A DNA stretch of 64,000 nucleotides, from NCBI GenBank assembly GCA_951406725.2, contig OX597819.1, positions 117,056,001 through 117,120,000 on the forward strand, read 5' to 3'. The DNA comes from Octopus vulgaris (taxonomy: Eukaryota). Below are positions 1-64,000 of this stretch, piece after piece. The notes under the pieces are model-generated. The model worked only from the letters and a program-made list of their open reading frames with translations. It was not told where the DNA came from and made no database searches. A program made the translations under genes and the position numbers. Positions within the stretch are counted from its first letter, which is position 1; each line of letters begins with the position of its first letter.

Positions 1-625
1 TGGCTCAGGTTAAGTGCGATAATCATAATTTTCCTCTTGAGTATCCTTCGAGGAGATATGAGTTATCAGTGTAGCGATTAGAATTAAGGGTGCGGACATG
101 ATCTGCTTTACAAATAGCACACTTCAATCCTGATTTTATTTCATCCATCGTGCGCAATAACCAGCGTACACTCAACAAATATTACGACAATTTTCTTTAT
201 AATCTGCTATTTTCGTATACCCCTAGGTACTAGTTGTACATGAAGAGGGACTACTTAGTGTCCAAAAATTTAAGCTCTTAAGAGAGTTGGATGAACTTGC
301 TTAAATCTGTAGAATTCATACTTAGTTGAGTTTATATTGTATTCATATTGCATATTGCATATTGTTTAGTTTATATTGTATTTATCGGATATCAGGTAGG
401 GAACATTAGGTACGAAAGATGTTGTAATTGTTTTTGTTCCTTCTTTCCGACGACATAGTCAACCTAACCAAACGTTCTTGTAAATATTATGATGCATTCT
501 ATTGGATTTATTCAAGAATATATCATTCAAAGTGTGAATCATTTTAAAGCTTAATCGAATGTGCTGTGAAAAGAAACTTTCACATATTCTTACCAGGTTG
601 CAAAACCATATAATATGCTACCGAG

Positions 626-1011
626 TGGAGGCGCAATGGCCCAGTGGTTAGGGCAGCGGACTCGCGGTCATAGGATCACGGTTTCGATTCCCAGACCGGG
701 CGTTGTGAGTGTTTATTGAGCGAAAACACCTAAAAGCTCCACGAGGCTCCGGCAGGGGATGGTGGTGATCCCTGCTGTACTCTTTCACCACAACTTTCTC
801 TCACTCTTACTTCCTGTTTCTGTTGTACCTGTATTTCAAAGGGCCGGCCTTGTCACTCTCTGTTTCACGCTGAATATCCCCGAGAACTACGTTAAGGGTG
901 CACGTGTCTGTGGAGTGCTCAATCAGTTACACGTTAATTTCACGAGCAGGCTGTTCCGTTGATTCGGATCAACCGGAACCCTCATCGTCGTAAACGACGG
1001 AGTGCTTCCAC
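626..1011 (+). mobile_element. tRNA-derived SINE (Octopus OR-type, tRNA-Arg-like head), full length
   Basis: Head with A box TGGCCCAGTGG, CTCGCGG loop and B box GGTTTCGATTCC. 14-bp TSD aatatgcta(c/t)cgag at 612-625 and 1012-1025. Near-identical copy at 11847-12230. Confidence 0.9.
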
Positions 1012-2264
1012 AATATGCTATCGAGATTTTGCTCTATTTATAATTTAATCTGAATGGTTGTAGTGACAACTGTATTGGAGATTTGTTCAATAACATATTT
1101 AGATGAAATAGCATGCACGCTGAGAAGAGATTTGAACGATTCGTACCAGGCATTACTCCCGTAAATATACTTTCAGTTTTCTCTTAGACCTAAAATCTGC
1201 GCAGTTGTCTCTTATTTTCCTGTGTTCGTTGTCCGTTCAATAAAACTGTATATGCAATCTCACATATGGTTTAACAAATAAGGCAAATTTTCAAAACGTG
1301 CATATTCTGTTTCACACAGAATCTTACTATGTCCATAATGACGTAGCCAGCGAAATTGTGAAAACCACAACTGTACTCTCAATTTAAAAATAGAAATATC
1401 TCATGTATATTCTTCAATGTTCGATCCTATATTTTACAGACAACACTTAAAGCATACTTAAAACGTCAATTATTAGACCAAAAATAAGCTTTCACATAGC
1501 CCCTTTACGAATCCATCGTATTTACTGCAATATACTAAGGGCGTATTGTAAATCCTGTGTTGCTTTGAAAGAAACAAATATAGGAGAAACGTAATAAGTA
1601 ATTGACTGCCAAATTATTAGGACGTCGATGCGATTTAAAGTTGTAACCCGCTGTCTTGAAAAAGACTGGCGGTTTTCATCTGACAATGACTTTTATTTAG
1701 GTACTAACTTATTTTAAGCTGTCATCACACTGAATCACGATGCAGTCTATGTTATCTCAAGCATAAGACACATTTTAGGTCATTCTCTATAGCAACGTAC
1801 TAGTTTCGTTATTATAGTACAAATATGGAATATATGAGATGTATTATTTATGGTTTGAAAATTTATAGTGCATAATACATACTTTTGCAAATGTCGGTCA
1901 CTATTATAAAGGAAAGAGAAACCAAGCTACTAATTGCCACAGAGCTAGAATCATTCTCCCATGGGTTACTTAGTAACATCTTTTCTCTCAGAAGAAATGT
2001 ATACTTGGAAGTTAGGAATATAAAAGTACTGATCAATCAAATAAAGGAAGTAGATTCAGAAGCAGACGCGTAAATAAGTAATTTATAATGAAAGAGAGAT
2101 AGAGAAATAGAGAACAGTGTGTAACTACAAACAAGTGTAGTCCTACATAGGTGAATATATTCACAAACGCCTAGGAAAATATAGAGATCTACAGTTTTAG
2201 ACACAGGTTAATACACACATGCACGCGGATATATATATATATATATATATATGTAGATATATAG

Positions 2265-2304
<40 letters not shown>

Positions 2305-2773
2305 AGGCGCGGTTGTGTGGCAAGTAGTTTGCTTATGAACCACATGGTTCCGGGTTCAGTCTCACTGAGTGGCACCTTCGGCAAGTGTCTTCTACGATAG
2401 CATCGGGCTAACCGAAGGCTTGTAAGTGGATTTGGTAGACGGAATCTGAAAGAAGTCCGTCGTTTATATGTAATTTGTGCTTAGTCGAAAGACACCCGTT
2501 GTTATGTCGTGTTATTTGTATTTGTGTAACATTTCTGTTTTTGTTTTTTTTTTCGTTCTTATTTTCGTATACACTCGTTCATTCTTCCATCAAATGTAAT
2601 ACCGTTAGTTAGTCTTTCCTTGGGACTGGCCAGATTGGAGCAATATCGAGTATAACCATCCGAAATTGGAAAGATAATCTGAAACTCGACTGAGGATACA
2701 AAACTCCAAATGATTCGTCCTTGTTTTCCTTGTATCATCTGTCTGGACGTTTTGCGTTCTTGTCCTATTTCTG

Positions 2774-2810
<37 letters not shown>

Positions 2811-2895
2811 TATGTGTGTGTGTGTATATTTGTATGTATGTATGTGTGTATATGTTTGTGTGCCTGTGTTTGTCCCCGTACAACACATGTTTCGA
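2305..2895 (+). mobile_element. OK-type SINE, 5' part, interrupted by an insert at ~2471-2780
   Basis: Matches 7406-7820 up to gaagtccgtcgt (~2463). Weak similarity resumes at gtgtttgtcccc (~2865). Confidence 0.75.
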
Positions 2896-4387
2896 CCAGT
2901 TTATATATATATATATATACACACACATGCAGTGCAATAAAGGAGAGATACATAACGCTACCGAAAGCTATTGCTTGATACGTCATATATACAGCCACAA
3001 GACATTGATCTCTCTCTATATATTGCAGGGACGTTGCATGTTCAAACCCAAGTCTTGGGGTATTTATGCTGTTAGTTCCGACTAGGTTTGAGTTACATTA
3101 TCAGTTTGGTCAACTAGGAATTTAATTCCATCGGAGTCTACAACACACACACCGACATTCACACATGACATTCCAAATAAATTGTCTTGCTTATTATAGC
3201 CAATGTGAATTGCCTTTACGTCATGTATATTTTATAGGTCTTACTTTTTTACGGAAAACAAAGAAACTAAAATACCCTTAATATTGTGAGGATCGCATGC
3301 GAAACTGAATCATTCGCTATGTTTGCGGCATTTATAAGTTAACTTTCCAACAACATGGTGATGACGAGAAAACGCTTTCTAATGTATATATTTTTTTGAT
3401 AACGTGAATGTAATTAAATCTGTTTTGCGTAAGATTTAAATGACGCCAGTCTTGAAACAGAGTCTGGTGTCATTAACTTCACGTACTGCTGCTTTAAGAC
3501 GTTCTTCATTGTTTCGGCTTCCTCCTTGGCCGTTTTATACAATTTATTTTATTGACAATTTATTAAGTTTTACTCTTTTACACTATGCTAACACATTTAG
3601 AAATAAAAATCTAAGTCTTTACCTTTTATATATATATTTTTCTCGCTTAATTATTAATTTTTGAAAATAAAAGAAATCGCAGGATATCAAAGGAGTAAAC
3701 TCCTTGTATAACCAATTCGCCTTAGTATTATTAATTAAACTAATTAAACGTGGAAAATTACAGAAAAAGAAGGAATGTAAACAATAAAAATTTGGAATTG
3801 AAATAGAAACAATTATTTTAGATTTATCCAAAGGTAAAATTATTCTAAATTTTACCATAAAAATAATGTATTTCTTAAATAATATAAAATAGAGTTTGCA
3901 GACGATGGTGAAATTTTGAAGCACGTGTATATGATTGAGATGTAGTTTGTTTTACGTAAGATTAAATTAGTTAACTACGTTCCTCTCAAGCTTTTGTAAC
4001 TATAGCTTTTATAACATTTAGCCGCAAACATGAAATCTCTGTAGGAGCGATTGACTAACATCCACGTTACTATAACTGTTAAAAATCATTTTTAACAAAG
4101 ATCGAAATGAATTGTCGACATGTACAGAAAATGCAATCAGAGGTAAATGCAACAGAGATAAAGTTATTTGATTCCATACCCATGATGATCTTCAAATCCA
4201 CCATATTTAGAGCTTCACATTTGGAAAATCCTTACCACTAAAAGTATATCTTCGAGAAAAATTGACTAAAAGGCCTTCTTTCACTAAAATCAGCTCATTT
4301 ACTTTACCTTCATTAAACAATGTGTAAATTATAAGGTAAGACACCATGTACACATGCATCTGTGTAGACCCTATTTAGGAAAAATAT

Positions 4388-4770
4388 CCTTTTTCTACTC
4401 TAAGAACAAGGCCCGACAGTTTGGGGCAGGGGGTCAGATCTACCCCAGTACCCAACTGGTACATAATTTATCGACCCCGAAAGAATGAAAGATAAAGTCG
4501 AATTCGACGGAATTTGAACTCTGCACGTAAAGACAGGCGAAATACCTATTTATTTACTACCCACAAGAGGCTAAACAGAGAGAGAATAAAGACAAACGGT
4601 TTAAGTCGATTACATCGACCCCAGTACGTATCTGGTACTTAATTTATTGACTCCGGAAGGATGAAAGGCAAAGTCGACCTCGGCGGAATTTGAACTCAGA
4701 ACCTAACGACAGGCGAAATACCGCTAAGCATTTCGCCTGACGTGCTAAAGTTTCTGCCAGCTCTACGCCC
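4388..4770 (-). mobile_element. Dimeric/nested SINE with MetaSINE-like central domain
   Basis: Two copies of the domain (minus strand ~gtcgactttgcctttcatcctt..ggggtcgataaattaagtaccag), two different 3' tails, one tRNA-like head at 4723-4770. Confidence 0.85.
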
Positions 4771-4804
4771 ACTTAAAACGTAATCTTTATAGACAAATTA
4801 ACAT

Positions 4805-4873
<69 letters not shown>

Positions 4874-4913
4874 AAAAAAGGTTTGAAAATGCAATTTAAA
4901 CGATGTTTATTTA

Positions 4914-4952
4914 CTTAACCGGTTTCACTCTTTGGTAAAAGATTGTCAAAAG
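4914..4952 (-). ncRNA. Degenerate minimal type I hammerhead-like motif
   Basis: Minus strand: ctt-TTGACAA-tcttt(tacc)aaaga-gt-GAAA-ccgg-TT-aag. Palindromic stem III ACCGGT. Core has two substitutions from CUGANGA. Confidence 0.4.
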
Positions 4953-4966
4953 ATACATTTAAGGAA

Positions 4967-5106
4967 ACATTGAATAATATGGGTTCAAAAAAGTTTTTTA
5001 CATAATTGTCACATTGAATATTATGCATTCAAAAAAGTTTTTTACATAATTGTCACATTGGATATTATGAATTCAAAAATGTTTTTTTATACATAATTGT
5101 CACATT
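4967..5106. repeat. Tandem repeat, ~44-bp unit x3
   Basis: Unit ~acattgaatattatgNNttcaaaaaagttttttacataattgtc starting at 4967, 5011 and 5055. Confidence 0.9.
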
Positions 5107-5738
5107 ACATGTATAAATATAGTGTTTGGTAACAGAGAAGTTCAATAGTGTGATGAGAATATTTGGGAAAATTTGGCAGAAAAGGATAAAACAAATATAT
5201 TATTGGGAATTGGTTGCGTTAATTATTGGTTGTCGCAAATTGTCACATTACATGTATATATATACAATCTTTGGTATATATATACAGCGTTTTGACAGCA
5301 AAAATTAAAATGGATTTTTTGTACATCTCAGAATATTTTAAGTATGTTTTTACTGACCTGTCAGTATTAGCAGAAAGGCTGAACTGAGAGAACAGAAGAA
5401 GTAGCCAATGTGGTGTATACTTCCCCTTTATGCATGAATGATTTTGGGGTTATCAGGAGGTTAGTATGCGGGTGTGAATAGATGTGTCCGTGCCTGCTGG
5501 TCAGATAGCGTCTGTTTGTCACACACATATATATACACACAAACACACACACACACAACAACACACACACACACACACATAGTATACAAACACACACCAC
5601 ATACAAACAACACACACACACACAGAACACACACACCCACACACAACGCACCCACATATATCACATATACACACAGCACACAAATATAACATGTATCTAT
5701 ATATAACATACACAGATATATAACACACATACACACAC

Positions 5739-5771
<33 letters not shown>

Positions 5772-5829
5772 CACACGCACACATACATACATAATATAAA
5801 TATCACACAAATACACCTAGCATATATAT

Positions 5830-5878
<49 letters not shown>

Positions 5879-6214
5879 AAGCCCGAATGTTTGGGAAAAT
5901 TGATGGAAAATATTAACCTTCAAATGTGAACACATTAAAAAGTTGCTACTCCAGCTCAGGCTAGTGTACTCTGTCGTCTGCAACTTACCTATTTAAACAA
6001 AACCATCTAAAACCAATAGATTCCAAATTCACTTATGATAAATCTAAACATTTCCTTGATTTCATATAATCAAGAAATTATCACCTTTGTGATTCCATTT
6101 TCCTGCTAGTATAATTTATACCTATACACGTATGTATGCATATTACATCATAATGTGGCATGTAAATTAAGTATCGTTTCTGTAATGATGGGAATTTTTC
6201 ATTTACCTCTCCCA

Positions 6215-6216
<2 letters not shown>

Positions 6217-6287
<71 letters not shown>

Positions 6288-6301
6288 TTCTCTCTCTCTC
6301 T
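6217..6301. repeat. (CT)n microsatellite
   Basis: Seen directly. Confidence 0.95.
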
Positions 6302-6318
6302 GCAACTGTGAAGATATA

Positions 6319-7048
6319 CGAGTCGGTACCCAAAAGTAACCGGAAACGTTCTGTGTGGATTAAGCCCGTTGAAATTCAGTCTTCCGATGCTAGAAGCCCG
6401 TTGTAGTGATGGCCACCCATCAGTCTGCCGGCAGGCATTGTCCCCTGGGCTCATACTGGTGCCTTTTTGTTTTGCAATGCGTCTCTCTTGTTCGTCAATT
6501 TTCGCGATGGCTGAAACGAAGACACAACGTGCTTCCGGGAAATTCTGTTTGCCCTGGGAGAAAGCGGCCGAAACAGTTGTCATACTTCAAAAAGCTTACA
6601 AGGATGCTGCCATTGGCAAAACAGAAGTTTATGAGAGATTTTCACGCTGGAGGAATGATCACCCCTTGCTTGAAACCAACTTCATTCGGGGCGAGCGTCA
6701 ACAACTCGAATGATGGAAAAACTTGAGGAAATTCATGAACTGATCTTGGAGGACCGTCACCGAACGATTGACGAACTCGTTGATATGATGGTGTGTCCTG
6801 GAACTCCAGCCAACGAATTTTGAGCCAGGAATTGTGAATGAAAAGAAGTGCAGCAAAATTTGTGCCTCATGGAAGATAAGAATTAGTCACGACTAAATGC
6901 GTGTCGTGGACTGAAAGTACATTTGGAAGTTGATCCAGATCTTTATTCATAATGGAGACAACTTTGAAGGCGATAAAAGTGTAAAAATCTAAAGCTAACA
7001 GCTTAAAATGATATTGCTAAATTCACTTTTCCTTTGGGTACTCCCTCG
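6319..7048 (+). mobile_element. Internally deleted mariner element with transposase N-terminal pseudogene
   Basis: Left end TA|cgagtcggtacccaaaagta; right end reverse complement cgagggagtacccaaagg. Translation QRASGKFC..KAAETVVILQKAYKDAAIGKTEVYERFSR and IHELILEDRHRTIDELV..QRILSQEL*MKRSAAKFVP matches mariner HTH domains and the WVP linker. No DDD catalytic domain. Confidence 0.85.
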
Positions 7049-7328
7049 TCTCGTCTGTTCTTCAGAAAATTTAATTTACCTTAGAAACCCCGTATGTTAT
7101 GTCACTACTCCAACGACTTAGACATCTAGAGTAGTCGAGCGTTGAATATTATATTCGAACGTTTGTTTTATTCCACGTATTTGTTGACTACACCTTAGTT
7201 TATAATCTACATACTAAAATATATATATATATATATGCATATGACAAATTATATACAAGTCTATAGGTATAAACATGTATACATGTATAAATATAATATA
7301 AATATATATATATATATGTGTATATATC

Positions 7329-7405
<77 letters not shown>

Positions 7406-7408
<3 letters not shown>

Positions 7409-7820
7409 CGTAGGAGTGCCTGTGTGGTATGTAGCTTGCATACGAACCACATGGTTCCGGGTTCAGTCCCACTGCGTGGCACCTTCAGCAAGTTTCTTCT
7501 ACTATAGCTTCGGGCCGACCAAAGCCTTGTGAGTGGATTTGGTAGACGGATACTGAAAGAAGCCCGTCGTATATATGTATATGTAAATATATATATGTGT
7601 GTGTGTGTGTGTTTGTGTATCTGTGTTTGTCTCCCCAACATCGCTTGACAACCGATGCTGGTGTCTTTACGTCCCCGTAACTTAGCGGTTTAACAAAAGA
7701 TACCGATAGAATAAGTACTAGGCTTACAAAGAATAAGTATTGGGGTCGATTTGCTCCACAAAAGGCGGTCCTCAAGTATGGCCACATTCAAATGACTGAA
7801 ACAAGTAAAAGAGTAAAAGA
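7406..7820 (+). mobile_element. OK-type tRNA-derived SINE, full length
   Basis: Head with ggttccgggttcagtccc B box, CORE-like accttcagcaagt segment, internal (TA)/(TG) microsatellite, 3' end caaatgactgaaacaagtaaaagag. At least 7 copies in the window. Confidence 0.9.
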
Positions 7821-8324
7821 AAAAAAAAGATTTGTATATATATATATACGTATGTATATTTTTTGTATGTATTTATGTATGTATGTGTGCATGTATGTAT
7901 AGGGTGTTTGAAGTGGTGTGCAGATATTTTATATTGACAAGAACAAGGCAGTCACAATTGTGGGTAATTTTTATTGGTGCTTCCATTCGTTTAAACGAAA
8001 TCTTCAAGAGAAAAATTAAAACCAAAATGATCATATTGTTTTTAAATTTGGTCTTGAAGTGTTCGGTTAAACAAATGAATGTTCTAATAAAGACTTACCG
8101 AAAATTCTGACTGCCTCCTTTTTCTCAACATATGTATATATGTATATATGCATGTGTGTTTATAATATAAATATATGTATGTGCGTTTGCATGCGTGTGT
8201 ATATTGGTGTGTATAATTGCGTGTGGACGATCTCGTGTGTATTAGTATCGCTATTAGTTTTAATCACATACGGAGAGAAAAGTAATTGAAAAATATATTA
8301 ACAATGAAAGTAGACAAACGAGAA

Positions 8325-9090
8325 AAAATGAATAACAAACATAATAACGCAATATAATTGAAATGCCAATTAGTTTTGTAGTCACATTTTGAGCCGATGA
8401 CTATTATGGGATTTTCTAAATGTTCACCTGCTTTCTGACTAATTTTATCTCAATTAATTGCAAGTTTACTTTTCATTTGTTTATTTTTATTAGATAAAAT
8501 GAATATAAGTGTCCGTCATTAAAGTCAAAATGGTTGAATAAAATAGATATCACGCCAAAAGATATACAAATCTCAAACAACAAATAAATCACATTAAACA
8601 AAAGGAAACAAATAAGAAAAACAAAATTATTACAGTATTTAGCGCTCAAGTCTGATACGAAACGACTAGTCTAATGATACAAATACAAAACTACAAATAC
8701 CATTAATGTGATCTGAAAGAAAACAACGTATCTAAGAAACTATCATCAATAAAACCGAAATGAATTGCAACAACCGAAAGAGCAGCGTCATAGAAGAATG
8801 CAACTACAAAAACAACTAATGGAACACGCGTACGAACTGTAAGTACAACGTCGCATTTGAAAGATATAACCTATTGAAGCTGTCACAACATGGCTTTCGG
8901 ATATATGAATTATGTATGAGCATTTTTTATTAGCTGTTAAACAATTGACGTTCTTGTTTTGTTTTTTTTTTAGCTCAAATCGTAAGTTTTTTTTTTGACT
9001 TCCTCCAATCATGAGTGATGATAATATAGAAATATATATTTAATTCAAATATAAAAAAAATCGCTTTGATACTATTTCTATTTGTTTACT

Positions 9091-9136
<46 letters not shown>

Positions 9137-9422
9137 TCTTTACTTTACTTGTATATATATCCTTCAGGTTGGGCCAAAATCATGCACGCAGAAAATAAAA
9201 TCTATATGTTCCGTAATTGTCAAAGGCATGCTTGAATGTTTCTAAAATTGAATAGAATAAATAAAATAATGATGAATACACACGTACTTCGTACACGAAC
9301 AAAATGAATAACAAACATAATAACGCAATATAATTGAAATGCCAATTGTTTTGTAGCGCGATTTTGAGCCACTCGCTATTATGGGATTTTCTAAATGTTC
9401 ACCTGCTTTCTGACTAATTTTA
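8325..9422. repeat. Dispersed direct repeat of ~122 bp (8325-8447 and 9301-9422)
   Basis: aaaatgaataacaaacataataacgcaat...ctttctgactaatttta present twice with few differences. Confidence 0.9.
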
Positions 9423-11846
9423 AATAATCAGTACTATTAAGCTCATCCTCATGCTTAAGAATATATTTTCTATAATAATCTTAATCATACAAAATTTCCA
9501 GTATAATCATATGATACGATTTATGAAGATATTACTTTGAGACAATATTTCGTCTTACTGGAAATTGCATATTAACAGTTCCATGTACTTAAAAATGTAA
9601 AAAATGATGTGAAGCATACCTCAATGAGCAGACTGAGAAATAAGCTTTCCCATTCAATAACAACATAGGCAAGTGAGAAAGAGATCTATTACATGACTGC
9701 AATCGTAATACAAACAGCAGCGAAATAGAAACCACCATATTCCTTTTTAAAGGAGGTGATTAGTTGAAAAATACGGGGTATGGTGTTGCTGAAACGTCTT
9801 GAACCATACGTTAAATGCTTCATTTATGTGGGATTTCTCTGTTGTAGTTATCTGGCCAAGCAACCACTTGAAAGAACCTTAACGTTTGACTAATAAATGC
9901 TCTGATGCACGCTGCTGAAAGATACTATTTGTGTTAAATTAGCTATTATTCACGAAGACGCAAATAGTTGAGTTAAACAATATACAAATGAAATCTATAA
10001 TTCATATCACACAGCGAAACTAATAGAAACATAACTAAAAGCATTAATTGACAATGAAAGCTATTATATAAGCAATAGCAAAACAGAAATTGCCCTTGTT
10101 ATATTGTTTGACACGCTGAACTCAGTAGACAATTCTCCCTCTACTCTTTAAACAGTCAAAGATCACTGTACATAATGCTGTTCAATATATCCTAAAATAA
10201 CAAATGTTTGCATGTGTAAAGGGTTAATGATATAAGCTTAAATAATAAAAGCAATGAGAATAAAGAATAGTTATAAGCACATTATACTCAAAGCCAATAT
10301 TTGTAAGGTTTTATATTTATATTCTTGCATTAAGTTTACCTCATCTTGATATGTGTAGCGATAACTAGATATTATACCATATATCGACGACCTTTTTAAA
10401 TATTCGCTCTGAAATAAAATAAATAGTATTCTTAAAGAAAAAAAAAACTGCGAGGAAATCTAACAATCTAATGTATTTCTATAATTTCCAAATATCAGAG
10501 TTGGCGATTAGCTACTTTATATACGGGATTAATGTGAACCAATCTATATACAACCCGCTAATTCCTTAATATTAGCATTTATTAACAGTTGAATACAGTC
10601 ATGTTTCCAAGATCTATTTAATAATGTCATCTATGGAATTCAATGTCATAGAGCAGAAACAAACGTATGTTATTCGAGCCAGTGAACCCTTAGATGATTA
10701 GCTAATAAGCTATTGAATCAATAAAAAATAAAAACGCTCAATGAAATAATTAAAAAACACAGAATGTCTTCTCATATTTTCTTTTTATAGTTTATCACAC
10801 CTGACAACCGCTGACAATTGTAAATTTGTCCAAATTCATGAACGCATAAACCGTCTTGCGATCGTAAAACATATTAGAATGGACTTGCATAATCTGTAAT
10901 TAATACCACAATGCGTGAGTTATTCTATGTCTTTAAAACTTTATTGTTTTACACACTTCGAAACGTTGATAATGGGCATTTATATTCTCTATATTTCTTT
11001 TTACTTCGTTGTGTAGTTTTTTTCTTTTGTCTTTTGCCATTCTTGTGACTGTTCATACTATTTTTCTAAAAACCCACGCAAAGAAAAAAAAAAATTAAAT
11101 TAATGGCGAAGAGTGTATCGATTGTTTGTACCACAGATGCTGTTTGTATTTCAACTCACATACTGAACTGATCTCAAGCAATTTCATTATCTAATATTAC
11201 GACACTTTAGTCTGTGTTCATTTTGATAACGATTACATTTTATTATTATTGCAGAATTAAAAACAAAATATTGGATTCTTTGGTAAATGTTCATATTGCT
11301 TTTTTTTCCTTCTTTCCAGTTTGTGCGCCTGATAGCTTTTACGTTTGCTTTTTGTGATACCATCATATTATTTCCTGAATCACCGTTGAGTTTCTATATT
11401 ATACAATTACTAAATACTATGAACTCCACAAAAATAGCGATATCGCTAAATAGCTTTTATTTATTTTAACGATAATATATTTGTGTAGACAGCTGAAATA
11501 ACCAATGTCACTGACACTCCCGGAAGAGACGGAGCTGTTTATATCGAGATGGCGCCGGTTTAATGTCAAATAGTCGATGAGTTGTAGACAGCCAATGTAG
11601 CAGAGTTGTGTCTCGTGTGAAGACATATAATTTTCAAACCTCCATTGAAACAACAGTTAAATTACTACTATTTGTCATACAGTCCACAGCAAACAAGGGA
11701 GACGAATAATAGCATAACCGACAGATGCGTCGCCAAATTCTAAAATTATTCGAGATACGTCACATTCTTTAGAATTTCACAAGGTTTCTATCGCACTGGC
11801 TTGCTTATAAATATATAATATGTGATGGACTATAATATACTGTAAT

Positions 11847-12230
11847 GTGGAAGCACTGCGTCGGTTACGACGATGGGGGTTCCGGTTGATCCGATAAACG
11901 GAACAGCCTTCTCGTGAAATTAACGTGTAAGTGGCTGAGCACTCCACAGACACGTGTACCCTTAACGTAGTTCTCGGGGATATTCAGCGTGACACAGAGA
12001 GTGACAAGGCCGGCCCTTTGAAATACATGTACAACAGAAACAGGAAGTAAGAGTGAGAGAAAGTTGTGGTGAAAGAGTACAGCAGGGATCACTACAATCC
12101 CTGCCGGAGCCTCGTGGAGTTTTAGGTGTTTTCGCTCAATAAACACTCACAACGCCCGGTCTGGGAATCGAAACCACGAGCCTACGACCGCGAGTCCGCT
12201 GCCCTAACCACTGGGCCATTGCGCCTCCAC
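11847..12230 (-). mobile_element. OR-type SINE, full length (same family as 626-1011)
   Basis: Reverse complement of 626-1011. 13-bp TSD aatata(c/a)tgtaat at 11834-11846 and 12231-12243. Confidence 0.9.
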
Positions 12231-12247
12231 AATATAATGTAATATAA

Positions 12248-12460
12248 TCCTTGCTACTATAGACTCAAGGCCTGACATTTTGGGTAGGGTGATAGTCGAT
12301 GACATTGTGCCCCAGTACTCAACAGGTAATTATCTCATCGATCCCGAATGTATAAAATATAAAGTCGACTTCGGCAGAATTTGAACTCAGAACATTCTCA
12401 CGGGTGAAATACTGCTAAGCATTTCCTTCAGCCTGCCATCGATTCTGCCAGCTCGCCGTC
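12248..12460 (-). mobile_element. MetaSINE-like SINE, diverged
   Basis: aaagtcgacttcggcagaatttgaactcagaac ... ttctgccagctcgcc, as in 4388-4770. Confidence 0.8.
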
Positions 12461-13257
12461 ATAATATAATGATCTAATATAGTGTGTATGTACACACACA
12501 CACATACACACACACATACACACACACACACACACACACCCATACAAATATAAATGAATAGGGATTTAAAATCCAAGCTTACGAGTATTCTGCTGAAATC
12601 ATGAGTAGGATAAATACAGAGAATGTTATGGAATATTTAGAATCGTTCAAGAAAACCACAAAGAAAACCACATTTCGATTGTTAAATACTGAGTTCTCTG
12701 CAATGGATTTCATATAGAATAAAGAAGATATGATCAGGGCATCAGCTGAAGAACTCCCTTACTGCCAACATCAGGTCACCAAAAGCATCAACAATAACCA
12801 AAAAGAGAGGTGTGTTGGTGCGAACGCTTCGAGGCATATAAACGCATTAGTGAAAACTTCCCTAATGTAAAGGGCACGAGCAGGTTTTTTAAAGGGCTAC
12901 CTGGAGGAAACCCAACAAGGCATAGACATTGAACCACCTGACTTACGGTGACACCCAAGGGGTAAGTAGACGCCCTTTTATGTCTTCTCCCAATTCTATC
13001 CGATCATCACGGTGAGTTTAAGAGTAGGCTTGGGATCGCCCTGGATGCACGGCCTCCCGCTCAACGACCTCACGTGACTAGCTATAGATGTGAAAGTTGT
13101 CAGCGGAACCATAATTTCCGGGATACCTGATCTAGCACCCGGGGTTTGGGGTGCTGATACTGTTACTATGTGCTGTCTTTATTTTACTCCTTGTAGCACC
13201 GGTGGTGTGTCGGAGTCAGTTATAGTCGTGGTACTGCTGCTATGAGGTACTGCTGCT

Positions 13258-13630
13258 CTTGCTGTTAATGTTGAGCGAAGCGGTCTTCGTCCCAGAGTGG
13301 GAGACGTCCGAAACGTGGTCCTTTGCTATTCGTAAGACCCGCAGAAGAGAAAGCAGGTCAACCCCCGACACCGCGAGCATCAACGGATGGATGAATGCGC
13401 ATCTAGGCTCAGCGGTTGCGTAGGAAGTCGAGAACAAGAAACAGGAAGAAAGAGTGAGAGAAAGTTGGGGCGAAAGAGTACAACAGGGGTCGCCACCTCC
13501 CCCTGGCGGAGCCTCTTGGAGCTTTAGGTGTTTTTGCTCAATAAATACACACAATGCCCAGTCTGGGAATCGAAACCGCGAATATCCGACCGCGAGTCCG
13601 CTGCCCTAACCACTGGGCCATTGCGACTCC
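13258..13630 (-). mobile_element. OR-type SINE with alternative 3' tail
   Basis: 13430-13630 matches the 5' ~200 nt of 626-1011; 13258-13430 is unrelated. 10-bp TSD tactgctgct at 13248-13257 and 13631-13640. Confidence 0.85.
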
Positions 13631-14120
13631 TACTGCTGCTGTCTTTTGTGTTGGAATATCCCATTTCATTGTAGCGAATTCAGCTTCATAATATCTGATT
13701 TCCTTGAATTTGCTGCAACTTCTATTGCTTGACGTCTTCGCAATTTCCTGCACGGGCATTTACACCTTCTGTTTGTATGTGCCTACACTTTTTATTTGTG
13801 TATCGGGCCGAGGGCACTACGGCGTCAAGTGCCTTTCTACTAAAAAAACATCTCACCAACGCTTTTATATCCTTGAACAAGACTAACTTCGCCATGCTTT
13901 TTTTTTCTGTTTTTAAATTATTTTTGAAATAGTTGTTAGGGGCAATAACAACCCAAAACAACCAGCCTATGCGATAGGTGTTGCTTTTGATTAACTTTTA
14001 GTAACGTAGTAAGCAATTAACAACATTTGGCAAGAAAAATTTAGAACAAAAACTTACGATCGGACCAACACGTTCTTTCCGTTAGGACGATTAATAATAA
14101 TAATAATAATAATAATAATG

Positions 14121-14168
<48 letters not shown>

Positions 14169-15052
14169 ATAAAGTATGTATGTATGTATGTTCTTATATA
14201 TGAGTGTTTCTATGTATATATATATATAATCATTCATATACACAGATATATATATGCATATATATGTAAATTTATATATATATACATATATATTTATACA
14301 TACATACACACACACACACACACTCACACACTCACACACACATATATATATATACATAGGTTAATGACATATATGCTTAAGCTTATTACACATGACATTT
14401 AATAAGTAGGAGTTAACATATTGCTGACTTTTCACTTAATCTTCTTCAAATTGAATACTAAAAACAAAACGTGTATTTTGCAAAATCACAAGCCTTTAAA
14501 GAATATGATGGAACGTAATAGAACAGAAACACACACAAACAATATTCTTAGCGGGATCTTTTCCTATTTATAAAGCAGATGTCACCTGCTTGAAGCATTG
14601 CATATTTATGTAATATTTCCATGCACAATTCTCTATGAATATAACAGGTATTTCCGAGAAATTTTCCGAGAAAATAAAATGGCATTGTATGATAATTAAG
14701 GAAGATTTAGCTTAACATTTTTCTTTTAACAGTTGTTATGTTCTTTTTCTATTGGAATTTATGTATTTTATTATTTATCGGTTTTCTTGGGGTTGCTATG
14801 AAAACATTCCATTGTGCAAATGAAAACAGTTTGCCTGTAGGCTTGTGAAATCCATAAAAATGTACCCAAAATACCCCTTCATAACGTGAGGGAGTACGCA
14901 CTATCGTGGATATGCGAAATCATGCACTGCTGCGCTGACATTTAATGTTTCATTAAGGCAGGTTTTAAATGCAGTTGTACTTTCATATTTAATTGTTTAT
15001 CCAATTACACACAAACACTCACACGCACATATGCAATTTAACATTCTTATAC

Positions 15053-15420
<368 letters not shown>

Positions 15421-17883
15421 TGCATGAAATTTTGTATAAAATAATGCGACATTAATCTGAAAGGTCTCTCAGTCCTTTCCAGAAGATAATATATTTGATC
15501 GTGTTAAAACTGCTGAAGGAAAAGGAGCTAGGTGACAATAAGTGCTAGTGATAACTTCGTAACTCCCCATGTGTTTGATATGTGTATGTGTACTTATAGA
15601 TATCTAATGTATATTTCTGTATATGTATGTATATATATTGCCATATATATGTGAGTGGGAGAGTAACTATCAGCGATTGGAGAAGCTCCGTAATGTGTAT
15701 ATATACACCTTACGAACTACTCCAATCTCTGTTTCTTTCATAAGAAATGATACTTGTTAATTCATATATAATACAAATATATTTCTGCAACGAATTTTCT
15801 AGGAAGGAAGCTCGAAGTTATAATAATCATTTACCTGTTAATATGCCGTTAGTGATATTAGCTTATGCACTTGTCAACCGATTTTCGAAGATAAATAAAT
15901 AAAATAAGCACCTATTTGCCACCAACTAATATAATTTACCAACGATGCATTTATTATTAGAAGGCTTTTAAAATATTGTAGCGGTGAAGACTTTAGCAGC
16001 AGCATGACATCATAGTCATGTAAGGTGTCTTTTATTTTAAAAAGTCTTCGGCTTTTTCATTGGTCAATTTTGCTGTCTATATGTCAATTCTAATCTTCAA
16101 GAAAAGTTTATTTTCCATGAAGAAAGTTTCGGAAGTTATTCAGTGACATTTGGTTTCCCACACGGGACCTTGTCACTCATTCTGGCAATGTTATTTCGCA
16201 TTGTTTATCCTTCAGGACCTTATGTCATGCCCTTCTAAACCATATATTAGAGTAATATTGATGAACTAGACAATAAAATTTTTCCTGTCGTCTTACTCAC
16301 GACAGATTATTTCAAAACATGTTTTTTTCTTCTTTATGATAAAGTATTGCAATATTTTCAATCATTTATTATGTTGTGATAAATTAATTGTAAATATTTT
16401 GACTTGCTGTAAATAAATGATTTGTGTTAAACCCAGTCCTTCTCTAGATATTTATCTGTACGAACTCTCAGCGTATTATTGTAAAGAAAATGTATTAGCC
16501 AAATATTTATTTGCTTACACCTTATGAAATTATACTCAAGATTTTCTTAACGAGAGAATATAGTCAGCCCAGTATGATGAAACGAAAGAACATTCTTAAG
16601 ATGAACATTATTTCCTAATTTCACTTTCACAGATATCTTGATCTTGGTATTAAATAACACTTTCTTATGCTGTTTAAAGTGACTTATAACGGTGATGTTA
16701 CTGAAATATCGGTATCTTCAACATACATGCCGAACGCTGTTACAAGTGTATTTTACGTATGACGTTCTGTTTACGCATTATATTACTTCTAGCGTTTTGT
16801 CTACACCTCGCAACTAAATGATTGATAACCAGACCTAAGCACCAACATCCACACTGTTATAATATATCTTACTTGTAATCATGAGGGCGTCTTCTAAGTT
16901 TTTGACTTATTCGGTTTAGGCGCAAAATTAAAAAAAAATATCATTTGATTATGATTTGCATTGAAACAGATGAATTTTGAGATTGTTGGATGCATTGTCT
17001 AAAAAATAATAAATATCAGGGTAACACTTAGGCAAAAGTTCAATTAGGTTAAAGTCAATTGAAGTCATATGGTAACACCAAAATTAGCATCACAATGCAG
17101 AATGGTAAATATTACATTCATGTAGGGAATATTTCAATAGTATGCGTTTGTAATGTTATTCTCCAAATTCTAGCGAACTGAAACAATGAATGCATTTATA
17201 AATATATCATATGCATACATAAAATATGCTATAGGAAACATCTAGAAAGTATGATAAATCATTTTATTACAGATCAATGTGTACAGAGGAAATACTACAG
17301 ATTTCAAATGAAGGAGATTTAGTTGGTATGTAGGTATCTTTCAGGACAACTCATTTAGGCTTAGTCACAATCACATAGATCGTAGACTGATTAAAATCCG
17401 TCAGAAACAAATTTCTTTTGTAAAAGTGAAAGTTAGGCTTTTTGCAAAGTCGTTATAAATTCAAGGCTGCAATATATAAAACAAAAACATTCTACTAAAA
17501 TGTATTTAATTTAATGATTATAAATATTTTCATTCTTTACAATACATCATGGGAAGACGTGTAAGAAATAAGTTGGGCATCAGTGAGAAAATCGTGCTGA
17601 TGTTACAATTTTCTAGAGAGGAATATTTATGTATTAAAATCAGGAAACAGATTTGCGTATGCGTATTGACAGTGATACGTTTTACCATCCTTTCTCATTC
17701 ATGCAATGCTCACGACGTCATTCACAAAATATGTAAGAGGAAACTTCAGATGTCAGTTATCTATCATATTGTTTCTGCAAAGCACAATAAATTTCAGTGT
17801 TATCGCCGATATACAGTAAAGGAATTTATCAGATTTCATCTTACTTAAAGCTGCTGACGTGTTAAATGGAGAAACAAATAGAA

Positions 17884-17943
<60 letters not shown>

Positions 17944-18460
17944 AGAGATATATAGATATATAAACACACAAATGAAGATACACATGTCTGTAGGTATGCT
18001 TATGTACTTGTGTGGGTGAGCTTGTGTGTATATACATATGGAGATGTTTTGATAGGTTTCCTTCTCAATTTTGGTCAGACGGTTGGTTGGCTGGCTGGCT
18101 GGTTACAGTTTTTATGTGTTCAGCAGACGGAATGAAAATAATAAACAAAAAAAAAAACATTTGTTATTTTATTTATTTTTAAAACATAAGGCATACTTAC
18201 ATGTTTGAATAAATTTGTTTTATATTCCAGAGAAACATAATAAAATGATCGATATATCCAATATATTTCAAGAGAAATGAAATGTGTCTGTTATCAAAAG
18301 ATCGAAGATACACACATGCGCAAACACACAGACGCGTATACGCACTTACACACATACATGTATGTATGTATTTGTAGTCGTGTCTATAAATATTTCTATA
18401 CGTATTTGTATGTCTATATATTCACATGTAAGTAGGTATACTTATTAGCATGCATGAATG

Positions 18461-18523
<63 letters not shown>

Positions 18524-18653
18524 ATGTGTGTGTGTGTGTTTCTATGTATGTGTATGCTTATATATGTATATATATATGTAGATATGGGGAGAGACTTTAG
18601 TAAGTGTATATGTGCGAGTACATGTATGCACACACACACTGAAGCGTACACCA

Positions 18654-18703
<50 letters not shown>

Positions 18704-20425
18704 GTACTTCGTACACTATTACGAGTATAAAAACAAGCACGTCTATTAATATAAATATATATGCTTTCATAGTTTTTAAATAACCTTTACAGAAAAATCT
18801 TCAAAAATTGTAAAATATGCAGTTTTATATATTTAATCGGTTTGCTCTCGAGGGTATGGTATCATCTCCACTTCACAATTCATCACAGAAAATATGCCCT
18901 CATCCTGTATTCAGATTATGATGTGTAGCATATAGATATGTAAATCAATCGCAAATTACCAGAAAGAAGCCTTTTACATTGTACAATAGCGCGCTCATTT
19001 GTACCATGTAGAATGCATAATTATTGTTGTATATCTCAGGATGTATGGGATGAAATAAAATATATAATTCAGATACGTCTAGTATTTTAAATCATAAATA
19101 TTGGTACTAGATATAAGCATATACCAGTTTGCTTCGCGAGAAGTACAATGTCGTCAGACGTAACATTATATCCTCAGCGAAGCGCGAGTTACTAAAAGCG
19201 TTTGCATTTAGTAATCAGACTAATACATTATAAACAGTTGGGACATTTATACTAAAAATTACTATACTTTTAATATACACTCAGTTATATATAATTTATT
19301 TGATTCTGGTGCAATCTTTTAATATGTAAAACTTTCAGGGTGGAAAATGGGTAAGACGTTATGTTATCTCCAGCCCTCCACCTGCCAAAGACAGACATAT
19401 CCAGTGTGAGAGAGAGGGAAAGAGAGAGATGTACAAGAAGATATGTATTAAGAATCATGTTTGCACAATGCATTTCAAATCTATAGAGTGATATTGTGGG
19501 TGAAACCATAAGGTTTACTCTGAAGTGACGAGGTTGCTTTCTCTATTTGAATAAATTTGTGAATATACAAGTAAAACGTTGAGCATATATATTAATGGAA
19601 TCATCCACGATACCTTCGTTATATACTGTAATGATTCTTCTATACTAAAATAAGAACTACATGAAAAAGGTTACAAGACGGTCGTATGCATTCGTACATG
19701 TGTGTCCCACCCTCTGTTTATATGTATGTGTGCTAGTGTTTGTGTGCATGTGTGTGTGTGAATTGCAATTAACCCGGAGGCATTTTCCATCGATTACATT
19801 TCGTATTTCTTCGGTGATGAATCCTGTTTAGTGATTAAAATCGCCTAGGAAAATAAGCGTCTTTCGGATCCAACATATATCATACTAAGAAAGAAATCAG
19901 CATTTTCCCTTCTGGCCACAATGGCATCAAAAAACAGACATGACAGAGAATTATTGATCACAAATAACAAAATATATCTTAAATATACAAAGTGAGGCGA
20001 GATAGCATTATGTCTTTTGAAAATATATGAATAAAAGAGTAACAGAAAAAAATCTGATTAGTGATGTATAATTTGAGGTGATGAAAGGCAGAGATTTAGG
20101 TGATCTGAGTGCAAACAGAATCGTGTGCAAGAGCCTGGGTATATGTTTGTGAAGGGGAACACGTACCTGTGTGTGCACGCGCGGGCTTCTTCATGTGCCC
20201 GTGCGCGACGGAGTGCTTTTGTGTGTGTTAACTTTTGACCAAGTATGTAATTACAAGCGGTAATTTTTAAGTGTTTATTTAATAATAATGTCAGATAATT
20301 CTGAATATTAGGGGCTATATATATATATATTGAATATATATTAAACTAGAAATATTGTTCAACATTTGGCAAAGCATTATGAAGGCAATGAATGCAAAAG
20401 ATTCTATATGTATACACACATGCAT

Positions 20426-20480
<55 letters not shown>

Positions 20481-20549
20481 TTATTTATGTGTGCTTGGAT
20501 ATATACACACATACACACACACATATATATATATATATATATGTATGTA

Positions 20550-20615
<66 letters not shown>

Positions 20616-20659
20616 ATAGATATATATATGTATGTATGTATATATATATATATACACAC

Positions 20660-20712
<53 letters not shown>

Positions 20713-21334
20713 CGAGAGAGAGAGAGAGAGCTGTTCGGTTAGATATAAACAGAAGATTATAATTTTTTTCAATATATATATTTTTCAATTTTCCCACTTT
20801 ATATTCATAGCTTTTACGTCTATAAATAAGTTACCCTTGGTTTTTTTTTCACATTTATTATTGCTAGAAATAACATTTTCCAGTTCAATGAAAAGTGATT
20901 AATTTCGTAACTATGATCATTTAAGCATGACGTTTCACTCCTTTCATTTATATATCTCTTATGGGTTGGAAAAAAACAAAAAAAAAATATCTGATATCCT
21001 CTCTCGATTCCTCATGTTAATCAAAACCACTCCTATGTACTCAGACAGAACATCATCTAAACCACCAAACATCTATGTGTACATACCCAAACTCGCACAC
21101 ACACATGCACACACGTATATGCAGGTATACATAGCCGTGGCCATAAACATATTCTATATACATGAGCTTACAATCCTAAAAATTGTTCACAATCATTTAT
21201 ATGATATATACATATACATACACAAACGCACACACATATGAGTGTTTGTTTTCATGTTGCTGATAAATATGAAAATACTTCCATACACACGTTACATATA
21301 TTATACATGAGCATATATGTATACGCATTTTTAT

Positions 21335-21427
<93 letters not shown>

Positions 21428-21559
21428 GATATATATATATATATGATTAAGATTCAGTTGAATTAGATAGTTAATTTTAGAACCGAGTCAGTCTGTTATT
21501 ATCCTCAGAGCTCGTAGTAAGGAGAATAAATTCAAAATAAGCATCCGGATATTAGGTGG

Positions 21560-21960
21560 AAGATCCAGCTGTGGGATATGCGTCAATTTAATTGAGGTAT
21601 CAGACTTATCCTTCAAACAGGGACAACAGTTCTCAGTGAAAGCAACTTCACATGTACTTCGTAGAGCCTGATATACGCACTAAACCTCTCTGGTTGTCGA
21701 GCAATACACAGGCCAAACAAAAAGCGGTCTACGTAAAAGGATTGTTCTGCACAGATCCCAGATAAAAATTCCCCAAAACAGAAAAATAGCATTCAGCCTA
21801 CACATCAGCATTTGCGCCAGTAACAAAATCCAACCTTCAGAATTTTTCCCGTCTACCAATTCAGGGACGATACAACCTGTAACCAACGAACTAATAGAGA
21901 GACTCTGTTTATTACAAAATACAGGCCCCTTTTGAAAACATCTACATCAAACGACATATC
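21560..21960 (+). mobile_element. Penelope-like element remnant: GIY-YIG endonuclease pseudogene
   Basis: With frameshifts reads CGICVNLIEVSDLSFKQGQQFSVK / SNFTCTS*SLIYALNLSGC / EQYTGQTKSGLRKRIVLHRSQIKIPQNRKIAFSLHISICA..FFP. This gives LIY...YxGQT...R...H motifs plus a Cys-rich linker typical of PLE endonucleases. Confidence 0.75.
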
Positions 21961-22218
21961 CACCACGGCCATGAAATAACACAAACACACACGCAAATAT
22001 TGAAAACGATACAATCAAGAGATTCCCAAGAATTCATTAAAAAACAGCCCCAATCACTGCTATAATCCATAACGACCAATTGTATATCACTTGACCATTT
22101 AACTCAATAAATTTCATTCGTGGCATTTTTCTACCCGCGAATATTGTGTGAAACTCTACTATTACTCTCTTGCTTTGGGTTTCTCTATGAGTAAGTGCGT
22201 ATTATTGGTGTGTGTAAG

Positions 22219-22448
22219 GCGGCGATCTGGCAGAAACGTTAGCACGCTGGGCGAAATGCTTAGCAGTATTTCGTCTGCCGCTACGTTCTGAGTTCAAATT
22301 CCGCCGAGGTCGACTTTGTCTTTCATCGTTTCAGGGTCGATAAATAAAGAACCAGTTTCGCACTGGGGTCGATATAATCAACTTAATCCCTTTGTCTGTC
22401 CTTGTTCGTCCCCTCTATGTTTAGCCCCTTGAGGGTAGTAAAGAAATA
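22219..22448 (+). mobile_element. MetaSINE-like SINE, full length
   Basis: Head tggcagaaacgttagc..gagttcaaattcc, then gtcgactttgtctttcatcgtttcagggtcgataaa. Perfect 16-bp TSD tattggtgtgtgtaag at 22203-22218 and 22449-22464. Confidence 0.9.
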
Positions 22449-23654
22449 TATTGGTGTGTGTAAGAAATTATACGTATCATCTTTTTACGTAACTGAGAGT
22501 AATAGTAAAGATTTATATTTCATATTTGAGTTCAGTAAAATATTCATAACTTTAATTGAAATTTGCTTAACCATACCTCTGTATATGACTGTATGTGTAA
22601 GTGTGTTCTAAAGTATCTGCTTTATCTGTATCTCTCTTTACATTTCATCTGCTTTGCTGCATTCAATTTGCTTATTCCCAATTAGATCCAATTTTTGTAT
22701 TTTCCCTCGGTTACATATTTTAAGTGATTTAGAAAACTTGGCAGGCGCGGAAGACGCTATGAGAATTAAACATTTTAGAATATTAATTATCATAATAGAT
22801 CACTAACCACAGAAACTATTTCAATATTCTAATAGCTTAGCTCCAATTTTCATAATATTATTATTTATATTTTAATGGTAATTTTTCAGTATTTGCTCTC
22901 TAATTTTGTGCCGATTTCAAATGCTGCAATTTCATGAGAAACTAGCTCCTTAATATAAGTTAATTTAACTACGATTATTATTCATTCTTGCATATTTCGC
23001 CTGGAATATACAAGTCGTAAAAAATCTGATTCAAATATATTTAAATCGAACGAAATTTAAAAACCCAACCGGGAATATTTACATATTTACATAATAAGTA
23101 TTTCATTAATACTATTACCTTCAAGGGATTTTATGCACACATATATATATACATTTCTATATGCTGGATGGCCATATGCATCTAGAATTTAGTTTAGTAC
23201 TTACAGTAGAGATATTTTGAAAGTATTTGTTATTTAATCAATCGTGAATATCTAATTAATTAGAGATGCGTGTACCTCATCAGAAATTATTAAACATTTT
23301 CTAAAATGCCATCGTAAAATATGAATGTGTCATTTGTAAATATATATCTTTCGGTATGAAATATAACTTCATAATAAGAATGACCCTTAAATATCAAAAG
23401 ATAAGATGAGATGCAAGCAGTTTCGAACTATTTAGAATTGCGTTTTGGGGGTAAGTTTATATTCATTATCGTTGTGTTGAATTTGAACACCCCTGTTGGT
23501 TGGCTCCTAATGGACTATACCACAATATAAACTGACATACGCGGAGAGCCTTCAGCGGTGTAGAGCAGAATAAAGCCGAGCGTTGCGTATTGTCTAGGGT
23601 TATTACCAATATCTTGAGTAGAAGGATTTGCGAGCACATTATTTTTATCCCGTA

Positions 23655-23910
23655 GAGGCACGTAGATTAGTTGTTCGGGTGTTGAACTCATGATCGTAAG
23701 GTTGTGGTTTCGATTCCTGGACCGGGCGATGCGTTGTGTTCGTGAGCAAAACACTTCATTTCACGTTGCTCCAGTCCACTCAGCTGGCAAAAATGGGTAA
23801 TCATGCGACGGAACGGCGTCCCGTCAAGGTGGGGAATTTCTACGCCACTGAAACCGGGAAACCGTCCCTTATGCGCCTAGCTCGTGAAGGAACCTTTTTT
23901 TATTATTATT
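23655..23910 (+). mobile_element. tRNA-derived SINE with CORE-like domain
   Basis: B box ggtttcgattcc, then tgtgttcgtgagcaaaacacttcatttcacgttgctccagtccactcagctg..aaatgggta; (TTA)n tail. Confidence 0.75.
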
Positions 23911-24540
23911 ATCCCATTACATCGTACGTCGAACGTGCGATACAATTATTTAGCTAGTAGCATTAGATTGTCAATCCTACCAAAATTTTGTTTTATATAT
24001 TTGGTAGACCACTATTACTACGTAAAAATATTAATCTAAAATGTTAAAAGATTTTAGTCATATAAGTCACAAGCCGAGATAAGGTAATTTCTGTTATATT
24101 TTGCATCTTATTGGAAATAGAATGAAGGTGCTATTTTACAGGATTTTTTAAGAAATATTCTTTCACGTATATTTGTTTTTTTTTAATTTGAGCAATTAAG
24201 CCGAACTATACTATGCTTTGTCAAGCCAAGTTACACACCAGCTTTATAATTACAAAAAACATTGAAACTAAACCGCAAGTAGGAAACATCGCTAATGCAA
24301 AAAAAAAAAAAACAAAACAAAAAAACAAAAACAAAAGAGGAAAAACTAAACAAAACATTTTCTATATGGGTAAACTTAGAATATGTGTGTTCGTAAATCT
24401 GAGAAAAGCGTAGAAAACTAAACAATCCTAAAACATCTTTCCGAAAAAGTTTTGTTATTGTGTTTTTTTCATATGCAAACGTGCGCACATACCTAGCCCT
24501 GTATATAGGATTATATATGGACTCACGTATATATATACAC

Positions 24541-24590
<50 letters not shown>

Positions 24591-24679
24591 ATGCAATACA
24601 AAGTATCGCCTTCCAGTATTTTTACGTTCGCTATTTCCAGTAAATATCGGTACTTAGTTGTGCCATTTATTTACTAATT

Positions 24680-24740
<61 letters not shown>

Positions 24741-24949
24741 TCAAAATGTGACCGCGTGTGTACCGTTGGCGATTTTTTTCCTCTGTCTTCCCTTCTCTGG
24801 ATATTTCCTTCTCCTATGTTTCCGACGAAGAGCTCCGCTCGAAACGTTAAACCTTCCTTCTTCCCTTCCTTCCTGAGCGTCCAATAATACTATATTTGTT
24901 CCACGTCCTCGCGTTGTTGTGTTTTCTCTTTGTGTTTTCATGTTTAGAT

Positions 24950-24953
<4 letters not shown>
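24741..24953 (+). mobile_element. (TA)n-flanked Penelope pLTR-like insert with hammerhead motif at 24818-24852
   Basis: gttt-CCGACGA-a-gagc(tcc)gctc-GAAA-cg-TT-aaac: stem I gttt/aaac, stem II 4 bp, palindromic stem III ACGT, U4C core variant. Confidence 0.6.
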
Positions 24954-25043
<90 letters not shown>

Positions 25044-25085
25044 CATACATATATATATACATATATATATACATACATATATATG

Positions 25086-25352
25086 ATTGATTGATTGATT
25101 GATTCTAGTTTCAGCTTATGAGCTGTGGCCATGCTGGGGCACCGCCATTTGGTGTTGCTACTTGGTTTCACTTCACGAAAGCTTTCTAGCAACTGCCATT
25201 TGGTGCATGAGAGAGTTCGATGCAGCTGCCCTCATCTGCACCTCCTGCCGTGAAGTTGGTTCATCTGGGACACCTGACAGCAAGAGATCCAGCTTCATTT
25301 TAAAGACATCTGCATCCACCCCATGCAGGTCTCTCAGTTTCTTCGAGAGGAT
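25086..25352 (-). mobile_element. 3' end of a CR1/L2-group LINE with (ATCA)n tail
   Basis: Minus translation KKLRDLHGVDADVFKMKLDLLLSGVPDEPTSRQEVQMRAAASNSLMHQM resembles ORF2 C-termini of this group. Terminal stem-loop ggcggtgccccagcatggccacagctcataagctgaaac. Confidence 0.7.
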
Positions 25353-25354
25353 AC

Positions 25355-25406
<52 letters not shown>

Positions 25407-25909
25407 GCATATATATGAAGAGGGAAACAAAGCTATCCAATAGTGGATCCAATTGACTATCATTAATCCGGTTCACCAAGCACCATGATCAGCTTTTGGA
25501 TTCCTAACGTTCAACCATTTTACTTCCTGACATCGTTTATATTCTGTAAATTGCACCCTTTTATATTTATTTATTCACATGCACATATTTTCTATTAAAT
25601 GTACTTAACATTGTGTGTAAATCCACTTGCCTAACCTGTTTGCCATTACATTTACTCATATATATATATAAATACATATATCATAACAATAATTCTTAGA
25701 TGAACATCATAGACATTTCTCCTATATTATACATCCTACATTACATCGGTACAGCTTGCTGTAACACACGAAGCACTGTCATAGATGAGTGTGCAAAATT
25801 ACCATCATTAGAGATTGTGGCCGTTTAATAGCTTAGGAATTTTAGTTGCATATTCATTACGTTTCCCATAAATAATTTTCAAAGATACACATTCACACTG
25901 ACATACATG

Positions 25910-25960
<51 letters not shown>

Positions 25961-25961
<1 letters not shown>

Positions 25962-26195
25962 TCTTTTACTCTTTTTTTTTTTTACTCTTTTATTAGTTTC
26001 AGTCATTTGACTGCGGCCATGCTGGAGCACCGCTTTTAGTCGAGCAATTCGACCCCGGGACTTATTCTTTGTAAGCCCAGTACTTATTCTATCGGTCTTT
26101 TTGCCGAACCGCTAAGTGACGGGGACGTAAACACACCAGCATCGGTTGTCAAGCAATGCTAGGGGGACAAACACAGACACACAAACACAAACACC

Positions 26196-26230
<35 letters not shown>

Positions 26231-26380
26231 ACATATATACGACAGGCTTCTTTCAGTTTCCGTCTACCAAATCCACTCACAAGGCATTGGTCGGCCCGGA
26301 GCTATAGCAGAAGACACTTGCCCAAGTTGCCACGCAGAGGGACTGAACCCGGAACCATGTGGTTGGTTAGCAAGCTACTT
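25961..26380 (-). mobile_element. OK-type SINE, body (head displaced to 28620-28648 by an insertion)
   Basis: Reverse complement of the 7406-7820 family. Breaks at ...caagctactt and resumes as accacacagcca at 28637. Confidence 0.9.
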
Positions 26381-26556
26381 TATTTCAAAACATTTGCCAT
26401 AAAGGCAGTACACAAATTAAGTTCGCTTTGCGGGCTGGACGAGGACATTAATGAGGTGAATGATAATGAAAGAAAGATGATAAGGATGGGAGAAGACAGA
26501 AAGCGCCCGCCGACTTTTGCTTCTCTAAAACATTGTTCTTTTTTAAAAAGATAAAC

Positions 26557-26683
26557 ACAAAACGAGGTATAAAACCTCTTACAATTTTTCCAATTTTTTG
26601 GCTTAGCAGTCCATTATTAATACAAAACGAGGTATTAATCCTCTTACAATTTTTCAATTTTTGGACTTAAGTCCATTACTAAT
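26557..26683. repeat. Tandem duplication (~63 bp x2) in the element 3' UTR
   Basis: acaaaacgaggtat..cctcttacaattttt..agtccatta(t/c)taat occurs twice. Confidence 0.85.
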
Positions 26684-27910
26684 AATACATATCGTCCTCG
26701 AAGTAGCTTGTGCCCGCGCCCTCCACCATCAACCACGCCTCCCTCAGAACGTAGTCAAGTTCCGAGTTCGCGTCGCCCGGGACCAAGTTATAATCTTCAT
26801 TGAGCTCCTTTAACCCTAGCGTCACGTCGAACGCCACGGCCTCCACAACTACCTGCGGAGGCCATTGTGAAGGCTAAAGGTGCTCCCTTGTAGTGCTCTT
26901 CCATCACTTTTTCAGTTTCTCCTCCTCTATAGAAGAGGACCAATACATTCATTCTTTCGTTGGCGGCACAGTTTCCGCCAACGGTATTCCTTCTCATGTC
27001 GGTGGCACAACCCCAACCGACGTAGTTCCGGGACATTCCGGTGTTACACTGACAACCGGTAATGTCCCGTTTTTCTTCCTCTTTTTCTTTTTTTTCCCTT
27101 TTCAACTGAGGGAGGGTGCGTCTCCTCCGTGGCTGGAAGATTCGCCTTCCTCTCCTCATCCCTATTATCTTTGGTGAGCACCCATTGTTGCTCACCTTCC
27201 TCTTTCGGCCTCTGTTTGAGGAGTTCTCTGCTTTCTCGGCCGTTATCGTTCCCTCTTCTAGAGGGGTTTTACTTAACTGTTCCGGGATCCTATTTTGTTC
27301 CCGAGGACAGTACTTCTTTATGTGGCCGGACTCCAAGCACCGATGACACTTAGGGGGGGCGACCCTCAAGCATTACCGGGTACCTGCACCCGGCCATTTT
27401 CAAAAAATCTGGAAGAACCAGATTGGCTGATTGGGTCCACAGGGTCAAAATTGCTTTCGACCCAACCCAAGCAGCCGCAGGAAGAACTTTTACATTGAGG
27501 AGCTTAGTTTCACTGTCACCCAGACCCCGGCGGATAGTCTCCTCTATCCACTCGGATTCTATGTCGGGTGGCAGTCCGCAGATCCAAGCTTTCATCAATT
27601 TCTTTTTTTTGTACGTGGGCAGGAATAAGATTTCCTTACCCTCCAAGGGTTTGCTAGCAAATTTGCAAGCCTCTTCAGGGGTGTCAAATAGCAACCACAC
27701 CGTTGCATATTTGACACCCCTGGAAATGAATTTAATTGTTGGCAAATACTCTTCCAACTCCTCCTCAATTGCCGTCTTTTCGAATAGGGCGATGGTGTCA
27801 AGTGCCTTGGAGTAGGTTCTCAACACCACCGTCCTATCTTCACGGTCTTTTAACCACTTTTTGGGTGGTATGATTTCCCACTCCAAAATTTTGTTATTTT
27901 TCATTGCCAT
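26679..27910 (-). pseudogene. L1/Tx1-type ORF1 (Gag-like) protein: RRM-like segments + CCHC zinc knuckle, frameshifted
   Basis: ORF 27910-27350 (VWLLFDTPEEA, WICGLPPDI, RYPVMLEGRPP) joins ORF 27369-26797 (KCHRCLESGHIKKYCP = CX2CX4HX4C) by removing one base from the G7 run at 27353-27359. A second probable shift near 26870 extends to ...YFEDDMYY* at 26679. Confidence 0.75.
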
Positions 27911-28646
27911 GTTTTTTTAAAAAATATATTCAAATTAAACTCAAAAGCAGGAAGAAAAAAGTTCAAAAGTCTAAATAAAATTTGATAGATTTTTGAAAAA
28001 AAACAAAAAGGAGAAAGCACAACAGAAGGGAAGAAATTAACGGAAAGTCGCAATAAAGAAAAAAACAAAAGGGGGGGGGGGGTTAAATGAAGTTCAAAAG
28101 AAAGTTAATAAACAGAAAAAACACAGCAAAAATATTCTGGCCTTGCGGTACTCCCGGCCTGGGTTGAACCTGGAACGCCGCAACTGCAACACAACCTCCA
28201 CAAAAATGGGTCCGAAAGGTAATCCAATAGTGGCTTATTTTTATACTTTTCTTGTGAAGTACTCTGACAAGGGAATAAATTCAGCAAACTCAAACACAGC
28301 ACTGGCTACTGCCAACGGTAATTTTAACAGTAACTGTATTGAATTCTGAGTATACGCCCCTCCACTGTTTTTTCTTTTTTTTTTTTTTTTCAATGAACAC
28401 AAAAACGGCAGCCGCCTAGCGCAGGCGAAATTGTCTCAGAGTTGGACACAACCTACTGAAATAATAATTGGCACGCAATAAATTATGCCCAACTCACAAT
28501 AAACAAAATCACTTACCTCGACAACTTTCCGTTTTTGGTCTTTTTTATTTAGTTGGACAGAGCTTGTTACTCACGTCCACTCTAGCTCAACAAGAAGCAA
28601 CCGACTAACTGCGCATGTCTGGTTAGCAAGCTACTTACCACACAGC

Positions 28647-28681
<35 letters not shown>

Positions 28682-28699
28682 ATGCATATATATATATAA

Positions 28700-29053
28700 A
28701 AAGAGTGAAGGAGTAAATACGCTGTTCGGTCACGAATGGCCTTGGGATTGACCCTAGAAGTTTTCTCTCCTTGGCACAGGTCCCAGCAAGTGTGTTTGCA
28801 GAAGGTCAGAAGTCTCTCGTGTATACCAGATTCCCCTCTGCATACCACCGATGTTATCCATGAGAAAGGTAAAGAACGATACCAGTGACTGGCACCAGTG
28901 ACGTCGCAACGCATTTCTGCATATGAGCGAACGGGAGAAACGTGAAATAAAATGTCTTGCACAAGAACAGAACTCATCGCCCCGTCCGCGAATGGAACTC
29001 ACAACCTCCGAATCGTAAGCTTCATGCTCTAACCTTCGAGCCAAGCGCCTTTA
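28700..29053 (-). mobile_element. Diverged tRNA-derived CORE-like SINE
   Basis: Head and core (28940-29053) resemble the reverse complement of 23655-23790; different 3' tail. Confidence 0.6.
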
Positions 29054-29088
29054 CATCTCTCTCCTGCCCCCTCTCCCTCCCTCTTTCA

Positions 29089-29159
<71 letters not shown>

Positions 29160-29232
29160 CATACACATATACATACATGTATATATATATATATGTATAA
29201 ATATATACATATATATATATATATACACACAC

Positions 29233-29264
<32 letters not shown>

Positions 29265-29297
29265 GCAGGTGTGTGCGTGTCTGTGTGTATTCATATG

Positions 29298-29353
<56 letters not shown>

Positions 29354-29419
29354 CATATCCTAGCATAGCAAAACACAAACCTTTAGACACTCATAGAACT
29401 AACAATCATATTTCTTTTT

Positions 29420-29607
29420 ATCGCAGCCATAAAGCCTAAAATTTAATTATATCGATCTCAGTGATGAACTGGTGCTTAATTTACCAATCCTGACAGAGCG
29501 AAAAGAAACGCCAATATCAACGCATATGAGCTGAGAACGTAAAGCCGGAACAAATGAGACTAAATAACTTTTCCGTCCCGTAAAGAATTCTGCCAGCTCG
29601 CTACCTT
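29420..29607 (-). mobile_element. MetaSINE-like SINE, highly diverged
   Basis: ttctgccagctcgctacctt head; actggtgcttaattt segment. Confidence 0.55.
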
Positions 29608-30728
29608 ATCTTTACATCCTAATGGCTATGCTTAGTTTAAATGGGGCAAGTTGAATGACATATAACCTGTGCTTATTTTCCACACCCACGTCTTTTTTTA
29701 GATTATTTCGTGTAATCAACACAGAAAGTAAATGATGCAAACGTTATTCCTTCGCCAACTACATGTCTGCAGACTGGTAGCTTCCGATTTTGCAACCTAA
29801 TTTTAGTCGATTTGTTTCACTCTCTGCTTAGAATTGGCTAAATGAACGGGAAGTGTATAGGGTCCTCTAAAAGTGACTATATTAATGCATTCAGCCAGGC
29901 TAGTGCGATAATAGTATGAGTATCGCAGCAATTTGTAATAATCAATTACTTGGGTAAATATAAATGGCTACTCAATATTTCAAATATGAATGGCGTTTTC
30001 CCAAATGAATTTCCGTTCGGATTTTATTACTGAGTAATAAAATTTTATTGTGAGATATATTCTTTCATTATTTGATGCTGTGAATCACAGTACGCCTGAT
30101 TAATCGGTCCGTTCTACTTAGCGAATACCATTGATATATCATGGTTATCTATGAATTGGATATTTATATGGTCATATCAGGCATACAGAGGAAGTTGCTG
30201 GCGGGATTAAAATTCATCAATGGAAGAGCGTAAAATTATAACCTGGCATTGTAAATTAGAATTTACGGTTCTATGGATGTATGTCTACTTTGGCTGTTAT
30301 ACTTTCTTCAAATGATTTCAATCATTACTTCATGAATCAATTATAAATAGAACGATGAAAAGTCATACCAATAGACTGAGTTTGTAACTGTTTAATGAGA
30401 TTGGGGAAGAACTACATTAAAAATATTACGATGACGAATTAATTTGTATATCACATCAATGGGCGTTGAATTGATCAATATTGAACGGCACCTACTCGTT
30501 CTGGAGTATTCCTAATTCCATTCAATTGCGTATTTAATAGTGTAACAGTACGTCGCTTGATAATGTTGCACCAAGTTCATTCACTCATACGTCTATATAT
30601 AAATGTATGTTTAAATATACATGTATAAATCACACATACATACATATTCATATTCATATACATATATACATATGCATATACAAACAGACATATGCATATG
30701 CATATACATACATATATATGTACACACT

Positions 30729-30784
<56 letters not shown>

Positions 30785-31705
30785 CATACATACATACATA
30801 CATACATACGTACATATACATATGTATGTATATATGCATATATGCATTTGTTAATAAGCTTATTGAATACAAATCCGAAATTTTTGAGAACTAAAGATTA
30901 ACCGAATATGAGCAGAAAATAATCACCCTGGTTAATTAAACAATTACATTAAAATAGATAAAACATCAAGTACAGAGATGGTAATGAAATCACAAGAAAT
31001 ATATACTTAAATAGATGCGACAAGGTTTAAACATTCTTCTCTATACAATTTAATGATATACACCAATACTCCCTACGTGATCCGTCAATATAAATACACC
31101 ATACTGATCTTTCTGACGTGACGTGTGAATTTGCTTGCGTCCAAAAATTCTAAGACCAGGATTCTCGAATGAAAACTACATAATATAGTATTTATATGAC
31201 TCTTCGTTGTATAGGAGAAGATACATGAATAATACATAAGTGATACATTTCATTTATATTTTCTTAAAATTTGCTTCTGAAGAAGACAATAATTTTATAT
31301 AAATCCAAATTATTAAAAGCACATTTGTCACTATTTATCATAACTGTGTTCCTAACTAGCGCAGGTGGTCGAATATGTAGGCATACTGAAAAAAGATACA
31401 GACATACATATATGCAAACATAAAAACAGAGAGCATACATTATCCAACATTGATATGATTTGAATTAGAAAAAAAATATACACAGTAGGAAGTATTGCAC
31501 GTTTATTGAAAGAATCTTAGTTCTGCCAAAGCAATGTGAGCCAGGTATGCACACGACAAATCCACCATATATTCTCGAAATAGGCGACAATGTTCTGTAA
31601 AAAGTTACCATGCTCACTCTCTTGCGTTCTACTAAGAAATATATTTCTTGAAAACGCAACCGAAAATCTTACTGGTAACACGAATAAATCACAACAACAA
31701 CAACA

Positions 31706-32568
<863 letters not shown>

Positions 32569-33361
32569 CCCAGCAATGGTTGAGAAGCTCAGGACTCAAA
32601 GCAGAAACAGAGGGATTTTTAATTGCAGCACAAGACCAAAGCCTTCCCACCAGAAATTACCAAAAACATGTAATGAAAAGAAATATTACAAGTAACTGCA
32701 GAATATGTGGAGATGGACAAGAAACAATAAATCATATTATCTCTAGCTGCCCAGTCCTGGCTAAGAAGGAATATATTCACAGACATGACAAAGTTGGAAC
32801 CTACATACATTGGAAGCTATGCCAACATTATGGAATAACAACAGAAAAAAGATGGTATAGGCATACACCAGAAAAGGTCACAGAAAACGAGAAAGCAACC
32901 ATACTCTGGGATATGCCGATACACACAGATAGAGAAATTAAGGCCAACAGACCAGATATAGTTGTCAGAGATCATGAAGAACAAAAATGCTTTCTAATTG
33001 ATGTATCGATACCGGCAGATGACAACGTGTCTCTAAAAGAAATGGAGAAACTCTCAAAATACAAAGACCTAGAAATAGAGGTAACCAGAATGTGGAATCT
33101 GAAAACAGAAACAATTCCTATCATAGTAGGTGCATTAGGCATGAAAAAAAAATATTCAGACAAATACATAAAAAAAAACACCAGGACTTACAAACACATA
33201 TAACATACAAAAAATTGCACTACTAGGCACTGCACACATCCTACGCAGAACACTTTCCATACAATAACCATCAGAGCATCACAACAAATCACAACACATA
33301 CCCAAGGCACACAGAGCTGCGCTCGGTAGTGAAGTGAAAGCACGCTATAAAAATAAAGCTA

Positions 33362-33364
<3 letters not shown>
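32569..33364 (+). mobile_element. R4/Dong-clade retrotransposon, 5'-truncated (family B): CCHC + RLE domain
   Basis: ORF 32580-33203: ETEGFLIAAQDQ, CRICGDGQETINHIISSC, RHD, RPDIV..LIDVS..EKLSKY. Frameshift in the A-run near 33170. AATAAA followed by (TAA)n. Confidence 0.92.
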
Positions 33365-33418
<54 letters not shown>

Positions 33419-33921
33419 TTACAACTCCCTATAAATATTTTAAATCTCCCGCAGAATAAAATAAGTTAGGAAACTTACATACCTACAGCTATCGAACACA
33501 CACACGGTCAGCTTAAAATACAAAAATAATATTTAATATCTACAACTAATATGCGACAACGTATCCTTTCCTCTTTTCCCGAGTATTCGAAAATGTAAAT
33601 ATCATCCTCCTTTCTATTCCAATAACACTATCATTTCTCCCTGTGCATATCTAGTAAATCTTAGAACTTCACTAACCAAAACTTGTTTTCTTTTCTGAGC
33701 ATTCGAAAATGTAAACATTATTCCCATTGCAAAAATGTTATTGTATTTTCCACATGGACATCTCAAGAATACTTAAAAACTTTAATATATTACTCAAACA
33801 GGTAAACACGTAAACTTTTATTGCAACAATACAATTGAATTCAGAAATTTAAAACATTATCGACGTGAATATCAGAAAATATGCGAGTGTGAATATACAT
33901 ATACGTATACATATGTGTATG

Positions 33922-33988
<67 letters not shown>

Positions 33989-34279
33989 TTCTTTCTCTCC
34001 CCACCATTAATTACAAATATAACAAGCTGAATTGCTTTTGAAGATACTAGTAAACATGTTTCACCTTTCCTGAGCCAAAATGTCCTTTGTCTCTTTGGCT
34101 GACCATTCCACCATCTGCTGAATCTATTTATAGACCTATAGAACATGACCTCTTTACCATGGCGATGGTGATAATGATAATAATAATAATAATAATTATA
34201 ATAAGCTACTGCTGTGACTACACATAAAACAATATCATTGATGATGATGATGACGGTGATGATAGTGGTGATGATAATT

Positions 34280-37200
34280 TTTTTTCGTCTTTTATTCTCA
34301 TTTTTCGAACGAATACAGTCAGAGTGAACCTTTCATTAGTTCAATAAAAAAAGGCAAAACTATGCTCGGAGATAAATCTATCAATAAAAAAAGTACAGAC
34401 GAATACAGATCTGCTAGCCTTAAGAAACTGCGCTACGAACAATGCTTACGTGCAGAGAATCCTAAACAGACAGATCCGTCTCTTAATGTAAGAGTCGAAG
34501 CTCGTCATGCTTCAATGTCAACAAAACAAACTACAAACCGCGATGGTCATCGAGCGGATTACAAAAGACCACGTACCCGAAAATTGAACCAAAGTCTGAT
34601 TGAAAAATCAGCTACTGGATCAAATCGTCCCAACACACAGGAGCTGGACGTACCCCACAACTGGAATATTCCAACAGATGGCCATCCATGCTCGTCAACA
34701 AACATTCAAAAGAAAAAGAAGGAAAAATGGACTAGTGAAGATAATAAAGAAGTTCTTGCGGCCTTCTACCATGCCATATATTTCCCCACAGATAAATCGA
34801 ACAGTATACAAACCTATATAAACTGGAGACAGAAACACCCTGAAGCAAGACCCGACATAGACAGTAACAAACTTGCCAACGTCAGAAGAAACATTATAAA
34901 ATAAAAATTACTGACTGAAGTAGAGATTGACCAAATTAGACACGCAGTAACGGATAGAATGAGCGAAGTTGCAGCTAAAGAAAATAATACAGAGGAAATA
35001 ATTATAGACCAGCTCAGAGCTGATAAAAACGAAGTAAAGATTGAAAGAGTTTGTATAAGTGATAGGCAAAGTGAAATATTCCCTGAACCAAACATAAACA
35101 CTAAGACAGATGAACATCAAATAGATGAAGAAAGTCACACAAATATTGACCCGACATGAGCTAAAAAGCCAAATCATGATTGAATGGCTGAAAATTAAAG
35201 AAACCAGTATGGATGTAAGTGATACACTCCCTAAAATCTGCAACTCTAAACAAAACATGAAAATGATCGGTTAAATCCGGCTTGCACTTAAGGATATAAT
35301 TTCAGCTAATGATATTGATATCACAGATCTCAACCACCTATACTATGCATCCGCGAAAATCTCAACGATCCTATGTGGTGAAAACATCAGAAAATGTTTA
35401 CAGGAAGGTAGGAAAAACACCAGTTACTGTAAAGTCTGTACCATCAAAAGAAGAAGTGGACTCCTTAGAAGAGCAAAAGTGGGACTGTGTCAAGGTAGAA
35501 GATATAAGATCTGCTCTCAGGAGGTCAAGCAAATGGAAGTCTCCTGGAAAGGATAAAATCCCTAACTTCTGGTCAAATGCCTTCCCAGAGAGCCATGAAC
35601 TGCTAACAGAACTTTACACTGATGTTTTGCAACACCCTAGTAAGATGCCTCCTTGGCTAGTTAATGGGTAAACATTCCTGCTTCCAAAAAGTGAAGAAAC
35701 AAATGAACCAAAAACCTATAGACCCATAACCTGCTTAACAAATATGTATAAAACATTAATATATGTCCTGACGGAATATACCTATAGTTTTTTGACAGAC
35801 AGCAGCATATTGCCTAATGAACGGAAATGATCTAAATGTGGATCCTACGTATGTAAATATCAACTACTCATCAATAAGATGATCTTAGAAGATCGTCACA
35901 AACGACACAAAAACTTATCAATAGCCTGGATAGACTATAAAAAGGCTTTTGATAGCCTACCACATAGCTGGTTTAAGAAATGCCTAGAAATGTATAAGAT
36001 AGCACCTACTCTGCGAAACTTTTTGTCTGTAAGTATGAGATCATAGAGAACCACACTAACTCTGAACAGTGACAATGAATCCCTAAATGCTGGTGATGTA
36101 AAAATTTCGTGTGGCATTTTCCAGGGTGACTCACTATCACCACTCCTCCTCTGTTTAGCCTTAATACCTCTCTCAAAACTGCTCAATGACGCGCAGTACG
36201 GATATAAAATGTATGATAAAAATATAAATCCTCTCATTTAAATGGATGATTTAAAGCTCTTTGCAAAAATGACCAACAACTCAAGGGCTTCCTAGCGATT
36301 GTCAAACAACTCAGTGATGACATCAGAATGCAATTTGGCCTCGATAAATGTGCAAAAGCTACCTTTATCAAAGGAAAAACAACATAAACATCTAACGTGA
36401 ACCTTGACCAGCAGAATGTCATAAAATAATTAGACCCAGCAGAGAACTATAAGTATCTAGGGGCAATTGAAGGAGACGGAATAAGGCATTCAGAGATGAA
36501 GGAAATGATCAGGAGAGAATGTTATCGCAGAGAAAGAGCAATACTCAAGACAGAGCTGAATGCGAGAAACAAGATCGAAGCGATCAATGCATTAGCCATA
36601 CCAGTCGTGACTTACAGTTTCAATATCGTTAACTGGTCAATTACTGAAATACGTAATCTTGACAGAAAAATACGAAAACTGTTGACAATGCATAGAATGC
36701 ACCACCCTAAGGCAGATACAGAACGACTTTATATGCCAAAAAAAGAGGGAAGCCGTGGACTTTTACAACTGTCAATAACAATGAAGATTGCTACAATTGG
36801 CCTAGACACCTACCTGAAAAAACTCTGAGGACTGGATGTTAATACTTGTCTCAAAACATGAAAACAAGAAAGCATCATACTCAGTAACAAAACAGGCAAA
36901 GGAATATCTAAGTGAATTCCGAATACAACAAATTTTGGAATTAGAGATAGATATACAAGAAACAGGCACAGAAAAAGCTAAGCGCATGAAAACCCGTGCT
37001 AAATCTGCGGCCTTAGATATTCTGAATGATAAATGGCAAGAAAAACCTCTCTATGGCAAATACCCAAAGAGAGCGAATAATGCAGATGTTGACAAAGCCC
37101 TGACCCATCAATGGCTAATGGCTTCTGGCTTAAAATCTGAAACAGAGGGGTTTATCATAGCAGCTCAAGATCAATGCCTACCAACAAGAAACTACCAGGC

Positions 37201-37435
37201 CAACATATTAAAGATCGGCAGTAGCCCAACATGCCGTGTATGTCAGCAAGAAAATGAAACTATTGATCATGCGGTCTCCAAGTGCAGTCTTCTAGCGCCT
37301 ACAGGGTATCTCAACAGGTGTGATAGAGCTGCACAATATATTCACTGGGTAATCTGCAAAAACCTGGATTTGCCCCATGAAAAAAACTGGTGGGAACACA
37401 AACCACCCCCAGTGTTTGAAAATGACCACATCTCA
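34280..37435 (+). mobile_element. R4/Dong-clade retrotransposon, long decayed copy (family A), 3'-truncated
   Basis: N-terminal KWTSEDN..NKLANVRRNI. RT motifs KSPGKDKI, YRPITCL, AWIDYKKAFDSLPH, GIFQGDSLSPL, MDDLKLF, YKYLG. CRVCQQENETIDHAVSKC knuckle. Many stops and frameshifts. 5' boundary approximate. Confidence 0.92.
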
Positions 37436-37436
37436 A

Positions 37437-37513
<77 letters not shown>

Positions 37514-37521
37514 TGATGATG

Positions 37522-37585
<64 letters not shown>

Positions 37586-37588
37586 GAA

Positions 37589-37619
<31 letters not shown>

Positions 37620-37631
37620 GAGAAGAAGAAG
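37437..37631. repeat. Compound (TAA)n/(TGA)n/(GAA)n array
   Basis: Seen directly. Confidence 0.95.
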
Positions 37632-37721
37632 AATCTTTTAGGTATAAAGCCTGAAATATTGGGAGGAGAACACTCGGTTACTGAATTCATTGAGCCCCGA
37701 ACTTATGGATGATAATAATAA

Positions 37722-39540
37722 GCATGGCCAAGGGGAATACACGTCTACTAAACTATATCTAACAACATCAACTTGAAACGAGGAATCTTTCAAGGTGACT
37801 CCTTCATTCCGTTACCCTTTTGAATGGCATTGATACTCCTCTCAAAGGAACTGAGTAACACCAGGTATGGTTTAAAAGTGTATAATAGTATAGTAAATCA
37901 TGTGTTTTTTTTATGGACGATCTGAAGCTGTTTGCTAGAAATCACGAGGAACTAGTAGGGCTGTTAACAACTGTTAAAGCGTTCAGCAATGACATCCGAT
38001 CGTATTTGGGACTTGATAATAGTGCTAAAGCAACTTTTGCAAGAGGCAAGCTGAAGCCAACAGCTTCCATTAAATTAGATACCGATACAACCACCAAAGA
38101 GCTTAACCCACAAGAAAGCTATAAATAGCTGGGGATAAACATGCTGCAATGATGAAAAAATAAGAAAGGTGCCTTACAGGACAGTAAGATTCATAGTAAA
38201 ATGAATCCATTAAAACCCTGACACTTCCAATGATCCTATATTGTTTTAGCATCATTAAATGGAAGCTTATAGAACTCCAACGCCTAGAAAGGAAGAAAAG
38301 AAAACTACTAACATCTAAGAATATGCACCTCCCAAAAGGAGATGTTGGTCGTCTGTACCTACCTAGTAGTAGTCGAGTAAGAAGAATCTTGATGGTAGAA
38401 CAGTGCTATAGGACCTCCACAATAGTGATGAACAAGTACATATCTAATACAGAGGACTGGGTGCTACGACTTTTGTGCAAACACGGAAACAGTAAAAAAA
38501 AATCACATTCTACAGGCAAGGAAGCTTGCAAACCGCGCGAGGGAACTCGGGTTTAACCCTGATATGGATGAACAAAATGAAAACTGCCACCAAAGAAGTA
38601 AAACTGATCTGCAAGTAAGAACGGGCAGAAACAAATTGAGGAGCTGTAGAGCCAAAACACATTTTGTGGGTAGTATATACATCGAAGCCAAAATCCATCA
38701 GTGGCTGAGAAGCTCAGGACTGAAAGCAGAGACTGAAAGTTCCATATTAGCGGCACAAGATCAAAGCTTGCTTACCAAAACTACCAGGCTAACGTTCTGC
38801 AAAACGGTTCTGACCCTAAATGCAGATACTACGATAAAGTTGACGAAAGAGTAGTCCATCTCGTCTCGAAATGTCCTGTGCTGAAACCAAACTAATACAA
38901 AAATCACCACGAAAGGGTAGGTCAGTATTTACATTGGAAAATATGTAAACACTACAAAATGAACAATCTTGTTTTCTGGTACGATCATCATCTTGAGCTA
39001 GTCGTTGAAGGTAAAAATGTCACTATCTTTGGGATTTTCCAGTCAATGCGGAGAGAACGATCCGGGCTATTTGACCTGAGACACTCATTAAAGATTGAGA
39101 ATAATATACTTATAGAGTAATAGATGTATGCGTTCCCATTGATAAAAATATATCTGTAAAGGAATTTGACAAATTACGCAAATATTAAGGGCAGGAATTT
39201 GAAGTACAAAAGATGAGATACCTTAAAGCGAGGATTGTTCTTCGTGTTGTGGGTGCCCTAGGTATGATAAGAAGTGGATGTAAGAAACATCTACATAATA
39301 TCCCAGGAGAAGGTCATGTCCCAGAGAAAAACTAAAAGATTGTGCTGACAAGTACTGCCCACATCCTTAGAAAAACCCTATCAATATAAATGTTTATGTT
39401 ATATTACATGAAGATATTTCGCTACTGCCCCTGCCACGACCCCTCCTAAAGCTTTCAGTCATACTGTAACACTTCTTATCTTTCACTCGCCCTAAGACGC
39501 TGGGCGAGTCTCAGCAAGTGTATGTAACAAACATGCTGAT
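37722..39540 (+). mobile_element. R4/Dong-clade retrotransposon, old 5'-truncated copy (family C)
   Basis: RGIFQGDS, FMDDLKLF, RLYLP, QWLRSSGLKAETE..AAQDQ, degenerate RLE, TAHILRKTLSI*. Followed by (TAC)n(TAA)n. Confidence 0.85.
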
Positions 39541-39550
39541 TAGAAGTAAA

Positions 39551-39618
<68 letters not shown>

Positions 39619-39640
39619 ATAATAATAATAATAATAATAA

Positions 39641-39764
39641 TTGATACCAGCAGATGACAACGTTTCTCTAAAAGAAATGGAAAAACTTTCAAAATACAAA
39701 GACCTGGAAATAGAGGTAACTCGAATGTGGAATCTAAAAACAGAAACAATTCCTATCATAGTAA
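39641..39764 (+). mobile_element. Short internal fragment of family B R4/Dong element
   Basis: Near-identical to ~33008-33129 (IPADDNVSLKEMEKLSKYKDLEIEVTRMWNLKTETIPIIV). Begins right after (TAA)n. Confidence 0.85.
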
Positions 39765-41016
39765 GCTCGAGGAAAATTATGCTAACAAAATGATTATTAT
39801 TGCAAATATGATGTTGATAAAAAATCTTCTGATGGATGTTGCGGGTCTAGCTGACTAAAACACGTCGCTAAAACCCTTTTAGGAATTGAACAAATATGAT
39901 GACCTCGGTATAGAATTTAGAATTTAGAAGAATTGGGCATCTGAAAGCACCAATATTGCCTGTTTATTGAGGCCTTTGCTATGTTATCAAGACTAGCTAA
40001 TGAATATGATGGTCACATTCATGATAGCACAAGGATAAGTAAATTGCAAAATATATTTATGTATACCTTATTTGTCTTATTTAAATTCCTCTCCCAGTAC
40101 ATATATTCTTGCTTATTCATGTTTATTATATATTGTATGAGTAGATTAATTTTATATCACAAAGGCATCTGTTTCAATTGCATTTCAACTCATTGGTTTG
40201 CATGTTTAGATGCCAAAATTTGTTGTCCTTTGACATTTCTGATTAAGAATTGCGAGCAATTGCTCCAAATTAAACCTATAGAAAAACACAACAACAATAA
40301 CAACAACAACAACAGCAACAACAACAATGAAAATAATAGTAATAATAATTTACGCCATAGATAAAATGACGAAAATAATTTTTGTTAAGTATGTGGTAAT
40401 TTTAGAAGTTTTATATGTGCATTGTAATTTTATCAGTAAAATTATTCGAATGAGTATTATATCACTTTCCATTCCTTTGGTAAAAAAAAACCCAAAAAAA
40501 AACTTGCGTTTGAAACGACCTCCTATGAAATAAACTAATCAAGGAATGCATGACAAAATAGAATTTTCAGAGTTCTAAATATAAAATACTTTGCAGAAAA
40601 ACAAATCTTCATGTGAGAGTATTTTTTTCTTGAATAAAAGCATTTCAAATTTTGAAGAATCAAAGTATCGAATTCATTTGATCTTTGGATGCGCTGAAAT
40701 GTTGTTTGTGCGTGTATGTGTGTGTAAGTGTGTATGTTTACGTGTATGCTTTAGAGCGAGCATGTATGTATATTCATGTATATTACAGTGTGTATGTCTA
40801 TATTTATATGTGTGTTTTTAAGTGTGCATGTTTGCATTCGAATTAGTGTGCATGTATTTGAGAATGTATGAGTATTTATTTGAAAGAAAATGTCAGAGTT
40901 ATAACAAGCTATTTTTGTGGAACCTGATGATATAAATTCAGTTGATTCCTATGAACATAATATATGTTTATTGAAATCTTCTATTAGTTTTCACTGAAAT
41001 GATGAGAGACTCGTGT

Positions 41017-41063
<47 letters not shown>

Positions 41064-41160
41064 TAAGGATAAGATCGTTATTTAAAATAACGATTATATC
41101 AGGTCGCTATATTTTAGATACACTTAACTATGATTTTAATAATAATAATTATACATCCAT

Positions 41161-41224
<64 letters not shown>

Positions 41225-41378
41225 AATCTTTTGCGTAATAAGATAAAAAGCCATGGGTGTATAGATATTAGAGCATTTATATGTAGAATGCCTGACAGCT
41301 GTTTCTAGGATATTAATTAATAATATCCCTTCATCGGAGATGGTGTGAGAGGAAAAATTAAGTCATAGTTAGTACCAG

Positions 41379-41433
<55 letters not shown>

Positions 41434-41929
41434 TGGCTCTTTAAATTTCTATTCCAATAATTCACTTTTATAAAACATGCATCATTGGATTCCGTGGTGT
41501 TTCAACCTTTCTCAACGAAACATTTATCAAATTGGTGCACCTAAATTCGACTCAACGTTTGTCACATATTTATTGCCGCAGTTCTCCCGCATTTTGTCAT
41601 TAACATTCGCTTAACAATCACTTAGCACAAGTATTTTAAATTCTTGACCCTGAACATTCTCACTTTGTCTCTGTGCGTCTTAATTGTCATATGTATATCT
41701 ATGCTCTTTTAGTCGGCTGAGCACACGTTATACATATATCATTGATATCAGCAACGATAATCATTTGAATTATGTCTAGTCTCTAGAACTAAGAAATGAA
41801 ATATAGTTTTCGTTGCATTTGAATTTCATTAAAATATATTAAGAATGATTCCTAATCTACGTTCGTTTATGATGCAGTTTATCATTGTACATTCAATGAA
41901 ATAACACATACATAAGTGAATGAGCTCAG

Positions 41930-41961
<32 letters not shown>

Positions 41962-41974
41962 CATACATGAAAGC

Positions 41975-42520
41975 AATAATTATAATTACAATATGAAGAC
42001 TTGTTCCTCCACAAGATTTATTTCCTCTTATTCTATAATTGCATACAGCATGTTTTGTAATGATTTTACAACCCACAAGTATTTCCACTGCACACACTAC
42101 TGGCAGCTGCATCTGCAACCGATGATAATTTTTTGAGTAGCTTCTTCAGTGTCTAAGCATTTGGCGGTTGTGGAACGAATCTGAACTCACATATTCAATT
42201 ATTATTAGGGGGTTTAGTAGGAGGTATGGTGAAGCTGTTTTACAAACTGACTAGATTTCAGTTTCATATGTTTTACGGAAGCTTAACTAAAAAACAAATT
42301 ACTGTATTCAATTCGCTTCGATACAGACCAAATGGACAGACTCCGAAGACGTTGCACAGAAAATCATGCTGATTGCATGTGTAGCTGCCCATACGTTGTG
42401 CAATGGAAATACGTGTAGCACATAGCAACAATAAAGATATACTCATTGTAATTATATGATAAGAGGAAATAAATCTGGAGTATACACACATTTCCATATT
42501 CAATATCGTTATAATTATTG
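41975..42520. repeat. Diverged long inverted repeat (foldback/MITE-like), arms ~200 bp
   Basis: agatttatttcctcttat (42014-42031) vs ataagaggaaataaatct (42459-42476); gtatttccactgcaca vs tgtgcaatggaaatac; ggcagctgcatctgcaa vs ttgcatgtgtagctgcc. Blocks are collinear. Confidence 0.75.
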
Positions 42521-43657
42521 TTAATATACACTCTATATTATGTTACCAACTACAGAAAAGAACATGGGATTTCCAGTCGAAAGAAGTTTCAGCGTGGTTG
42601 AACATAATTGTAGTCATAGACGTTAAGTAATAATCGATGCGGTTAGCCGTAACCTGGAACATAACTGAGAGCCACTACGTTATTCACCGAGCAAATATAA
42701 CCCTTCAAACTCACACAATATATATACGCGTGTGTATACTTGTATAAGTGTGTGTGTATGTGTGTGTGTGTGTGTGTTTAAGGTGAAATAGCTGTTAAAT
42801 TTAAAGTGTTTCCTAGTTTAAACTCATTTCCTTCTTATTTCTTCCATTAAAGCACAACTTTCTACGTATAATATTACTATTGCTCTCACAATATTTTATC
42901 TACTGAATAGGAACAGATGAACAGAGAAACTTCGAAAAGTAAATTTGAACTAAAAATATTGAAAAACGAATAGAAATACATAAATATATGCAGTAGTCAA
43001 ATCAGGTTACCAATCGCATTTCAGCTACTTCAGTAGTTAATCTGGAGTTATAACTCATGTTAAAATTTGTTGGTTACTGTTTACTAATTCTGATGGATGA
43101 TACATTACTAATGGAGATGGTCTAGTGAGGAAAATGTATAATTATGATACAGGACAACCAGTTTTGTGAGGTTATTTGTCATCGGATAGCAGAGGTTGAC
43201 ATCTCTCTTGATTCCAATACGAGATAATATTCTTGGGTATGACATGATGTTGTAGGAGCTGGTTTTGATATGGCAAAGTCAACATTCAAAATCGAATTAA
43301 TCTGCAATATTACAGCTTATTACCATTTCATTAGGAAATAATTTCTCTTTCGCAATTCTAAATCTAGCCATTTTAAATACACTTATGCTTTTTAAATTAG
43401 CAAAGTATGTATGATGAATGTCCTTGCGATTTTTATCACTTCATTTAAAATTGTACATACCCGTATGTCTATGATGCTCCGACTTATTATTCATATATAC
43501 TCCAATCTATGTTTTATTGCAAATAAAGTTACAATCTTTTTAGAAGACTTTATGCCAACGAAAATAAATCATTCCGCTCACATCTCTCCCACCCTATCTC
43601 TCTCGATCTTTCTGTGTGAGTCTGTGTATGTTTATATATATATATATATATATATAT

Positions 43658-44024
43658 AGCCGCAGGAATGGCTGTGTGGTAAGTAGGTTGCTAACCAACC
43701 AAATGGTTCCGGGTTCAGTCCCGCTGCGTGGCATCTTGGGCGAGTGTCTTCTGCTATAGCCCCGGGCCGACCAATGCCTTGTGAGTGGATTTGGTAGACG
43801 GAAACTGAAAGAAGCCTGTCGTATATATGTATATATATATATGTGTGTGTTTGTTTGTGCGTCTGTGTTTGTCCCCCAAGCATTGCTTCACAACCGATGC
43901 TTGTGTGTTTATGTCCCCGTTACTTAGCGGTTCGGCAAAAGAGACCGATAGAATAAGTACTGGGCTTACAAAAAGAATAAGTCCCGGGGTCGAGTCAAAT
44001 GACTGAAACAAGTAAAAGAGTAAA
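43658..44024 (+). mobile_element. OK-type SINE with small 3' internal deletion
   Basis: Matches 7406-7820; lacks the ggcggtgctccagcatggcc segment. Confidence 0.9.
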
Positions 44025-44215
44025 GCGATATATATATATACTTGTTTCAGTCATTTGACTGCGACTTGACATCTTTATTTAGCATAGTAGGAGTTCACTT
44101 TGGTGTTAATTTCTCTTAATTTTGTAATATAATTTTTAGTCTTCGAATGTTTCAAATATGCTAACCCACTGGTTTTAATTTATCAATATCAATTACTACC
44201 CTCATTATTTAATTG

Positions 44216-44287
<72 letters not shown>

Positions 44288-47200
44288 TTATGTTTATATA
44301 TATAATGCAAATACAAGGAGACCAATATGAATGTACACCAGTACAATTTGTTTTAATTGTAAAATGGGTAAAACAAAAATGCGCATGGAATTATCTTTAC
44401 TTGGAGAATGGTAAAGTGTTCAAAACTTCTTAAAGATGAGGATCTACAAAGTCAAGTTCCAGAAACTGGAGGCAAAGATCTACGCGAATAGTGTTTTACA
44501 TCTATTTCTGAGACTGGCTGAGACTGATATGATGCACAATTCTACCTGAGGTCGTATGGTAGACAAAAATTATTTGGAGCGACAAAATTATGAGTGAATG
44601 ATAGAGAAAAGAACGCAAAAATGAAAGAGGAAGAGGAGCGAGAGCATTTTAGCTGGAGGGAAAATAACAAATGTGTTTGGTAATTTACGAAAGCGTGAAG
44701 AATTAACGGGAAAAAGTTCATTAAACCACGTAACTCTCTTGTCCCCAGTCTCAATATAAATATTTTTGCCTGTTTCCTTCATTGTAGAGATACATGATGT
44801 TTGGTCGGGTCACAAGGAGTTAAATGAAGGTCTAGACCATTGATTTCTGGTGGGTGGCAAAGGATTAGGCTTGCGTATGTAGTTGTGTGTATCAAATGTG
44901 CTCACCAAAGTGATCAGCGAAAGAGCTATCTCCTTGCCCAATGTAAAGTGCACCGTAAAGTTTGCAGATGGGTTTAGTAAGAGATACAGTAGATGTTTTG
45001 TCTCCTATAATGCTTTACACTCAATTATGATTATAATATTTATAGTGTGGAGTCAGATGATATTATCATTGGCGAACGCATTTCAGTTTGACTGGCTGCG
45101 TATAGCTTCGTGAGATTGACGCTGTTGAATATCACGTTGTCGAGAGTCATATCTTTCTGGAAGGCGGGGATACAGAATATGACGAAGCGGTTTTCAGATA
45201 AGGAAGTAGGATTCTCAAAGTGGTTCTCAAAGGGAAAATTTGAACATGGGATCTGGACTGTAGATGCGAGTAAATAGGGTAGAATAAAGGGAGGGAGGTC
45301 AATGGCATGCGTCTATTCTGCATCTGATTCAGGAAAGAATATCACATTCTGCAATACTCCAGGAATCGAAAGCCAATGAAAAATGTAATATAGAATGAAA
45401 ATCTAATCACCATAAACTTAGTTTACGAATTTCTGCCTTTAACCTATTTACAATGTTTTGGCGACATGTTTAACTAGAATCTCAAGTGTCCTAAAGTAAA
45501 TCTATATGTTAATCTTTTGCTTAAATATGCAATCGACTCGTCCTGCATTTGTGTTTATAACGTGAGACATTATAATTCATAAATATATATATATATATAC
45601 ATACAGACACACGCAGACACGTACACACGCACATATATAGACACACATGTACATGTATACGTGTTTGTGTGTGCATAATATATATTTTATATACATATAT
45701 AAGGACTCAATTATTCTTTTGCGAGTATGTGTGTACCACAAACGCCTGCAAATCTGGAACGCATAAACATGTTCGCACAAACACTCAAAACACACACACA
45801 TTTATACAAAGAGAGAAGGTGTATGAGAGAGAGGGAGATAGAAAGCGTCATTTGTGAAGAAAAATTATTGATAATTAACTTCGAAATTGGTTAATTATTC
45901 AATAATAAACAACGGTCGATCACTGAACGTATTAATACATTGCCATAGAAAATGAAACAAGTATAAAATATTAAAGACAATAAATTTGCGGAATGATTTC
46001 ATTTATGAAGATTATAAACAAACACTTTAAAATATAGAAAAACGTGAAGAGATTTTAGTCACATTTTCGTTCTAATTGGTTGCAGCAATTTATAGTATCA
46101 ATAATACATTTGCTGATTTTGATTGTTATACCTAAATACATAAACCGGAACCTCGCTGTTGGGAGGCAAATAAACTTATTCACTGAGCCGTGTCTCCTTA
46201 AGCGTGAAATATAAAAATTAGCAAAAAAATACCCTTTGTTTTTTGTTCTCGAATTATACAGAAGATGGATGGCGACTTACAAGATATTTTAGAAGTTCAG
46301 CAAGAAAGATAATTTGAAGAGTAGAATATATTCCCCGTTGAGTGATCTTACCCAATTAACAGAAGTAGTTTTTGAGTGTGAGTGTGAGTGTGTGTGTGTG
46401 TGTGTGTGCGTGTGCTGTCTTTCCACTCAAGACATTGCAATTTGCTGCTGTTACACCTCTTCACCGATTAAGTATACTGTTTAAGTGGAAGATTTTACTT
46501 TCCCACTTATTTCCAAGTATGTCAATTTTGTGAGCAATAAATCTTACATATTTTCAGCTCAAGTATTTGGAGAGCAATACAGCATACTTGGATTGAAACC
46601 CCGTATTTTGGAACCAACCAATATATTCACTTAGCCATGCCTCCTTAAATTCTCAAAGCGTCTGTGATATTGGCTGGTTGTAATCTCCACAAGATCTAAT
46701 TTCAAATGTATTTTGTAGACCTGATACATAATCACACAATCACACAAACACACCCACCCACCCACACACACTCACACAAACACACACACACACATATACA
46801 TACATAGACAGATATGCACGCACACGTCATTAGTGGGGTATGCCCAAACATTCAAACGAATATATATATATATATGTGTGTGTGTGCGTGTGTGTGTGCG
46901 TGTGTGTGTTCGTGTGTGTATATATTTATGTATGTATGTATATGTGTATGTATGTGGTATATATATATATTGCCGTTTTTATGTTTGTGTATAACATACT
47001 AATGATATCGGTGTGTAAAAAGAGATGTGTGTATATATGTGCCCAAAAAGTACAACATAATAGGAAACTACGCCGATATTTTTTTCTTTATTCTCTACCA
47101 TATCTAATAATCTTCTGGATTGATTCTTATGCGTCCTAAATAGCACTTTCAAAATATCTTCTATTCTTTATACTGGGAGTAGACCCTTCAGAGACAGTAT

Positions 47201-47785
47201 TATCCTTTTCTCTTCAACTGCAGCGATTTCAACTTACTACGAATATTATACAATATTACCTTTCAGTCTTTCTACCCAGAAGCCAACAATCAATTATAAA
47301 TTAAGACAAAGTGGGAATAGAAGCAGAAGAACGACGCATTCTAAAAGATTAGCCATCACAAATCCCAAAGCTTACACCTTACTACACTGCATAACTAACA
47401 TAGACATTAACTAATATTGGCATCGTAGATCCTAAGGTTTGCGAATCTTGGATTTCCCTTTGGTAGTGTTTTGCTAGACCTCAGCGCTTATATCTTCAGC
47501 ATCAGCTCAAAAATATCAAAACCACTCAGTGTGTTTGGCACATTTTGTGATCTCGTCCTCAAGGTTTTAGTGACACACAAACTTAGGATTGATTAGTTCC
47601 AACAAACTCGTTTTAAAACCTCGACTGAACTCAATATTTGGAATGCTGTATAACATAACTAGTATAGTATATCTACTAAGTATACACACAATGAAGGTGG
47701 CATTTGCTGAATAAGTTACTGTCAGTTCACACAGGGCAGGTCTGTATGTACTGAATCCTCCTGTTGCAAATGTTTTTTCTGTACT

Positions 47786-47897
47786 TTCAGCTCAGAGCTG
47801 CGGCCATGCTGATGAAGCGCCGTTGAACATCAGGACAGACGAAGTACCGCTGAGCATTTTGCCCGGCGCGCCAACGTTTCTGCCAGCTCTACGCCTT
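47786..47897 (-). mobile_element. Adjacent fragments: LINE 3' stem-loop and MetaSINE-like head
   Basis: tttcagctcagagctgcggccatgctg (cf. 25109-25145) followed by accgctgagcattttgcccggcgcgccaacgtttctgccagctc. Confidence 0.65.
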
Positions 47898-49465
47898 AGT
47901 AATGAAATCTTCAAATCACCGAACAGTACATTAAAATAACACAAACTTTCCAAACGGATTATAGCTGCTAAATAAGTTTCATTATGCTTCTACCCAATTA
48001 ACAACACCAGCAAAACAGAAACGAAACGCACAATCACACAAACAACACATATTGCAGATAGAAAACAAATAATATCCATCAAATGAACACTTGGGTTAAT
48101 GTAATGTGGGATTTGAGTTATACAATTTTCCTTTAAATGCATAGGGAGTCTGATGTTAATATTTTGAGAAAAAATCCCCGCCAAATTTAAATGCATATTA
48201 TTATTAAAATTTATCATTAAATATTTCAAATTTGCGTAACTTTCCTTAACGTTGCACCATTAATATGCCTTTATTTCTGAACTGTTATACACTTACGCTA
48301 TTCACGAGTTGTATATTTTTCATCGAGACGAAACACTGGACGTTGCATATATTCAGAGATGGCCATAATAAGCTCTTATTACTGGTACTATAAATAAGAT
48401 GATCCCCTAAAAAAATTCTACTTCAAGTAGAAGTGTACTGTGAATAGATGTTGAAAATCCGGTTATGTCGGAGTTGTTAGAAAGAGAGATGGACAGATAT
48501 ATAAATAGAAAAGGAGAGAGATAGAAAGGGAGAGCATTGCTTGCAATGTGCAGACACGCGTGTGTCGTTATAAAATATAATAACAGACATAGGTTTTTAC
48601 TCTATAAATCAGTGTCAAATATCCCCGACACAAATGCCAGGGGTTACAAATTTCGTGAGATAGGATATTCTCTATAGGATATAGAGAGCATTTTCAATAA
48701 ATTTGACAAATTATAAATATCCTCGGCGCAGTGAGTGAATTATCGATAGGTTTCGGATATATTATTAGATGTTTGGTCAGATAATATGTCCCCAATGGCA
48801 AAATCGCTTTCACTATTTGGCATATAATCCATCAGGTTAATGATATTGCAGATACTTAAAATATGTGCAAGTGTTGAAAATGCACATCAAATATGTAGAA
48901 GAGATCTGATTGAGTATAGATTTTCTGGTGACATTTTCGTAATGAAAAGATTAACTTGATATGAGACAGATATAGTTAACAGGTATGCAATATATCTAGT
49001 TTCTGTTGCAAGAATTTCTCAGATTTTTGTAGATGATAAGGTTATCGATATTGCTTTGAACTATATTATCATGGACCCTATTCACTGTATGAAATATAGG
49101 AGAGTACTTTACCAATAGGACTATCTCCATGTGAGCGAAATCTTTTCAATCAGAGAAAATTTGTGTATAGTTCCTGTTAATATTAAGGTCTTGCCTCATA
49201 TGCAGCATTTTCATTACTTCTAGTGCCAATTTTGGAAACAATGTTGTAATTATAGTAACTAATATCATTACAATATCGAATTGAATACATCTTGTTTAGA
49301 GAAATTCACACGTGAAAACGTTAAATTTTATCTGGTTAAGGTACAGATATAGCCTGAAACATATGCTTGGTCGTGTTTTCACAAAGTGGATTTAATTAAA
49401 AATAAATATATATACGACACACAGGTGCTTGCGCACACACTTACACACACATACACACACAGACG

Positions 49466-49500
<35 letters not shown>

Positions 49501-51135
49501 ATACACACATTCAAATATACGAGTGAAAACGTATCTCGTATTAGTTCGGTTTCATAAAATCTGTGTCCTCCCACCTAGCAAAACATCTTATATGAAACTT
49601 GTCTCCTAAAGCAGGCTTTTCGGAAAGGGGTTATTAAAGTTTGCTGGAGTTGTATGGAAAAGCATGTCATATATATATAGCTGAAAGCTATAGAAATAAT
49701 TGCACTTCTAGAGATAAAAACACATGCAGTTACGCTATCCTCTCCATCCAAGCTTAAGTGAACGAAATTGCTGGTATCAAGTGTTATAACAAATGTGTGA
49801 CGGTATCCCTAGGATAATATAGGAATATAATTATTTAAAATAATCTAATAATTGAATAATTTTCTGTCATTTCAAGTCATACTAATGCCCGATAGATACG
49901 TGTTCAATTAAGCTTCATTAAGTATGTATATTGCGACCGAAGCAACTTTGCAAGTGTCACACTACCGCCCGCAGAATGGACGGCATACCTTCAGATAAAT
50001 TCTAGTGAATAAATTTGAGAGTTTTCAGCATTGCTTTCCTTGTCTATAATATACTATAACGCTAATAATATTTCTCTATATGTGTGCGATTTTGATTTAT
50101 AAATCATTATTTTTGGCTCAACACATTAACTGGTAATGAAATATGTATGTCTTAGACAGACCGGCTCTGGAAATTTTCCAAATGTATTTATATAAGACGC
50201 TATTCATATGGTTCCACAAAGTTATATCCACGTTTTAGGTTACTAAAAGTTGTTGCTATATACAACAACGTCAAAGACTAGACGATAAAATCTGAAGAAC
50301 ACAAACGTCCTTTATCGCCGAAATCGTAATTACATTTCTCAAATGACTAAAAAGTTATCTTTTTCTACCACCTGGACAGGCAGCAGAAATTTTCGCGCCA
50401 ACTATGAAGATAACGAGAAGGAGACGTCTAGTCATTAGATGAAATATTCATTCGCAAAATTTTATTTATGCAAATATTACAAGATCGCACTTAAACCAGG
50501 AAGTAGAAGTTAGTAACAAGAGACATATATTGTAGAACTCCTAACTGCTGCATCTGTTCTGCAACACACTACAGTTGTTCGCTTTTGTATTTATGTCTAT
50601 ATCTGTCTCACTCTCCTACTTCAATCCATCTATCTTTCTATGGTTCTCTTGTCTGATTATGTATAGAAAAATATTTTTTTGCTATTTCACTTAGATATTG
50701 AGATACTAATAACCTGGAGGAAGAACCCTATATCCAAATGCTTCGGTTGAGTATAGAGCGGTAATAAAAAATGAGATGATAAAGAAATAATTAATTATGG
50801 CATGGGCTTTCTCATCTTACAAGACTTTCTGCTAAAAGATATAGTGAACGGATTTTTGAGTGCCCGAGTGTCCCCTTATAGCTACACCGGAGCCTCAAAC
50901 ATGCAATTTATTTGGGATTTCAATTACAGACATGAATATACACAATGACAAAACGTACACGCATTTGGGAAATGAAATTCAGAAGTTACTGACATAGAAT
51001 TAAATTAATTTTAAATTGTAGAGCACAGCAATAAGGATTATTTGTAAAAATGTGTATACACACACAGACCTCTCTCTCCTCTCTCTTTCTCTCTCTCTCT
51101 ATATATATACATACAAACACACACACACATATATT

Positions 51136-51225
<90 letters not shown>

Positions 51226-51549
51226 CATATTTATATATATATATATACATATGCGTATATACACACGCACTCGCATACATACATACACGTGGGCGCACGC
51301 ACGCACAAATACATCTACACACACACACACACACATATATAACCTAGGAAAGAGGGACAGCTTGATCGACGTAGGTGAAGAAACGATGAAAGAAAGAGGA
51401 GAAAAGAATAGGGAGAAGGAACAACGCAAAGCGAAGGAGCTATGAAAGTGTTTATGAGTTAAAAAAATATTTTCTAGATCAAAATTTTAGCTAGATTGTC
51501 CACTAGAGGGAGGAGAAGGTGTGCAAGAGTGAGAATATACTTTTACCAA

Positions 51550-51700
51550 TCAGTTTCCGTCTATGAAATGTACTTAAAAATCTTTGGTCGGCCAGAGACT
51601 ATAATAAAACAATAGGAGGCTGATCTTCAAGGTGTTACGTAGCAGGATTACGTTGGAGACTATATGGTTGGGAAGTTAAATTGTTAACACACGGCTTATC
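51550..51700 (-). mobile_element. Degenerate OK-type SINE 5' half
   Basis: tcagtttccgtcta..ctttggtcggcc.gagactata similarity. Confidence 0.55.
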
Positions 51701-51722
51701 TATGCGTTATACGTATATTATA

Positions 51723-51950
51723 CATAGTACCCCAAAAGTAGGTTTACAGTTACTTCAACTATCACTTTCGCATTCATATATTAACAGTTAAGGTCTAACA
51801 TTATTAAAAAAAGGTATAAAACCATTATTCTAAGGTAAATAATATAATAAACACTATGAATGTCAGACTGATATTTAAATGTACTAAAATGTTTGTAAGA
51901 AATTTGAACTATCAACGTGATAAGGGTAAACTTACTTTTGGGTCACCCTG
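51723..51950. mobile_element. Tc1/mariner-type MITE
   Basis: TA|catagtaccccaaaagtaggtttac ... gtaaacttacttttgggtcaccctg|TA: imperfect ~25-bp TIRs with TA TSD. Confidence 0.8.
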
Positions 51951-52286
51951 TATATCGTATATATGAAATATATGGGATAAACAATACAGGTATTATATAC
52001 ACATAAGCTCCTTATACGTTTTATCTTGGTTAAAGAAACCTTACAGGTTTATTGACAATATTTTACGTGTATATCATATTAAAATTCACACACCACATCT
52101 CTTAATCTTAAAGAATTATAAGCTGTTTTATTACCTCACAATTCTTTCTACTAACCACTTTATATGCCACTCACCGTGTAATTTATATATAATCCATATC
52201 ACACATAAATACATACACACGTACAGGCATATGTATATATATGTGTGTGTGTGTGTGTCTGTGTGTGTATGTGAGCGCGTTTGCGC

Positions 52287-52354
<68 letters not shown>

Positions 52355-52377
52355 TATACATATATATATACATTACA

Positions 52378-52911
52378 TTTTTTGATATGCTGGCCATTGA
52401 TAAAAAATTTTTCCCGAAAAAAATGTTATCCTACATTAGTTATAAATTAAATAGTGTTCACTTCCGGATTCTATCACTCTGTGAAAGTATCTAGTTGGAA
52501 TCACACGTGTCTCGAGATGTGCCGAAGATTTTTCTATTTTGGATATATTTGGGGTACTTAGTTCTGCTCGGGACTTAGTGCTTGCTTTTTACATGGGTAT
52601 GAGTAAGTATTTCACTTATACCTCGCGTATTTGCCGCTGAAGAGTGGAGAATTTCTTACGAATTAACCCCGAAATTGGACCAATACGGTAATAACGAATT
52701 TTTTAAAGATTTCTATCGGTTTGTTTCGAGACGCATAAATTATAACGGTTTATTGACAATTATTGTCTTTTTTTCAGCATATTTGACATTAGAATTCTTC
52801 TTTTGCTCCTATCTTGTAAATTATTTATAAAGTTAACATTTAAAGGTATTTTTTGATATGCTGGTCATGGATAAAATTATTTTCCCGAAAAAAGTTTTAT
52901 CCTACATTAGT

Positions 52912-52915
<4 letters not shown>
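52378..52915. repeat. Direct repeat ~67 bp (52378-52444 and 52849-52915)
   Basis: ttttttgatatgctgg.cat.gataaa..ttttcccgaaaaaa..ttatcctacattagttata occurs twice. Confidence 0.85.
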
Positions 52916-52939
<24 letters not shown>

Positions 52940-52943
<4 letters not shown>

Positions 52944-53251
52944 ATTAGTGAATGGAAGAAATGGAGCTGAACGAAGATTCTACAGAATTCCTTTTATTAC
53001 ATTCTACACATGTTTCAAAGGCCACAAATTTCAAATTCTGATTGAATAAGGATTCTGTAGAATCTTCGTTCAGCTCCATTTCTTCCATTCACTAATTATA
53101 TTAAACTTCAATTATCCGCGCCAACGCACGGTTGCAACACCCTATGGTCATAACTCCAACCGTTTTTTTTCTGCTGTGACTTTTGCTACCCAGGTATCGG
53201 TTAAACTTTTGAATAATCCGTAACGAGTTAATTCATCTTTCCATTTCAACA

Positions 53252-53255
<4 letters not shown>
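52940..53255. mobile_element. (TA)n-flanked insert starting with a perfect 49-bp inverted repeat (Penelope-type inverted pLTR)
   Basis: 52940-52988 is the reverse complement of 53052-53100. Spacer minus strand has gaaacatgtgta..aataaa. The IR is certain; the PLE call is inferred. Confidence 0.65.
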
Positions 53256-53338
<83 letters not shown>

Positions 53339-53576
53339 GTGTTATGTGTGTGTGTGTGCGTGTGAATATGTATATGTATATACGCTCTGGAATACTACGA
53401 TATATATCTAGTAGACAATCAAAAACTGTTTCATAATATATCTCACTGGCTTCACATAGAAATAGGCGATTTGGTATCTGATGTTAGGATACTGATGATA
53501 TGGCACAACTGCCTGGAATTCAACTCTTTTGGTTATTGTACGTTTTGTTGATGGACACTCACTCCCACTCACTCTC

Positions 53577-53612
<36 letters not shown>

Positions 53613-54397
53613 ACACCCCACCGAATGCGCTCGCAATAATGTATGCATAAAATTTGAAAGAATGAAAGTGACAGAGAGAGAGAGAGAGAAAGTGAGGTAA
53701 TGTGGTAGAAATAGCCATTATGATGTATTAATTGAACGAAATTGGCGTGAACACCTTCCCTTTGCTGGTACTTATAAGGAGAAATATGACCTCTGGCGTA
53801 AACAAAGGATGCGGGCAGAATAAAACAAACATTAAAACGAGAGATGCATTATAACAGTTTAAGTCAGAGAAGTCATCGTCGAATCAGCGGCGTTATTACG
53901 TTTGTACCGGAACTTCTACTTTTCAACTACCCATCAATTTGAACTAAAAATTTATAAATATTTCGATTTTGAAATTATACTGCATTCGCTTCAAGGATTT
54001 TCTGCATAAAACTCGGAGTCACTTTTATCATACTAGTGTAATATGAGTCCTTTTACCCATGAATAAGTAGAATCTCATAGAAACTTATTTAAAACTATCA
54101 CAAAAATAGAATGTCAAATACTTTTCTTCTCGCTTGTATGCTTATACATACAAACTCAAAATTCACAAAGGCATAAATACCAAATTTCATGAATACACAT
54201 ATCTCTGTTAACGTGTGTGAGTGTATGTGTGTATGCACATGTAGAAAACTTTTAGAAGCATTATCTTTTAAATTCTTCCAGTTGTGTTATCTGTCAGTGT
54301 GAGTCTATATGTTGTGTGTGTATATGTATGTGTGTGCGTGTGAGTGGGAAATAGACACATATACTGAACGAGCATTTTATACACACACATATGTATG

Positions 54398-54441
<44 letters not shown>

Positions 54442-54479
54442 ACATATATATATGTATACACACATATATATATATATAC

Positions 54480-54514
<35 letters not shown>

Positions 54515-54515
54515 A

Positions 54516-54564
<49 letters not shown>

Positions 54565-54569
54565 AGTAT

Positions 54570-54626
<57 letters not shown>

Positions 54627-56189
54627 TACACATATAGGTGTATACAAGCGTGGATATGTGGCTGTGTATGAGCGTGTAAATATGTGAGTGTTTGCACGTA
54701 TTACAAATCACCATATATCAATACGTCCACAGACATGCACACACACCGTAGAACGCTGTGTGTATAGAGTCACATCCAAGAAAAGAAAAAAAAAATGTTA
54801 TTCTCTGCGAAGCCATATATTTTCTTCAGACGTCACTTAGTTTTCTTTTATCACCATCTATTGAAGATCCTGTCGTAGAAAAACAGAAACAGAGAGAACG
54901 GCATTTTCTTATATGTTATGTTAAAAACTGACATTTATTCTGCCTTTTAAAATTATCTATGACTTCTATCATCGACATAATGTTTTTTCGTCATTTTGTT
55001 TGTCTTTTTTTTTTCCTGAATCACATTTACATTCGTAACCTATTTATGTTTGTACATTGTGATTTATTTCTCCTGTTTTCTTTATCGTTAATAGTATACA
55101 TTAAAGTATGATAAAATAAATATTAGTTTGTTTCTGCGATTATTTATAATCGGTCTGCCAGCATTCCTTTTGCTATTTGTATTATCGTTAATAATTCTGG
55201 ATGTAGTATAAGAAGTTTTTATCGCTTGTTTTCCTATTTGATGTTCGTTGTCTATAGTTAGTGAGCTGTGTTGGAATAATGTTATGAAAAATAGTCTATC
55301 CATATCATTACAGAATAGAAACACAATGTGTTTTTAAATAACAAAACAGAAAATATGATATACAGATATCTTGCAAACTAATGGTTTCGCAATACATAGA
55401 ACATGTTTACAGAGCAGAATGAATACGGTAATGTTCGTTCCTCGTTGTTTTACAACCAAATGTTTCTGCTTGCATTCATTTGTCACATTAGATGAGAATG
55501 TGTTTCCATATACAGACACACATAGTAAAAAGTGCGAAACCACATATCTATGTTGTTTTCAACATTTGCTTTGCCAAGGTGTTACTTCGACAATCTGTAG
55601 AAAGTAAAGACCTCGATTCTCAGTAATATAATTGACTTAGTCGAGTTTGTTGATTTTAGTTTCAGTCTTGTCATATAACTAGAGATTTATTAGACATAGT
55701 ACATTCAATGTCTCCTTTCAAGGCGGATGTGTACTGAGTTAGGTGGATGCGCTTTTATTTTATACAGAAAAAGACATCCTTCATTTTCTGTACCTGGGTT
55801 AACATCTATATGTGAAAATATGCAGTTTACTTTCAAAAGTCAAAACAAAATTCAGGTCAACCTAAATATGTTCAATTATGCATTATGAACGGCATTAAAA
55901 TACTACATTATTTTTGTAGTACTAGGGTTTGAGTGTAGTTTAGTGCGCATGAGAATGTTTGACAATTTAAGTACAGACAGAAGCATGTGATCAGTGTAGG
56001 CAGCCTTCGAATAGTGTTGGGTCTCTCTGGGGCAGCACTTCCTAAACAAAAAAAACAGAAGTAAATACTAAAAATTGGTACTGAAAATGAAGTGAACAGT
56101 ATCTTACGTATAGGTGTATAGTGCTAAAACCCATGGAAGTATCTGCATCAGAGGTATGATAGAAACACGCACGCAAGGTCACACATATA

Positions 56190-56249
<60 letters not shown>

Positions 56250-56252
<3 letters not shown>

Positions 56253-56320
56253 TACATGTTACTCTTATAAATATATATATGTATATGCATACATGTTACT
56301 CTTATATATATATATATGTA

Positions 56321-56375
<55 letters not shown>

Positions 56376-56445
56376 CATATGTTACTCTTATAAATATATA
56401 TATGTATATGCATACATGTTACTCTTATATATATATATATATGTA

Positions 56446-56455
<10 letters not shown>
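56250..56455. repeat. Higher-order repeat in a (TA)n field
   Basis: atgttactcttata occurs 4 times, arranged as a duplicated dimer. Confidence 0.85.
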
Positions 56456-56531
<76 letters not shown>

Positions 56532-57578
56532 AGTGTAGTTCTCTCTTATGTTCTCTCGGATGTCGTTCCGGACATGTATTACCATACGTTTTGTTTCTTC
56601 ATATATTTCTCTCACCTTGTCACCTTGTTCAGAATTACCTTCTTTTTACCTATTTTCACTCTAAATCGTTTCATTAATAATGGTTTTCTGAAATCTTCCA
56701 AATATTTATGAGCATAATTACCTAATGATTAATCGTCATATTATATTTAAGTGCGAAACCAATTAATTTAGAATCTAATTACTTACAGTGTAAATTTCCA
56801 CTTAAACTGCTTCTCATTTTTCATACAATTAAATATTGAAAGAATTCTCTATGTTGTGAATTAGTATCAAGTTAATGTAAGAGATGGCCATTATCAAAAC
56901 ACTGGACAGATATAGGCTTGTATACCATTGCAGGAACTAACTAAATATTCTAATTGTTGACAAATAGAATTTCATATCGACATGTACGTACATAAATATA
57001 TTATATATAAGCATAGAAAATTTATATTTATTTGTTTGTCAAGAGAACATAACTTTTCGTATGCCTTTAAAATCATGTTTGCAAGATAGCATTCGGCATA
57101 TTTATTTATAAGGCAAAAGAATCAATAGCAGCAACGAAGTACGGGGATGTGGATATGGAGAAAAATATTTGTTCTCATAATAGTCTAAGGAGTAATATTG
57201 GTGGCAGCAACACTACTAGTTGCAGCACGGTTAACCAGATAAACAACGGTAATAGTATTAGTAATTCTAAATTGTGTCAATGAAAGCAGTAACAGTGGGA
57301 AAAGCATTTTTAGTACTTATGGCAATGAATACCCTGACAGATAAAATATATTGGCTACTGGGTGAGTTCCCATTGACAATCACTCATGCGTTTGTGGTTC
57401 TTAATGAGAAGGCTCTCCATGGTCAGAAGGTTCTTCAAGTTGCATTCATTCAGTAGGATGGTAGTGGCCATAGTATTATAAATGTTACCACATTTCAGGA
57501 TGTAAGAGAGGCTCGAATTCTAAGCATCGGGTTGGACAATGACTCTAACAATGCAATGTTAAAAATTTTTCAACTAAT

Positions 57579-57744
57579 AGGAGTGGCTGTGTGGTAAGTA
57601 GCTTGCTTCCCAACTACATGGTTACCGGTTCAGTCCCACTTCGTGGCACCCTGAGCAAGTGTCTTCTACCATAGCCTCGGGCCGACCAAAGCCTTGTGAG
57701 TGGATTTGGTAGACGAAACCTGAAAGAGGCCCGTCGTATATATG

Positions 57745-57809
<65 letters not shown>

Positions 57810-58047
57810 GTGTGTGTGTATGTATGTGTGTGTATATGTTTGAGTGTCTGTGTTCCCCCCCCCAACTTCGCTCCAGAACTGATGCTTGTGTGTTTACGTC
57901 TACGTAACTTAGCGGTTCGGCATAAGAGACCGACAGAATAAGTACTAGGCTTACAGAGAATAAGTCGTGTGGTCGATTTGCTCGAATAAAGTCGGTGCTC
58001 CCCATGGCCACAGTCAAATGACTGAAACAAGTAAAAGAGTAAGAGTA
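57579..58047 (+). mobile_element. OK-type SINE with expanded internal (TG)n
   Basis: Matches 7406-7820. Confidence 0.9.
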
Positions 58048-58259
58048 ATAATACATCACCCACTTCTGACGCTAACGTTGTTGATGATGACTCTTCTGGT
58101 TTAGAACACGTATTACAAGTATTAATGTTTGAGGATTCATTGCTATCTTCTCTTGTGGATGGTGGCTTTACATGAAATATATGAAAATATAATAAATCCT
58201 TAATTAACTGACGATATGCATTGTAAGAAGCTCTTCCCATACATTATTATTTCACAGTG

Positions 58260-59229
58260 TTTCAAAAGAACAGACCTAGTAAAAGAACCCTAAAAAAAAT
58301 TGGCCGCAATTTAACTTGAGATAATTTTTTTACAAGTCTAGCATTGTCTCAAAAGTTGTTCAACAAGTAAACTACTGTAGTTGGAACAATTACAAAGAAC
58401 AGAGTTGACTTTCCAAGTGCTTTTAGAAATGGAAAAGAAAGAAAAATCTGCAGTAATCTGAAATATTTAGATTTCAAAAGGATTCTATGATCTTCTCTTA
58501 TTGTCCCAAGAAAAATTATGTAGTTACACTTATGAGTACTATGCACACTCAGCTTTCAAATGATCGAAAAAGTGCTGGAAATATATTATATGTTACAAAG
58601 AAAAACAAATAAAAGGTATATGTATCCTAGATAAGATGGTAAGAATGAACCTTTGCAAAAGAATGATTGGGTGATAGCCATTGGTTATATTCTACAACAT
58701 GATTGATATAAGTGCAGTAAATGCTTTTCATTGTAGCTAAACAGCATCAAGGATACAAAGAAGACACAGTCTAATTCAGTTAGGAAAGGAACTTGAGGGA
58801 GTTAATGCTAAACAAGAACGTCCCAAACAATCTACTATTTCTGCAAAGATTTCGCAAACAAACATGTAAAGAAGACGATATTCAACCTTATTTGAGAGTC
58901 TCAGCCAAATAAAAAAATAAGGAAGATGTGATTTTTGTGGCCGCCACTCATAAAAAGACAGAACATCTCGTACTACATGTAAGAATTAATATACCCACGT
59001 TTGCTAAAAGCATTCCAATTTTGTCTACATTCACTGCCATGTAGACCTGTAATTCTGTATTTTTGTATTTTGTTAAAATTTATAATATATACTGTAAGTT
59101 GTATTGATTGCTTTTTTTATTTGTGAGAGACAGTAGCAATTTGAATAAACTATAATTAAAAGAACACGATTGTGTCCAGAAGGTCCAGTTGGTACTTAGC
59201 GTCATACATTTTCTCTGGTAGACCAAAGG
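58260..59229 (+). mobile_element. piggyBac transposon remnant (transposase C-terminal half + right end)
   Basis: GRNLT*DNFFTSLAL..TTVVGTITKNR (58302-), SYCPKKNYVVTLMSTMH (58496-), LDKMV..PLVIFYNMIDISAVNAF (58627-), Cys-rich GRCDFC..TTC..VC*KH (58921-). Ends ..ccaaagg|TTAA at 59230-59233. Confidence 0.85.
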
Positions 59230-59269
59230 TTAAATCTACGCATAAATCATACCATTTTGCCGCAACCTC

Positions 59270-59355
<86 letters not shown>

Positions 59356-59789
59356 TATACACGTAGACACACACACACGTACACGCACACACACACACAC
59401 ACACACACATTGTGTGTGTGTGTGTATATATGTGTGTGTGTGTGTGTGGTATATATGATGACAATCATTCGGTAGCAATATGCGTATTCTCTATTAATAA
59501 TGAAGACCTTAAGACGTTGAATCTTAAGAAACTAAAGACAATTAAGATACAACATTTTCACAGACAACAAACCATTTCAGTGTTATATTTTCATCATCAG
59601 CTGCCTAACAGATATCACTATGGTTTCGACACTTCGGTAATAAAATTCAAATTACTCACAGAAACAATACACGCACACATATTCACAAACACAGACATAC
59701 ACAGATAAATATAAAGCCACGCACACAGGCACGCGTACGCACGCACACACTAATACATCTATCTAGGGGGTGTGAAAAGCTCGAAACCC

Positions 59790-60065
59790 ATGGCCGAGTT
59801 CTCTCCAGCGGTCTTTGTCCTTCATCCTTGACATGTTCCGTGTCCCGTATATACCAGTGTCTGTCGTGAGGGATCAACATATGTCATATTCGGTCTCCTT
59901 ATTCTAGTGTATCCGTATAGGGGCTCCCACAGAAGCAATTAGTGCAGCATCAACTCTGCATGACGGTGAACATGTCCGGAAAACCTCACTCTCCTCTGTG
60001 TAATTTGCGAGCTTCCTATTGTGGGGCTCTCGTATGGCTTTGCGTTCTTCACCCAGAGTGTTCAG
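59790..60065 (-). mobile_element. RTE-clade LINE 3' fragment
   Basis: Minus translation QITQRRVRFSGHVHRHAE..LLLWEPLYGYTRIRRPNMTYVD..DTG..MKDKDRWR is a typical RTE ORF2 C-terminus. Confidence 0.75.
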
Positions 60066-60475
60066 AAACACACATGTATGTTTACATTAATGTATGCATT
60101 AAACGAACTCGCAAGGTTTCTTGTCCTGCATTCCTACATACTCTTTCAAAAATAAAAAAAAATGGATGTATCTTTCCTCATTACTTGCACAAAATAATAA
60201 AGATTGTACTGGCGTATTTCCAAATCTTGCTAGACAGCAAACATCATTTGATCGTCTGGTATGAAGTCACATACATACACACTCGCATATGTATATGTGT
60301 GTGTGTGTTCGCGCGTGCGTAGATACATAAATACATATATATCTATTTTCTATTAACGTTAGCTTTTATTTTCCATTAAAAAAGAAATAGTTTCCCAGAA
60401 ATATTATTGAACAAGGCTTAGGTGGGCGAAATTTCGAAGTCACAGTCAATGAATAGTCATGTTTAACAATATATA

Positions 60476-60545
<70 letters not shown>

Positions 60546-60574
60546 TATGTATGTATATGTATATTATTATTATT

Positions 60575-60670
60575 AAGCAGCAAAAATATCACAAAAACTG
60601 TTACGCAGGTTTCACGTTCCTGACGAAAGGGAAACTCTGAGTGGCAGTTTTTGTGATATCTTTGCTGCTT
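60575..60670. repeat. Inverted repeat (26-bp arms) enclosing a collapsed hammerhead-like core
   Basis: aagcagcaaaaatatcacaaaaactg / cagtttttgtgatatctttgctgctt (1 mismatch). Inside: CTGACGA-aagg-GAAA-ctctgagt at 60620-60642. Confidence 0.75.
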
Positions 60671-60867
60671 TTAAATAAAATATATTACTCTACTTTTGGT
60701 ATATCTATCTATATATATATATATAATATACGGTAAAAAAAAATTTATAATTTTACCAGGCAGCCAGGATGTAAATTAAAACCGCTTAGGTAAATTTGAC
60801 TGATTATTCTATAATTATATACATAATTATAACAAAGGTTCAGCTATGTACCTCAGCACATACTGAA

Positions 60868-61159
60868 TTAGAAATAGATGCTAATGTCATTTTTACTACT
60901 ACAAAAATCTCCGAGAAAATAACACACACTTTTAATGTAGGCAATAGAAAAATGATGAATTAACAAGGCGGTGGCTACTTACAGACGCGTTCCGAACTTA
61001 AAGTAAAATATTATTACCTATTGTTCTCTTCAGCGTAATATTTACTTAGAATATTACGGCCTTATTAATTCATCATTTTTGTTTCGCCTTCATTAAATGT
61101 GTGTTATTTTCTCGGAGATTTTTATGGTAGTAACAAAGATATTAGCGTATATTTCTAAT
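60868..61159. repeat. Inverted repeat with ~100-bp diverged arms
   Basis: aaaaatctccgagaaaataacacac / tgtgttattttctcggagattttt and aaaaatgatgaattaa / ttaattcatcattttt. Confidence 0.85.
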
Positions 61160-61241
61160 GCATTACCTGTATATGATTATAGAATGATTTATATATATAT
61201 ATATAATGGTCATATCACGATTATTTTCACAGCGTTTTTGC

Positions 61242-61316
61242 TTGTCTTAATCACTGACGAGATGCCGGAGCAGTCTTCCGTCACGACATCTGAAACTCGG
61301 AGTTTTATTACGACAA
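61242..61316 (+). ncRNA. Type I hammerhead ribozyme candidate
   Basis: Stem I ttgtcttaatca / ttattacgacaa (10 of 12 pair), CTGACGA at 61254-61260, stem II gatg..catc with inner cgga..tccg, extra U, GAAA, stem III actc-g-gagt, GUU cleavage triplet. Confidence 0.6.
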
Positions 61317-61432
61317 CTGAATAATTGTCACATTATTATATCACAGATAAATTGCTTTATTTACATCATATCGAAGTCTCATTTTTTTGTTGTTGTCATA
61401 CTATAACTATTAATATATGTATATATATATAT

Positions 61433-61845
61433 AATTGATCAAAATAAAAACATGATGCCAAGGATTCAGCGGTACATATGTTTCGGGCCTTTAGTTCCAT
61501 CTCTTTCTTCTCTCAATGTAGAATCTACATTGAGAGAAGAAAGAGATGGACGCTTCAATTCTATGCTGTTGCCGCATTATGTCGTACGCGATTGAGAGGC
61601 TCTGCATCCCCAACCAAGAATTTTTGATGTAACACATGTCCTTGTGGAAGCTGTTGTGCGCGGCTGAAGAAGCCCACAGGCATACATTATGCATTGTTAT
61701 AAATCTGTCTAATAAAGGCCCGAAACATATGTACCGCTGAATCCTTGGCATCATGTTTTTATTTTGGTCAATTTACTCCACCGCCTACATCACCAAACGG
61801 TATACACAGGTGCTTATAATTATCAAGTACTCACCCCGAATTTCT
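61433..61845 (+). mobile_element. (TA)n-flanked insert with 61-bp inverted repeat, internal perfect palindrome and hammerhead (Penelope pLTR-like)
   Basis: 61433-61493 is the reverse complement of 61713-61773 (1 mismatch). Perfect 27-bp-arm hairpin at 61496-61550. Confidence 0.7.
61660..61737 (+). ncRNA. Minimal type I hammerhead ribozyme candidate
   Basis: gcgg-CTGAAGA(61664-61670)-a-gcc...ggc-cc-GAAA(61722-61725)-catatg-TA-ccgc. Stem I gcgg/ccgc, palindromic stem III ACATATGT, GUA site at 61733. Stem II base imperfect. Confidence 0.65.
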
Positions 61846-61869
61846 ATATATATATATATATATATATAT

Positions 61870-62603
<734 letters not shown>

Positions 62604-62665
62604 ACAGACACACACACACACACAAACACACACGTATAGATAGATATTCATATACATATACATAC

Positions 62666-62717
<52 letters not shown>

Positions 62718-62718
62718 G

Positions 62719-62796
<78 letters not shown>

Positions 62797-62813
62797 TCGT
62801 TTATTCTAGTATT

Positions 62814-63421
62814 CTTTTTACTTTTTTCAGTCATTCCACTGCGGTCATGCTGGATAATCCCCTTGAACGAACAAATCGACCCCAGAACTTATTCTTTGTA
62901 AGACAAATACTTAATCTATCCGTCTCTCTTTCCGCACCTCTTAGTTACGGAGCTACGGGGACGTAACCACTCCCACATCGGTTACACTAACACACGCACG
63001 CAAATACACACACACACACGCAGACACACACACACACAAACACATATAGGGTGATCTGGCAGAAACGTTAGCACGCCATCTACCTTTACGTTCTGAGTTC
63101 AAATTCCGCCGATATCGGCTTTGTCTATCATCCTTTTGGGGTCGATAAATTAAGTTTTAGTTGTGCACTGGAGGTGATCTAGCCGACTAGCTTCCTCCCA
63201 CCAAATTTTGGGCGTTGTCCCTAGAGCAGAAAATTATATACATATATATAGTCTGCTTTCAGGGATTCTTTCAATTTCCGTCAGCTAAATCTACATACAA
63301 CGCTCTGGTCGGCCCGAGGCTATATTAGATGACACTTGCGCAAGGCGCCAAGCAGTGCGACGGAACTCGGAACCATGTGGTTGGCAACCAATCCCCTTAC
63401 CATACAGCCACTCATGCGCCT
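62814..63421 (-). mobile_element. Diverged OK-type SINE interrupted by another SINE
   Basis: 3' half at ~62814-62983, 5' half at ~63252-63421. Confidence 0.8.
63049..63235 (+). mobile_element. MetaSINE-like SINE nested in the OK SINE microsatellite
   Basis: tggcagaaacgttagcacgcc..gttctgagttcaaattccgccga..catccttttggggtcgataaattaag. Confidence 0.85.
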
Positions 63422-64000
63422 GTAAGACCTTCTATCTATAAATGCTCTAATGTCTATACAGCCTTTTTTTTTATCTCATTACACAAAAAATTCATATAAA
63501 CACACGCTGACATGGAACCAACGTTGAACGCTTTACTCGCAATATTACCGAATCTGGAGCTTAACTATTGTCTGTCTATAGCACTTATTCAGCATTACCT
63601 GACACCTTTGGGTCTCAAAGACACAATTATCACTTATAACCTCAACTTCTCGCTAATATAAGCACTTCTCCCAGGTAAATCTTCTGTAATGGATAAACAA
63701 ACAATTCCTTGGCATTTCTCTTAAGGACAGAGCTATTCCTTCACATAAGACCTTCCTATTACTCCTCCTCTCCAAAACCAAGGACCTAATCAAAAGAATG
63801 TGATGCAAGGCGTTTTTCCACGACAATCTGAAATATAAAATTGACAATGGTTACAATAAATATAACCTCAAGTCATATAAGAACCCTCCGCACATTAATT
63901 AATATTCTAGAAACAGCTGTAAGACCTGCTATCTATAAATGCTCTAATATCTATACAGCCTTGGTGTTTTTTTATCTCATTACACAAAACGTTCATGTAT
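63420..64000. repeat. Direct repeat of at least 70 bp (63420-63497 and 63917-window end)
   Basis: ctgtaagacct.ctatctataaatgctctaat.tctatacagcctt..ttatctcattacacaaaa occurs twice, 497 bp apart. Confidence 0.85.

Follow-up and report, generated by a model that had tools for sequence, protein, structure and literature searches.

Nature of the insert

An ORF1-only retroelement lying complete inside a SINE raises the question of what it is and which machinery brought it there. The window analyzed here, a stretch of 64,000 nucleotides from Octopus vulgaris (contig OX597819.1), holds such an insert, and a preliminary description had read it as a HAL1-like element nested in a SINE. The layout given at that time holds on measurement (Table 1): a 2239-bp insert on the minus strand is flanked by a perfect 17-bp duplication, and the leader of about 710 nt, the ORF1-like region, the CX2CX4HX4C motif and the 3' UTR of about 300 nt were all recovered. 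The 17-mer occurs five times in the window at two mismatches or fewer, compared with 0.01 occurrences expected by chance. The three matches away from the insert (43681-43697, 57596-57612 and 62235-62251) are presumably empty copies of the host SINE, which the preliminary description took, from sequence alone, to be of the OK type.

The insert is complete in the sense of full length, but its reading frame is not intact, as five indels (near 27359, 27169, 27095, 26951 and 26866) separate its ORF1 from that of a natural intact copy used as reference (L002). The three broken ORF pieces gave no Pfam match at E ≤ 1, and no long inverted repeat bounding the insert was found among the 25 longest listed. 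The AATAAA described at the 3' junction is present but not wholly the element's own: it is formed by the last bases of the element together with the first two A's of the target.

Table 1. Features of the ORF1-only element and its host SINE in the window.
Feature	Position	Strand	Remarks
Full-length H1 ORF1-only non-LTR retroelement	26381..28619	-	24 near-full-length copies, 94-100% identical, with the 3' end in common
Upstream 17-mer, apparent TSD, partly element-borne	28620..28636	-	Distal half tracks the element subfamily in other copies
5' UTR, 706 nt	27914..28619	-	First ~358 nt replaced in subfamily B; more replaced in L055/L056
ORF1, five indels in the window copy	26679..27913	-	414 aa in intact copies
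ORF1 N-terminal part, two predicted RRM-like domains	27353..27913	-	Model of L002 residues 1-215
CCHC zinc knuckle, CX2CX4HX4C	about 27307-27348	-	Sequence; PF00098 E = 0.0077 (under cut-off) in an intact copy
3' UTR, 298 nt	26381..26678	-	Contains an imperfect tandem duplication, 26551-26662
27-nt tail with TGCC-N5-GGCA hairpin (26395-26407)	26381..26407	-	Sole terminal sequence in common with the driver
Downstream 17-mer, target-derived	26364..26380	-	Fixed insertion point between 26380 and 26381
Host SINE head remnant (A-box-like motif), just upstream of the site	28637..28649	-	Same context in 42/48 copies
Rest of the host SINE: B-box-like motif, body, microsatellite, tail	25963..26363	-	Lower bound approximate

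A young family without ORF2

A DNA search of the octopus genome, in which 40 of 3291 candidates were scored, listed 24 copies over nearly the whole query (94-100% identity, the window copy among them), 15 further copies over query positions 359-2239, one over 2-1931 and seven weak matches. Additional copies of this family, here called H1, came from a protein search, and the exact 27-nt tail pattern matched the genome 216 times (reversed control: 0). After 11 duplicates had been dropped, 49 distinct loci were retained, a set that the protein search enriches for intact copies; an open ORF1 of 412-416 aa occurs in 21 of these. H1 is a young family, with a mean p-distance of 0.021 over the 49 loci, and its subfamilies carry shared diagnostic changes, so that copies beget copies. 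No ORF2 was found in H1 copies: the 49 distinct loci stop at the tail, ~300 nt past the end of ORF1, as do 30 loci picked in genome order. The anticipated multi-copy, ORF1-only family with both termini in common thus exists. Among the copies examined, there is neither a continuation into an ORF2 nor a single copy with an intron-containing parent gene, two of the outcomes named beforehand as speaking against it. The expectation that copies would show distinct TSDs failed, since the family is sequence-specific for one SINE site.

Three loci (L188, L197, L241) bear internal deletions with head and tail kept and are possible seeds of non-coding derivatives. Three sequencing runs presumed to be RNA, and one from another organism, gave contigs over 25-29 of 30 bins, a coverage that is uninformative on transcript start, strand and level.

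A single insertion point in an abundant SINE

The nesting in a SINE is no coincidence, as insertion is site-specific. The 3' junction falls at one and the same position in the SINE head in 30 of 30 loci from the DNA search and in 30 of 30 loci from the protein search. In an unbiased set comprising the first 30 of the 216 tail matches in genome order, the SINE 17-mer follows directly after the tail in all 30. LINE families have been counted as target-specific when more than 20% of their flanks lie in one repeat (PMC4494074); here, the proportion is 30 out of 30 for H1 and likewise for the autonomous driver described below. Poly(A) is absent at the junctions. Genome-wide, 68,904 exact sites are empty versus 536 that are filled (~0.8%), and the host SINE, present in at least 68,904 copies, is probably a large and harmless landing pad. 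The insertion point lies just past an A-box-like motif and splits it from a B-box-like motif (both seen by eye), so the SINE copy that receives an insertion is probably silenced. An empty SINE copy gave no tRNA match in Rfam at E ≤ 10; three tRNA-derived octopus SINEs are cited in PMC4758252.

A hybrid duplication at the 5' end

The upstream 17-mer, initially interpreted as a pure target duplication, turned out to have two sources. Both 17-mers are identical in only 13 of the 48 scored loci (L012 was missed by the pattern, yet is identical on both sides), and the match most commonly breaks off after base 9-10 or base 15. All eight copies of subfamily B have one variant upstream 17-mer, combined with four types of downstream 17-mer. 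L047 carries the same private change at base 7 on both sides, which differ at base 13, and in L015 an extra target-like head comes after a full duplication. Because the distal half of the upstream 17-mer tracks the element subfamily and not the target, the 'TSD' is a hybrid, with its proximal part from the target and its distal part from the element RNA. Co-transcription with the target is known to be able to strengthen target-specific integration (PMC4494074, Kojima 2015).

An autonomous driver at the same site

An autonomous element at this site was reached through the combined pattern of tail and site (221 matches): ORF2 was present in five of the first 30 matches, and one of these served as query for a further search. 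The driver is a unit of 5439 bp, in which a CCHC-bearing ORF1 of 467 aa precedes an ORF2 of 1133 aa with APE and RT; Exo_endo_phos (PF03372), RVT_1 (PF00078) and zf-RVT (PF13966) are all over cut-off. The closest solved structure to its ORF2 is human L1 ORF2p (E = 8e-67, versus 6e-20 for R2). The top driver copies end at the SINE site in 30 of 30 cases, one of them with one A fewer and one followed by another element's head at a regenerated site. With a mean p of 0.008, the driver is as young as H1 or younger. The 1133-aa ORF2 is found in 12 of 15 longer driver stretches and an intact ORF1 of 466-467 aa in three. A search by zf-RVT (150 matches) was unsuccessful as a route to the driver: none of the 30 loci fetched combined the family tail with an end at the SINE site, which implies that most Tx1-type elements in the octopus genome target elsewhere. 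We call the driver Tx1-like, based on reports of L1-Tx1 in coleoids and on its domain layout, which we take to be that of Tx1 elements. A protein database search with its ORF2 returned no named Tx1 reference. At the family level, L1-Tx1 elements and abundant SINEs are on record for octopus and other coleoids (PMC8967140).

When the termini of the window element and the driver are compared, only the last 27 nt align (a weak match if taken alone, 81%, E = 0.12), comprising the TGCC-N5-GGCA hairpin and an A-rich end. Three other short matches between the two (E 0.12-0.43) look like chance. Of 50 tails, 37 have TGCC ahead of GGCA, separated by loops that vary, although the pattern used did not demand TGCC, and one driver variant has a CGCC/GGCG tail. 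Single-sequence folding recovered the 4-bp hairpin in four out of seven SINE-site tails. Tx1-type elements with other targets carry a CCCC-N5-GGGT tail, and older driver subfamilies with other tails exist.

ORF1-only elements and driver also occur side by side. Mixed tandem arrays are found at L183 (ORF1-only, driver, ORF1-only) and L163, and arrays of ORF1-only elements at L093, L097 and L098; upstream of H1 copies, arrays of other ORF1-only families of ~2 kb run up to about six units. One further locus (L099/L071; C7:13.47-13.49 Mb) places a Tx1-type body with another flank behind an ORF1-only-type 5' UTR in a SINE-site array. It was set aside as a candidate parent of H1, as it is probably a chimera that arose by template switch or 5' UTR capture. 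An intact Tx1-type family with an ORF2 of 1132 aa (L101 and L102, C2:73.04-73.07 Mb; L106, C2:114.47 Mb) has a fixed flank motif in a different repeat and is therefore a second site-specific family; it forms arrays with a period of ~5.4 kb.

ORF1 belongs to an old clade and is under purifying selection

The ORF1s of H1 and three related families (H2, H3 and H3b) share 43-68% identity with one another and 23-34% with seven Tx1-type ORF1s, to which they align by BLASTP at E-values of 1e-18 to 1e-30. Identity to the driver ORF1 is 29% for H1 (27-30% across the H clade), so that H1 did not arise from this driver by mere deletion, and no parent element of H1 was found among the loci examined. In a midpoint-rooted tree of 14 rows, the H-clade ORF1s group together with a protein of Octopus sinensis (100/100) on a long stem, apart from all Tx1-type ORF1s. 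Judging from these sequences, the ORF1-only elements at the SINE site form an old and diverse clade. Modules are swapped within it: H3 combines the front of H3b with the back of H2, and an H2 front is joined to an H1 back in 4 of 30 loci.

For residues 1-205, comparisons between families gave dN/dS ratios (Nei-Gojobori) of 0.11-0.27, and the two close pairs gave 0.06 and 0.19, while the C-terminal half gives 0.32-0.55; between-family dS is 1.1-2.1, near saturation, making the between-family ratios rough. The ratios nonetheless indicate that ORF1 is under purifying selection. A model of L002 residues 1-215 (pLDDT 82.7) retrieves tandem-RRM proteins at the top of a Foldseek search (E about 2e-4, but a low query TM of 0.24-0.35), whereby two RRM-like domains are predicted in the ORF1 N-terminus by E-value and secondary structure only. 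Look-alikes in the ESM Atlas include CCHC and ZCCHC3-like clusters. A protein database search with ORF1 yielded a single real relative, in addition to a short match at 11% coverage. This relative (LOC115225585 of O. sinensis, 281 aa, 63% identity) bears the annotation of an uncharacterized protein; the gene model is probably a copy belonging to this element group that was taken for a host gene.

A census of 50 of the 221 tail-plus-site loci, with 6.5 kb of upstream sequence for 40 loci and 1.5 kb for 10, comprised 21 loci with an H-clade ORF1, 2 with an H4 ORF1, 9 of driver type and 18 without a coding match. ORF1 and ORF2 occur together at three census loci, where ORF1 is of driver type. An H-clade ORF1 followed by ORF2 was found neither in this census nor at the 49 H1 loci, in a search that scored the top candidates only and could miss a rare autonomous element.

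Other ORF1-only elements were met along the way. H4 (L097, L098, L133, L240) is ~1.5 kb long, encodes an ORF1 of 408 aa and shares both SINE site and tail with H1. In the tree, this ORF1 falls among the Tx1-type ORF1s outside the H clade, which points to an independent origin of the ORF1-only state. An unrelated ORF1-only unit (L110, L256-L275; e.g., C2:138771023-138793249) encodes 371 aa, ends in a CCCC-N5-GGGT tail and builds long head-to-tail arrays with a period of ~1.75 kb. No stop interrupts 108 of its 110 listed matches, and no ORF2 match was found at 20 fetched loci. Its insertions seem to lie beside the 5' ends of Tx1-type elements or of other units like itself.

Proposed mechanism and alternative explanations

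We consider it highly probable that H1 is a non-autonomous ORF1-only LINE that inserts at one fixed base of a SINE and for which the Tx1-like driver likely supplies the ORF2 protein in trans. The preliminary description had already proposed a trans-mobilized family that keeps its own gene, and the fixed ends, the lack of ORF2 and the selection on ORF1 support the core of that proposal. The trans step itself is likely, given the site, tail, age and arrays that H1 and driver have in common. We infer the following course. Transcription would begin no further downstream than the first base of the upstream 17-mer, giving the RNA a target-like 5' end. The H1 ORF1 protein, with its two predicted RRMs and its CCHC knuckle, would package its own RNA in cis, which may be why ORF1 stays under selection. 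The driver ORF2 protein would then bind the 3' TGCC-N5-GGCA hairpin, nick the SINE just past the A-box-like motif and prime reverse transcription. The AATAAA at the junction would provide a short read-through of the RNA into the target, possibly pairing with the primer strand, in keeping with invariant junctions that lack poly(A). A second nick some 15-17 nt away would leave an overhang able to anneal to the cDNA of the target-like head, and such annealing may produce both the precise full-length insertions and the hybrid 'TSD'. As the site is regenerated at each insertion, arrays could grow, and 5' UTR, N-terminal and C-terminal modules would be swapped between families.

The fixed site could instead have been inherited: after one ancient insertion, a composite of SINE and ORF1 element may have been amplified as a whole by the SINE's partner LINE. 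The identical 3' junction in all copies, the SINE head upstream of 42 of 48 copies and the part of the upstream 17-mer that moves with the element all fit such a composite. It has nevertheless been largely refuted and we give it scant credence, because one element subfamily is combined with different downstream SINE variants, another element's tail instead of the SINE head lies upstream in the other six copies, many unrelated families and the autonomous driver sit at the same base, and short 5'-truncated inserts (L123, L124, L129, L130, L250, L253) adjoin the SINE head and show duplications of 8-17 nt. Retrocopying of a domesticated, intron-containing host ORF1 gene would explain why the one named relative is an O. 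sinensis protein, but it has next to no chance of accounting for over 200 copies with a fixed site, a LINE-type tail, many divergent families and arrays; moreover, the genomic loci that match the protein best are contiguous, without introns.

Recurrent products of premature polyadenylation or deletion from a living Tx1/L1 element would be in keeping with the homology of ORF1 to Tx1-type ORF1s and with the AATAAA at the junction. This origin is very improbable in view of the H-clade ORF1-ORF2 combination missing from the 49 H1 loci and the 50-locus census, the LINE-type terminal hairpin without poly(A), the diagnostic changes that subfamilies pass on and a best identity of 34% to any autonomous ORF1 examined. 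Rather unlikely, but with more in its favor, is that selection on ORF1 reflects a role other than packaging in cis, be it as a trans helper or competitor of the driver or through host use, or that a second, unsampled LINE does the driving. Proteins of this kind have been suggested to multimerize with those of the autonomous partner (Kojima 2018, PMC5786205), and the ZCCHC3-like look-alikes and the older driver subfamilies with other tails also speak in favor of this group of readings. On the other hand, selection inside a mobile multi-copy unit would be most simply explained as a cis benefit, and all nine driver-type census loci resemble the driver found (five are 52-64% identical to other Tx1-type ORF2s; identity to the driver ORF2 is 59-86% at the loci where it was compared). 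Movement in trans by the driver, with ORF1 acting in cis, thus remains our preferred explanation.

More tentatively, and at a likelihood that we would put a little short of even, H1 may belong to an old and hitherto undescribed guild of Tx1-type ORF1-only elements that have outlived their parent. In this guild, the 27-nt tail would act as a code that picks the ORF2 (TGCC/GGCA for the SINE site, CCCC/GGGT for other sites), and precision would come from target sequence at the RNA ends. If so, base-exact SINE specificity would be reported for the first time for a LINE, the guild's driver, and the system would have three tiers and provide a compact tool for site-specific insertion.

Implications

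H1 offers a natural experiment on why ORF1 is needed in cis while ORF2 can be borrowed. As the two elements have 27 nt in common and ORF1s that are only 29% identical, RNA recognition, ORF1 function and target choice would be separable. Intact and young, the driver has base specificity for a site that occurs ~69,000 times, which makes it a candidate APE-type enzyme for targeted insertion. For genome annotation, it is relevant that ORFs of this type can be called host genes, as has happened to the one O. sinensis relative, and the filled or empty state of SINE sites can readily serve as a population marker.

The literature searched, largely non-subscription papers, contained no report of the H1 family, of an ORF1-only Tx1 element or of a SINE-specific Tx1 element; the supplements of PMC4494074 list more Tx1 targets, and Repbase or Dfam may have an entry. 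Within this literature, H1 is the first ORF1-keeping non-autonomous LINE found for a cephalopod.

Comparison with known systems

Non-autonomous LINEs in which ORF1 is present have been described in three groups: HeT-A (Jockey), HAL1 (L1) and Ag-Sponge (CR1) (Kojima 2018, PMC5786205). Tx1-like elements would add a fourth. HAL1 (half-L1) of mammals is an ORF1-only element of the L1 group, derived from L1 by loss of ORF2, whose long-kept ORF1 has been read as a sign of ORF1p acting in cis and ORF2p in trans (PMC5753468, PMC3627910). H1 is equally ORF1-only and non-autonomous, with a likely trans partner. It is not a HAL1 proper: it is an octopus element whose ORF1 has a CCHC knuckle and matches the Tx1-type ORF1s of the same genome. 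Unlike HAL1, it has a Tx1-like driver and a cephalopod host, inserts with base specificity and without poly(A), and is linked to its driver by a 27-nt tail, while its ORF1 is only 29% identical to that of the driver. HeT-A corresponds to TAHRE without RT, and the telomeric elements lie head to tail (10.1101/445429), an arrangement that the arrays of the 371-aa unit resemble. HeT-A and Ag-Sponge share with H1 the state of an ORF1-present non-autonomous LINE, but belong to other clades, and HeT-A targets chromosome ends and serves its host, whereas H1 targets a dispersed SINE.

Sequence preference is established among Tx1 families, such as Tx1 (inserting into Tx1D), Keno, Kibi, Koshi and Tx1-Mar, and SINEU-3 shares the target of its driver (PMC4494074). 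The targets named there are snRNA genes, 5S genes, satellites, microsatellites, DNA transposons and LTR elements, with no SINE among them; likewise, the target list in PMC8869645 does not name SINEs, though it includes 'other TEs'. The octopus system has in common with target-specific Tx1 elements and SINEU-3 the preference of some families for other transposons and a non-autonomous passenger on the driver's target. The SINEU passenger is, however, non-coding, while the H1 passenger keeps an ORF1 under selection. A further parallel is provided by R2 and the R2/R1 SIDEs of Drosophila, the latter being site-specific, non-autonomous elements that use the machinery of a driver, display the target duplication of that driver and depend on being co-transcribed with the target (PMC3414825). 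SIDEs are short, internally deleted rDNA elements using a ribozyme, whereas H1 is an ORF1-coding element at a SINE site.
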